Source: a virus. Taken from it: DNA of 43,216 nt. The position numbers were made by a program, and so were the translations under genes. The stretch is from the UHGV virus genome UHGV-0353264. One strand, written 5' to 3'. A model generated the notes under the pieces. It made no database searches, was not told the origin of the DNA, and was given only the letters and a program-made list of their open reading frames with translations. Shown piece after piece: positions 1-43,216 of this stretch. The stretch's first letter is position 1. The number at the start of each line of letters is the position of its first letter.

Positions 1-25
1 AATAATACCGTTCTCTTTATAAAGT

Positions 26-66
26 AAAACCCCCGAACTGGTAAGGAACGGGGGTTTTACTTTTTA
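26..66. terminator. Rho-independent terminator hairpin (bidirectional candidate)
   Basis: 10-bp stem aaaacccccg (26-35) pairs with cgggggtttt (49-58), followed by a T-run (59-66). Both strands give a U-rich tail. Confidence 0.6.
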
Positions 67-420
67 ACTTTAATTTTGTGCAGCACACGATTCCAACGAA
101 AATGATTATGGATCAATTTCGTTGACCTGTACAAGCAACTTGCAATCTCTGACATAAAAAACGCGAGCCTTTACGAAGAAATCGACATTGATGAAAAGAT
201 TAACGTGACCGCTTTTTGATAAGTACATTAAAATCGGTTTCGTTATTGGCAATTTTGCTGTGCTTTACACCATGCCACTGAATTCCCCCATTGAAACGAG
301 TGGTGTCGTCAAAGCTCTGGTGTGGAGTGCAGCACTCGATTCCAATAACTCGCACGTTCAGTTTTGGGGAGATGTAAGGGCTAATCTGAACGGCTGCATT
401 CCTTGTTTAAGGAAAAACGA

Positions 421-501
421 ATGACTGATTGCCGATACCTGATTAAACGGGTCATCAAAATCATCATTGCTGTTTTACAGCTGCTCCTTTTGTTCTTATA
501 A
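421..501 (+). CDS. shoB: ShoB-like type I toxin, small hydrophobic peptide (26 aa)
   Basis: ATG at 421, translation MTDCRYLIKRVIKIIIAVLQLLLLFL, stop TAA 499-501; matches the E. coli ShoB peptide as recalled from memory. Position next to yfhL fits the K-12 shoB-ohsC locus. Hairpin gcgtccg/cggacgc at 526-549 downstream. Confidence 0.55.
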   Translation: MTDCRYLIKRVIKIIIAVLQLLLLFL

Positions 502-694
502 CACAAGGAAACGTACTTAAGGTGCGTCCGGTGAACCAATCGGACGCGCCTTTAATAACTATAAATAAGTGTCTGGGCAGATACTATATAAATTAACTTA
601 GTGAATGATTATGCTAATGTCATCATTTAAATAAATATAATAGCGTTAAGATTTTTCTATAAAATAATTAACACTCTACTTCCAGAGCAGAATA

Positions 695-964
<270 letters not shown>

Positions 965-1163
965 TTACCGTTAAATCATTTTAAAATCAGTAAGTTGTAT
1001 CGAGTTTGTATGCTTTACTGTCATTAACTTACTGTATGTTGATCCAGTGTATTTAACCTTGATAAACTCAGTCCAGCAACACAAAACCGCAACACATTGC
1101 ATTTTGTCCCGTAGAAAAGACTTGTATGTGTGAGCTTGTTTTCTGCGCCTACGCAGATAAGGA

Positions 1164-2567
1164 TTGAGAATGCCGCGCACTGTAACACATAATCCGGATA
1201 GCCCCAATAATGACGATGTTTTAGCCGCATCTGAAAAATGGGACGCCTGTAAACCCCCCTATACCAGCGCACACATGAAAATCTGTGTTGCTGCCGCCAA
1301 AATCATCCTCGCTGCTTCCGGCGTGGCTCGCCGTTCCAAATACGAAAAAGAGAACTATCTCCGTATCGATTTCAGCAAAGCCGGTAAGGTTACATTTTAC
1401 GCCGAGTTTCCAAAAAAGATGGGCCTCAAGGGTAAAAAGCTCGGCGAGTGGCCGGAGCTCGCTATCCAGCTGGCGCGCGAAAAAGCGCTAGGTATGGCTG
1501 ACTGTGGCCTGCGGGCAGAGTCCGTACATGCAGCGCTGGAAATGTACCGGGATGACCTCAAAGCCAAAGTCGCCCGGCAGAAGCTGAGCCCGGACAGTTT
1601 CACAACCTACGGGGTGCGTATCGACCGGATTAAAGCAACGTTCGGCGAGCGCGAGGTGTTCAGCGACGTAACATACAATCGGCTGGTGGAAGTGCTGGAC
1701 GAGTGGATCGCTACTCGCTCGAACAATAACGCCCTGGAGTTGTTTGCCGAGCTCCGTCGGTTCTGGAAGTTCTGCGCACCTACTCTTTGCAACGGCCGCA
1801 ATGTTGCCGCCAGTCTGCCAGATGATTATGTTTCCTCCCGCGTACAGAAACCTACCCCCACACGGCTTTTTACCGATATTGAATCAATCGCCCGACTCTG
1901 GCTCAATGTTGCTGCCTGCACCTCTGTACACCAGAAGAATGCTGTTCGCTTCATGATCATCACTGGCGTTCGTCCGATTAATGTCCATAACCTGCGCTGG
2001 GACTACGTTCACGAGGAGGCTGGTGAAATTGTTTATCCGGAAGGGGTTATCGGCATGCGAGGGGCTATGAAAACACAAAAGGCTTTCCGCCTGCCGATAA
2101 CGCCTGAGATCCGGCGGATTATCGACGAGCAGAAAGCCTGGCGTGATTCAGTTCCTGAGTGCAACAGGGATTATGTATTTTTGCAGCCACGTGATCCAAT
2201 GCAGCCATTTTCAAAACGATCACTGGATAAGCTGGTGAAAACATACAGCCCGGACGGGGCTGTAAAAGGAATAAAACATGATGGGACTGTTAAAGGGAAA
2301 GACGGTGCATTTAATACGATGTGCCGTAAATTCCTTAAGAGCAATGTTATTGCCTTGATGAAGGAAAGAGGCTATTCCCGATCAGACCGAAGGGAAATCA
2401 GCCTCCTTTGCCTTCACCACTCCAGTAAGTCAGATGACCCGATGGCAGAACATTACGACTTTTCTGATGAGATTTTACAGGAAGAGATTGCGTTAAAGCG
2501 CGAAGCTTTCGAGGCTCACGAGCGGAGCATACTTGCGCAGGTGGCATTGCTACGGCGGCGAGGTTAA
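1164..2567 (+). CDS. int: Tyrosine recombinase / phage integrase
   Basis: 467 aa; C-terminal catalytic region with TGVRPINVHNLRWDYV and HHSSKSDDPMAEHYDF (His and Tyr nucleophile context). First gene inside attL. Confidence 0.88.
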   Translation: MRMPRTVTHNPDSPNNDDVLAASEKWDACKPPYTSAHMKICVAAAKIILAASGVARRSKYEKENYLRIDFSKAGKVTFYAEFPKKMGLKGKKLGEWPELAIQLAREKALGMADCGLRAESVHAALEMYRDDLKAKVARQKLSPDSFTTYGVRIDRIKATFGEREVFSDVTYNRLVEVLDEWIATRSNNNALELFAELRRFWKFCAPTLCNGRNVAASLPDDYVSSRVQKPTPTRLFTDIESIARLWLNVAACTSVHQKNAVRFMIITGVRPINVHNLRWDYVHEEAGEIVYPEGVIGMRGAMKTQKAFRLPITPEIRRIIDEQKAWRDSVPECNRDYVFLQPRDPMQPFSKRSLDKLVKTYSPDGAVKGIKHDGTVKGKDGAFNTMCRKFLKSNVIALMKERGYSRSDRREISLLCLHHSSKSDDPMAEHYDFSDEILQEEIALKREAFEAHERSILAQVALLRRRG

Positions 2568-2764
2568 TACCGGCTGCGACACTTTTGAATAAAAGCATCG
2601 ACATTGCGGCGCTCATAACGAACTACTTTTGCACTGAAACGAATTGGTGCCAGGATAGCCCGATGACGATGCTTAATATTCCACTCACATAGCGTTTTCT
2701 GTGTAATACCTAACTTTTGGCATACTTCATCCGGGGTGAGTAAATCGTCGGGTTTCTCGCTCAT
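2564..2764 (-). CDS. AlpA-family HTH regulator / excisionase-like protein
   Basis: 66 aa, LTPDEVCQKLGITQKTLCEW HTH typical of AlpA/Xis-type proteins; overlaps integrase stop and helicase start by 4 nt each. Confidence 0.6.
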   Translation of the reverse strand: MSEKPDDLLTPDEVCQKLGITQKTLCEWNIKHRHRAILAPIRFSAKVVRYERRNVDAFIQKCRSRY

Positions 2765-4155
2765 GCTATACCTCTCTTTTTCATGGCATCGAGCAGGATG
2801 TCCTGCACTGTTCGTTTTGAGTTGCGCCGTTCCATCACCATTTCGTCCATAGTGTCGGCGGCGATAATGTGGTGAATGAACACCGGGCGGTTGTGTCCGG
2901 CCTGTATCTGCCTGGTGGGGCCGATACGTTCAATAATTTGCTGATATTGCTCCAGGTCCCACCAGTGTGAGAAAAATACCAGTATATTTCCGCCGTCCTG
3001 CATGTTCAGACCGTGGCCCGCGCTGGCTGGGTGTGCAAAGAGAACAGGAATCTTTCCGGAATTCCAGTCGCGCAGTGTCTGTGGATCCTGGTCGAGGTGA
3101 CGACCGCGAGGGAATGCTTTAAGCAAGCGTTCAAGATCGTGTTTCCAGTGATAAGCAACCAGCACAGGTGCGCCAGCTGCTTCGGTCAGTATGCTGTCCA
3201 GCGCCTGCAGTTTGGTGTCATGCAGTTCTGACCAACTTCCGGTGTCGTCTGTGTATACTGCGCCACTGGCGATTTGCAGACACTTCAGTGTCTTTGCCGC
3301 GGCGTTCGGTGCTTCGATGCCTTCGCCATTCAGCTCGAGGAACATTTCCTTTTCCATTTCACGATACTGCTGACGGGCCTTCGGCGGCATATCCACGCGG
3401 ATTACGTTATGGATGGGATCTTTGATATCGAACCAGTCGGCCGCATCCAGCGATAGGGTCACATCGGCTAACGCTCGCTGTATTTCACCCTGTGAGTGAG
3501 CAAACGGCTCCAGTTTGGTCCAGCTCTGCCCCGGAAACTGTATCGAGTTGAACCAGCGTGAGGTAAACGCGCCGTAAGTGCGTCCGAGACGTTGCCCCTG
3601 GTCCACAAACCACGCTTGTCCCCACAAATCTACCAGGCCGTTCGGTGCTGGCGTACCAGTGAGATTTATCCAGCGCCGGACATACTTATGCGCCACTTTG
3701 CCCAGCGCCGCCGCGCGCTTACCACCACCTCGCAGCCGGAAGGATTTTAGTCGGGTGCTTTCATCTGGAATGACAGTACCGAACGGCCATCGTTCTCCCA
3801 ATTCCTCAACCAGCCAGACAAGGTTATCGTAGTTGATGGTGAACACGCTCGCGTTGTTGTTCGCCAACGCTGCAGAGCGCGCTTTGGCATTACCAACAAT
3901 TGGTTGTACCTCGATATTGCGCAAATGCCCCCACTTCAGTGCTTCATCCGGCCATGTGCTGGCAGCCACGCGCAGCGGCGCGAGAACCAGCGCAGGTTGT
4001 GTTTCTGCACCCGCCATGAAGAGGTCTTCCAGCGTAGTGAGTGTCGCTACGGTTTTACCCATTCCCATACCCGCCCAGATGTTGCCGCGCAGAATGTTAG
4101 TTTGGTGATTGATTATGAGGTTTTGATAAATTCTGGGGTGGAATATGCTATTCAT
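2761..4155 (-). CDS. SNF2-family DEAD/DEAH-box helicase
   Basis: 464 aa; Walker A GMGMGKT, DExx-like box VIPDESTRLK, C-terminal helicase domain. Part of the phage replication module. Confidence 0.85.
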   Translation of the reverse strand: MNSIFHPRIYQNLIINHQTNILRGNIWAGMGMGKTVATLTTLEDLFMAGAETQPALVLAPLRVAASTWPDEALKWGHLRNIEVQPIVGNAKARSAALANNNASVFTINYDNLVWLVEELGERWPFGTVIPDESTRLKSFRLRGGGKRAAALGKVAHKYVRRWINLTGTPAPNGLVDLWGQAWFVDQGQRLGRTYGAFTSRWFNSIQFPGQSWTKLEPFAHSQGEIQRALADVTLSLDAADWFDIKDPIHNVIRVDMPPKARQQYREMEKEMFLELNGEGIEAPNAAAKTLKCLQIASGAVYTDDTGSWSELHDTKLQALDSILTEAAGAPVLVAYHWKHDLERLLKAFPRGRHLDQDPQTLRDWNSGKIPVLFAHPASAGHGLNMQDGGNILVFFSHWWDLEQYQQIIERIGPTRQIQAGHNRPVFIHHIIAADTMDEMVMERRNSKRTVQDILLDAMKKRGIA

Positions 4156-4184
4156 TAATACACCTATGGTAGAATATGGTCACT

Positions 4185-4206
4185 TCTCTCTCTCTATATA
4201 TATATA
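4185..4206. repeat. Dinucleotide simple sequence repeat (TC)5(TA)6 in the divergent promoter region
   Basis: tctctctctc tatatatatata read directly, 17 nt upstream of the ATG at 4223 and upstream of the RBS ggagg (4213-4217). Confidence 0.9.
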
Positions 4207-4222
4207 ACTAACGGAGGCGGGT

Positions 4223-5020
4223 ATGCCCCTGGCGAAAATATTTACAAAGCAAGTTTCTTTATTAACTATGTTTTCAGCGTTAGCTTATGCGATGGCATAT
4301 TATTTTCAGAAAGGTGTCGCATCGTATTATGGCTATCCAGACCTTTTTATTAAAATAGACTTAAATACGCTATTGTATTCGGCTGTGTGGCTTTTGTTTT
4401 TTAGTTTTTTATTTCTCGGCGCCTTATATGCGGCGTTGATGTTTGATTTGAAAGGAAAATATTATGTTCCATTTATTGTATTTATAGTTGTTATGCTAAT
4501 GGCTAATATTTGTATAATAGGATTTCATTGGCCTTTTGGTTATTTCTCCGAAACTTCTGTGATGAGTGTTCAGGATATTTTATTATTTGCTATGCTTTTG
4601 TTGAATTATCACAATGTGGTGTCTATGCCAATCCATAGTAAGAGACACGAACATCATATGGAGAGCATTAGAAAATTTGGGAGGCTTGCAGAGTATAAGA
4701 ACGTATTTTATTATATCGATTTAAAAATCCTAAAGTCAGCTTTTCCTTTAGGGGTGATAACGTTGTTGATATTGAGCTATACATTCGGGAAGGTTACTGC
4801 ATTTAAAAATAACGAATATTATATGGTAGATGGTAGTAATACTAAAGTGTTGCTCAATTCATTTGGTAGTGGTTTTGTTGTTGGTGATTGTGAGTCAAAT
4901 AGCGCAAAATTTGAATTTGTTAATGATTTAAAAGGGATGAGATTCACAATCATGTCCTCTAAAAAGGAAATAGCTAAATTAAAAGAGTGTTTCGAAATAC
5001 GTGTTAAAAATACGGATTAA
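4223..5020 (+). CDS. AT-rich multi-pass membrane protein of unknown function (moron)
   Basis: 265 aa, about four hydrophobic segments N-terminally and a soluble C-terminal domain; strongly AT-rich; opposite strand to flanking replication genes; good RBS. Confidence 0.6.
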   Translation: MPLAKIFTKQVSLLTMFSALAYAMAYYFQKGVASYYGYPDLFIKIDLNTLLYSAVWLLFFSFLFLGALYAALMFDLKGKYYVPFIVFIVVMLMANICIIGFHWPFGYFSETSVMSVQDILLFAMLLLNYHNVVSMPIHSKRHEHHMESIRKFGRLAEYKNVFYYIDLKILKSAFPLGVITLLILSYTFGKVTAFKNNEYYMVDGSNTKVLLNSFGSGFVVGDCESNSAKFEFVNDLKGMRFTIMSSKKEIAKLKECFEIRVKNTD

Positions 5021-5032
5021 AGCATAAGTCTT

Positions 5033-5320
5033 TTATCCTTTATTGCGGCTTAAAATAATGGCCTCCAGATTTTTGCTATCCAGCACCACTACGGTAAAGC
5101 CCAGCGCGCGCAACCGTCCGTGTTCGCGCAACTGGTCAGGCCGTGGTGGCTTGCCGGGGGATTTACATTCAACGAAAATGATACGACCGCCGGGTAGCAG
5201 AACAATGCGATCTGGTACCGAGCGGCGACCGGGGGATACGAACTTAAAGGCAACCCCGCCAGCCTTTTTTACTTCAGCGACGAGGTGCTTTTCGATTAGG
5301 TTTTCACGTTCATAGGCCAT
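5033..5320 (-). CDS. VRR-NUC domain nuclease
   Basis: 95 aa; PDRIVLLPGGRIIFVECKSPGKPPRPDQ matches the VRR-NUC D...E.K core. Confidence 0.75.
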   Translation of the reverse strand: MAYERENLIEKHLVAEVKKAGGVAFKFVSPGRRSVPDRIVLLPGGRIIFVECKSPGKPPRPDQLREHGRLRALGFTVVVLDSKNLEAIILSRNKG

Positions 5321-5514
5321 TAGCTTTCGCCTTCCTGCTTTTTGCGTTTCTTCATGCAGATAGCGCAGTTCTCAGGATGGTCATGCCATTCATCAATCCT
5401 GATACCTATGAACATCCATTTTCCGCATAGTGATATGGCTTCCCCCGAATTAAAGAAATGTGCTTTTTTTGACAGAGCGGGGAACCCCCAACCCTTATTA
5501 TCGATATTAGACAT
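5320..5514 (-). CDS. Small Cys/His-containing hypothetical protein
   Basis: 64 aa ORF in operon orientation between the TIR-like gene and VRR-NUC; no recognisable family. Confidence 0.4.
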   Translation of the reverse strand: MSNIDNKGWGFPALSKKAHFFNSGEAISLCGKWMFIGIRIDEWHDHPENCAICMKKRKKQEGES

Positions 5515-5699
5515 CGTCCACCTCCTTACGCTTTTCGCGCATGTTCTGCATCAGACAAAAATCAAACCGACGTTCGCTTTGGCCCAGACCTGCATCGCCC
5601 GGTCGTACCCGCCGGACTGTTCAAGGTGCAAAGCCTCCCGCACAGTCCGGTAATAAAGCGGACTGTCCCGGTATTTAAATGACATAGGGTTTTTATTCC

Positions 5700-5730
5700 C
5701 AAATAAAAAACCCCGCGATGCAGGGTTGTA
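5700..5730 (-). terminator. Weak terminator-like hairpin downstream of the TIR-like gene
   Basis: Minus strand reads accctgcatcgcgggg followed by tttttt; stem is short, so low confidence. Confidence 0.3.
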
Positions 5731-5748
5731 ATCAACAATAAGGGGTAA

Positions 5749-6510
5749 TTACGAGGAAGCGTTAGCTATTTGAGCTTGTGTAAATTCGAAACCAGAATTT
5801 TGTAACCGTTGCACTAGACGAGGAACTGTTTCACGTACATGGTCGTTGAAATTCAGATACAAAATCCCGTTAGCATCAGAAGGCTGTTCTAGATGCTGTT
5901 TCTGAAGGATTGCTACATTGCTGCGCCCTAAGGACGAAAGAAGCATACCCATCTCGAGTACAACGTTCTGTCTTGCGCGGGGTTGGATTTCTGCTTCACC
6001 GGCGCGCTTTGAGTATCCCATATCATCAGGTGTCAAAAGAACAATCCCGAAACGGGTAGCAGTTTGTCCTTGCCCAATTTCACGTTCAAGCTCTTCAATA
6101 ATGGTGAGTCCAGTCCCTCCCGTATTCTGCAAAATGAAATGGTCTGGTAATCCAAGTTTATGAAGGATTAGCTCAAGTTGCTCCTTTGCAGTATGGTCAT
6201 GGCCGTGAACAATGAATATCTTTTTGGGGAGCTCAGATGGCTGTTCTACGGCTAGTGGTGTTGCCGTGGGCGGCGTTCCTAAATGGGTCATTATTGCAGT
6301 TTCAACATTGGGACGTTCTTGAGGGTTACCTTGAAACTGAATGGTCCGGGTGGTGTAAAGGTTAACAATTACGCCATTCGTTAAACGATAGCAGTCACAA
6401 GTCTCACGCTGTTCGTGGGAAAAATTGGTGAACCCACACTCCCTCAAAAAGTCAGGAAAAGATTCTCTCGGGTATGGATAGGTGATCGGCATTTCAGTTA
6501 GTTCCTGCAT
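5749..6510 (-). CDS. TIR-like domain nucleotide-binding protein (PF10137-like C-terminal domain) with unknown N-terminal domain
   Basis: 253 aa; C-terminal KKIFIVHGHD...FGIVLLTPDD...ARQNVVLEMGMLLSSLGRSNVAILQK matches the TIR-like signature as recalled. Lower GC than flanking polymerase; possible own promoter (ttgata in the 64-bp gap after the polymerase gene). Confidence 0.6.
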   Translation of the reverse strand: MQELTEMPITYPYPRESFPDFLRECGFTNFSHEQRETCDCYRLTNGVIVNLYTTRTIQFQGNPQERPNVETAIMTHLGTPPTATPLAVEQPSELPKKIFIVHGHDHTAKEQLELILHKLGLPDHFILQNTGGTGLTIIEELEREIGQGQTATRFGIVLLTPDDMGYSKRAGEAEIQPRARQNVVLEMGMLLSSLGRSNVAILQKQHLEQPSDANGILYLNFNDHVRETVPRLVQRLQNSGFEFTQAQIANASS

Positions 6511-6574
6511 AAGTATTGTTCCTTTAATTTACTCGAATTCAGCATGTCGCCATAGCTCGATAAGGTGAGTTATA

Positions 6575-8638
6575 TCAATCTTTTTTGTAGTGGTACGCCT
6601 CAAAACCGCCAGCGTTCAGTGGGATATCGGGCGCCCATTCGGGGTCAGTGGAGAGAAGCGCGGAAAGCGCTTTATCGTTGAAATCTTCTGTGTCAGGTGC
6701 TTCGGTGATCACCTCGTCGTGTACCGTCAGCACAATGCTGTAACCGGCATCTTCGATAAGCGGCATGTTTCCGGCCAGAATGTCGCGGGCGGCCGCCTGG
6801 GTGATGTTCTCCACCAGCTTTCCGCCGTAGGTTTTGAGTCGTTGCCATTTACGCGAATAAGAGTTAACCCCCATGTAGGTGATATTCCCTTTTTCGATAA
6901 CCGGAGACGGGTAGCATACAGCGCGTCCTGATGGTAGCTGTATGCGCAGCCACGCGCCATCGCGGCGGATTTTAAGATAACCGCAATACAATGTTTTTTG
7001 CGGTGTGGCGATTGCAGTGCGGACGGTGCGCTCCAGTTCGTACCAGAAATCACAGGTCGCGGGATGCGCCCGGCGCCAGAGACGTTTAAGTGAGTCGCAG
7101 GCGATAAATACCCGTTCAGAAAGCCCGTAGGTTGACTTGCGTTTAACCGATTCGTCGTACCAGCTTTTCGCCTCGCGGATAACATCGCGGGGAATGTTTG
7201 GTAGTGCGGCGTTCGCCAGCTCGTCGAGATCGAGACCGTAAACCAGTGCAAAAGTGATGAAGGCCGACACACCACCACCATAACCCAGACCGAGTTCCAT
7301 GACTTTACCGATCTGACGCATGTGTTTATCAACATCATCTGGTGCAATATCGAAAGCTTTTGCATACGCCAGTTTATATAAGTCCGGACCCGTTCCGGCG
7401 TCGTACTCTCTGAATGCATTCAGTTTCCATTCTTCTCCCGCCAGCCATGCCAGCATACGGCCTTCAATGTTCGACAAGTCACTTACCACCAGCTTTTTGC
7501 CTGTTGGCGCGATAATGCAGCCACGTAACGCTGAACTGGTTAGTTCCATGATATTGTCAAACAGCAGGTCTGCACATCCGGCTTTCAGTGCTTCGATGCC
7601 TTCGTCTATTTGTTCCTGTTTTAGTGAAGGGCGGGGAAGGTTCTGGGGCTGGAATAGCCGTCCGGCCCAACGACCGGTACGTGACGCCCCGCAGAACTGT
7701 AGCGTACCGCGTAAGCGCCCGTCGTGGCTTACGCCTTTCATCAGTGCCTTGTATTTACTGGTGCTGGTAGTACTGGCCTGCAGGCGGATAGCCAGCAGTT
7801 CTTTCACGGCAGATGGTAAATCGGGGTCGGCAATACGACGTTCCAGAGTACTGCGTTGCATGTCTGGTAGCTCCACACCGTAGGATTCAACAATGTGCTT
7901 AATCAACGCGTCTCGTTGTGTGGCTGCCTGCACTTCGCCATCAGTCATTTCCTGTGTACGCTTTGCCAGGCGCTTTTGTTCCTGGTCTACCGCGTCGATC
8001 GCAGCGCGTGCGAGTTCCACGTCCATGCAGACGCCCCGGTCATTGATCTGCTGATCACGATGCCAGAGCGCCAGTTCTGTCCCCTGATAATTCCACTTCG
8101 GCAGACGTTTATAGACTTCGCGCATTGCCTCGATATCCAGTCCGGCGTAAGCAACAAAGCGCCGCCATTCTTCCGGGTGGGTTTTGCTGGTGGCTCGGCG
8201 CAGTTTGCTGTTTTTCGGGCGTGGCTTACAGAACAGCTGGATCAGCGCTTTACCTTCTTTGTCCTTCGCTTTGTCTTGCGGGACGCCTAGTACTTCGCAG
8301 AGTTCCCCCAGAGACCCCGGGAGACCGTGCGCCAGCGCCTGCACCATTGTGTCGCGCCAACGTTCGACTGGCGGTGCCAGGCGCGGCATTGCATAACGCA
8401 GAACGGTGCGGTCGAAGTGAGAGTTATGGAAATAAAGCAGGGTTTCAGGGTCTGCGATTGCTTCGTATAAGCCGTGTGGAATACCACCACCGGCAGTGAT
8501 ATCCCACACGTTTACTGGCCCGTCGTTGATAGCCCATGCGAAAAGCATCACTTCAACGCCTTCGGCATACGCATGGGTACCGTTCGTAATAGGGATTTCG
8601 CAATAGGTTTCCAGGTCGCCCCATAGTATATTGGACAT
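6575..8638 (-). CDS. Family A DNA polymerase with N-terminal 3'-5' exonuclease
   Basis: 687 aa; exo motif WGDLET, polymerase motifs [16 protein letters not shown] and [10 protein letters not shown]. Confidence 0.9.
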
Positions 8639-8684
8639 GTGTTTACCTTGGTTTTTATTCTATTAACTGATTAAAAGATTAATT

Positions 8685-9314
8685 ATGCATATGATCCAAT
8701 ACTTGATTGACCATACAGAGCATCTGGAGAAAATAGCTGGATATATTTTTTCATGTTTGATTGTTATGGGAGTCTGGATAAGAAAGATCATTTTTAATTA
8801 TAAGTATAAAGAGCCTAAATATGTTAAGAAGTTAATTTTATATTTAGTTAAGTATGAACGTTATCTGGATGAGGAGGATAAGAGTGCCATAGAAAAAAGA
8901 ATAAATGATAAAATTATTCGTGATGCGCTGAAATTGCAATCCTCTTATAACCGAAGAGATGTTATTTACATTTGCAATAGATTAGACAAAAGACAGTATA
9001 TAAATCAGTTGGTTAAGCTTCAGAATTATATAGAGAAAGATAACGGAGTGTTTTTTATTAATGTTGATTTTTCAGGTTTTTTATTTATTATTAGTCGTCT
9101 GTTTTCCTTTCTGTGTTTTGTGCTGTTTACCCTTTTTTCTATTATCTGCATTATTTCCATAGGGCAAAATGAAGGCCTTTTAAATTATCTTGTGTATATG
9201 GTTATGATAATAGTTTTAGAGACTGTTGGTTTTTGGATGTATGATACTTTCCCGTCTAAGAAAAAGATCTGTGAACTAAATAAAGAATTGAGAAAGATTA
9301 AGATTCCTGAGTGA
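8685..9314 (+). CDS. AT-rich membrane protein of unknown function (moron)
   Basis: 209 aa; one N-terminal and two C-terminal hydrophobic segments; Lys/Tyr-rich; very AT-rich; opposite strand to the replication operon. Confidence 0.55.
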   Translation: MHMIQYLIDHTEHLEKIAGYIFSCLIVMGVWIRKIIFNYKYKEPKYVKKLILYLVKYERYLDEEDKSAIEKRINDKIIRDALKLQSSYNRRDVIYICNRLDKRQYINQLVKLQNYIEKDNGVFFINVDFSGFLFIISRLFSFLCFVLFTLFSIICIISIGQNEGLLNYLVYMVMIIVLETVGFWMYDTFPSKKKICELNKELRKIKIPE

Positions 9315-9366
9315 TTATACGCCTAATCAGTAGCCCGGTGTTTAACCGGGCGTCTATGAAGTAGGG

Positions 9367-9915
9367 TTAAATTAGTGCTTCAGCATCAGCACCTTCGCTG
9401 ATATCGTCGAAATCGTCAGCGCTTGCCACTCCGCCGCCAGCGAATGCATCGCCGTCTCGCAGGAACTGGACTCCGCCGAGTGAGGCATTAATGCGTTTAC
9501 CGAAATTATTGTCCTGTGCCCAGATATCGATAACGGCGTTTACATAGCACCCTGCATAGGGACGTCCGTCAGCCTGAATAAGTGGCGAACGATCGCGATC
9601 AAGAACAGCTGGGCGCGCTTTGTTAGCAGCATTCAGGAAGAAATTACCGGGGAAGCCTTCATACTCTGCTTTTTCATCACCATCATGCAGGCACAGATTG
9701 AGTTTTTTCTCCAGCTGGTTATAAATGGGCTCCCACTTCTCTCCCCATTTTTCCTTCGCTACCTGCTTCATAGCTTTACGGATTTCTTCCAGTTGTGGGT
9801 GTTTGGGTGACATTAAAAATACTGCGGAGAAACGTGGATCGCCTTCGCCGTTTACAGTTTTAGCTTCAAACAGAGACGGGAAGGCCAGACGAACATTGTT
9901 CAGCTTCAGTTTCAT
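9367..9915 (-). CDS. Phage single-stranded DNA-binding protein (DUF2815-like)
   Basis: 182 aa; N-terminus MKLKLNNVRLAFPSLFEA and acidic C-terminal tail (DDFDDISEGADAEALI) typical of SSB; sits next to the DUF2800-like nuclease. Confidence 0.6.
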   Translation of the reverse strand: MKLKLNNVRLAFPSLFEAKTVNGEGDPRFSAVFLMSPKHPQLEEIRKAMKQVAKEKWGEKWEPIYNQLEKKLNLCLHDGDEKAEYEGFPGNFFLNAANKARPAVLDRDRSPLIQADGRPYAGCYVNAVIDIWAQDNNFGKRINASLGGVQFLRDGDAFAGGGVASADDFDDISEGADAEALI

Positions 9916-9930
9916 GGGTATTTCCTTAAA

Positions 9931-11232
9931 TCAGATGAGGTCTGCGGTTAGCGTATCGTCGGATACGTCGTCGAAATCATTTACAGGGTTGATATTGAGT
10001 GCGGGGCGTGGGTCTGACTCGGGAACGATGGTGGGTTTACCATCAGCTCGTGTTATCAGTGCCTCGACTTTTGACCAACGGCGCGGACTGGCCTTTTTGA
10101 TAAGTTTTTCGGCTTTTGTGGGGCTAATAAGTTTAAAGTCGAATACTTCTTCAGTTTTGTACCTGAACTGGTCCTTCAGAAGTGCGCGAGCTGCCTCTTC
10201 ATCACTCCAGGCCCGGTTACCTTGTTTTCCTGTTACCAGTTTAAACCCCGGTACCGGATGTCCGGCATTGAGTTCATTGTGAACCCGGTCTCGTACTGCC
10301 TTTAGCCAGGATTCAATAAAGTCGGCCTGGCTATAGATCTCCGCAAGCTGCTCAATGGTTAACAGAGGTACACGTGCGCTGGCATTGGTGATTATTTCGC
10401 TGACAGGCTTTGTCAGATCTTCAAAATCGCTGGCCGCTGTTTGTAAATGCTGCATTTTCTGGGCAGTGCAAATAGCTTTTGCTTTACAGAAGCGGCACTG
10501 TTTTTCTCCAGGTATGAAGTTTTCCAGCGGTAGTGTCTCAATGCCTTCGCATTCAGCAATATTGAGAACAAGGATCGCACTGGTTGCGGCCTCCTGTGCC
10601 CGTTCACCGAACGCCTGGAGCTCTTCCACCGTCAGAGCCCACTCTGAAACGTGGTTAAGCCGCGGCTGGTGGATGAACAGGCGCACCGTCTCGAAGTCGT
10701 ACAGCATGCTGAATTGTTCGAGCGCACCCAGAGCATACAGTTGTAGTTGCTCATTTTGTTCTGCATCAATGCGGACGCCTTTGCCATATTTCAGGTCGTG
10801 GATTTGTAATTCGCTACCAGCAATGATTATGCCGTCGGCAGTTCCGAAAGATTCTTCCACACCCGTTATATGTGAGAAATCAACACGTTGTTCAACCAAT
10901 AGTTCATTATTCTGTGCAAGAGTCCAGACCGTATCAACATACCGGCCAACGGCTTCGACCATTTCATCATCCACCTGTGGGCCGGATGTATCATCAGGAT
11001 TTTCGCGAAGGGGGTATGAGCCGAGAAACATAGAAACATTGCATCCGGCGTAGTGTTCCGGGTGGCTTTGCCTGTTTCGTAGAACTTTTTCAGCAAGCGC
11101 GTGCGCTGCAGTGCCCTCGATTGCAAAAGTTGTTTCTTTATCCGGTTGTGTGGCCTCCAGCGCCAGACTTCCTGGGCAGCGCATCCATCGATGCGCTGAT
11201 GATGGAGAAAGTTGTGCGTGAACGTCTGGCAT
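9931..11232 (-). CDS. PD-(D/E)XK nuclease, DUF2800 / Cas4-like
   Basis: 433 aa; N-terminal [14 protein letters not shown] motif and Cys cluster [10 protein letters not shown] consistent with a Cas4-like Fe-S nuclease. Confidence 0.7.
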
Positions 11233-11234
11233 GA

Positions 11235-12137
11235 TTAACCCTCCAGTGCTTTTTCAGCCAGGGTGATTACTTCAGCGAGATTTTCATCCGTTACTTCACC
11301 AAGTTTCCTGGCTCCCTGTTTTTCCAGAATTGCAATAGCTTCTGCCCGGTAACCCCCTTTTGCTAACTGGAGGATCAACCCTTCAGCTTGTTTGCGTAGT
11401 GCCGCGAAATCAATTGTATGGTCATCTTTGGCGTCATTATTCTGGCTGGAATTTGCTGCGTCTTTGCGTGCAAATTCTTCCTGCAGCTGAAGGTACTCAA
11501 CACGGTTGATCTCGATATGGCCTTTTTTAAGCATCTCGTTCAACTTGCGTAAGGTGTGGAGTTCACTGGCTGCTGTGCCGGATACATTTTTGACGTAAAA
11601 CGGCCCCGTGCGTTCTCCATCTTTGTTACTGGCCTTTTTCGGCTTAACTTCATCACGCCCATCTGCAGGTGCATCAAGTAGCTGCTCGGCAAAAGCACGT
11701 CGCTCGCCGATGGTTGGCAGGTCGTCCCAGAACTTAAGAATGTTACGGGACAGGTCCAGGAGAGCAGGTTTAAGCAGCGCCCTGGCTCGTTTGACGCCCT
11801 GTAATGCGCTGTCGAGAGCATCAATCTGAACTACTCGTTTATCGCCTTCAGCATCACGGTAGGCAACAGCACGTTGCAGCATGTCTTCTGTGATAGGGGT
11901 GGCTACCGGGTAGAAACCAGCCAGTGCGATAACGTCGCTGAACTCCAGATCATCCAGTGTCATTGCCGCTGACATGTTTTCAGCTTCAGTTGCTGTATCC
12001 CGACATTCCTGCACTCGTGAAATCGTGTCAGGATGCATAACAATACCTGATGCCATTGTGCGGATAAGACGTTCAAGCAGCGCATTATGTTGTGCCAGAA
12101 GTTGATTATTAAGTTCGAGACTGGTTTCTAAACTCAT
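11235..12137 (-). CDS. Hypothetical acidic phage early protein
   Basis: 300 aa ORF in operon with replication genes; no recognisable motif. Confidence 0.55.
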
Positions 12138-12283
12138 ACTGTGGTCCTCGCTACAAGGAGAATGAAAGTGATGATCAGACCGAGCGCAGTGGCAACGGCC
12201 AGACCGGTCATCAAATCGAAGTTTTTACGGCGATAACGGAGAACATCGCGCCCCGTCAGTCGATGGATGTGTTCAGGTTTCAT
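12134..12283 (-). CDS. Small Arg-rich protein with C-terminal transmembrane helix (first gene of leftward operon)
   Basis: 49 aa ([49 protein letters not shown]); AAGGA RBS 9-13 nt upstream; ATGA overlap with the next gene. Not in the supplied ORF track (under 60 aa). Confidence 0.4.
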   Translation of the reverse strand: MKPEHIHRLTGRDVLRYRRKNFDLMTGLAVATALGLIITFILLVARTTV

Positions 12284-12496
12284 CGGTTGTATTCCTTTTT
12301 TCATATCGGGGAGCGCGCTGTTGCGAGTGCGCTTTCAGACATAAAAAAGCCCGTCACTTGAGGCGGGCAAAGGCTACACACAGCAATTACATGGATGTCA
12401 GTTTTAACCACGTCAGACGAGATGGCTCTCTCTGTACCCCTACAGCGAGAACTCGGCTAATATCTCTTTACCCCTATAGTTTTAGAGAGAATTAAG

Positions 12497-13021
12497 ATGT
12501 CTGAAGAAAAAGGACTTGTACGGCGTATAACTGAGGCGGCCACTAGTGCTGGTGGTGCTTTGAAAGGTGCTGTTGATTTAGCAAAAGAAGTTAATGCGTT
12601 GCAGGTGGATTACAATGTTAAAAGTAAAACTATCGATCTACTTGATAAACTAATTGATGCGCGTACTGGACAATTCGCACTAACGGAGCTTTTGAACGAA
12701 GCTAAACAGCGCATTGTTGAACTCGAATCCCTTCTGGAAAAGAAACAGGATTGGGATAGTGAGAAAATGAACTATGAAATGTACCACCCGATTACCAATA
12801 CGGTGGTCTATGTACTGAAGCCTACTGACGATCCTGAGTTCAAGCCTCATTATCTTTGTACTACATGCTATGAGTCGGGTATGAAGTCTATACTTCAATA
12901 CCATACTTCTAATGCCGCTTATAAAATTCTCAAGTGTCATAAATGCTCCGCTGAATATAAATTTCCCCGAAATATAGAAGTCAGTGGCAAAATTCCTGCA
13001 CCGTTACAACCTGCCAGATGA
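12497..13021 (+). CDS. Coiled-coil protein with C-terminal Cys4 zinc ribbon, unknown function
   Basis: 174 aa; CTTC...CHKC pairs; AT-rich; lies between the early operon start and the repressor gene, convergent with the repressor. Confidence 0.5.
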   Translation: MSEEKGLVRRITEAATSAGGALKGAVDLAKEVNALQVDYNVKSKTIDLLDKLIDARTGQFALTELLNEAKQRIVELESLLEKKQDWDSEKMNYEMYHPITNTVVYVLKPTDDPEFKPHYLCTTCYESGMKSILQYHTSNAAYKILKCHKCSAEYKFPRNIEVSGKIPAPLQPAR

Positions 13022-13373
13022 TTAGCAGTTCTCTTTGGTGGTGGTGTAGTGGTAGATGCTGAACTTCGGATTGACTCAATGGACTGATCTTCACCCCACC
13101 CCAAAAGGAACTAAGCGCCCCATCGTCGGGGCGTTTCAACTTGCGTGACTTATCAGTTTGTCGCGGTGTTGTCCTCTACGCTTACCGTACGCATACGGAC
13201 TCGGCGCTTACCTCGATCCCATCGGGTGCTATTTCGTTTTGCCAGGAGTACTGCGGCTTACCTGTCACGCGGTTCAGTTTGTTAAAGAGCCAGTATTAAA
13301 AAACGCATTAATTATGCGATATCGTATTTATATGCGTTATGGGATTTTTGTGTCAATACGAAAATGAATTATT

Positions 13374-13410
13374 TTGCAAATAAGAAAACCGCCCTTGTGG
13401 AGAGCGGTTT
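13374..13410 (-). terminator. Rho-independent terminator of the repressor gene
   Basis: Minus strand aaaccgc-tctccacaagg-gcggttt followed by tcttatttg, 30 nt downstream of the repressor stop. Confidence 0.6.
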
Positions 13411-13440
13411 GATCAGAAGTAAGTTATCAGACTGTAAAGG

Positions 13441-14115
13441 TTAGTACATACGTAGCGCGGATTTGGCGATCCCCGCCACGTAATGGATTTTTTCAATGTT
13501 TTCGCGTGGTACTCTGACTGGTGGATGATCTTCATTTACAGACATTAGATGGAACAGGCCATCGCGTTCGAACAAGAAGGTTTTAACCATGACCTCACCG
13601 TCCCGGGTAACCACAAGTACTTCATCACCAGGAGTGTAGTCGTGGTTGGGTTCGACGATTACGAACTCCCCCTCTTTGATTCTAGGCATCATTGAATCAC
13701 CAACACATTTCAGGGCGTATGCATCTTCATCCTTTGTCGGCCAGTATATGAAACCATCACTGCTACCTACTGAATATTGGGTGTCGCTCCAAAGTCCTCC
13801 AACGCCTAGCTGAGTGTTTCCCAAAACAGGTACTTTATTAAACCTAAGAGAAATATACGTTTTTATACCTGTCGCGTCCTCTTTCTCCATTTCTTGAAGG
13901 CTCCTTTCTGCCAAGTCTATTGGTGACACGTGGAAGTAGTTGGCGATCTGCTTTAACGTTGCGTATTTCGGATCTTTCACCTCTCCTGATACCAGCCTGT
14001 GTAGCGTTGGTTGGTTCAGCTGTAACCGACGTGCCAGCTCAGTTATCGAGCTTATCTTGGCTTTGTCCATCAGGTACTTGATGTTTTGAGAAAGGATATC
14101 GGTAGTATCAATCAT
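13441..14115 (-). CDS. CI-like repressor (XRE HTH plus S24 LexA-like peptidase domain)
   Basis: 224 aa; N-terminal HTH (SSITELARRLQLNQPTLHRL), C-terminal GDSMMPRIKEGEFVIV and catalytic Lys context typical of autocleaving repressors. Confidence 0.9.
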   Translation of the reverse strand: MIDTTDILSQNIKYLMDKAKISSITELARRLQLNQPTLHRLVSGEVKDPKYATLKQIANYFHVSPIDLAERSLQEMEKEDATGIKTYISLRFNKVPVLGNTQLGVGGLWSDTQYSVGSSDGFIYWPTKDEDAYALKCVGDSMMPRIKEGEFVIVEPNHDYTPGDEVLVVTRDGEVMVKTFLFERDGLFHLMSVNEDHPPVRVPRENIEKIHYVAGIAKSALRMY

Positions 14116-14256
14116 TTGGATTCATCCATGTTGTATACAGGGACGGTGATTATGCGTTATCGGATATTTTAATCTAGGATGACATAGAATTGCTGTATTG
14201 CTGAGTAATCCGTTTTCGTATAAATTTGCGCTATAGACGAAAGTGGAGACTTAAAT

Positions 14257-14457
14257 ATGTCCGGACTAACACCACAAGAGATGGTCAAAAGCTTGATTGA
14301 TTCAGGGTATACCCAAAACCAAATTGCCGAAATTGCAGGCGTGAAGCAGTCTTCTATTAGTCGGCTTCTTACCGGGGTTCATTCTGACCCTCGCTTTTCT
14401 ACAGTACGTGCGATAGAAAAACTTTTTCAGGAAGTGACAGCTAGACAAAAGGTGTAA
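14257..14457 (+). CDS. Cro-like HTH regulator
   Basis: 66 aa, HTH YTQNQIAEIAGVKQSSISRL; divergent from the repressor across a 141-bp operator region. Confidence 0.7.
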   Translation: MSGLTPQEMVKSLIDSGYTQNQIAEIAGVKQSSISRLLTGVHSDPRFSTVRAIEKLFQEVTARQKV

Positions 14458-14460
14458 CCC

Positions 14461-16647
14461 ATGTCCGATAGCAAACCATGGGGCGCTACGCCTGATGAGT
14501 GGTTTCATTTCGACCTGGTATTGGGGCGGACTGCTCATCTTCTCCCAGTTGTATGTAACCCCAGTGCGACCATATCCCCTGATAGTAAATTGAAAGCGTT
14601 GGGTAAGACGCCGAGTCGCTATAACCGGGACCGCCAGGTCACCGGTATTGCTCAATGGACCGGGCATGTTGTTACTGAGCATGATTTTGCCCGCTGGTCG
14701 AATGAACCGGATTATGGCATCTGCGTGCGTACAGGCCATGGCTGGCTGGCGCTGGACTGCGATAGCGAAGATGAAGACATTCAGGCAGATATTCGCAAAA
14801 CGCTTGTGCAACTTCTGGGGGAGTTGCCGCCGCGACGCTGGCGAGCAAACAGTAATAAGTGTCTGTATCTGCTGGCCGTTGATGGTGATTTCCGTAAGCG
14901 TATCCATCGCCTGGCGGGGGATATGGGCATTATCGAGTTGCTGGCGAACGGGCAGCAGTTCGTTGCCTGTGGTACGCACAGCAGCGGCGCGCGTATTGAA
15001 TGGGACGGTGGTTTGCCGGATGAACCTCCGGCTATTACAGGTGAGCAGCTTGAAACGCTGTGGCAGCGCCTGGCTGAACAACTCCCTGTGTCGGTAACCA
15101 CCGAAGCGGGCAACACGAAGATGCGCGACCGTTCAGCATTCACGCCCGGCGCGACGGATGATACAGCTGAATATCTTGATGCCAATGGCTGGACGCTGCT
15201 GGATGGCGCAAACGGTGAACGATATATCCGCTGTCCGTTTGAAGACGGCCACAGTAGCGGAGGCGATCCAACAAGCACAGTTTATTTTCCTGCGGGAACC
15301 GCAGGCTTTGAGCAGGGGCATTTTAAATGCCTGCATGCCAGTTGCGCGCATCGTGATGACGGAGATTTCCTGAATGCCATCGGGATCCGCAACGACGATT
15401 TCGAAGATCTGACCAGCATCGAAGTGGCGGAACCTTTACCGCTGCCTGCTTTCGAGCGTGATAAATGGGGGCGTATCGAGGCAACCATCAGCAACGCAGC
15501 CAAAGCAGTAGTACGCCCTGATTTTGTGGACATCGATATTCGCTTTGACCAGTTCCGCGACGAAATCATGTTTGCCCCGGCAGGATCCGGACAATGGCGG
15601 GCATTCACCGATGCGGATTATGCGCGCCTGCGCATCACGATGGAAAAGCGGGGATTTAAACCTGTTGGCCGTGAACTTATTCGCGATGTGGTGTTACTTG
15701 CAGCCGATGAACAACCATTCGATTCAGCGATCACCTGGCTGAACGGACTGGAGTGGGATGGCGTGCCGCGCATCGAATGTTTCTACCATACGCACTTCGG
15801 TACCGCCGACACGCCTTATACCCGTGCGGTGTCTATGTACATGTGGACCGCGTTGGCGGGGCGAGTACTGGAGCCAGGCATCAAAGCGGATATGGTGCCG
15901 ATCCTCGTTGGTCCGCAGGGCTGCGGTAAGTCTTCCGGAGTGGAGGCACTGAGCCCTGATCCTGCGTTTTTTACTGAAATCTCTTTTGCCGAAAAAGACG
16001 ATGATCTCGCTCGAAAAATGCGTGGTCGGCTGGTGGCAGAGATTGGTGAACTGCGCGGACTTAATACCAAAGAGCTGGAGTCAATCAAAGCGTTTGTGAC
16101 GCGTACTCACGAAAACTGGATCCCGAAATACCGGGAGTTCGCCACCCAGTTTCCTCGTCGCCTGGTGTTCGTTGGTACCACCAATGAGGACGAATTCCTT
16201 GCGGACAAGACTGGTAACCGTCGCTGGCTCCCCGTGGAAGTGTCGAAAGTCGACGTGAAAGCGATAAAAAGAGATCTCCTTTTACTTTGGGCTGAGGCTC
16301 GTGAGGTGTTTCAGCGTCTGGGGGGTATCCAGTTCCGTGAGGCTGAACAACTGGCAGCGAGTGTCCATGAACAGTACACCATCAAGGATGCTTGGCTTGA
16401 AACGGTAGAGAAATGGCTCGACACGCCCGACCTGATGACTAATGAACTTCCGCGAAATTGCGAATTTTTACGCGCAAGTGATGTTTTGCGTGATGCGATT
16501 GGGCTAAATCCTGACCGCATCGGAAAACGCGAAGAAATGCGAATTAGTAATGTTTTGCAAAATTGCGGGTATAAGCGTGCCCAAAGGCGAATTAGGGGGA
16601 AAAAATGCAAGGTTTGGGAACCGCTGGAACCACGCGGAACCACCTAA
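14461..16647 (+). CDS. DNA primase-helicase (PrimPol N-terminal domain, zinc-binding region, VirE/D5-like P-loop NTPase)
   Basis: 728 aa; GICVRTGHGWLALDCD PrimPol-like motif, Cys/His cluster CPFEDGH...HFKCLHASCAH, Walker A GPQGCGKSS. Confidence 0.85.
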   Translation: MSDSKPWGATPDEWFHFDLVLGRTAHLLPVVCNPSATISPDSKLKALGKTPSRYNRDRQVTGIAQWTGHVVTEHDFARWSNEPDYGICVRTGHGWLALDCDSEDEDIQADIRKTLVQLLGELPPRRWRANSNKCLYLLAVDGDFRKRIHRLAGDMGIIELLANGQQFVACGTHSSGARIEWDGGLPDEPPAITGEQLETLWQRLAEQLPVSVTTEAGNTKMRDRSAFTPGATDDTAEYLDANGWTLLDGANGERYIRCPFEDGHSSGGDPTSTVYFPAGTAGFEQGHFKCLHASCAHRDDGDFLNAIGIRNDDFEDLTSIEVAEPLPLPAFERDKWGRIEATISNAAKAVVRPDFVDIDIRFDQFRDEIMFAPAGSGQWRAFTDADYARLRITMEKRGFKPVGRELIRDVVLLAADEQPFDSAITWLNGLEWDGVPRIECFYHTHFGTADTPYTRAVSMYMWTALAGRVLEPGIKADMVPILVGPQGCGKSSGVEALSPDPAFFTEISFAEKDDDLARKMRGRLVAEIGELRGLNTKELESIKAFVTRTHENWIPKYREFATQFPRRLVFVGTTNEDEFLADKTGNRRWLPVEVSKVDVKAIKRDLLLLWAEAREVFQRLGGIQFREAEQLAASVHEQYTIKDAWLETVEKWLDTPDLMTNELPRNCEFLRASDVLRDAIGLNPDRIGKREEMRISNVLQNCGYKRAQRRIRGKKCKVWEPLEPRGTT

Positions 16648-16802
16648 AAGAGAAGGTGGTTCCACCTTGCAGACCTTGTGGCAAGCGGGGCGGAACTACT
16701 GGAACCACTGGAACCGCCTTTCTACTAGAAACCCCATATATATATAAGTCGATTGAGGGAAAGGTTAGGAAAAGGTGGTTCCAGGTGGGGGCAGGTGGTT
16801 CC
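16617..16802. repeat. Iteron array, at least 9 copies of GGAACC(A/G)C in both orientations, flanking an AT-rich segment (candidate replication origin)
   Basis: Direct copies at 16617, 16627, 16637, 16692, 16701, 16710; inverted GGTGGTTCC at 16655, 16774, 16794; AT-rich stretch with (TA)5 at 16731-16758. Overlaps the primase 3' end. Confidence 0.55.
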
Positions 16803-16860
16803 ACTCCGAATTAGCAACTTTTTGCATGTTGATACATGCAATATGCGGATCGGAACTGCG

Positions 16861-16869
16861 TTATCCACA
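16861..16869 (+). promoter_or_regulatory. DnaA box TTATCCACA
   Basis: Perfect match to consensus TTATNCACA, about 60 bp downstream of the iteron array. Confidence 0.45.
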
Positions 16870-16933
16870 CCCACGGATAAACAGACGTAGTTCTCAGAAA
16901 AATTTTTCGTAGCAAAACGTAGAGGTCAGAGCT

Positions 16934-17368
16934 ATGCGTAATATTCAACAGGTTTTAGAGCGCTGGGGTGGATGGGCTGCCGATAGCAACACCACAGTGA
17001 GCTGGGCTCCAATAGCGGCGGGATTTAAAGGGCTGGTAGTCAGCAGCTCGCCTGGCAGGCTGAGTTGCTGTGACGACGATGGCCTGATTATCGATGCTTG
17101 CGTCTGTCGGCTGCAGCAGGTCCGTAAGCCTGAGGAACTGGACGTCATTATGCTGTACTACGTCTACGGGGTAAGCAAACGTGAGATAGGGCGGCGGCGT
17201 CGCTGTTCTGAAGGATTTATCCGCCAGCAGTTGCAGGTAGCAGAGGGATTCATTGAGGGGTGTCTCTGCATGCTGGGTGTGAGCCTTCAGATGGATCCTG
17301 AGGTCGAAATTCAAAGGGATGAAAAAAGTATTAGTGCGCTACGCAAAAACTGCGCTACGCTGGTATGA
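16934..17368 (+). CDS. Q: Late gene antiterminator Q (phage 82 Q-like family)
   Basis: 144 aa; N-terminus LERWGGWAAD and Cys cluster CCDDD...CVC resemble Q82-type antiterminators as recalled; followed by a terminator and the lysis genes. Confidence 0.7.
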   Translation: MRNIQQVLERWGGWAADSNTTVSWAPIAAGFKGLVVSSSPGRLSCCDDDGLIIDACVCRLQQVRKPEELDVIMLYYVYGVSKREIGRRRRCSEGFIRQQLQVAEGFIEGCLCMLGVSLQMDPEVEIQRDEKSISALRKNCATLV

Positions 17369-17647
17369 GTTGAATTTCTGACCTCAACGAAGAGCTCCAA
17401 ATCATTGGGGCTTTTTTAATGCTCTATTCTCAGTAAAAGTTAATAAAACAGGGTTTTCGTCGCGAAAAAACGCTATGCAGTTTTTGCCCTTTTTTATGCA
17501 CCTCTTATTCACTCGAATTTCGTCATTCTGGACCACTTAAGTTGATTAAATAGGCCTTTCATCGCAAATCTATTGCGAGCGGTGATCGTGTGGTTCCTAT
17601 AACGTACATTATGTTAAATAACCTTCTTTTTTAACAAATTTAACAAG

Positions 17648-17670
17648 GTTCGCTATGGCGAACTTTTTTT
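17648..17670 (+). terminator. Rho-independent terminator (tR'-like) between Q and the lysis genes
   Basis: Stem gttcgc/gcgaac, loop tatg, then T7 tract. Confidence 0.65.
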
Positions 17671-17771
17671 GTATTCAGGGCCCACCGAAGGACGGCTCAT
17701 AACCCAATCCTGCGGGCGTATACGCAGGGCCCGCCTTTCAACAACACCCCGTAATGGCGGAGGTGGGAAGT

Positions 17772-18113
17772 ATGAAAATGCACAATGCTCCTCATTCCTG
17801 GCCTGACTTACTGGAACTCTTACAAAGTTGGTGGCGTGGAGATACGCCGTTGGGCGCAGTGGTTATGTCAATTGTTATGGCTGGCTTGCGCATTGCCTAT
17901 TTTGGCGGTGGCGGCGGCTGGAAACGAAAAACGCTTGAGATTTTGCTCTGTGGTGCTCTGACGCTGACCTTTGCATCCGCTCTTGAGTATGTTGGATGGC
18001 CTAAATCTCTTTCTGTTGCCATTGGTGGTGGTGTTGGGCTGATCGGTGTCGATGCTATTCGTGGGGCTGCAATGCGAGTAATCGGTAACAAGTTTGGTGG
18101 CTCTAAGGAGTAA
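17772..18113 (+). CDS. S: Class I holin, lambda S-like, with dual-start motif
   Basis: Transmembrane architecture and C-terminal charged tail resemble lambda S; strong RBS ggaggtggg precedes ATG-AAA-ATG (MKM) at 17772; an in-frame upstream ATG at 17754 is also possible. Confidence 0.8.
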   Translation: MKMHNAPHSWPDLLELLQSWWRGDTPLGAVVMSIVMAGLRIAYFGGGGGWKRKTLEILLCGALTLTFASALEYVGWPKSLSVAIGGGVGLIGVDAIRGAAMRVIGNKFGGSKE

Positions 18114-18116
18114 TTC

Positions 18117-18593
18117 ATGCAGACACTAAATTCCCAACGTAAAGCTTTCCTGGATATGGTGGCATGGTCAGAAGGAACGGATAACGGGCGACAACCGACA
18201 CGTAATCACGGTTATGACGTTATCGTCGGAGGTGAGTTGTTCACTGATTACTCCGATCACCCTCGCAAACTTGTCACTCTAAACCCGAAGCTTAAATCAA
18301 CAGCCGCAGGCCGGTATCAGCTTCTTTCACGCTGGTGGGATGCCTACCGCAAGCAGCTTGGCCTGAAAGATTTTTCGCCAGAAAGTCAGGACGCTGTGGC
18401 GCTGCAGCAGATTAAAGAGCGTGGCGCTTTACCGATGATTGACCGTGGCGATATTCGTCAGGCAATCGACCGTTGCAGCAATATCTGGGCGTCGTTACCT
18501 GGTGCAGGTTACGGTCAGTATGAACATAAAATCGGTGACCTGATTTCCAGGTTTAAAGATGCTGGTGGGGTGGTAAATGAAGCTGACTTATAA
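18117..18593 (+). CDS. R: Endolysin, lambda R-type lytic transglycosylase
   Basis: 158 aa nearly identical over most of its length to lambda R as recalled (QRKAFLDM.AWSEGTDNGRQ.TRNHGYDVIVGGELFTDYSDHPRKLVTLNPKLKST). Confidence 0.93.
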   Translation: MQTLNSQRKAFLDMVAWSEGTDNGRQPTRNHGYDVIVGGELFTDYSDHPRKLVTLNPKLKSTAAGRYQLLSRWWDAYRKQLGLKDFSPESQDAVALQQIKERGALPMIDRGDIRQAIDRCSNIWASLPGAGYGQYEHKIGDLISRFKDAGGVVNEADL

Positions 18594-19101
18594 GATTGTC
18601 ATCGCGGCATTTTTCTTCTCTGCCTTTGGGGCGCTCGTCTGGTCTGCAAACCATTACCACAGCAAGTATCAGGCAGAAAAGTTGCGGGCTGATAAAGCGG
18701 AAGGTGAAGCTGAATATCAAGGGAAAGTGATAGCTAATCAGGCATTAAACTTCAATCGTTTTAACCAGATAGCAGAAAACGCAAGCCGATTAAATTCTCT
18801 GGTCGACATCGGTCACGAGAAGACAGTCATCAAATACCGTGAGGTTCTGCTCCGTGAAAAGAACTGTGATTTCCCTGTTCCTGTTGATATTGCTGTCGGG
18901 TTGCTCAACTACGCGAACCGTTTACGCGCCAGCGCATTGCACGCCGATTCCGGGGACATTGACTCAGCCGGTGATCGTGCCACTACCACCAGAACGTTGA
19001 CATATTGCCAGGCTGTTCTGTGGATTAACCCACTGTTGGCAGCCATCGAGAAGGCGAATAACCAGTTGGCTGGTGTCCGACAAATAGAACAGTCCCGGTA
19101 A
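18577..19101 (+). CDS. Rz: i-spanin (Rz-like)
   Basis: 174 aa; N-terminal TM helix, WSANHY motif similar to lambda Rz WAVNHY, coiled-coil periplasmic domain; overlaps R stop. Confidence 0.7.
   Translation: MKLTYKIVIAAFFFSAFGALVWSANHYHSKYQAEKLRADKAEGEAEYQGKVIANQALNFNRFNQIAENASRLNSLVDIGHEKTVIKYREVLLREKNCDFPVPVDIAVGLLNYANRLRASALHADSGDIDSAGDRATTTRTLTYCQAVLWINPLLAAIEKANNQLAGVRQIEQSR
18854..19000 (+). CDS. Rz1: o-spanin (Rz1-like lipoprotein) embedded in Rz in the +1 frame
   Basis: GTG start; translation VKRTVISLFLLILLSGCSTTRTVYAPAHCTPIPGTLTQPVIVPLPPER with lipobox LLSGC and Pro-rich C-terminus. Not in the ORF track (under 60 aa). Confidence 0.55.
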   Translation: MKRTVISLFLLILLSGCSTTRTVYAPAHCTPIPGTLTQPVIVPLPPER

Positions 19102-19162
19102 TAGCATTACAGAAGCTCTTCCAGGAGGGGCTTCGATAATGACCTGATAACTGGAAAATAAA

Positions 19163-19735
19163 ATGACTAAGAAGCTGAAAGCAAAACACGAGGTGTTTTG
19201 TCGCGAGTTTCTTGTCGATCTGAATGCTACACAAGCAGCTATTCGCGCAGGCTACGTCTCCAGGCGAGCACATGTTACGGGGGCTGAACTATACGGTAAA
19301 CCTGAGATACGCGCCCGTATTAACGAGCTAAAGCAGGAGCGTATTGATCAACTGGGCATTGATGCGAATTATGTGCTGATGCGACTGGTTGAGATCGACA
19401 GGCTCGATGTGGCTGACATCCTGGAGGACGATTTAAGTATTAAGCCTCTGTCTGCGTGGCCGGAATCGTGGCGTCGGTACCTGAGTGGATTTAACCTCGC
19501 TGAAATGTTTGAGGGGCGAGGAGATGACAGAGAAATGGTCGGGATCCTTAAAAAGATTAAGTGGCCTGATAAGGTTAAAAACCTTGAGTTGCTTGGGCGT
19601 CATGTTTCTGTTCAGGCGTTTAAAGACAACGTCAAAAATGAAGTGACTGGCGCTGATGGAGGACCAGTCAGAACAGAAATTACCAACTTAACGCCGGAGC
19701 AGGCTGCAGAGGCGTATAGAAAAATGATGGGCTAA
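19163..19735 (+). CDS. Terminase small subunit (Terminase_2 family)
   Basis: 190 aa; [25 protein letters not shown] signature. Confidence 0.85.
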
Positions 19736-19737
19736 GT

Positions 19738-21360
19738 ATGCCGTTACCATTCCCCTTCGATTTTAAACATCCTGATTACCAGATGGTTTTTGAATGGCGG
19801 ATGGAACGCCTACAGCGCATTCGCCAGAATCCTGAAATATTGCCCGTATTGAAGCAGTTTTACCGAACCAATCCGGCTCAGTTCATCATCGACTGGGGCA
19901 TGACAACGGACCCGCGTAATATTGATTATGGCCTGCCGGTGACCATTCCGTTTTTACTCTTCCCTAAGCAGGAGGAGTGGATCCACTGGATTATGGAACG
20001 CTGGGGCAATCGGGAGAATGGTATTACCGAAAAATCCCGTGAAATGGGGCTCAGTTGGACCGCGATCGGACTGGCCTGCTCGCTTTGTCTCTTCAACAAA
20101 GAAATGGTTATCGGTTTCGGCTCCCGTAAAGAGGAATACGTCGACAGCACTGGTGACCCGAAAGCATTGTTCTGGAAGGCACGCAAGTTCGTGGAAACGC
20201 TACCTGTAGAGTTTCGCGGTTCGTGGAGTGAGAAGAAGCACGCGCCATATATGCGTGTTGAGTTTCCTGAAACTGGTGCCGTTATCAAAGGCGAGGCTGG
20301 CGATAATATTGGTCGTGGTGACCGTACCACGCTTTATCTGGTTGATGAGGCTGCATTCCTTCAGCGTCCTCTGCTGATTGATGCGGCGTTGTCACAAACG
20401 ACGCGTTGCCGTATCGACCTGAGTTCAGTTAACGGCATGGCTAACCCGTTCGCTCAGAAGCGTCATGGCGGGAAGATACCGGTATTCACATTCCACTGGC
20501 GGGATGATCCTCGCAAGGATGAAGAGTGGTATCGCAGGGAATGCGAGAAAATCGATAATCCGGTGGTGGTGGCACAGGAACTTGATCTGAACTACAGCGC
20601 ATCAGCGGAAGGCGTTCTGATTCCATCCGAATGGGTACAGGCTGCCGTTGATGCGCATATCAAACTGGGTATCCAGCCAACAGGCAAACGACTTGGCGCG
20701 ATGGATGTCGCCGACGAAGGCAGGGACAAAAATGCCTTTTCCACCCGTCATGGCTTCCTCATGGAAAATGTGCGGGAATGGTCCGGTGTGGGCAGCGACA
20801 TTTATCAGTCCGTCGAGAAGGTTTTCGGCTTTTGCGAACAGGACAACCTCGAAGAGTTTCGCTTTGACGAGGACGGGCTGGGCGCTGGCGTTCGCGGCGA
20901 TGCACGCGCTATCAACGAACTGCGTAACGCTGCGCGTCGACCGTCAATACTTGCCACACCGTTTCGAGGTAGTGGCGCGGTATTTGATCCGGATGATGAA
21001 GCTGTTCGCGGGGACAACGGGCAAGCCGCACGTCTGAACAAGGACTTCTTCGCTAACGCCAAAGCCCAGAGCTGGTGGCGGTTACGTAAACTTTTTCAGA
21101 ATACCTGGCGCGCCGTGGTTGAAGGTATGGCTTACAACCCGGACGAAATCATCTCAATCAGCAGTAGCATGGCACTCAAAGATAAACTCATCATCGAGCT
21201 TTCGCAGCCGACCTATTCCATTAATGGTGTGGGAAAAATCGTTATTGATAAACAGCCTGATGGAACCCGATCGCCAAACCTTGCCGACTCGGTGATGATC
21301 AACTATGCCCCAATGAATTCAGCCCTGAACATCTGGGAGCTGCTAGGGAGACAGGCCTGA
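19738..21360 (+). CDS. Terminase large subunit
   Basis: 540 aa; ATPase Walker-B-like [10 protein letters not shown]-terminal nuclease acidic residues (MDVADEGRD); directly follows TerS. Confidence 0.8.
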
Positions 21361-22829
21361 TGGCACGAAACAAACAAGCCCTGCGGCGAACTGCGCAGGC
21401 CACAGCTGATGGTTATGAGAATTTTATTGCCCGCGTAGGGATGCAGACGCCTAACCAGCACTCAGCATCGACCTACCGGGCTAACTTCACCAGCCGCAAC
21501 CGCATGCTGGTGGAATGGTCCTATCGTTCGTCCTGGATCATCGGCGAAGCGGTCGACGCTATCCCGGACGATATGACCCGGAAAGGCATTCGCATCACTT
21601 CGGAGATTGACGCCAAAGACCGTGGCACCCTGGAAGCGCAACTGGATGAGTTGCAGATCTGGGATGCGCTGAACGACGTGCTGAAATGGTCGCGCCTCTA
21701 CGGCGGCGCGGTCGGCTTCATCATGATCGAGGGGCAGGCACCAATGACCCCGCTGCGGCTCGAAACCATTGGAGAAGGCAAGTTTAAGGGCATTCTCCCG
21801 CTCGACCGCTGGATGATTAACCCGGTCCTGACCCGCCGCATTAAAGAGATGGGGCCGGATCTCGGCAAACCTGAGTTTTACGACGTGGTGACCACTGCCA
21901 CGGGCATTCCAGCCTGGCGCATCCATCACAGCCGCCTGATTCGCTTCGACGGGGTGACGCTGCCATTCCAGCAGAAGATGACCGAAAACGAATGGGGAAT
22001 GTCGGTTGTAGAGCGTATCTGGGATCGGCTTACTGCGTTCGACAGCGCCACTGTCGGCGCGGCGCAGCTGGTCTACAAAGCGCATTTGCGTACCTACAGC
22101 GTGGAGAAGCTACGCGAGCTTATCGCACTTGGTGGTCCTGCGTATGAAGCGTTGCTGAAGAATATCGACCTGATTCGACAGTTCCAGAGCAATGAAGGCA
22201 TGACGCTCATGGACTCGCGGGATAAGTTTGAAACGCATCAGTACAGCTTCAGTGGTCTGGATGACATCCTATCACAGTTTGCAGAACAGATTAGTGGCGC
22301 TGTTGGTATTCCACTGGTGCGGTTGTTCGGACAGTCCCCGAAAGGATTTTCTACCGGTGATGCAGATCTTGCCAACTATTACGACCGGGTGAGCTCATTG
22401 CAGGAGCGCCGCTTACGGCTGCCGATGCGCCGGATACTGGACATTATGCACCGCTCGGAACTCGGTAAGCCACTGCCGGACGATTTCACGTTTGAGTTTA
22501 ACCCGCTATGGCAAATGTCTGACGTTGACCGCTCAACGGTGGCCGTAAACACCACCAACGCGATCAGCACCGCGCTGGGCGACGGATTGATGACGCGTAA
22601 GGCGGCAATGACCGACCTGCGCGAAAACTCTGACGTCACCGGCATCGGGGCATCCATTACCGACGAGGACATAGAGAATGCCGAAGACGAAGCGCCGCCA
22701 GGCATCGGCGAACTTGGCGACAACCCGCCAGAGTCGCCAGGCGGAGATCCGATATCGAACGAGCCTACGGCAGATAGCGCGGGCGGTCGGGGATATCGTA
22801 AATGGGCGCTACGATGGTTCAAACGATAG
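21360..22829 (+). CDS. Portal protein (DUF1073/HI1409-like)
   Basis: 489 aa; position after TerL and before the Mu-F-like head protein; family assignment from memory. Confidence 0.65.
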   Translation: MARNKQALRRTAQATADGYENFIARVGMQTPNQHSASTYRANFTSRNRMLVEWSYRSSWIIGEAVDAIPDDMTRKGIRITSEIDAKDRGTLEAQLDELQIWDALNDVLKWSRLYGGAVGFIMIEGQAPMTPLRLETIGEGKFKGILPLDRWMINPVLTRRIKEMGPDLGKPEFYDVVTTATGIPAWRIHHSRLIRFDGVTLPFQQKMTENEWGMSVVERIWDRLTAFDSATVGAAQLVYKAHLRTYSVEKLRELIALGGPAYEALLKNIDLIRQFQSNEGMTLMDSRDKFETHQYSFSGLDDILSQFAEQISGAVGIPLVRLFGQSPKGFSTGDADLANYYDRVSSLQERRLRLPMRRILDIMHRSELGKPLPDDFTFEFNPLWQMSDVDRSTVAVNTTNAISTALGDGLMTRKAAMTDLRENSDVTGIGASITDEDIENAEDEAPPGIGELGDNPPESPGGDPISNEPTADSAGGRGYRKWALRWFKR

Positions 22830-23451
22830 CGTCACCGAAATCATGGATGCGCTGGAGCGCTACAGCGAAATCATCACCCCCTGGGCGACGAAGGTTGCTG
22901 AGAACTTTACCGCCGACATTGCGCGCCAGAATGAAAAGCAGTGGCGTCAGCACAGCCGGAACATCAGTGCAGAGCTGCGCAACATGGTTGACCGCGCCCC
23001 GGTAGGCCAGGTGATGAAATCCATCGTTGCCGAGCAGATTAAGTACATCAAATCGCTCCCCCTCGAGGCGGCTGACAGGGTGTACGACATCCAGAATCGG
23101 GCGATTGAAGCTGTTGTGACCGGTGGGAGAGCGGAACATTTTGCTAAAGAAATAGCTGCATCGGGTGATATAGCAAAGTCCAGAGCTGACCTGATTGCCC
23201 GTACTGAACTTGGACGTGCAACCGGCGCGCTGGATCAGGCGCGTGCGCTGGCAATTGGTTCGAATGGTTATATCTGGCGTACAGCCGAAGATGGTGATGT
23301 CAGGCATTCTCATCGGGAAATGGAAGGTAAATTTGTCGAATGGGGCAAACCTCCAACGCTTGACGGCATGACAGGTCACGCTGGCGAGTTCCCGAATTGT
23401 CGCTGTTATAAAGAAATTGTTTTTCCCACCTCCCATTCTTACCCCGCCTGA
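22678..23451 (+). CDS. Head morphogenesis protein, Mu F / SPP1 gp7-like
   Basis: C-terminal IWRTAEDGDVRHSHREMEGKFVEWGKPP...FPNCRCY motif. The ORF overlaps the portal gene by 152 nt (start at 22678 has a GAGGA RBS; alternative ATG at 22843 lacks one). Confidence 0.75.
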   Translation: MPKTKRRQASANLATTRQSRQAEIRYRTSLRQIARAVGDIVNGRYDGSNDSVTEIMDALERYSEIITPWATKVAENFTADIARQNEKQWRQHSRNISAELRNMVDRAPVGQVMKSIVAEQIKYIKSLPLEAADRVYDIQNRAIEAVVTGGRAEHFAKEIAASGDIAKSRADLIARTELGRATGALDQARALAIGSNGYIWRTAEDGDVRHSHREMEGKFVEWGKPPTLDGMTGHAGEFPNCRCYKEIVFPTSHSYPA

Positions 23452-23465
23452 ATCGCAGGTAACAC

Positions 23466-24686
23466 ATGAAATATTTTTTCAATACCCGGCTGGGGGAAAC
23501 CCGCTATCAGCTGGCTGACGGCTCGTTGCTGTGCAAAGACGTGCCGATAGGACGAACAGGTAAGCAGCTCTATGGTGCTGATGACCTGCCAAAACTGAAA
23601 CCCGATAAGTTCGGTGAAATAGTCGTCACGCGTTCTCCTGAGCAGGTATTCCATCCGGCCACGCTTGCCTCATTCGAAGGAATGAGTATCACGGTGTTGC
23701 ATCCCGAGGATGAAAACGGGGATGTGCGGCTGGTGAATCCAGAGAACTGGAAAGAGCTCGCGGTCGGGCATCTTCAGAATGTCCGGCGCGGGACGGGTGT
23801 GCAGTCTGATTTGATGCTGGCTGACCTTATCGTCAAAGACGAAAACGCCATTCAGCTGATCGAAGATGGCCTGCGCGAAGTGTCGTGTGGCTATGACGCG
23901 GAATATAAGCAGACTGAGCTGGGTAAGGCTGAGCAGGTTGATATTACCGGAAACCATGTGGCTCTTGTCCCTAAAGGCAGAGCCGGAAATCGTTGTGCAA
24001 TTGGAGACAGAGACACAATGGCAAATCAAAAGAAAAGCTGGTGGACCCGCATGCGCACGGCCATCAAAACGGGTGACGCTGACACCATGAACGAACTGGT
24101 GGAGTCGGCTCCCGCATCGGTTACAGGAGATGAGGGGGATTTGCCGCAGGGCGTTAATCTCAACATCAACCTGTCCCCGCAGCAACCGCTACCGGACAAA
24201 GCACCAGAGATGGGCGGAGGTCCAACGGGCGACAGTGATGATGACCTCAAAACATTACTGAAAGCCCTGATGGCTAAGCTGGAAGGAAATGCGACGGGCG
24301 ATAACGACAATAAGTCTGACGATAATCCGACCGGTGACGGCGAGGACGATGAAGAGGAAACCACGATTACTGGTGACTCAGCCTGGCGTGCCGAAGTTAT
24401 CGTTCCGGGTATCGATCTGAGCCGTAAGATGAAACCGACCGCGTTCAAACGTGAGGTTCTGGCTTCTGCTGACAAAACGCTGGTTCGCCAGATCGTCGGT
24501 GATGCGGATATCCGCAAATTGCCGAAACAATCGGTCGACATGGCGTTTAATGCCGTGTCTGAGATTGCCAAAGGGCGAAACACCCGCGCCACCACCGGCG
24601 ATGCACAGCGCCCAAACATGGGCATGACCAGTATCGCTTCCCTGAACAAACAAAACGCTGAATTCTGGGCAAACCGTAAAGGGTAA
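23466..24686 (+). CDS. Putative scaffolding / prohead-associated protein
   Basis: 406 aa with long acidic low-complexity linker (GDSDDD...DGEDDEEE); position between head morphogenesis and capsid genes. Confidence 0.45.
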   Translation: MKYFFNTRLGETRYQLADGSLLCKDVPIGRTGKQLYGADDLPKLKPDKFGEIVVTRSPEQVFHPATLASFEGMSITVLHPEDENGDVRLVNPENWKELAVGHLQNVRRGTGVQSDLMLADLIVKDENAIQLIEDGLREVSCGYDAEYKQTELGKAEQVDITGNHVALVPKGRAGNRCAIGDRDTMANQKKSWWTRMRTAIKTGDADTMNELVESAPASVTGDEGDLPQGVNLNINLSPQQPLPDKAPEMGGGPTGDSDDDLKTLLKALMAKLEGNATGDNDNKSDDNPTGDGEDDEEETTITGDSAWRAEVIVPGIDLSRKMKPTAFKREVLASADKTLVRQIVGDADIRKLPKQSVDMAFNAVSEIAKGRNTRATTGDAQRPNMGMTSIASLNKQNAEFWANRKG

Positions 24687-24689
24687 AAA

Positions 24690-25196
24690 ATGAATAATGT
24701 ATTTCTGTACCGGATGCCTGTTGGCATTGCCGGGGCTGTCTCTCGCCCGCAGGACTTAACCGTCGAACCGGTGGTCCTTAAATCCGATAACGCCTTTGCT
24801 GCCTATGGCCTGGCTGGTAAATACGATGATGACGGTTTTTTCGTGCCGCTGACAGATGGTGATACCGCAGACAAGGTGAAGGGGATCTACGTGCGCCCTT
24901 ATCCGACCACGTCGCAGCCGGACATGGTTCGCCAGGTGGGGAGTGGCAAGAACTTCCCGGGCGACGCCATGAAGCGTGGCTACGTGACCGTTAACCTCGG
25001 TTCTGATTTTGATGCCAGCACCATCAAAAAAGGCGACCCGGTATACGTTGTCGTCTCCACTGATGAATCTATCAAAGTGCCGCTGGGTGGATTCATGTCC
25101 ACGTCAGTCAGTGGCAAAAACGTGGTGCTGACCAACGCTGAATTCACAGGTGCCGGTGATGCTGACGGCAATGCAGAAATTTCCTGGAAGATTTAA
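24690..25196 (+). CDS. Putative capsid-associated protein (decoration/scaffold-like)
   Basis: 168 aa ORF immediately upstream of the major capsid gene. Confidence 0.4.
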   Translation: MNNVFLYRMPVGIAGAVSRPQDLTVEPVVLKSDNAFAAYGLAGKYDDDGFFVPLTDGDTADKVKGIYVRPYPTTSQPDMVRQVGSGKNFPGDAMKRGYVTVNLGSDFDASTIKKGDPVYVVVSTDESIKVPLGGFMSTSVSGKNVVLTNAEFTGAGDADGNAEISWKI

Positions 25197-25207
25197 GGAA
25201 CAGACGA

Positions 25208-26149
25208 ATGATTACTTTTGATCAGGCAACCGTTGACAGCTCTGGTGCCTTTCTCATCGGGGAGCTGGAGCGACTCGACCAGACGCTGAACCTGCCACTG
25301 GTGGGGTACACCTGGACCCGCGATATTCAGTTGCGTGAAGATGTCTCTATCGCAGATGACATTTCCAGCTGGACGAATACCAGCTTCGCCGCTGCGGGTA
25401 CTGGTGCAAATCCGAATGGCAAAAACTGGGTAGGCAAAGACTCAACCGCTATTGCTGGCGTAAACGTGGATATCGGCAAATCCGGTAACCCGCTGAACCT
25501 GTGGGGGATGGAACTTGGCTGGACGGTCATAGAATTGCAGGCTGCTCAGCAGGTCGGACGCCCGATCGATACGCAGAAGTATGACGGGATGCAACTGAAA
25601 TGGCAGATGGATAACGATGAACAGGTGTATGTTGGCGATTCCGCATTAAACCTGAAAGGTCTTGTTACCCTGGACGGTGTGCCTGTCAACAACGCTGCCA
25701 AAACGTGGGCAACCTCAACACCGGACGAAATCCGCGCAAGCATTAACCAGGTGCTGTCTGATGCGTGGGCCGCTTCCGGTTACTCTGTGGTTCCGCGTGA
25801 TTTGCTGATCCCGCCTGAGCAGTTTGCTCTGTTGTCCAGCATCATCGTTTCATCTGCGGGTAACCAGTCCCTGTTGACGTATCTTCAGACCAACACCATC
25901 AGCTATCACCAGAACGGTGTTCCGCTGAATATCCGCGCGGTTAAATGGCTGAAAGGCCGTGGTGTGGGGAAAAAGGATCGCATGGTTGCGTACACCAACG
26001 ATAAAAAATACGTCCGCTACCCGCTGGTTCCGCTTCAGAGCGTGCCGGTGCAGTATCGCGGTCTGTATCAGATCGTCACTTACTACGGCAAGCTGGGTGC
26101 AGTCGAGCCAGTGTACAAAGAAACCATTTCGTACGTTGATGGCATTTAA
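25208..26149 (+). CDS. Major capsid protein (DUF2184-like)
   Basis: 313 aa; position and size; family assignment from memory. Confidence 0.65.
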   Translation: MITFDQATVDSSGAFLIGELERLDQTLNLPLVGYTWTRDIQLREDVSIADDISSWTNTSFAAAGTGANPNGKNWVGKDSTAIAGVNVDIGKSGNPLNLWGMELGWTVIELQAAQQVGRPIDTQKYDGMQLKWQMDNDEQVYVGDSALNLKGLVTLDGVPVNNAAKTWATSTPDEIRASINQVLSDAWAASGYSVVPRDLLIPPEQFALLSSIIVSSAGNQSLLTYLQTNTISYHQNGVPLNIRAVKWLKGRGVGKKDRMVAYTNDKKYVRYPLVPLQSVPVQYRGLYQIVTYYGKLGAVEPVYKETISYVDGI

Positions 26150-26190
26150 CAGCCATATGGCCCCCTGGCGGGGCCATTAAGGATGACCCG

Positions 26191-26412
26191 ATGGCAAAAA
26201 ATAATGCAGTAATACACGTACATACCCCGTTTGTGCTCACGCTTCCCGACGGTTCACGGCGCGAGTTTGTTAAAGGCCGTCATGCTGTGGAGGAAGACGT
26301 TGCCACGCACTGGTTCACTCGTGCGCACGCGGAAGTATCCGTTGGCAAAGCCACAGACGCGCGTAACGAGGTAAAAAATGCCAAAGAATCAAAGTCTGCC
26401 AGCGGTAAGTGA
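26191..26412 (+). CDS. Small hypothetical virion gene
   Basis: 73 aa ORF in operon orientation; overlaps the next ORF by 35 nt. Confidence 0.35.
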
Positions 26413-26785
26413 TTTTCGCCGCGACTTCCCGCAGTTTGCTGACCCTGCCAAATATCCCGAAGCGCAAATCCAGTTTCGTCTGAATCTGGCCGATGAACTG
26501 CTGAGCGAAAACGTCACCGGCAAAAAGTTGTTTCCGTACTTTGCCGGGTTGTTCGTTGCGCACTACATGACGCTCTGGGCGGCAGATAGCCGGGCGATGC
26601 TGGCTGGTGGTTCGGGCGGTTCAACCAATGGTGTTCAGTCCTCAAAGTCCGTGGATAAGGTAAGCGTCAGTTATGACACCAGCGTGACGCTGAATCCTGA
26701 TGCAGGTTTCTGGAATAACACCCGATATGGCGCTGAATTTTATCAGTTGATCACGATGTTCGGTGCAGGCGGTCGCCAGCTATGA
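26378..26785 (+). CDS. Head-tail connector / head completion protein (DUF4054-like)
   Basis: 135 aa; [25 protein letters not shown] resembles DUF4054 N-terminus as recalled. Confidence 0.5.
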
Positions 26786-27336
26786 GTTTCAAAAGCGGTG
26801 TAACAACGAGGGTGGATAACGCTAAGGCCATTCTGGATGCGCTCAGGTCGTTAACCAAAAAAGATGTGCTGGTCGGCATCCCTTCGGAAGACAGCGAGCG
26901 GGATGATGTTCCGTTTGGTAATGCGGGCATCGGTTACCTCAACGAATACGGCTCACCAGAGCAGAACATCCCGCCACGACCTCACCTGGTCCCCGGCGTT
27001 AAATCGGCAGAAGAGCAGACGGTGCCGCAGCTCAAAGCCGCGGCGCAGGCTGCACTGGATGGTAATGCTGCGGGAGCAGAAAGCGCACTCAACCGTGCCG
27101 GAACGCTGGCCGTTAATGGCGTCAGGCGTTACATGACCATTACCGGCTTTACGCCACTTGCTGACAGTACTGTTGAAGCCCGGGCTCGTCGGGGGCGCAA
27201 GGGAGCAACACTGGAACTTGCCCGGCGTGCTGCTGGCGAATCTCCCGGAACCGATCTGGCGAAACCATTAATTGACACCGGGCAATATCGCAGAGCTATT
27301 ACCCATGTAGTGAGGGATAAAGATGCCGACTCTTGA
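26782..27336 (+). CDS. Virion structural protein (neck/adaptor candidate)
   Basis: 184 aa; 4-nt start-stop overlap with the upstream gene. Confidence 0.45.
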
Positions 27337-27712
27337 TGTAACAGATGTGCTTTTTGACCCCGATTTTTGCGACTTCAATTTGTGGGTAACACGCCGAGTG
27401 CAAACGGTGGATGAGGACGGGATCGGCAGCGACAGTGAAGTTAAAAAGCAGTTTGCCGGAGTCGTAACTGTTGATCGCTCTCTGGAAAACCGCCGTATGC
27501 AGGCAGGGCAGGTAATCAGCGGTGCAATTCTGATTGTGACGACTGAGCGACTGACGCAGGGACAGACTGGCCGTGATGCCGATATCGTGACGTATCAGGG
27601 CCGTGATTATCGTGTGACCTTCGTCGACCCGTATACAGCTTATGGGGCCGGATTCGTTCAGGCGCATTGTGAGTTGATGCCGTTTGATGGGGGAACTCCG
27701 GTTGAGCAATAA
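27323..27712 (+). CDS. Virion structural protein (neck/tail completion candidate)
   Basis: 129 aa ORF in the structural operon. Confidence 0.45.
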   Translation: MPTLDVTDVLFDPDFCDFNLWVTRRVQTVDEDGIGSDSEVKKQFAGVVTVDRSLENRRMQAGQVISGAILIVTTERLTQGQTGRDADIVTYQGRDYRVTFVDPYTAYGAGFVQAHCELMPFDGGTPVEQ

Positions 27713-28250
27713 CACCAGTACAGAGCGCGGATGGTTAATACCAACCAGTGGCGATCCGGATTATGACGAAGCGCTCGACAGGCTGTTAAGCCAGTGGATG
27801 CGTAACGTTTCCGGTCTGTCTGCCGGGATGGTTCGCCCGCGCTGGCAGAAAGAGCAGCCGCCACTGCTACCGGCTGAAACGAACTGGTGTGCGTTTGGGG
27901 TTATCGGATGGTCAGGTGATGACAGTCCGGCATTCACCAGACAGACCGATGATGGCTCTCAGCTCTGGCGGCATGAAACGATTGAGTGTATGGCTTCGTT
28001 TTATGGACCGGCGGGGATGGTGTATGCGTCCCGGTTTCGTGACGGTATATCTGTGCCGCAGAACAATGCAGCACTGAATGCGCTGGGGCTGTCTCTTGGC
28101 GATTACACAGGTCTGACTCCCTTCCCTGAACTTATTAATCAGCAATGGGTCCGCCGCTACGATATGACGGTGCGCCTGCGCCGGAAGGTTGTGCGCGAGT
28201 ACGGTATTAAATCGCTGGTGGAAGCACCAGTCATCTTTTTCGGAGATTAA
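27684..28250 (+). CDS. Virion structural protein (tail terminator candidate)
   Basis: 188 aa ORF directly upstream of the sheath-like gene. Confidence 0.45.
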   Translation: MMGELRLSNNTSTERGWLIPTSGDPDYDEALDRLLSQWMRNVSGLSAGMVRPRWQKEQPPLLPAETNWCAFGVIGWSGDDSPAFTRQTDDGSQLWRHETIECMASFYGPAGMVYASRFRDGISVPQNNAALNALGLSLGDYTGLTPFPELINQQWVRRYDMTVRLRRKVVREYGIKSLVEAPVIFFGD

Positions 28251-28253
28251 GCT

Positions 28254-29399
28254 ATGGCACAGGGCTTGCCTGTATCAAACGTTGTTAATGTTGATGTGAT
28301 CATGTCGCCGCGTGCAGCATCAGGGCGAAATTTTGGTGCATTACTCATTCTCGGCCCGTCCACAATCATTCCGGTAAGTGAGCGCATTCGTCGTTATTCT
28401 GCCGCGGAAGATATTGGAAAAGATTTTGGCGTGGAATCACCAGAATATAAAGCTGCGCAGGTGTTTTTCTCACAATCACCGAAACCTCAGGAGGTTTTTG
28501 TTGGTCGTTGGGTGAAAACGAAGGGAGACAGCGAACAGGCCACGCCTGAGACGCTGGAGCAGGCTGTGAATGCCATGCTTGATTATACTTCATGGTATGG
28601 GCTGGGGATTGCAGACGATGCAGATATTCCGGATGCAGACTGGCTGAAAGTGGCTGCGGCGATCGAATCCTCTTCTGTAAGCCGTATTCTGGCGATTACG
28701 ACAAGCGATGAGAAATGCCTGCAGACTGCATCCAGAGATGATTTGGCATCAGAACTGAAAACCGCCGGATATTCACGCAGTTTTATTCAGTATTCATCGG
28801 GTAATAAATACGCTGCGTTATCTGCATTTGGCCGGGCATTCACGGTTAATTTCAATGGCAGTAATACCGCGATTACGCTCAAGTTTAAGCAGGAGCCGGG
28901 TGTCGGGTATGAAACACTGACAGTCAGCCAGGCATCGGCACTTGATGCAAAAAACTGCAATGTGTTCGTGTACTACCAGAATGATACAGCTATCCTCCAG
29001 CAGGGAGTGATGGCTAACGGCGATTTCTTTGATGAACGCCACGGCCTGGACTGGTTACAGAATTATGTGCAGACCAACCTCTATAACCTGCTTTATACCA
29101 GTACCACGAAGGTTCCCCAGACTGAAGCCGGTATTACCCGACTGTTATCAAATGTTGAAAAATCACTGGATCAGGCCGTTCAGAATGGACTGATTGCTCC
29201 GGGCGTATGGAACGGTGGCGACCTTGGCCAGTTGTCATCAGGTGACACGCTGCCCAAAGGTTATTACGTATACGCCCAGCCGCTGGATGAACAGGCACAA
29301 TCAGAACGTGAAGCCCGTAAGGCTCCGGTGATTCAGGCTGCAATAAAACTTGCAGGCGCGGTTCATTACGCTGACGTACAGATTAACGTTGTTCGCTAA
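28254..29399 (+). CDS. Putative tail sheath / major tail protein (DUF3383-like)
   Basis: 381 aa, followed by a tube-sized gene and a frameshift chaperone; baseplate V/W/J/I-like genes downstream indicate a contractile tail. Confidence 0.55.
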
Positions 29400-29409
29400 G
29401 GGGAAGTGA

Positions 29410-29850
29410 ATGTCTACCTATTCTTTTATGGATGTCACTGCGACGCTGACCGGGCCGACCGGTTCGATTGACCTCGGGTACGGTTCGGCAAGTTCTGAAG
29501 AGGGGATTGTGGTTGCGATGGGCGGTCCTAAAAACACCATGACCATCGGTGCTGATGGCGAAGTGATGCACAGTCTCCATGCAGATAAAAGCGGGACGAT
29601 TACCGTTAACCTTCTGAAGACATCACCGACAAATAAAAAATTGTCGCTGGCGTATAACGCACAGAGCCAGTCTTCTGCCACATGGGGGAATAACGTTATC
29701 GTGATCCGCAACAAGGTCAGCGGCGACATCATCACGGCACGCAGTGTTGCGTTCCAGAAACAACCGGATAACGCCAACGCTAAAACCGGTAATACGATGC
29801 CGTGGGTGTTTGACTGCGGCAAGATTGACCAGGTTCTCGGGGAGTTTTAA
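29410..29850 (+). CDS. Putative tail tube protein
   Basis: 146 aa, immediately after the sheath-like gene. Confidence 0.5.
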   Translation: MSTYSFMDVTATLTGPTGSIDLGYGSASSEEGIVVAMGGPKNTMTIGADGEVMHSLHADKSGTITVNLLKTSPTNKKLSLAYNAQSQSSATWGNNVIVIRNKVSGDIITARSVAFQKQPDNANAKTGNTMPWVFDCGKIDQVLGEF

Positions 29851-29853
29851 TAC

Positions 29854-30306
29854 ATGGAATTCGAAATCAAAGGCGTGAAATATCGCGTGGCAAAACTCAG
29901 CGTTTTTGACCAGCTGAAAGTGACCCGCAAACTTCTGCCGGTACTGGCGGGAATGATGTCAGATTTCGGGAGCATTCGCTCCCGTTTGCCTGCTGACGGC
30001 AAAATCGACACCGTGAAATTCGAGCAGTTAAAACCGGTGTTTGAAACCATGCTCCCGCGTATCGCTGAGGAACTGTCTTCCCTGACCGAAGATGACACCG
30101 ATGCGATTATTCATCCCTGTCTTGCGGTGGTGTCGCGGCGTCATATGGATGGATGGGTGCCGGTATTAACCCAGGGCGAACTGATGTTTGATGATATTGA
30201 CTTGCTGGTCATGCTTCATCTGGTGGCGCGGGTGGTCGCCGATTCGCTGGGAAATTTTTTGCCTACACCCCTTACCAGCACGACACAGAGCCTGCAACAG
30301 GGCTGA
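29854..30306 (+). CDS. Tail assembly chaperone (short form)
   Basis: 150 aa directly upstream of the tape measure gene; contains a slippery heptamer near its 3' end. Confidence 0.5.
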   Translation: MEFEIKGVKYRVAKLSVFDQLKVTRKLLPVLAGMMSDFGSIRSRLPADGKIDTVKFEQLKPVFETMLPRIAEELSSLTEDDTDAIIHPCLAVVSRRHMDGWVPVLTQGELMFDDIDLLVMLHLVARVVADSLGNFLPTPLTSTTQSLQQG

Positions 30307-30494
30307 CGTTTAACAGCCTGCCGGACGGGCTGTCCTACCTTCTCAATCCGGTTGACGCCGGGTTAATTCCCTATACAGCACTTAAAGATGGCTCTGTCGA
30401 TTTGTATGACATTGCTCTCTTGAATGACCATCTGGCGGTAAAAGCGGATAACCAGCGGCGCATTGAGAAATGGAGAGAGGATAATGAACGCTGA
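30255..30494 (+). other. Programmed -1 frameshift site and extension ORF of the tail assembly chaperone
   Basis: Slippery heptamer T_TTT_TTG at 30255-30261 in the chaperone frame; the -1 frame is open from there to TGA 30492-30494 (...TFNSLPDGLSYLLNPVDAGLIPYTALKDGSVDLYDIALLNDHLAVKADNQRRIEKWREDNER), overlapping the tape measure start. Confidence 0.55.
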
Positions 30495-32469
30495 AACTAT
30501 TAAAGATTTCCTCGTCTCGCTTGGCTTCAGTGTGGATGATGCAGGAGCGAAAAAGTTCGGTTCTGTCCTCGCCGGTACAACTGCAAATGTCATCAAAATG
30601 GGGCTGGCTGTTGAAGGAGCTGCGCTGTCCGTGGTGGCCTTCACGGCTAAGATCGCCTCCGGCCTGGATAATCTTTACTGGGCGTCACAGCGCACCGGCG
30701 CGACGGTCCAGGGAATTCAGTCTATTGGCTATGCGGTTTCGCAGGTTGGCGGCAGTGTGGACGCTGCGCGATCTTCTCTGGAAAGCCTCTCCCGGTTTAT
30801 TCGTAACAATCCCGGAGCAGAAGGCTTTCTGAATCGCCTGGGCGTACAGACCCGTGATGCCAGCGGTAACATGCGTGACATGGCTGCTATCTTTACGGGC
30901 GTTGGACAGAAACTCAGCAGCATGCCGTATTACCGGGCTAACCAGTATGCGCAGATGCTGGGCATTGACGAAAATACCCTGATGGCTATGCGTCGCGGAG
31001 TGGGGCAGTTCAGCGCTCAGTATTCAGAAATGGTGAAAGCGATCGGATTTAATGCCGATCAGGCTGCCTTATCGTCAAACCGGTTTATAACCTCGCTGAA
31101 ATCGCTCGGTGAAATGGCCGGGATGGCGCGGGACAAAATCGGATCGAATCTTGCGGACGGACTGGCGGGGCAGATTGATAACCTGCGCAAAAAGATAATT
31201 GAAAATTTTCCCAAAATTGAAGTCACCATCACAAAGGTCATAAAGGGGATCTTCTGGCTGGGTGAGATAGTCGGGCGGGTAGCATTTCGGATAGTCGATG
31301 GTGTCGGAGATATCATCGAGTGGTGGGGGAAACTGGATGCCGAAACGAAAACCCTGATAGAGGTTATCGGCGGTCTGGTTGTCGCCATGCGAATACTTAA
31401 CTCTACTTTCTGGATGTCACCTATAGGGCTGATTACCGGTCTGATCGTGGCTCTCGGTCTCTTGTGGGAAGACTACAAAACATGGAAAGAAGGCGGTAAC
31501 AGTCTTATCGACTGGGAAAAATGGCAACCGGCAATAGATAAAGCGAAGGATGCGATCACCTGGCTTCGTGATCACCTTCTGGAACTAAAAGATGGTGTTG
31601 GCGGCTGGCAAAATGCACTGGAAATCCTCGGTACATTCATCGCGGGTGTCTGGGTATCCAAGGTTCTGGGAGCTTTCGGGAAAATATCTGGTTTGCCGGT
31701 ACCGCCATGGTTAAAAGGCTGGATGGCTTATGCTGCTTATTTGTACTCCGATCGCGAAAATATTGGTGCCAGTGCGAAGTCATCCTGGGATTACACGAAA
31801 CAAAATATTGGAGATTCATTGCGCTGGCTTGGCATTGATACCGATTTTGGTCGTAATCCTCATACCGTAAAAGGCGCAAATATTCAGTCAGATATTCCAG
31901 GTGCTGAGCCGGAACAACATGCACAGGCTACGAAGCGAGGAGAACGGAATAACAATCCGGGAAACCTTAATTTTGCTGGTCAGGCGGGGGCTTCTCTTGA
32001 ACGACCGGGCGGGCGATTTGCCAGATTTGAAACTGCTTTTGATGGATTACGGGCTCTTGCTCGTCAGTTAATGCTGTACGCCGGACGGGGAATAAACAGT
32101 GTGGAGAAAATTATCTCTACCTGGGCACCTGCGTCTGATAATAACAACACAACCGCGTATATCAGGGCTGTATCGCAACGACTGGGAGTGGATCCCCGGG
32201 CTGCCCTGAATATGAGCGATCCGCAAACCATGTCAGCATTGATGAGCAGCATTATCCAGCATGAGAATGGAAGAAATATCTATTCTCGAGAGCTGATTAA
32301 TAAGGCTGCCGTGGCGGGAATTAGTGGCAAAGTGACAGAGGTTAACCAGCAAAATACCTACCACATTTACGGTGGCGGAGATCCGCACGCTGTCGGTAAT
32401 GAGGTTGCACGTCGGCAACAGTCTGCAAATGCTCAGGTCATGCGAAGTAATCAGGTGAGGGTGGGTTAG
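30484..32469 (+). CDS. Tail tape measure protein
   Basis: ATG at 30484 with RBS ggagagagg (ORF track start 30463 is TTG); helical N-terminal region, hydrophobic segments (LIEVIGGLVVAMRIL..., LITGLIVALGLLW), C-terminal globular domain with NNPGNL motif. Confidence 0.7.
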   Translation: MNAETIKDFLVSLGFSVDDAGAKKFGSVLAGTTANVIKMGLAVEGAALSVVAFTAKIASGLDNLYWASQRTGATVQGIQSIGYAVSQVGGSVDAARSSLESLSRFIRNNPGAEGFLNRLGVQTRDASGNMRDMAAIFTGVGQKLSSMPYYRANQYAQMLGIDENTLMAMRRGVGQFSAQYSEMVKAIGFNADQAALSSNRFITSLKSLGEMAGMARDKIGSNLADGLAGQIDNLRKKIIENFPKIEVTITKVIKGIFWLGEIVGRVAFRIVDGVGDIIEWWGKLDAETKTLIEVIGGLVVAMRILNSTFWMSPIGLITGLIVALGLLWEDYKTWKEGGNSLIDWEKWQPAIDKAKDAITWLRDHLLELKDGVGGWQNALEILGTFIAGVWVSKVLGAFGKISGLPVPPWLKGWMAYAAYLYSDRENIGASAKSSWDYTKQNIGDSLRWLGIDTDFGRNPHTVKGANIQSDIPGAEPEQHAQATKRGERNNNPGNLNFAGQAGASLERPGGRFARFETAFDGLRALARQLMLYAGRGINSVEKIISTWAPASDNNNTTAYIRAVSQRLGVDPRAALNMSDPQTMSALMSSIIQHENGRNIYSRELINKAAVAGISGKVTEVNQQNTYHIYGGGDPHAVGNEVARRQQSANAQVMRSNQVRVG

Positions 32470-33056
32470 TGGATATTCTCTCTACACTTTTTCATCAGCA
32501 GAGCAGAAAAATAGGAATGATTGTTCCCAGTGTTGTTATTTCAGAGAAGCATACAGATATGCTTGAAATAACAGAGCATCCGGTAGAGGTCGGGGCCGCT
32601 GTCGCTGATCATGCCTATAAAAAACCGTCAGAAGTGGTGATGGAGGTTGGTTTCGCCGGTGGCGGCGCATTGCTGGATTTTGCCAGTAACCTGACGGCTA
32701 CCAGCCTGCTCGGCCTGAGTCCTCAGCAGACGTATCAGGAGCTACTGGGTCTGCAGGAAAGCCGTATCCCCTTCGATGTGGTAACCGGTAAACGGCTGTA
32801 CAGCAACATGTTGATCCGGGCGCTGGAAGTGACGACGGACAAGACAACCGAAAACGTCCTGTCCGCCGTCCTCACCCTGAGGGAGGTCATTATCTCCCGG
32901 ACACAGCAGATTACCGTCGCGGATAAAACCAACATGAAGGAAGGGGCCAGCACGTCGGCGGTACAGAACAGCGGCAACAAAACCACAAAGCCTCCAGATA
33001 CTTCACTGCTGAAAAGCATCACGGGTAACGTGGCGTCATTACTGGGGGGCGGCTAA
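32469..33056 (+). CDS. Tail/baseplate protein, unknown function
   Basis: 195 aa; 1-nt start-stop overlap with the tape measure gene. Confidence 0.45.
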   Translation: MDILSTLFHQQSRKIGMIVPSVVISEKHTDMLEITEHPVEVGAAVADHAYKKPSEVVMEVGFAGGGALLDFASNLTATSLLGLSPQQTYQELLGLQESRIPFDVVTGKRLYSNMLIRALEVTTDKTTENVLSAVLTLREVIISRTQQITVADKTNMKEGASTSAVQNSGNKTTKPPDTSLLKSITGNVASLLGGG

Positions 33057-33358
33057 TGACAATTCAGGAAATTCCGCTGACAGCGGACAACCAGCAGTTC
33101 AGCATCGTCCTGGGTGGTGTCACCTGGCGGATTAGCATCATATGGCGCGATCTGTACTGGATTATGGACCTGCAGAACGACAGAGGGGAGCCGGTAATCT
33201 CCGGTATTCCTCTCGTCACTGGTGCTGACCTGCTGGCGCAGTACGCCTGTATGGGGCTTGGTTTTAAGCTGGTGGTGGTCTGTGATGACAACACACAGGA
33301 TTACCCCACAAAAACTGACCTGGGCGGTCGCAGCCATTTACTGGTATCAACGGAGTAA
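33056..33358 (+). CDS. Small tail/baseplate protein
   Basis: 100 aa; overlapping start-stop with the upstream gene. Confidence 0.4.
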   Translation: MTIQEIPLTADNQQFSIVLGGVTWRISIIWRDLYWIMDLQNDRGEPVISGIPLVTGADLLAQYACMGLGFKLVVVCDDNTQDYPTKTDLGGRSHLLVSTE

Positions 33359-33360
33359 GC

Positions 33361-34428
33361 ATGTCACAGAACTGGATGAGACATTTCGAGCTGCAGCTTG
33401 TGGACTGGAACGGTCAGGGAATTGAGCTAAGTGATTTCAAAGTCACCTTTACGATCGACTGGTTCAACATCAGCAGCGCGTCCCGGGTAGGGACTATCAA
33501 AATTTATAACCTCTCGGCAGATACTGTGAACCGAATTACCGGGCAGGAGTTTTCGAAAGTGCGTCTGATTGCGGGTTACGACGGTATCGCGCCGGAGGTG
33601 TCGGCAAGCGACATCGGGACAGTGCGGGAAGTTGACGCGGCGGACGTGGGCCAGAGTGATGGTCGCAACTACGGACTGATTTTCAGCGGTGAAATTCGCT
33701 ACTCGGTCACAGGAAAAGACAGTCCGGTTGATTCCTACGTCCTGATTCAGGCAGCAGATACTGATCTGGCTTTTGCCACCAGTATAACCTCACAGACGCT
33801 GGCTGCCGGTTACACGGTCGCTGATGTGAACCGTGCGCTGATGAAAGACTTCGAAGCCAAAGGTGCGACCGAAGGCCTGACGCCTGAAATGCCTGCTACT
33901 GTATTCCCCCGGGGGCGGGTGCTCTTTGGCATGACGCGGCATCTAATGGATAACGTAGCCGGGCAATGTGGCGCAACATGGCAATTCGTGGATGGTCAGC
34001 GCCAGATGGTGGTGAATAATGAATATGTTCACGAAGCGATTGTGCTCAACAGCGCTACCGGGCTTATTGGCATGCCGCAGCAGACCATCGGCAACGGCGT
34101 AAACGTCCGCGCGCTTATTAATCCGAACATCCGGGTTAATGGGCTCATTCAACTGGATCAGGCTTCCGTATATCGCACCGAGTTGTCGAACAACGATATC
34201 GCTATGGCTGGTGGGCAGATCACCGACCAGAACACGGACGGAAATATTACGCTAAGCGGCACCACATCGCAGCCTGCCAGCATCGCAACGGATGGCGTTT
34301 ATATTGTGCGCGGGATTATGTACACTGGCGACACAAGGGGCCAGGCGTGGTACATGGATATGATGTGCGAAGCGCGCGGTGCGGCGGATCTTCGTTCGGC
34401 GTCGTCTTTACAGCGTGAGGTAGGATAG
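33361..34428 (+). CDS. Putative baseplate hub protein
   Basis: 355 aa; position corresponds to the hub gene in Mu-like tail modules. Confidence 0.45.
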   Translation: MSQNWMRHFELQLVDWNGQGIELSDFKVTFTIDWFNISSASRVGTIKIYNLSADTVNRITGQEFSKVRLIAGYDGIAPEVSASDIGTVREVDAADVGQSDGRNYGLIFSGEIRYSVTGKDSPVDSYVLIQAADTDLAFATSITSQTLAAGYTVADVNRALMKDFEAKGATEGLTPEMPATVFPRGRVLFGMTRHLMDNVAGQCGATWQFVDGQRQMVVNNEYVHEAIVLNSATGLIGMPQQTIGNGVNVRALINPNIRVNGLIQLDQASVYRTELSNNDIAMAGGQITDQNTDGNITLSGTTSQPASIATDGVYIVRGIMYTGDTRGQAWYMDMMCEARGAADLRSASSLQREVG

Positions 34429-34781
34429 TGAAAAAGTGGATTGTTATCGGACTCTGTTTCCTTCCGGGGTTAGCATTTGCTGCGAATCCTGGCGGTGTCA
34501 CGCTTCAGTGTGGTGGCTACAAATTAGAGTTGATTCCTGATTCATTGTTCAGGATTAATGGTGAGACAGTTACCTCCCAGAAAATCAAAACGCTCGGCAA
34601 CGGTAATGGAATGAAGGCGGATATGGGGCTTATGCCAGCCAAAGACGGTAACAATTACGGTTTCGAGTTCATTCGCCGTCCGGGTACCGAAACGCGTTTC
34701 TTGAATGTCCAACTACTGCAGAACAGCATGGATGCGCCGAGAATCATAGGTTCGTTTCCTTGTAAGAAGGTCGACGATTAA
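34428..34781 (+). CDS. Secreted (periplasmic) protein of unknown function (moron)
   Basis: 117 aa; GTG start with RBS gagg; Sec signal peptide MKKWIVIGLCFLPGLAFA; two Cys in the mature part. Confidence 0.5.
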   Translation: MKKWIVIGLCFLPGLAFAANPGGVTLQCGGYKLELIPDSLFRINGETVTSQKIKTLGNGNGMKADMGLMPAKDGNNYGFEFIRRPGTETRFLNVQLLQNSMDAPRIIGSFPCKKVDD

Positions 34782-34787
34782 TACAAT

Positions 34788-35318
34788 ATGTGCAATCAAA
34801 GGAATGAGGCTGTTGGCCTTGAAGTAGATACGATTTTGTCGTACTCGAGAGACAGGTATGAAGAAGTTAAGACAACATACAGGCGGTTAGAGGACAAAGC
34901 TAATTTTCTTCTTGCTGTGCTTGGTGTTGAGATTTCTGCATTATTAGCCGTTTTTGGGTCCTTTGAGCTGGGACAACAGTTAAAGACTAGTCTATCCGCA
35001 AGATTGTCTCTATTGTGTCTATGTTCATGTTTTGTATGTTTGGTTTTTTGTTTTTATTATTTATGGAAATGTTGGGAACTTAGAAATATTCCCAAAATGC
35101 CTGTGCATCGAACACCTGAACAACATGAATTTCTTCTGAGGGGTAGTAGAGATGACACAGTCAGATTTCATTTGATAATGTATGGTAGGGCTATTGATAG
35201 AATCGAGAAAATCCATAAAGAAAAATCAGCGTTTGTGAATGAGTTGTTTCGATGGATGGTTATGTCATTTGTATTTTTTATTATTTCCGTAACGTGCATG
35301 TTAATAAGTAAGGTTTGA
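34788..35318 (+). CDS. Two-transmembrane-helix membrane protein of unknown function (moron)
   Basis: 176 aa; strongly AT-rich; hydrophobic hairpin (LLAVLGVEISALLAVFGSF, LSLLCLCSCFVCLVFCFYYLW) plus a further C-terminal hydrophobic segment. Confidence 0.5.
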   Translation: MCNQRNEAVGLEVDTILSYSRDRYEEVKTTYRRLEDKANFLLAVLGVEISALLAVFGSFELGQQLKTSLSARLSLLCLCSCFVCLVFCFYYLWKCWELRNIPKMPVHRTPEQHEFLLRGSRDDTVRFHLIMYGRAIDRIEKIHKEKSAFVNELFRWMVMSFVFFIISVTCMLISKV

Positions 35319-35320
35319 AT

Positions 35321-35494
35321 ATGTCCTGTCCAGAAGACCAAAATGAACCACAACCTAAACCAAGTGAGCCTGAGGTCTCTTTCCTAGATAACTATGAGCA
35401 AGAGATTATGGCTAGAGTACCTTTCGGGGATATCGAAATTATGACGGAAAGCTATCACGACAAGCCTTCAACTTTTCCCAAGAAAGATAGTTAG
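35321..35494 (+). CDS. Small acidic protein (57 aa)
   Basis: ATG at 35321, 2 nt after the upstream stop; translation MSCPEDQNEPQPKPSEPEVSFLDNYEQEIMARVPFGDIEIMTESYHDKPSTFPKKDS. Not in the ORF track. Confidence 0.3.
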   Translation: MSCPEDQNEPQPKPSEPEVSFLDNYEQEIMARVPFGDIEIMTESYHDKPSTFPKKDS

Positions 35495-35511
35495 TGAAGT
35501 TCTTATAAATC

Positions 35512-35537
35512 AAACCCGCCACCAGGCGGGTTTTTTG
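35512..35537 (+). terminator. Strong rho-independent terminator closing the tail-module moron cassette
   Basis: Stem cccgcc/ggcggg with loop acca followed by tttttt. Confidence 0.7.
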
Positions 35538-35555
35538 CTTTCTGGAGCCTACTAA

Positions 35556-36308
35556 ATGGCCGTATCTGACCAGACCCGCAGCGGCGACCTTGCCGAAACA
35601 TTCAAATCTGAACGGGAAACAACAAAGAACCAGATCCGTGTCGCCTTGCCTGGCGTTATTCAGTCATTCGATCCTGATGCGGTGACGGCAGTTGTGCAGC
35701 CTGCTATCCGTTCGGTTGAAAAGGATAATGACGGCAACCGCATTACCCAAAATTACCCATTGCTGGTGGATGTGCCAGTGGTATTCCCGCGCGGCGGAGG
35801 ATGCACGCTAACGTTCCCAGTTAAAGCCGGTGATGAATGTTTGATGATTTTTGCCGATCGTTGTATTGATTTCTGGTGGCAGAACGGCGGGATACAGGAG
35901 CCTGTTGATGACAGAATGCATGATTTATCGGATGCGTTTTGTATTGTCGGTCCCCAGTCGCAGGCAAGGAAGATTAGCGGTATTAATACCAGTGCTACAC
36001 AGTTGCGTAGTGACGACGGCAGCACCTATTTTGAGCTTAATCCTGATACCAGGAAAATTAAAATTGTCGCTCCGGGGGGCCTTGATGTGGTTGCCCCTCT
36101 GGCTGATTTTTCTGAGAAAGTAACCATTCATGGCCTGTTAACCTGGATGGGGGGCATGGTGGGGTCTGTTGTTTCTGGTGTAGCTTCAAAAATCACTGGT
36201 GCTGTTGAGTTTTTGGGTAGCGTGAAGGCTAACGGCAAGCCAATCGATGATACGCACACTCATGGCGGTGTTCAGCGCGGTGGAAGCAATACCGATGGGG
36301 TAAACTGA
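35556..36308 (+). CDS. Baseplate central spike protein (gpV / Mu gp45-like)
   Basis: 250 aa; N-terminal VKAGDECLMIFADRCIDFWW and DLSDAF motifs typical of gpV-like spike proteins. Confidence 0.7.
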   Translation: MAVSDQTRSGDLAETFKSERETTKNQIRVALPGVIQSFDPDAVTAVVQPAIRSVEKDNDGNRITQNYPLLVDVPVVFPRGGGCTLTFPVKAGDECLMIFADRCIDFWWQNGGIQEPVDDRMHDLSDAFCIVGPQSQARKISGINTSATQLRSDDGSTYFELNPDTRKIKIVAPGGLDVVAPLADFSEKVTIHGLLTWMGGMVGSVVSGVASKITGAVEFLGSVKANGKPIDDTHTHGGVQRGGSNTDGVN

Positions 36309-36661
36309 TGCGATACAGACGTGAAGACGCCGATGGCGATTACACCTTTGGCAGCGGTGATGACACCTGGCTGATTAACTCACCGGAGGCCGTGGCGCAG
36401 GCGGTAAAAACGCGATTCGAATTGTGGTATGGGCAATGGTTTCTCGACACCACCGAAGGGACTCCGTGGATCCAGTCCGTGCTCGGTAAGCAGAAGCCGG
36501 AAACCTACAACCTGGCGATCCGTAAGCGCATCCTCGAAACGCAGGGCGTTAAATCAATCCTCTCTTTCAATACGACGGTGGATACCACGACCCGACGTGT
36601 CATGTTTTCCGCTGAAATCGACACTCTTTATGGAATAACGACTGTTACATCGGAGGCGTAA
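36308..36661 (+). CDS. Baseplate protein (gpW/gp46-like position)
   Basis: 117 aa; start overlaps upstream stop. Confidence 0.5.
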   Translation: MRYRREDADGDYTFGSGDDTWLINSPEAVAQAVKTRFELWYGQWFLDTTEGTPWIQSVLGKQKPETYNLAIRKRILETQGVKSILSFNTTVDTTTRRVMFSAEIDTLYGITTVTSEA

Positions 36662-37860
36662 TGGCTCTGAACCTTGATTCTCTCGGTTTATCTGCAAAGG
36701 TAACCGCGGAGGGGATCAGTGCGCCTGATTATCAGACGATACTCAGCACCCTGATTAGCTATTTTCAGCAGATTTATGGCAGTGATGCCTACCTCGAACC
36801 GGACAGCAAAGACGGCCAGATGGTGGCTCTGATAGCGCTGGCGATTCATGATGCCAATAATATGGCGATAACTGTCTACAACTGTTTTTCACCGGCAACC
36901 GGCTATGGGGCCGCACTGACCAGTAACGTGAAAATAAATGGTATTTCACGTAAAGGCGCGACGAATTCTACGGTTGATTTGCTTCTTACAGGAACTGCCG
37001 GAACAACCATCATTAATGGCAGCGTGAAAGACAGTAATAATGTGATATGGCGTTTGCCTGTTTCAGTGGTGGTCGGCGTGGATGGTACAGTGATGGTGAC
37101 CGCAACATGTTCCGTCAGTGGTGCAGTGGCGGCGCTGGCTGGAACAATCACTGAAATTAATACGCCAACCCGTGGCTGGGTTTCGGTAACTAATCCTGCT
37201 GCGGCTACTGTTGGCTCTCCGGCAGAAACTGATGCTGAGTTACGTATCCGCCAGTCGCAAAGTGTTGCGTTGCCATCAATAACCCCATTTGAAGCACTGG
37301 ATGGTGCTGTTTCTAATGTTGCCGGTGTAACCCGCCACAAACTCTATGAAAACGATACTGGTTCGGAGGACGGTAACGGGTTACCGCCACACTCTGTTGC
37401 TGTAATTGTGGATGGTGGTGATGTGACGGATATTGCTCATGCTATCAGAGGGAATAAAGGCCAGGGGACAGCCACTCACGGTACAACATCCGTTACGGTT
37501 CCGGATAAATACGGCAATCCCCATGTAATCAAATTCTCGCGTTCCAGTGATGTGCCTGTTTATGCCCGGATTAAATTAAAAGTTTTTACGGGTTATACCT
37601 CACAGATAGGGCAGCAGATCCAGCAGGCTATTTCCGACTATATCAATAGTCTGATGATTGGTGATTCGGTCCTTTTAAGTCGCATTTACTCACCGGCGAA
37701 TCTTGGCGTGGTGAGTGGCGGGAATGCACGCTATTACGATATTCAGGAGCTGACGATTGGTAAATCCCCGGGGGCTTTGTCGTCATCAAACATTGATATC
37801 AGATACAACGAATCTGCGTCCTGTACCCCGGAAAATATCGTTATAACGGTGGAGTCATGA
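36661..37860 (+). CDS. Baseplate J-like protein
   Basis: 399 aa; size and position match baseplate J in Mu/P2-like modules. Confidence 0.55.
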   Translation: MALNLDSLGLSAKVTAEGISAPDYQTILSTLISYFQQIYGSDAYLEPDSKDGQMVALIALAIHDANNMAITVYNCFSPATGYGAALTSNVKINGISRKGATNSTVDLLLTGTAGTTIINGSVKDSNNVIWRLPVSVVVGVDGTVMVTATCSVSGAVAALAGTITEINTPTRGWVSVTNPAAATVGSPAETDAELRIRQSQSVALPSITPFEALDGAVSNVAGVTRHKLYENDTGSEDGNGLPPHSVAVIVDGGDVTDIAHAIRGNKGQGTATHGTTSVTVPDKYGNPHVIKFSRSSDVPVYARIKLKVFTGYTSQIGQQIQQAISDYINSLMIGDSVLLSRIYSPANLGVVSGGNARYYDIQELTIGKSPGALSSSNIDIRYNESASCTPENIVITVES

Positions 37861-38537
37861 GCAAATACACCGAACTAATCACGAACTACCACGCCACCAA
37901 ACCTAAATTTCTTGCACATGTTGATCTGATGACCCGGCCGCTTATTGATGTTGCGGCTGCCACCAGAGGGCTGATTACTGCATTTGATATTGACTCTGCG
38001 GTTGGTGTGCAACTTGACATTCTGGGATTGTGGATCGGACGTAGCCGTGTTGTCAGCCAGCCTATCTCAGGTGTCTATTTCAGCTGGGATACCGACGGGC
38101 TTGGATATGATCAGGGTGTATGGCGGGGACCATACGATCCTGATTTAGGATACATGTATCTCAGCGATGAAACTTATCGTGTCATTCTTAAAGCGAAGAT
38201 TGCGATTAATAACTGGGACGGACGGAATGATTCGCTTCCGGCAATTCTTGACGCGGCAACAGCAGGATCCGGGCTACGAATGCTGATAGTCGATAACCAG
38301 GACATGACGATATCGGTCTGGGTCTTTCCTGATACTGATATTTCAGATGTATCGCGTGAGTTAATTGCGGTAATTAAACAGGGGTATCTCACAGTAAAAG
38401 CCGCCGGGGTATGGGCGGGTGGCATTGAAACACCTTCTGTGGAAACCCCATCGGAAGGTTCAAAATTTTTTGGTTTTGATATGGATAACGAATTCATCAG
38501 TGGTTTTGATGTAGGGGCATGGGGAGTATTACTCTGA
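37857..38537 (+). CDS. Baseplate wedge / tail protein I-like
   Basis: 226 aa; 4-nt overlap with the J-like gene. Confidence 0.5.
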   Translation: MSKYTELITNYHATKPKFLAHVDLMTRPLIDVAAATRGLITAFDIDSAVGVQLDILGLWIGRSRVVSQPISGVYFSWDTDGLGYDQGVWRGPYDPDLGYMYLSDETYRVILKAKIAINNWDGRNDSLPAILDAATAGSGLRMLIVDNQDMTISVWVFPDTDISDVSRELIAVIKQGYLTVKAAGVWAGGIETPSVETPSEGSKFFGFDMDNEFISGFDVGAWGVLL

Positions 38538-39604
38538 TGGCAAAAAATGACTTTAAAGCATTCGCAACGGGTAAAAATGCCAATGTTATGCCGCAGGAGG
38601 AATGGGAAGCGTTGCCTGCGCTTTTATCCGGATTTACAGCAGGGAAAGCATCCAGTGCGCAGGTGAACAAAGCCATTCGACAGGCCAGCTTTATTACGGC
38701 AGCGCTTGCACAGTACACAGCTAATAAAAGTGGGCTGGATGTGCTTGATGATGGTGACCTGAACGGGTTTATCTCCAAAATGGAAGCGGCTTTGGGGAAG
38801 GATTTCCAGGCGCTTGACGCCACGCTCACTGCACTGGCAGGCCTTGCCACTGCGGCAGACAAACTACCGTATTTTACGGGGAATGATACAGCCAGCCTGA
38901 CAACCCTGACTAATGTTGGACGGGATATTCTGGCTAAAACAAGCAAACAGGAGGTTATTCATTATCTTGGTTTGGGAGCTACAAACGGATACGTGGGACG
39001 CTTGGTGAATACCCGGGTTTTCACGTCATCAGGTACGTACACCCCGACGCCAGGAACAAAACGGATCAGGGTCACAATAACGGGCGGCGGTGGCGGAGGG
39101 GGCGGCTGCAAGGCTATATCCAATAATGAAACGTTTTTCGGTGCTGGCGGTGGGGCCGGTGGAACAATAATTTCAATAATGACCCCGACACAGAATAGTT
39201 ATCCAGTCACTATCGGCGCAGGTGGGGCCGGTGGTGTTAGTGCGACTTACGGCATCAATGGCGGTAATAGCTTATTCGCATCGTTAATTGCTCCTGGTGG
39301 CGCAGGCGGCGGAAAGTCAGGAGTCACAAACACAAACGGTGGTAACGGAGGTGTGCCGAGTACTGGCGATATAAACATCATTGGTGGATGTGGAGGCGAC
39401 GGTCAGTCCGGAAATATCGGCGTTAGCGGTGAAGGCGGAACATCGTACTGGGGTGGCGGTGGACGCGCAGGCGCTGGCGGTGGTGTTAGCGGCAAGGCAT
39501 ATGGTTCAGGCGGTGGTGGTGCATACGATGCCGGTTATAGCGGAGCCAGTATGACGGGCGGGAAAGGCGCTGCAGGGATTTGTATTATCGAGGAGTTTGC
39601 ATAA
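38519..39604 (+). CDS. Tail fibre protein with Gly-rich repeat domain
   Basis: 361 aa; C-terminal half dominated by GGGGGG / GAGGG repeats (ITGGGGGGGGCK..., GGAGGGKSG..., GGGGRAGAGGG). Confidence 0.7.
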   Translation: MGSITLMAKNDFKAFATGKNANVMPQEEWEALPALLSGFTAGKASSAQVNKAIRQASFITAALAQYTANKSGLDVLDDGDLNGFISKMEAALGKDFQALDATLTALAGLATAADKLPYFTGNDTASLTTLTNVGRDILAKTSKQEVIHYLGLGATNGYVGRLVNTRVFTSSGTYTPTPGTKRIRVTITGGGGGGGGCKAISNNETFFGAGGGAGGTIISIMTPTQNSYPVTIGAGGAGGVSATYGINGGNSLFASLIAPGGAGGGKSGVTNTNGGNGGVPSTGDINIIGGCGGDGQSGNIGVSGEGGTSYWGGGGRAGAGGGVSGKAYGSGGGGAYDAGYSGASMTGGKGAAGICIIEEFA

Positions 39605-40020
39605 TGAATGCGTCATATGCAGTTATTGAAAATGGGATGGTTATGAATGTAATTGCCTGGGATGGCGAGGCTGAATTCACAGTGCCGGATAACCAGCAAC
39701 TCATTAATATTTCTGATATCAGTGAGCAGCCTGGAATCGGCTGGGCGTATTCCGATGGTGTATTTTCTGCACCGCTCCCACCAGAACGATCTCACGATGA
39801 ACAGGTGGCTGATGCTGAACACCAAAAACAGTCGATGATTGATGCTGCAATGGTCAATATCAGCGTGATTCAGTTAAAGCTGCAGGCCGGGCGCAAACTG
39901 ACGCAAGAAGAAACTACCCGACTTAACGTTGTGCTGGATTATATCGACGCTGTGACGGCAACAGATACCAGCACTGCACCGGATATTGAGTGGCCGGATG
40001 AACCGTGCTTCGCTGAATAA
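39604..40020 (+). CDS. Putative tail fibre assembly protein
   Basis: ATG at 39604 overlaps the fibre stop (TAATG) with RBS gaggag; 138 aa. Confidence 0.45.
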   Translation: MNASYAVIENGMVMNVIAWDGEAEFTVPDNQQLINISDISEQPGIGWAYSDGVFSAPLPPERSHDEQVADAEHQKQSMIDAAMVNISVIQLKLQAGRKLTQEETTRLNVVLDYIDAVTATDTSTAPDIEWPDEPCFAE

Positions 40021-40221
40021 AATCTGTTGAGAAGTGGTTTAATTGTATCTCAATTATTTTTGAGTAATAAAAGTAGGACAAAGCTGAGACAAATAAAGCC
40101 TCGCAATGGTTGCAGGCTTTGAACACTTCTATATTGAGTATGTGACGTGGTTTTGTTTATTTACATTCTATATATTGATCTCAATTTTTATGAATGTAGA
40201 GCATACGGATAAACCGCAGTG

Positions 40222-40258
40222 TGATTAGAGTCAAGGTAATAACTGTTGACTCTAATCA
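40222..40258. repeat. Perfect 13-bp inverted repeat (tgattagagtcaa / ttgactctaatca) with 11-nt spacer
   Basis: Read directly; sits between the tail-fibre operon end and the acyltransferase stop. Terminator or protein-binding site. Confidence 0.5.
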
Positions 40259-40275
40259 TTGCAAAGTAACTTTAT

Positions 40276-43216: not shown

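Follow-up and report, generated by a model that had tools for sequence, protein, structure and literature searches.

The lambda G/GT frameshift takes place on the heptamer G_GGA_AAG. Both its mechanism and the roles of its products have been reviewed (PMC5009743; Levin 1993; Xu, Hendrix and Duda 2004, 2013, 2014). In phage P2, according to PMC3091744 (citing Christie et al. 2002), the E/E+E′ shift uses TTTTTTG without a downstream hairpin. The E. coli dnaX/IS signals, for their part, are composed of a heptamer, an upstream SD and a downstream hairpin.

Here we describe what is very probably a further case, a programmed -1 ribosomal frameshift that would give a short and a long product from the tail assembly chaperone gene of an E. 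coli prophage. The DNA analyzed is a 43,216-nt stretch (UHGV virus genome UHGV-0353264; “the window” below refers to this whole stretch), which is a complete temperate E. coli myovirus prophage. As in lambda, the gene lies between the major tail/tube and tape measure genes, the extension lacks its own initiation codon and runs as far as the tape measure start, there is no obligatory RNA structure, and one of the heptamers nested at the slip site, G_GGA_AAT, resembles that of lambda. Unlike lambda, which has a siphovirus tail, the prophage has a contractile tail, and its most conserved heptamer is T_TTT_TTG. The two systems also share no detectable sequence similarity in their chaperones, Pfam assigning Phage_TAC_15 and DUF6889 to the one studied here.

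The likeness to P2 (PMC3091744) includes an identical TTTTTTG heptamer in a contractile-tail E. coli phage, the tube/tape measure location and the lack of a downstream hairpin. The P2 proteins, in contrast, belong to another family and are smaller (E, 91 aa, and E+E′, 142 aa, versus 150 and 213 aa here); the P2 site has been experimentally proven whereas the present one is predicted from sequence; and the 13-nt nested cassette is particular to the present locus. With dnaX/IS, the locus has in common a canonical heptamer and possibly an SD-like element 12 nt before G_GGA_AAT, or before the T run in lineages that have the T run only; in contrast to dnaX/IS, it has no conserved hairpin or pseudoknot, and the SD-like element is weak.

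A true homologue is found in Klebsiella phage Mulock (MN098327, CPT_Mulock_014/015), with 69% nucleotide identity, an identical GGGAAATTTTTTG motif and a -1 frame that likewise runs 11 nt into the tape measure gene. The Mulock record annotates a joined CDS as “tape measure chaperone frameshift product”; this is an annotation only, and the Mulock genome announcement does not mention the frameshift. Mulock was the only one of 14 homologous loci inspected (12 phage records plus two E. coli RefSeq genomes) in which a frameshift is annotated.

Layout of the chaperone gene and its probable slip site

The 5′ part of the window carries, in order, the genes for an integrase (1164-2567), an SNF2-like helicase, a family A DNA polymerase and a VapE-like primase-helicase. 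The next block encodes the portal, a Mu F-like protein, the major capsid protein, the neck terminator (27684-28250), sheath, tube, chaperone and tape measure, past which lie the genes for a Dit-like protein, plug, hub, spike, baseplate J, tail fiber and fiber assembly protein. The sheath gene (28254..29399, plus strand) matches Pfam DUF3383 (E 9e-101) and phrog_205, “tail sheath” (E 6e-135); the tail is contractile. The tube gene (29410..29850, plus strand; Pfam KPP10_Orf10/DUF3277, E 8.8e-61) is directly 5′ of the chaperone gene, and the tape measure gene (30484..32469, plus strand) matches phrog_2276, “tail length tape measure protein” (E 7e-264). The chaperone gene thus occupies the position, between tube and tape measure genes, that characterizes the G/GT type.

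The chaperone ORF (29854..30306, plus strand) encodes the 150-aa 0-frame product, hereafter G. Near its 3′ end, the slippery heptamer T_TTT_TTG, of the canonical X_XXY_YYZ form, is found at 30255..30261 (plus strand) in the 0-frame register, the 0 frame of 30241-30264 reading GAT TCG CTG GGA AAT TTT TTG CCT (GGA onward from 30250), which places TTT in the P site and TTG in the A site. Two more heptamers are nested upstream and in register, G_GGA_AAT (30249-30255) and A_AAT_TTT (30252-30258), so that three overlapping heptamers make up a 13-nt cassette, G_GGA_AAT_TTT_TTG (30249..30261, plus strand). The two upstream heptamers had gone unmentioned in the original prediction for this DNA.

The 0-frame stop, TGA at 30304-30306, lies 42 nt past the end of T_TTT_TTG and 49 nt past its start. 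The -1 frame has no stop between 30201 and 30491; after a slip, it would add 77 sense codons (30261-30491) followed by TGA (30492-30494), and this extension, the T part (30261..30494, plus strand), would bring the predicted GT fusion to 213 aa. The end of the -1 frame overlaps the tape measure ATG (30484) by 11 nt, and both this ATG and the tape measure RBS (GGAGAGAGGA, 30472-30481, plus strand) are within the end of the T frame. The original prediction had placed T_TTT_TTG correctly, in position as well as in register, and had rightly seen the -1 frame run open to the tape measure start; it came close with 45 nt as the distance from heptamer to stop, and its estimate of about 78 codons for the open frame becomes 77 plus the stop codon.

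The extension frame contains no ATG or GTG start, and its only TTG codons sit inside the DUF6889 domain. Domain matches were obtained in both frames using a conceptual fusion built from the 0 frame through TTG and then the -1 frame. Residues 6-136 of the fusion match Phage_TAC_15 (PF21822; E 4.4e-30, 105.2 bits versus a Pfam gathering cut-off of 22) and residues 173-211 match DUF6889 (PF21829; E 8.9e-20, 70.6 bits versus a cut-off of 23.9). Similarly, the 0-frame product matches phrog_1688, “tail assembly chaperone” (E 4.8e-61), while the -1 extension matches phrog_4364, a 54-aa family of unknown function (E 1.8e-23). No NCBIfam model covers the fusion. On these profile matches, the chaperone is of the Phage_TAC_15 plus DUF6889 family, and of neither the lambda nor the P2 family.

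A mechanical search was run on the 75 ORFs of at least 100 aa in the window; 5 of them have an in-frame heptamer within their final 40 codons together with a -1 frame that stays open for 40 codons or more beyond the stop, mostly since a real gene follows in that frame. The pattern alone is not beyond chance; the significance of the site rests on comparative data.

Conservation of the probable slip site and the -1 frame

In 12 phage or prophage relatives with 65 to 99% nucleotide identity, from Klebsiella, Salmonella, Yersinia, Hafnia, Citrobacter and other hosts, CTGGGAAATTTTTTG is invariant and its flanks are variable. A -1 ORF of 77 to 78 codons follows the heptamer in 11 of the 12, the exception being E. 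coli IAI1, with a 1-nt deletion in the T frame; of these 11, whose T frame is intact, 10 also have the 11-nt overlap with the tape measure gene. A one-genome-per-species scan added 65 loci across the Enterobacterales (chaperone identity, 45 to 84%), and all loci pooled gave 73 distinct sequences around the slip site, with chaperone identity down to 45%. The T6 run is present in the same register in 72 of these 73, the seventh base of the heptamer being G in 65, T in 5, A in 1 and C in 1. Near-identical viral contig loci (93 to 99%) have T6 in all 78 cases and an intact extension in 74.

The full 13-mer, GGGAAATTTTTTG, is found in 57 of the 73 distinct sequences, and all three heptamers are also present in the variants GGGAAATTTTTTT (4 distinct sequences) and GGGAAATTTTTTA (1 sequence). 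A_AAT_TTT and the T run are retained in CGGAAATTTTTTG (2 sequences) and TGGAAATTTTTTC (1 sequence). The T run is the only heptamer left in GGGCGGTTTTTTG, GGGCAGTTTTTTG and GGGTGATTTTTTG (2 sequences each) and in GGGAAGTTTTTTG and CGGTAATTTTTTT (1 sequence each), i.e., in eight loci, including L120, L130, L143, L147, L148, L149 and L153. The reverse situation, with only G_GGA_AAT left, is represented by one distinct sequence, GGGAAATATTTTG, from the Salmonella locus L110, where the T run has been lost (TATTTTG) and the DUF6889 frame is intact. The T run has likewise been lost (TATCTTG), with G_GGA_AAT and the T domain kept, in a metagenomic lineage (L159/L160; GGGAAATATCTTG). None of the loci compared lacked both the T run and G_GGA_AAT.

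The pattern of variation switches frame at the heptamer. This was seen in an alignment of 44 sequences, no pair of which was 90% identical or more, and in which the -1 frame has its third position at 0-frame position 2. Before the motif (30225-30254), mean column entropies at 0-frame positions 1, 2 and 3 were 0.32, 0.48 and 1.21, respectively; in the overlap from the heptamer to the 0-frame stop (30262-30303) they were 0.83, 1.37 and 0.99, and past the stop (30307-30356) 0.58, 1.47 and 0.66. Up to the heptamer, variation therefore tracks the third codon position of the 0 frame, and from there on that of the -1 frame. Peptide conservation changes in the same way, the mean pairwise identity over the nine codons upstream being 0.79 in the 0 frame versus 0.45 in the -1 frame, and just past the heptamer 0.34 versus 0.70. 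The common -1 peptides directly after the heptamer are ARTPRQ and ARTPYQ.

The sequence itself shows how the locus is built, that the site is conserved and that selection acts on the -1 frame once the slip site is reached. Judged by this substitution pattern, the -1 extension is real coding sequence under purifying selection across the Enterobacterales, starting at the slip site. The G/GT-type chaperone frameshift put forward in the original prediction is accordingly borne out by gene order, by domains in both frames, by the conservation of the site and by the switch of selection at the heptamer, and every sequence-level criterion supports assigning the chaperone to this type.

Possible stimulatory elements and alternative explanations

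RNA structure past the heptamer seems not to be required for the slip. Between 30255 and 30360, folding is no better than in shuffled sequences (z = -0.01), and the per-sequence fold z-scores of 44 relatives scatter around 0. No conserved hairpin or pseudoknot was found 5 to 9 nt past the heptamer, the RNAalifold consensus of the 44 sequences amounting to -0.16 kcal/mol, with 2 invariant pairs and no covariation. CUCCCCG/CGGGGA pairings occur in some sequences in inconsistent register; they were attributed to the conserved RTPR and DGE codons and were rejected as a candidate element. With no conserved stimulatory structure, frameshift efficiency is not predictable.

Upstream of the cassette, the SD-like sequence GGGUGGU (30230..30236, plus strand) is a possible stimulator by anti-SD pairing. 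Its GGGUGG core (30230-30235) is among the three strongest anti-SD sites in 29854-30500, at -6.6 kcal/mol (mean, -0.98; SD of the distribution, 2.5), the strongest in the region being the tape measure RBS. The spacing from the end of GGGUGGU is 12 nt to G_GGA_AAT and 18 nt to T_TTT_TTG. An anti-SD element of -6 kcal/mol or stronger is present within 26 nt in 55 of the 73 relatives, a count confounded by conserved codons and phylogeny, and the lineages with only the T run, which are mostly one clade, mostly have GGAGGA (-9.3 kcal/mol) 12 nt before it. These data are suggestive of a dnaX-like stimulator, a hypothesis confounded by the conserved R-V-V codons and by shared ancestry. In E. coli reporter work, as given in the searchable text of a heptamer survey (PMC4066793), stimulatory SD-like sequences were searched for in a range of 6 to 17 nt and the U_UUG tetramer alone is a weak shifter; that text yielded no value for U_UUU_UUG.

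The exact slip site is ambiguous among the three nested heptamers, and G_GGA_AAT may contribute. A variant of the main reading has a genuine frameshift with the productive slip mainly at G_GGA_AAT, in the manner of lambda, or at A_AAT_TTT, which we regard as unlikely while still deserving consideration. It would account for the retention, in most relatives, of the rare Gly codon GGA with its preceding G and for the intact T domain of L110 and L159/L160, which have G_GGA_AAT and no T run; GGGUGG, 12 nt before G_GGA_AAT, also falls inside the range of 6 to 17 nt (PMC4066793). The T run is, however, the more conserved element, and eight loci hold it alone. Moreover, re-pairing from AAU to AAA by tRNA-Asn is poor in E. 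coli. In P2, TTTTTTG by itself suffices (PMC3091744). We would also tentatively entertain, as possible if rather less than probable, that the cassette combines a lambda-type slip site (G_GGA_AAN) with one of the P2 type (T_TTT_TTG), either of which would suffice by itself and would have an SD-like element about 12 nt away. If so, the lineage would make GT with two junctions (..GNFFAY.. and ..GNFLAY..), and either half could be lost with GT kept, as in the Erwinia-type lineages that have the T run only and in L110 and L159, which have G_GGA_AAT only.

RNA polymerase might instead add one U in the T6 run, so that an edited mRNA would encode the fusion; the conserved element is a homopolymer, with T7 in five distinct loci, and in a T7 DNA variant (P0001/L162) G and T are indeed joined in one frame. 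Bacterial RNA polymerase, however, slips efficiently only on runs of about 8 to 9 or more, and T6 is short; this route is closed to the lineages without the T run and with G_GGA_AAT, which still keep the T domain; and the run never leaves its register with the 0 frame, a constraint that a ribosomal heptamer imposes and polymerase slippage does not. We judge transcriptional slippage very unlikely. That DUF6889 is instead an independent small gene, with a start of its own past the chaperone stop and an incidental heptamer, is how public annotation would have it: RefSeq (PGAP) has a 54-aa “DUF6889 family protein” at this locus, most phage records likewise make the extension a gene by itself, and searching a database with the T part brought up only short ORFs of 43 to 78 aa, labeled “DUF6889 family protein” or “NTP pyrophosphohydrolase.” Yet the PGAP start, at the equivalent of window position 30330, is a CTG, in a frame that has no ATG or GTG in the window; this codon is GAA or GAG in most relatives, and the annotated starts and lengths vary among them. 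The -1 periodicity and the ARTPRQ/ARTPYQ peptides begin at the heptamer, about 70 nt 5′ of the CTG and within the chaperone ORF, and a -1 frame better conserved from the slip site onward fits a frameshift fusion, not an independently initiated small gene, making the latter highly improbable. Finally, the -1 ORF could be a chance open frame or a gene remnant, with no recoding at all, as the recurrence of the mechanical pattern in 5 of the 75 long ORFs might suggest; this is contradicted by the conservation data, i.e., a Pfam domain at E 9e-20 and purifying selection across the Enterobacterales, and can practically be discounted. A +1 shift or stop-codon readthrough was also considered and rejected, as the +1 frame ends 6 codons beyond the stop in most relatives, and soon after the stop in the window, and the domain is in the -1 frame.

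Predicted products, annotation and distribution

Under the programmed -1 frameshift that we favor, most ribosomes would read 29854..30306 and release the 150-aa G. A minority would move back by one nucleotide within GGGAAATTTTTTG, T_TTT_TTG (30255-30261), paired with tRNA-Phe and tRNA-Leu, being the likeliest place, perhaps helped by the upstream SD-like element, and would read the -1 frame to 30494, giving a 213-aa GT whose C-terminal 77 residues bear DUF6889. The predicted junction is ..GNFLAY.. (SLGNFLAYTPYQ) for a slip on T_TTT_TTG and ..GNFFAY.. (SLGNFFAYTPYQ) for a slip on G_GGA_AAT or A_AAT_TTT, or for a U7 transcript. The production of the fusion, its ratio to G and the binding roles of the two proteins we infer from lambda G/GT and P2. 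In G/GT-type systems, the two proteins come from a single start in a fixed low ratio, and tail assembly requires both. If G and GT act like their counterparts lambda G/GT and P2 E/E+E′, the tape measure protein would be coated by the N-terminal region that they have in common; the T part, i.e., DUF6889, would recruit the tube protein, upon which tube and sheath would polymerize to the set length, and neither G nor GT would remain in the virion.

The AF2 model of the chaperone is of moderate quality (pLDDT 67.9, pTM 0.57), and residues 136-150, the 0-frame tail past the slip site, are disordered in it (pLDDT 33). A profile search of PDB sequences with the chaperone gave a single, spurious match (E 0.03), and Foldseek of the model against the PDB gave no match below E = 2. 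With no sequence or fold match to solved structures detectable for the chaperone, its functional roles rest on synteny and analogy. An alignment of the fusion with the short DUF6889 ORFs was visibly misaligned and was dropped for structure prediction.

The mechanism of the frameshift is textbook; the new member described here is unannotated, and public annotation mislabels its extension, the variable lengths of the DUF6889 ORFs reflecting arbitrary start choices. What is new is modest, namely, a nested 13-mer of which lineages keep either half and the link of DUF6889 to the T part; we found no mention of DUF6889 in the searchable literature. As the T part of a G/GT-type chaperone, this domain of unknown function would gain a role, and the gene model would be corrected. 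The 73 natural variants of one frameshift site could in addition be used to test the nested heptamers and the SD-like spacing as tuners of efficiency.

The value of these findings is mainly practical, given that the mechanism is known. The prophage family is widespread in the Enterobacterales and was found in 316 of 5,426 complete E. coli genomes, and Escherichia phages vB_EcoM-606R2, 689R2, 611R5 and 683R1 are about 98% identical to the prophage of the window.

Variation at the slip site

The T run of the slippery heptamer T_TTT_TTG (window 30255-30261) is disrupted in a Salmonella enterica locus (s1; L110:1893-1905, GGGAAATATTTTG) and in a metagenomic lineage represented by L159:1237-1249 and L160 (GGGAAATATCTTG), all of which retain intact both the upstream nested heptamer G_GGA_AAT and the DUF6889 reading frame, i.e., the −1 frame extension. 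The loss of the T run from loci that have kept the other two features suggests that G_GGA_AAT is able to carry the shift.

A different change was seen in a nearly identical copy of the prophage (L162:1201-1842, from Logan SRR23924998), where the run comprises seven T's instead of six (GGGAAATTTTTTTG). Here the chaperone and DUF6889 are joined in a single 213-amino-acid ORF (protein P0001) with the junction ..GNFFAY..; either the homopolymer was misread in sequencing, or the copy is a natural mutant that makes only the GT fusion.

An SD-like element lies 5′ of the slip site (window 30230-30236). In the lineages with the 13-mer that combines the two heptamers, it reads GGGUGG and is placed 12 nt before G_GGA_AAT; most of the lineages that keep the T run without G_GGA_AAT have GGAGGA instead, 12 nt ahead of the T run. 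The element may be a stimulator of frameshifting or may merely represent conserved codons inside one clade.

Degraded copies and annotation of the extension

In Escherichia coli IAI1 (NC_011741; L002), one G is missing from the GGG run equivalent to window 30327-30329, and the −1 frame is consequently closed 34 codons past the heptamer. The full GT protein could therefore not be made by this strain, in which RefSeq still calls a DUF6889 coding sequence at that place, in another frame. Degraded copies were observed in Izhakiella australiensis (L134:1857-2631), where the T domain ends abruptly after ..DGSVDLAD and gives way to unrelated sequence, with no tape measure start, and in Apirhabdus apintestini (L100:1501-1644), where the chaperone ORF ends at codon 47.

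Annotations commonly treat the frameshift extension (window 30330-30494; database proteins P0122-P0148) as a gene in its own right and call it a “DUF6889 family protein” or an “NTP pyrophosphohydrolase,” the latter name having no visible basis. The annotated ORFs range from 43 to 78 amino acids, the start being CTG in the E. coli RefSeq entries.

Other features of the prophage

Among the chance matches returned by the mechanical search of the window ORFs for a heptamer plus a −1 extension was G_GGG_GGC at 33044-33056, where the Dit-like gene finishes and is followed in the −1 frame by the plug gene (33056-33358). Since plug starts from an ATG of its own, the arrangement looks like an ordinary gene junction.

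The C-terminal third of the tape measure protein (30484-32469), residues ~407 to 649, matches endolysin and transglycosylase PHROGs, and its homologues carry the annotation SLT or lytic transglycosylase; a built-in cell-wall hydrolase domain is predicted on these grounds. Two or three small ORFs (34428-34781 and 34788-35318; also 35315-35494), located between the genes for the baseplate hub and the spike, look like inserted cargo (“moron”) genes within the tail module. One encodes a signal peptide (phrog_3443); the product of another (phrog_18554) is a membrane protein that weakly resembles PycTM, a Pycsar effector (E value of 2.6e-4, below the trusted level). Directly after the tail fibre assembly gene, on the opposite (−) strand, an Acyl_transf_3 family acyltransferase gene (40276-41247) is a candidate for lysogenic conversion through O-antigen acetylation.

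Follow-up and report, generated by a model that had tools for sequence, protein, structure and literature searches.

Between the baseplate hub and spike genes of a prophage of Escherichia coli IAI1 lies a fixed cargo hotspot of this prophage lineage, and its occupant here is a small gene pair, tm176 and ac57, that appears to be a horizontally acquired two-gene module. The best reading of the sequences is that the pair would be of the moron type, with a membrane effector and a regulatory peptide acting in abortive infection, in exclusion, or in a toxin-antitoxin-like manner. In more than 30 related loci hub is followed by sec117, the variable slot, the terminator, and spike, in that order; the slot itself is 400 to 1400 bp long across relatives and its contents are unrelated.

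The window, the whole stretch of 43,216 nucleotides that was analyzed, matches the IAI1 prophage at 100% identity. The lineage combines a myovirus tail module and a Mu-like baseplate with lambdoid Q-type late control, and its classified relative is Brunovirus SEN34. Three open reading frames occupy the hub-spike interval, at 34428-34781 (117 aa), 34788-35318 (176 aa), and 35315-35494 (59 aa), and the features of the locus are as follows.

33361-34428, + strand: hub, a Mu gp44-like baseplate gene (phrog_196, 'baseplate hub', 1e-87), upstream of sec117
34428-34781, + strand: sec117, a secreted 117-aa backbone protein; the stop codon of the gene marks the slot's left border
34782-35496, no strand: variable segment of the hotspot, holding the cargo of the IAI1 prophage (G+C 0.378, z = -5.2)
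34788-35318, + strand: tm176, a 176-aa inner-membrane protein and putative effector (phrog_18554 at 5e-60)
35321-35494, + strand: ac57, a 57-aa acidic protein, partner of tm176 (phrog_18231 at 2e-6)
35512-35539, + strand: intrinsic terminator, hairpin and T-run; right border of the slot, immediately 5' of the spike RBS
35556-36308, + strand: baseplate spike gene, N-terminal domain and apex motif (Pfam PF18352 at 6e-44; PF18946)
16934-17368, + strand: late antiterminator of the Q type, encoded by the same prophage (Pfam Phage_antitermQ, 1e-50)
17754-18113: lambda S-type holin of the prophage's complete lysis cassette, far from the hub-spike slot

A cargo slot with conserved borders

Related loci are present in Salmonella, Klebsiella, Citrobacter, Yersinia, and other genera; most enterobacterial relatives have a hub gene with 91-97% identity, and the spike gene is found in all related loci examined. 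The initial annotation took hub and spike genes to be normally contiguous, a premise that fails for this lineage, as they are contiguous in none of the related loci found. What separates them is in part constant. sec117, whose GTG start overlaps the hub stop by one base, directly follows hub in every one of the 30 or more related loci that were examined, including those in which identity has fallen to about 30%, and its G+C content of 0.472 (z = -1.8 relative to the late region) equals that of the wedge gene; it is a backbone gene of the phage lineage, not cargo. At the other end, the strong terminator that had been noted as closing the region is real, with a hairpin of nine pairs (35512-35533; six of them G-C) followed by a T-run, yet it too belongs to the backbone and is common to all cargo types. 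It occurs in 17 of 20 related loci irrespective of cargo, and across the 20 loci 95.5% of cells are paired and four pairs have compensatory changes, values that none of 500 shuffles reaches. The terminator is thus a conserved backbone element forming the right border of a hypervariable slot. Synteny and composition together rule out a single three-gene moron: the open reading frames, the terminator, and the low G+C content of the cassette first proposed are all real, but they do not make one unit, with sec117 and the terminator conserved across related phages and the second and third genes variable.

The alternative cargo in relatives includes a YafO toxin pair (L007 and L009; Pfam 4e-17), a Sie-like protein (phrog_8545, 'superinfection exclusion Sie-like', at 2.5e-16), DUF2335 membrane proteins (among them a DUF2335 moron membrane protein), small secreted proteins, and unknowns; most cargo of the slot is without known function. 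None of 10 alternative cargo proteins matched in PADLOC, and we have therefore dropped the strict label of a defense hotspot in favor of a moron hotspot, which is as far as the evidence reaches. An R-x4-H motif prompted a HEPN reading of two cargo proteins of relatives (170 and 142 aa), which neither Pfam nor PADLOC confirmed. Within E. coli the full module is rare: 8 of 5426 complete genomes match at least 80% of the query. About 195 match it partly, and among the matches shown these mostly cover the 5' 340 bases (gene 1), with their end at query positions 338-344, a little short of the sec117 stop codon; other matches shown cover only query positions 1070-1128, corresponding to the terminator and spike leader. 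A literature search found no paper describing this hub-spike slot, which has exact borders in a widespread enterobacterial prophage group and can be mined in the manner of the P2 and P4 hotspots.

The left border gene itself, named in RefSeq as a 'STY1065/STY2022 family phage-derived protein', encodes a Sec-type signal peptide (MKKWIVIGLCFLPGLAFA/A), two invariant cysteines, and a predicted small beta-barrel fold, and it evolves much faster than the neighboring genes. The signal peptide and conserved cysteine pair led us to reject sec117 as a virion component. Comparison with PliC, MliC, and PhiA, which are periplasmic inhibitors of peptidoglycan hydrolases, gave sequence identities of 4-16%, and many unrelated small barrels score equally well or better.

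tm176 and ac57 as a mobile gene pair

The AT-rich composition originally ascribed to all three genes is a property of the second and third, not of sec117: G+C content is 0.365 for tm176 and 0.420 for ac57, and 0.38 for the two together (34788-35494; z = -5.2 relative to the late region). Their history also appears to differ from that of their surroundings. tm176 is 90% identical to a Salmonella copy, and the flanking sec117 and spike genes are 59-61% and 67-68% identical, respectively; dS relative to the Salmonella copy is 0.41 for tm176 and ac57 and 0.88-1.29 for the flanking genes. The related locus L044 has hub and spike genes that are 96% and 97% identical, but its tm176 is only 52% identical. 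These patterns point to horizontal acquisition of the pair, and dN/dS values against the Salmonella copy of 0.11 (tm176) and 0.19 (ac57) indicate that both are real genes under purifying selection. RefSeq annotates neither of them in the reference strain IAI1. The moron architecture suggested by the initial annotation is therefore retained for tm176 and ac57, for which unrelated cargo in relatives, deviant composition, and low dS all speak, and is withdrawn for sec117 and the terminator. Like a moron, the pair is present here and absent from the same position in relatives, which is not the case for sec117 or the terminator; deviant composition and a downstream terminator are found as well, the latter being common to all cargo types.

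The open reading frame of ac57 encodes 59 aa from a TTG (35315) or 57 aa from the ATG at 35321, and 57 is the length kept in homologues. The product has 13 acidic (D+E) and 5 basic (K+R) residues, has no signal peptide, and is probably disordered; a conserved C-terminal motif, I-M-T-E-S-Y (residues 40-45), precedes a basic tail. A small hydrophilic open reading frame follows every tm176 homologue for which downstream DNA was read (about 30 loci), including 14 of 14 IMG/VR loci. We counted these partner open reading frames as homologous or analogous to ac57, and they carry a common motif, hydrophobic-T/L-E-S/Y-hydrophobic. Partners with the motif accompany distant homologues also, with lengths of 38 aa (L030), 43 aa (L033), 34 aa (L050), 58 aa (L052), 70 aa (L035), and 61-65 aa (L010), and in at least six distant homologues (P0145, P0147, P0153, P0160, P0167, and P0174) the membrane protein carries the peptide with the motif as a C-terminal fusion. 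Co-occurrence in every locus examined, the common motif, and the fusions strongly support the earlier proposal that the small acidic protein is a partner of the membrane protein, and across the loci read the two genes form a conserved module with obligate pairing. With such clear evidence of functional coupling, this rare pair is a small and cheaply testable candidate for a module of exclusion or abortive infection that acts at the membrane.

Structure and relatives of tm176

The membrane protein was first described as a hydrophobic hairpin with two transmembrane segments, which is incorrect; tm176 has three hydrophobic helices, at about residues 39-58, 74-93, and 156-175, in a confident AlphaFold model (pLDDT 90.6). 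Helix 1 is preceded by a conserved helix, Y..ERYEE...RRLEDK, and roughly 60 aa of cytoplasmic helical sequence lead up to helix 3. Positive-inside counts place the C-terminus outside the cell. We note a topological paradox here, in that an outside C-terminus would make the fused tails periplasmic, whereas free ac57 is without a signal sequence.

The family is rare, with 37 representatives among 1.84 billion proteins, and a second, word-based homologue search with a 40-sequence profile brought almost no gain. A tblastn search of 50,697 phage records with tm176 returned nothing, Pfam gave no match, and the PHROG matches (phrog_18554, 23273, and 18231) are all of unknown function. Foldseek searches of the model against PDB and BFVD found no fold match, with nothing better than E = 0.3. 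The remote similarity that did emerge is to the PycTM profiles of PADLOC, which tm176 matches weakly (E = 2.6e-4), mainly over the N-terminal helix and membrane helices 1 and 2. The similarity recurs in the family, in that 11 of 40 members match at ≤0.01 (best 2.2e-5), within an overall weak range of 2e-5 to 1e-3. Membrane-protein composition can inflate profile scores such as these. Pfam PF18967 has no match to tm176 at E ≤1 nor to the 40 members at ≤0.01, and faint precomputed matches to it exist for 90%-identical tm176 homologues and for P0150. The sole support for the suggestion that the membrane protein could be a pore-forming abortive-infection effector is these weak PycTM profile matches.

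Transcription of the slot

tm176 starts 6 nt past the sec117 stop, and the spacing is 2-10 nt in eight relatives with a readable junction. We found no conserved sigma-70 promoter for tm176 and ac57. The sole sigma-70-like site (34760-34787; 9 of 12 matches), which abuts the ATG, was rejected as a promoter because it is not conserved in the Salmonella copy; a promoter further upstream, within hub or sec117, is possible. Given the lack of a conserved promoter and the tight spacing to sec117, expression could be late and confined to the lytic cycle, which would fit a defense role in lysogens poorly. In lambdoid phages, Q-modified transcription reads through terminators, and by analogy the Q antiterminator of this prophage could let late transcripts continue beyond the terminator at 35512.

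Possible functions of the pair

Judging from sequence and predicted structure, tm176 is probably, together with ac57, a membrane-acting phage-exclusion or toxin-like module. The explanation as a whole that we tentatively prefer, while holding it at somewhat less than an even chance, is a hotspot with an acquired tm176-ac57 module in which the effector is checked or triggered by ac57 and infection is aborted or excluded. tm176 would perturb the membrane as an effector broadly of the kind seen in the short Pycsar PycTM proteins, acting without a cyclase. The T-E-S-aromatic motif of ac57 would bind the cytoplasmic helical region of tm176 and thereby restrain or trigger the effector. If ac57 were lost, titrated, or modified during infection, tm176 would be released and would depolarize the membrane, with the result that the infection is aborted or the superinfecting phage excluded.

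Pycsar PycTM effectors (Pfam PF18967; PADLOC PDLC02363-02365) have reportedly been described as a family, and beyond the recurrent profile matches they resemble the tm176 family in size (154-165 versus 165-185 aa) and in having a charged helix at the N-terminus that runs into the membrane helices. Unlike in Pycsar, no pyrimidine cyclase (PycC) was found among the called neighbors in any locus (the slot between sec117 and spike holds tm176 and ac57 only), the conserved partner is a peptide of 34-70 aa, and the Pfam threshold is missed. tm176 may be a cyclase-free relative of Pycsar effectors. A bolder version, possible but doubtful in our view, is that the pair represents an undescribed family of anti-phage or toxin-like modules, with a three-helix effector of distant PycTM origin in which nucleotide signaling has been swapped for control by a short acidic peptide with a T/L-E-S-aromatic motif, separate or fused, and that the family has spread between prophage tail hotspots and chromosomal defense islands. 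If this is true, the hub-spike slot, with its sec117 and terminator borders, would be a source from which more unknown systems could be mined.

A rather unlikely alternative is superinfection exclusion at the envelope, with tm176 in the inner membrane blocking DNA injection as do HK97 gp15, T4 Imm, and P22 SieA, perhaps together with the conserved periplasmic sec117, whose target for inhibition or binding could be part of the tail tip, for example the tape-measure protein's lytic-transglycosylase domain. The position of the slot within the tail module, near the tape-measure, hub, and spike genes, agrees with this, as do the cotranscription of tm176 with the gene for a periplasmic protein, the SLT domain in the tape-measure protein of relatives, the rapid evolution of sec117, which recalls arms-race proteins, and the one Sie-like cargo protein. 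However, tm176 has no sequence or profile similarity to characterized Sie families (HK97 gp15, T4 Imm, and P22 SieA/B), and the need for a cytoplasmic acidic peptide is left unexplained. Moreover, distant tm176 homologues lie away from phage tails, beside restriction-modification or helicase genes (one of them, outside phages, adjoins a Type IIG restriction-modification gene or GajB-like helicase), which argues against a lineage-specific injection block.

It is less probable still that the pair is a selfish addiction module resembling a toxin-antitoxin system, in which a membrane toxin is countered by a labile peptide antitoxin and loss kills the cell, so that the prophage is stabilized or the module simply hitchhikes, without any role dedicated to phage defense. 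A tightly coupled pair of small genes, with an acidic, probably disordered smaller product, would suit such a system, and the YafO toxin pair occupies the same slot in two related loci. Toxin and antitoxin are fused in CapRel-type systems, which the tm176-peptide fusions recall. By analogy, the pair resembles two-gene or fused toxin-antitoxin or abortive-infection modules in joining a potentially toxic protein to a small partner, separate or fused at the C-terminus, on a prophage; it differs from CapRel-type modules in lacking homology and in that the larger protein is a membrane protein, not an enzyme. Against an addiction module, searches of Pfam, NCBIfam, and PADLOC matched neither tm176 nor ac57 to any known family of toxins or antitoxins, and a toxin gene in first position is less usual. 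One module can also serve in both toxin-antitoxin and abortive-infection roles, so that this alternative overlaps with the effector-and-peptide explanation that we prefer.

We give similarly little credence to a lytic-cycle accessory role, in which the pair is made late from the Q-antiterminated tail transcript and modulates the membrane (possibly in lysis timing, in preventing reinfection of the lysing cell, or in countering host defense) without being active in the lysogen: the close translational coupling of tm176 to hub and sec117 in the late operon, the lack of a conserved independent promoter, and the presence of Q, by which the genes are transcribed late in any case, are in its favor, but a complete lysis cassette lies elsewhere, tm176 and ac57 are dispensable in most relatives, some tm176 homologues are outside phages, and it is difficult to account for a conserved terminator directly behind the slot if no transcript free of antitermination stops at it. 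The position of that lysis cassette, together with the lack of any holin family match for tm176 in Pfam or PHROG, also led us to reject tm176 as a holin.

Comparison with known morons and hotspots

Morons have reportedly been described in HK97 and HK022, and gp15 of HK97 is said to be a superinfection-exclusion moron. The hub-spike slot differs from known morons in that its borders, sec117 on the left and the terminator on the right, belong to the backbone and not to each moron, and in that no moron promoter was detected; it also differs from known morons and hotspots in its setting, a lineage of Brunovirus SEN34 relatives with a Mu-like baseplate and lambdoid Q control. It is similar to tail-module morons and hotspots in having a variable AT-rich insert between structural genes, with a terminator after it and late antitermination. 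A hotspot downstream of baseplate genes is represented by Z/fun of P2 (Rousset et al. 2022, PMC9122126; Egorov et al. bioRxiv 10.1101/2024.10.15.618418). As in known hotspots, the accessory genes of the hub-spike slot differ between related phages and include a toxin-antitoxin toxin and a Sie-like gene.

Gene content of the hub-spike interval

The interval between the baseplate hub and spike genes carries three ORFs on the same strand and a terminator-like hairpin, and the window has a 100% identity match in a prophage of E. coli IAI1 (NC_011741.1).

33361-34428, baseplate hub gene, left neighbor of the three ORFs
34428-34781, sec117, 117-aa secreted protein, same strand as the next two ORFs
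34788-35318, tm176, 176-aa membrane protein, same strand
35315-35494, ac57, acidic peptide, same strand; 59 aa if translated from a TTG, 57 aa if translation begins at the ATG at 35321
35512-35533, hairpin (9 pairs, 6 of them G-C) followed by a T-run
35556-36308, spike gene, right neighbor of the three ORFs

The 57-aa length of ac57 is kept in homologues. IAI1 RefSeq (PGAP) has no CDS across 34782-35555 (3355-4128 of locus L005; 775 bp), so tm176 and ac57 are unannotated in that reference genome. The initial annotation read these ORFs and the terminator as one AT-rich cassette; the ORFs and hairpin are real, but they do not form one unit, as sec117 and the terminator belong to a conserved backbone. 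Likewise, AT-richness holds for tm176 (G+C 0.365) and ac57 (0.420), which together lie at z = -5.2 relative to the late region (mean 0.521, sd 0.027), but not for sec117 (0.472, z only -1.8). We note further AT-rich patches (G+C 0.32-0.38) at 4001-5000 and 8501-9500, on the window's left side and outside the structural genes.

A conserved backbone encloses a variable cargo site

Gene order is invariant in the loci examined: hub, sec117 homologue, a variable 400-1400 bp, then spike. The expectation that hub and spike would be adjacent in relatives thus fails, since sec117 and a variable stretch always intervene. In vB_EcoM-689R2, YP3, and SEN34, a sec117 homologue (60-84% identity) lies directly 3' of the hub and is followed by unrelated genes, and the same hub-then-sec117 order is present in 13 loci of species-representative genomes, other E. 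coli chromosomes, 14 IMG/VR contigs, and Klebsiella phages, down to ~30% identity. The sec117 family, named 'STY1065/STY2022 family phage-derived protein' in RefSeq, comprises 389 clusters spread over Enterobacterales. The terminator is also a backbone element: hairpin, T-run, and spike ribosome-binding site recur in 17/20 loci independent of cargo, and across the 20 loci 95.5% of cells are paired, with compensatory changes at four pairs, values not reached by any shuffle or slid register. Among the megablast matches listed, other E. coli genomes end at query 338-344, just 5' of the sec117 stop, and the remaining E. coli matches cover the terminator and spike leader only. Because matches end at the sec117 stop and restart at the terminator, the cargo here is 34782-35496, exactly tm176 and ac57.

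Some variation lies beyond this slot. The spike and sheath-initiator genes abut in the window, and an extra 45-aa ORF separates them in SEN34 (L003 5235-5372) and a Logan contig (L035 6703-6840); in an IMG/VR relative, an IS3-type element (orfA and orfB, minus strand; L048 6504-8017) sits between them and replaces the spike C-terminus.

The slot holds a variety of other genes in relatives, including a strongly diverged second form of the tm176-ac57 pair (23% identity to tm176 in L010 by tblastn; 17-18% in the family alignment).

Alternative cargo of the slot in related loci
192-aa protein with a YafO-family toxin (Pfam 4e-17)
217-aa protein, phrog_8545 'superinfection exclusion Sie-like'
DUF2335 membrane protein, phrog_3996, category moron
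Small secreted or membrane-anchored proteins
Pair of 243 aa and 142 aa
170-173-aa protein with an R-x4-H motif (IRNNLFHGG), L001 2897-3409 and L016 4809-5330
Zinc-ribbon ORF, reverse strand
Divergent membrane-protein/peptide pair, L010 (Citrobacter) and L035

The R-x4-H motif recalls HEPN RNases; its carrier has no Pfam or PADLOC match and only a phrog_19013 assignment (function unknown). These comparisons demonstrate that the slot is a moron hotspot; the name 'defence hotspot' is not supported by PADLOC, which matched 0/10 alternative cargo proteins. The proposal of a lysogenic-conversion or superinfection-exclusion moron was therefore right in spirit for tm176 and ac57, and wrong for sec117 and the terminator. 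Tail-module cargo hotspots are of a known kind, as in the HK97 morons. Another is the P2 Z/fun hotspot (PMC9122126; bioRxiv 10.1101/2024.10.15.618418). The specific anatomy of this slot and the membrane-protein/TES-peptide pair both appear undescribed in the databases and literature searched.

We also observed an Acyl_transf_3 gene (Pfam 4e-18; 40276-41247, minus strand) in an AT-rich block just 3' of the tail-fibre assembly gene, an arrangement that L021, L022, and L024 share. The gene probably serves lysogenic conversion by modifying the O-antigen, and would mark a further cargo site, the second in this lineage.

Cargo and backbone have different histories

Only 8/5426 complete E. coli genomes match over at least 80% of the query; ~195 match partially, and among the matches listed mostly over the 5' 340 bases, which are sec117. 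A 90%-identical tm176 is common in the same slot in Salmonella enterica, with a dS of 0.41 against the window, compared with 1.29 for spike (68% amino acid identity), 0.88 for sheath initiator (91%), and saturated synonymous sites for sec117 (59%). Conversely, L044 is 96% and 97% identical to the window in hub and spike, but only 52% in tm176. These contrasts in divergence indicate that cargo and backbone differ in history. Both tm176 (dN/dS 0.11) and ac57 (0.19) are under purifying selection.

A membrane protein and its peptide partner

Although first described as a two-TM protein, tm176 has three hydrophobic helices; its AlphaFold model (40-sequence alignment, pLDDT 90.6) places helices at 13-58, 69-96, 110-118, and 121-175. 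K+R counts across the family (N-terminal part, 8.1; first loop, 1.1; middle part, 9.6) indicates a predicted topology of N-terminus in, loop out, middle in, and C-terminus out. A family-wide Y..ERYEE...RRLEDK helix precedes the first membrane helix, and E35, K37, and K146 are nearly invariant. The family is rare (18 clusters by word-based search; 37 members among 1.84 billion representatives by exhaustive HMMER search), and PHROG matches for tm176 and ac57 are to families of unknown function.

Every tm176 member with readable downstream DNA has a small hydrophilic ORF (34-70 aa) on its 3' side, a few bases away or overlapping. These ORFs share a hydrophobic-T/L-E-S/Y-hydrophobic motif, exemplified by IEIMTESY (the window), LGVATESF, KVVTESY (Citrobacter), and VEVCLESF (a non-phage contig), and a basic tail. 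Six or more distant homologues (P0145, P0147, P0153, P0160, P0167, and P0174) carry the motif peptide as a fusion at the C-terminus of the membrane protein; P0152 and P0165 have long C-terminal tails without a clear motif. Co-occurrence and fusion argue strongly that the two proteins are linked physically or functionally, and strongly support the earlier suggestion that the acidic protein is a partner of the membrane protein. The predicted topology would place the fused tails in the periplasm, but no signal sequence is present on the free peptides.

In L030 and L031 (4317-5637), a DUF4760 protein, a 172-aa tm176 homologue, and a 38-aa peptide form a three-gene block with a common right flank. 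On its left the block borders a GajB-like UvrD helicase gene in one contig but a Type IIG restriction-modification gene in the other, which suggests that it is mobile inside a region resembling a defence island. With a distant homologue beside such genes, the module is not confined to phage tails.

Possible functions of the cargo

The leading hypothesis, which we hold tentatively, is that tm176 works like a PycTM-type membrane effector. It matches three PADLOC PycTM models (E = 2.6e-4 to 1.5e-3), as do 11/40 family members at 0.01 or better (best 2.2e-5), and faint precomputed PF18967 matches exist for close homologues and P0150. A Pfam search of the family gave no match at the thresholds applied, and Foldseek with the tm176 model gave none in PDB or BFVD. 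The pair does not qualify as a Pycsar system, and no cyclase was found in any locus examined. On this hypothesis the ac57 peptide would be the regulator or sensor, in a role like that of an antitoxin or of the antitoxin domain that CapRel-type systems carry in fused form.

A rival explanation is an injection-blocking exclusion protein, with tm176 acting together with sec117. The latter combines a Sec-type signal peptide with a pair of invariant cysteines, and we infer that, as a Sec-exported protein, it cannot belong to a virion assembled in the cytoplasm. It is syntenic in all relatives, yet diverges far faster than its hub and sheath-initiator neighbors (57-76% identity versus 91-97% for hub in most enterobacterial loci), the mature protein being most variable in its N-terminal half. 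All its matches scored 8.0 or less (Cap15, 7.0; avidins, about 6.5; T6SS immunity protein BtaiB, 6.3; PhiA, 6.0; PliC, 6.0 and 5.6; MliC, 5.1). A periplasmic inhibitor or exclusion protein is plausible, and its target could be, for example, the tape-measure lytic-transglycosylase domain, which is present in relatives. Alternatively, tm176-ac57 may be a selfish toxin-antitoxin-like addiction module.

A late lytic-cycle accessory function is a further rival. The tm176 start lies 6 nt 3' of the sec117 stop (2-10 nt in eight relatives with a readable junction). No conserved promoter for tm176-ac57 was found, the sole sigma-70-like site abutting the tm176 ATG and not being conserved in Salmonella, nor was a promoter whose transcripts would account for the presence of the conserved terminator. 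Genes for a Q antiterminator and a lambda S-type holin are present in the prophage. In the classical moron logic, reportedly set out by Juhala and coworkers in 2000, late transcription would pass the conserved terminator, and any non-antiterminated transcript would end at it.
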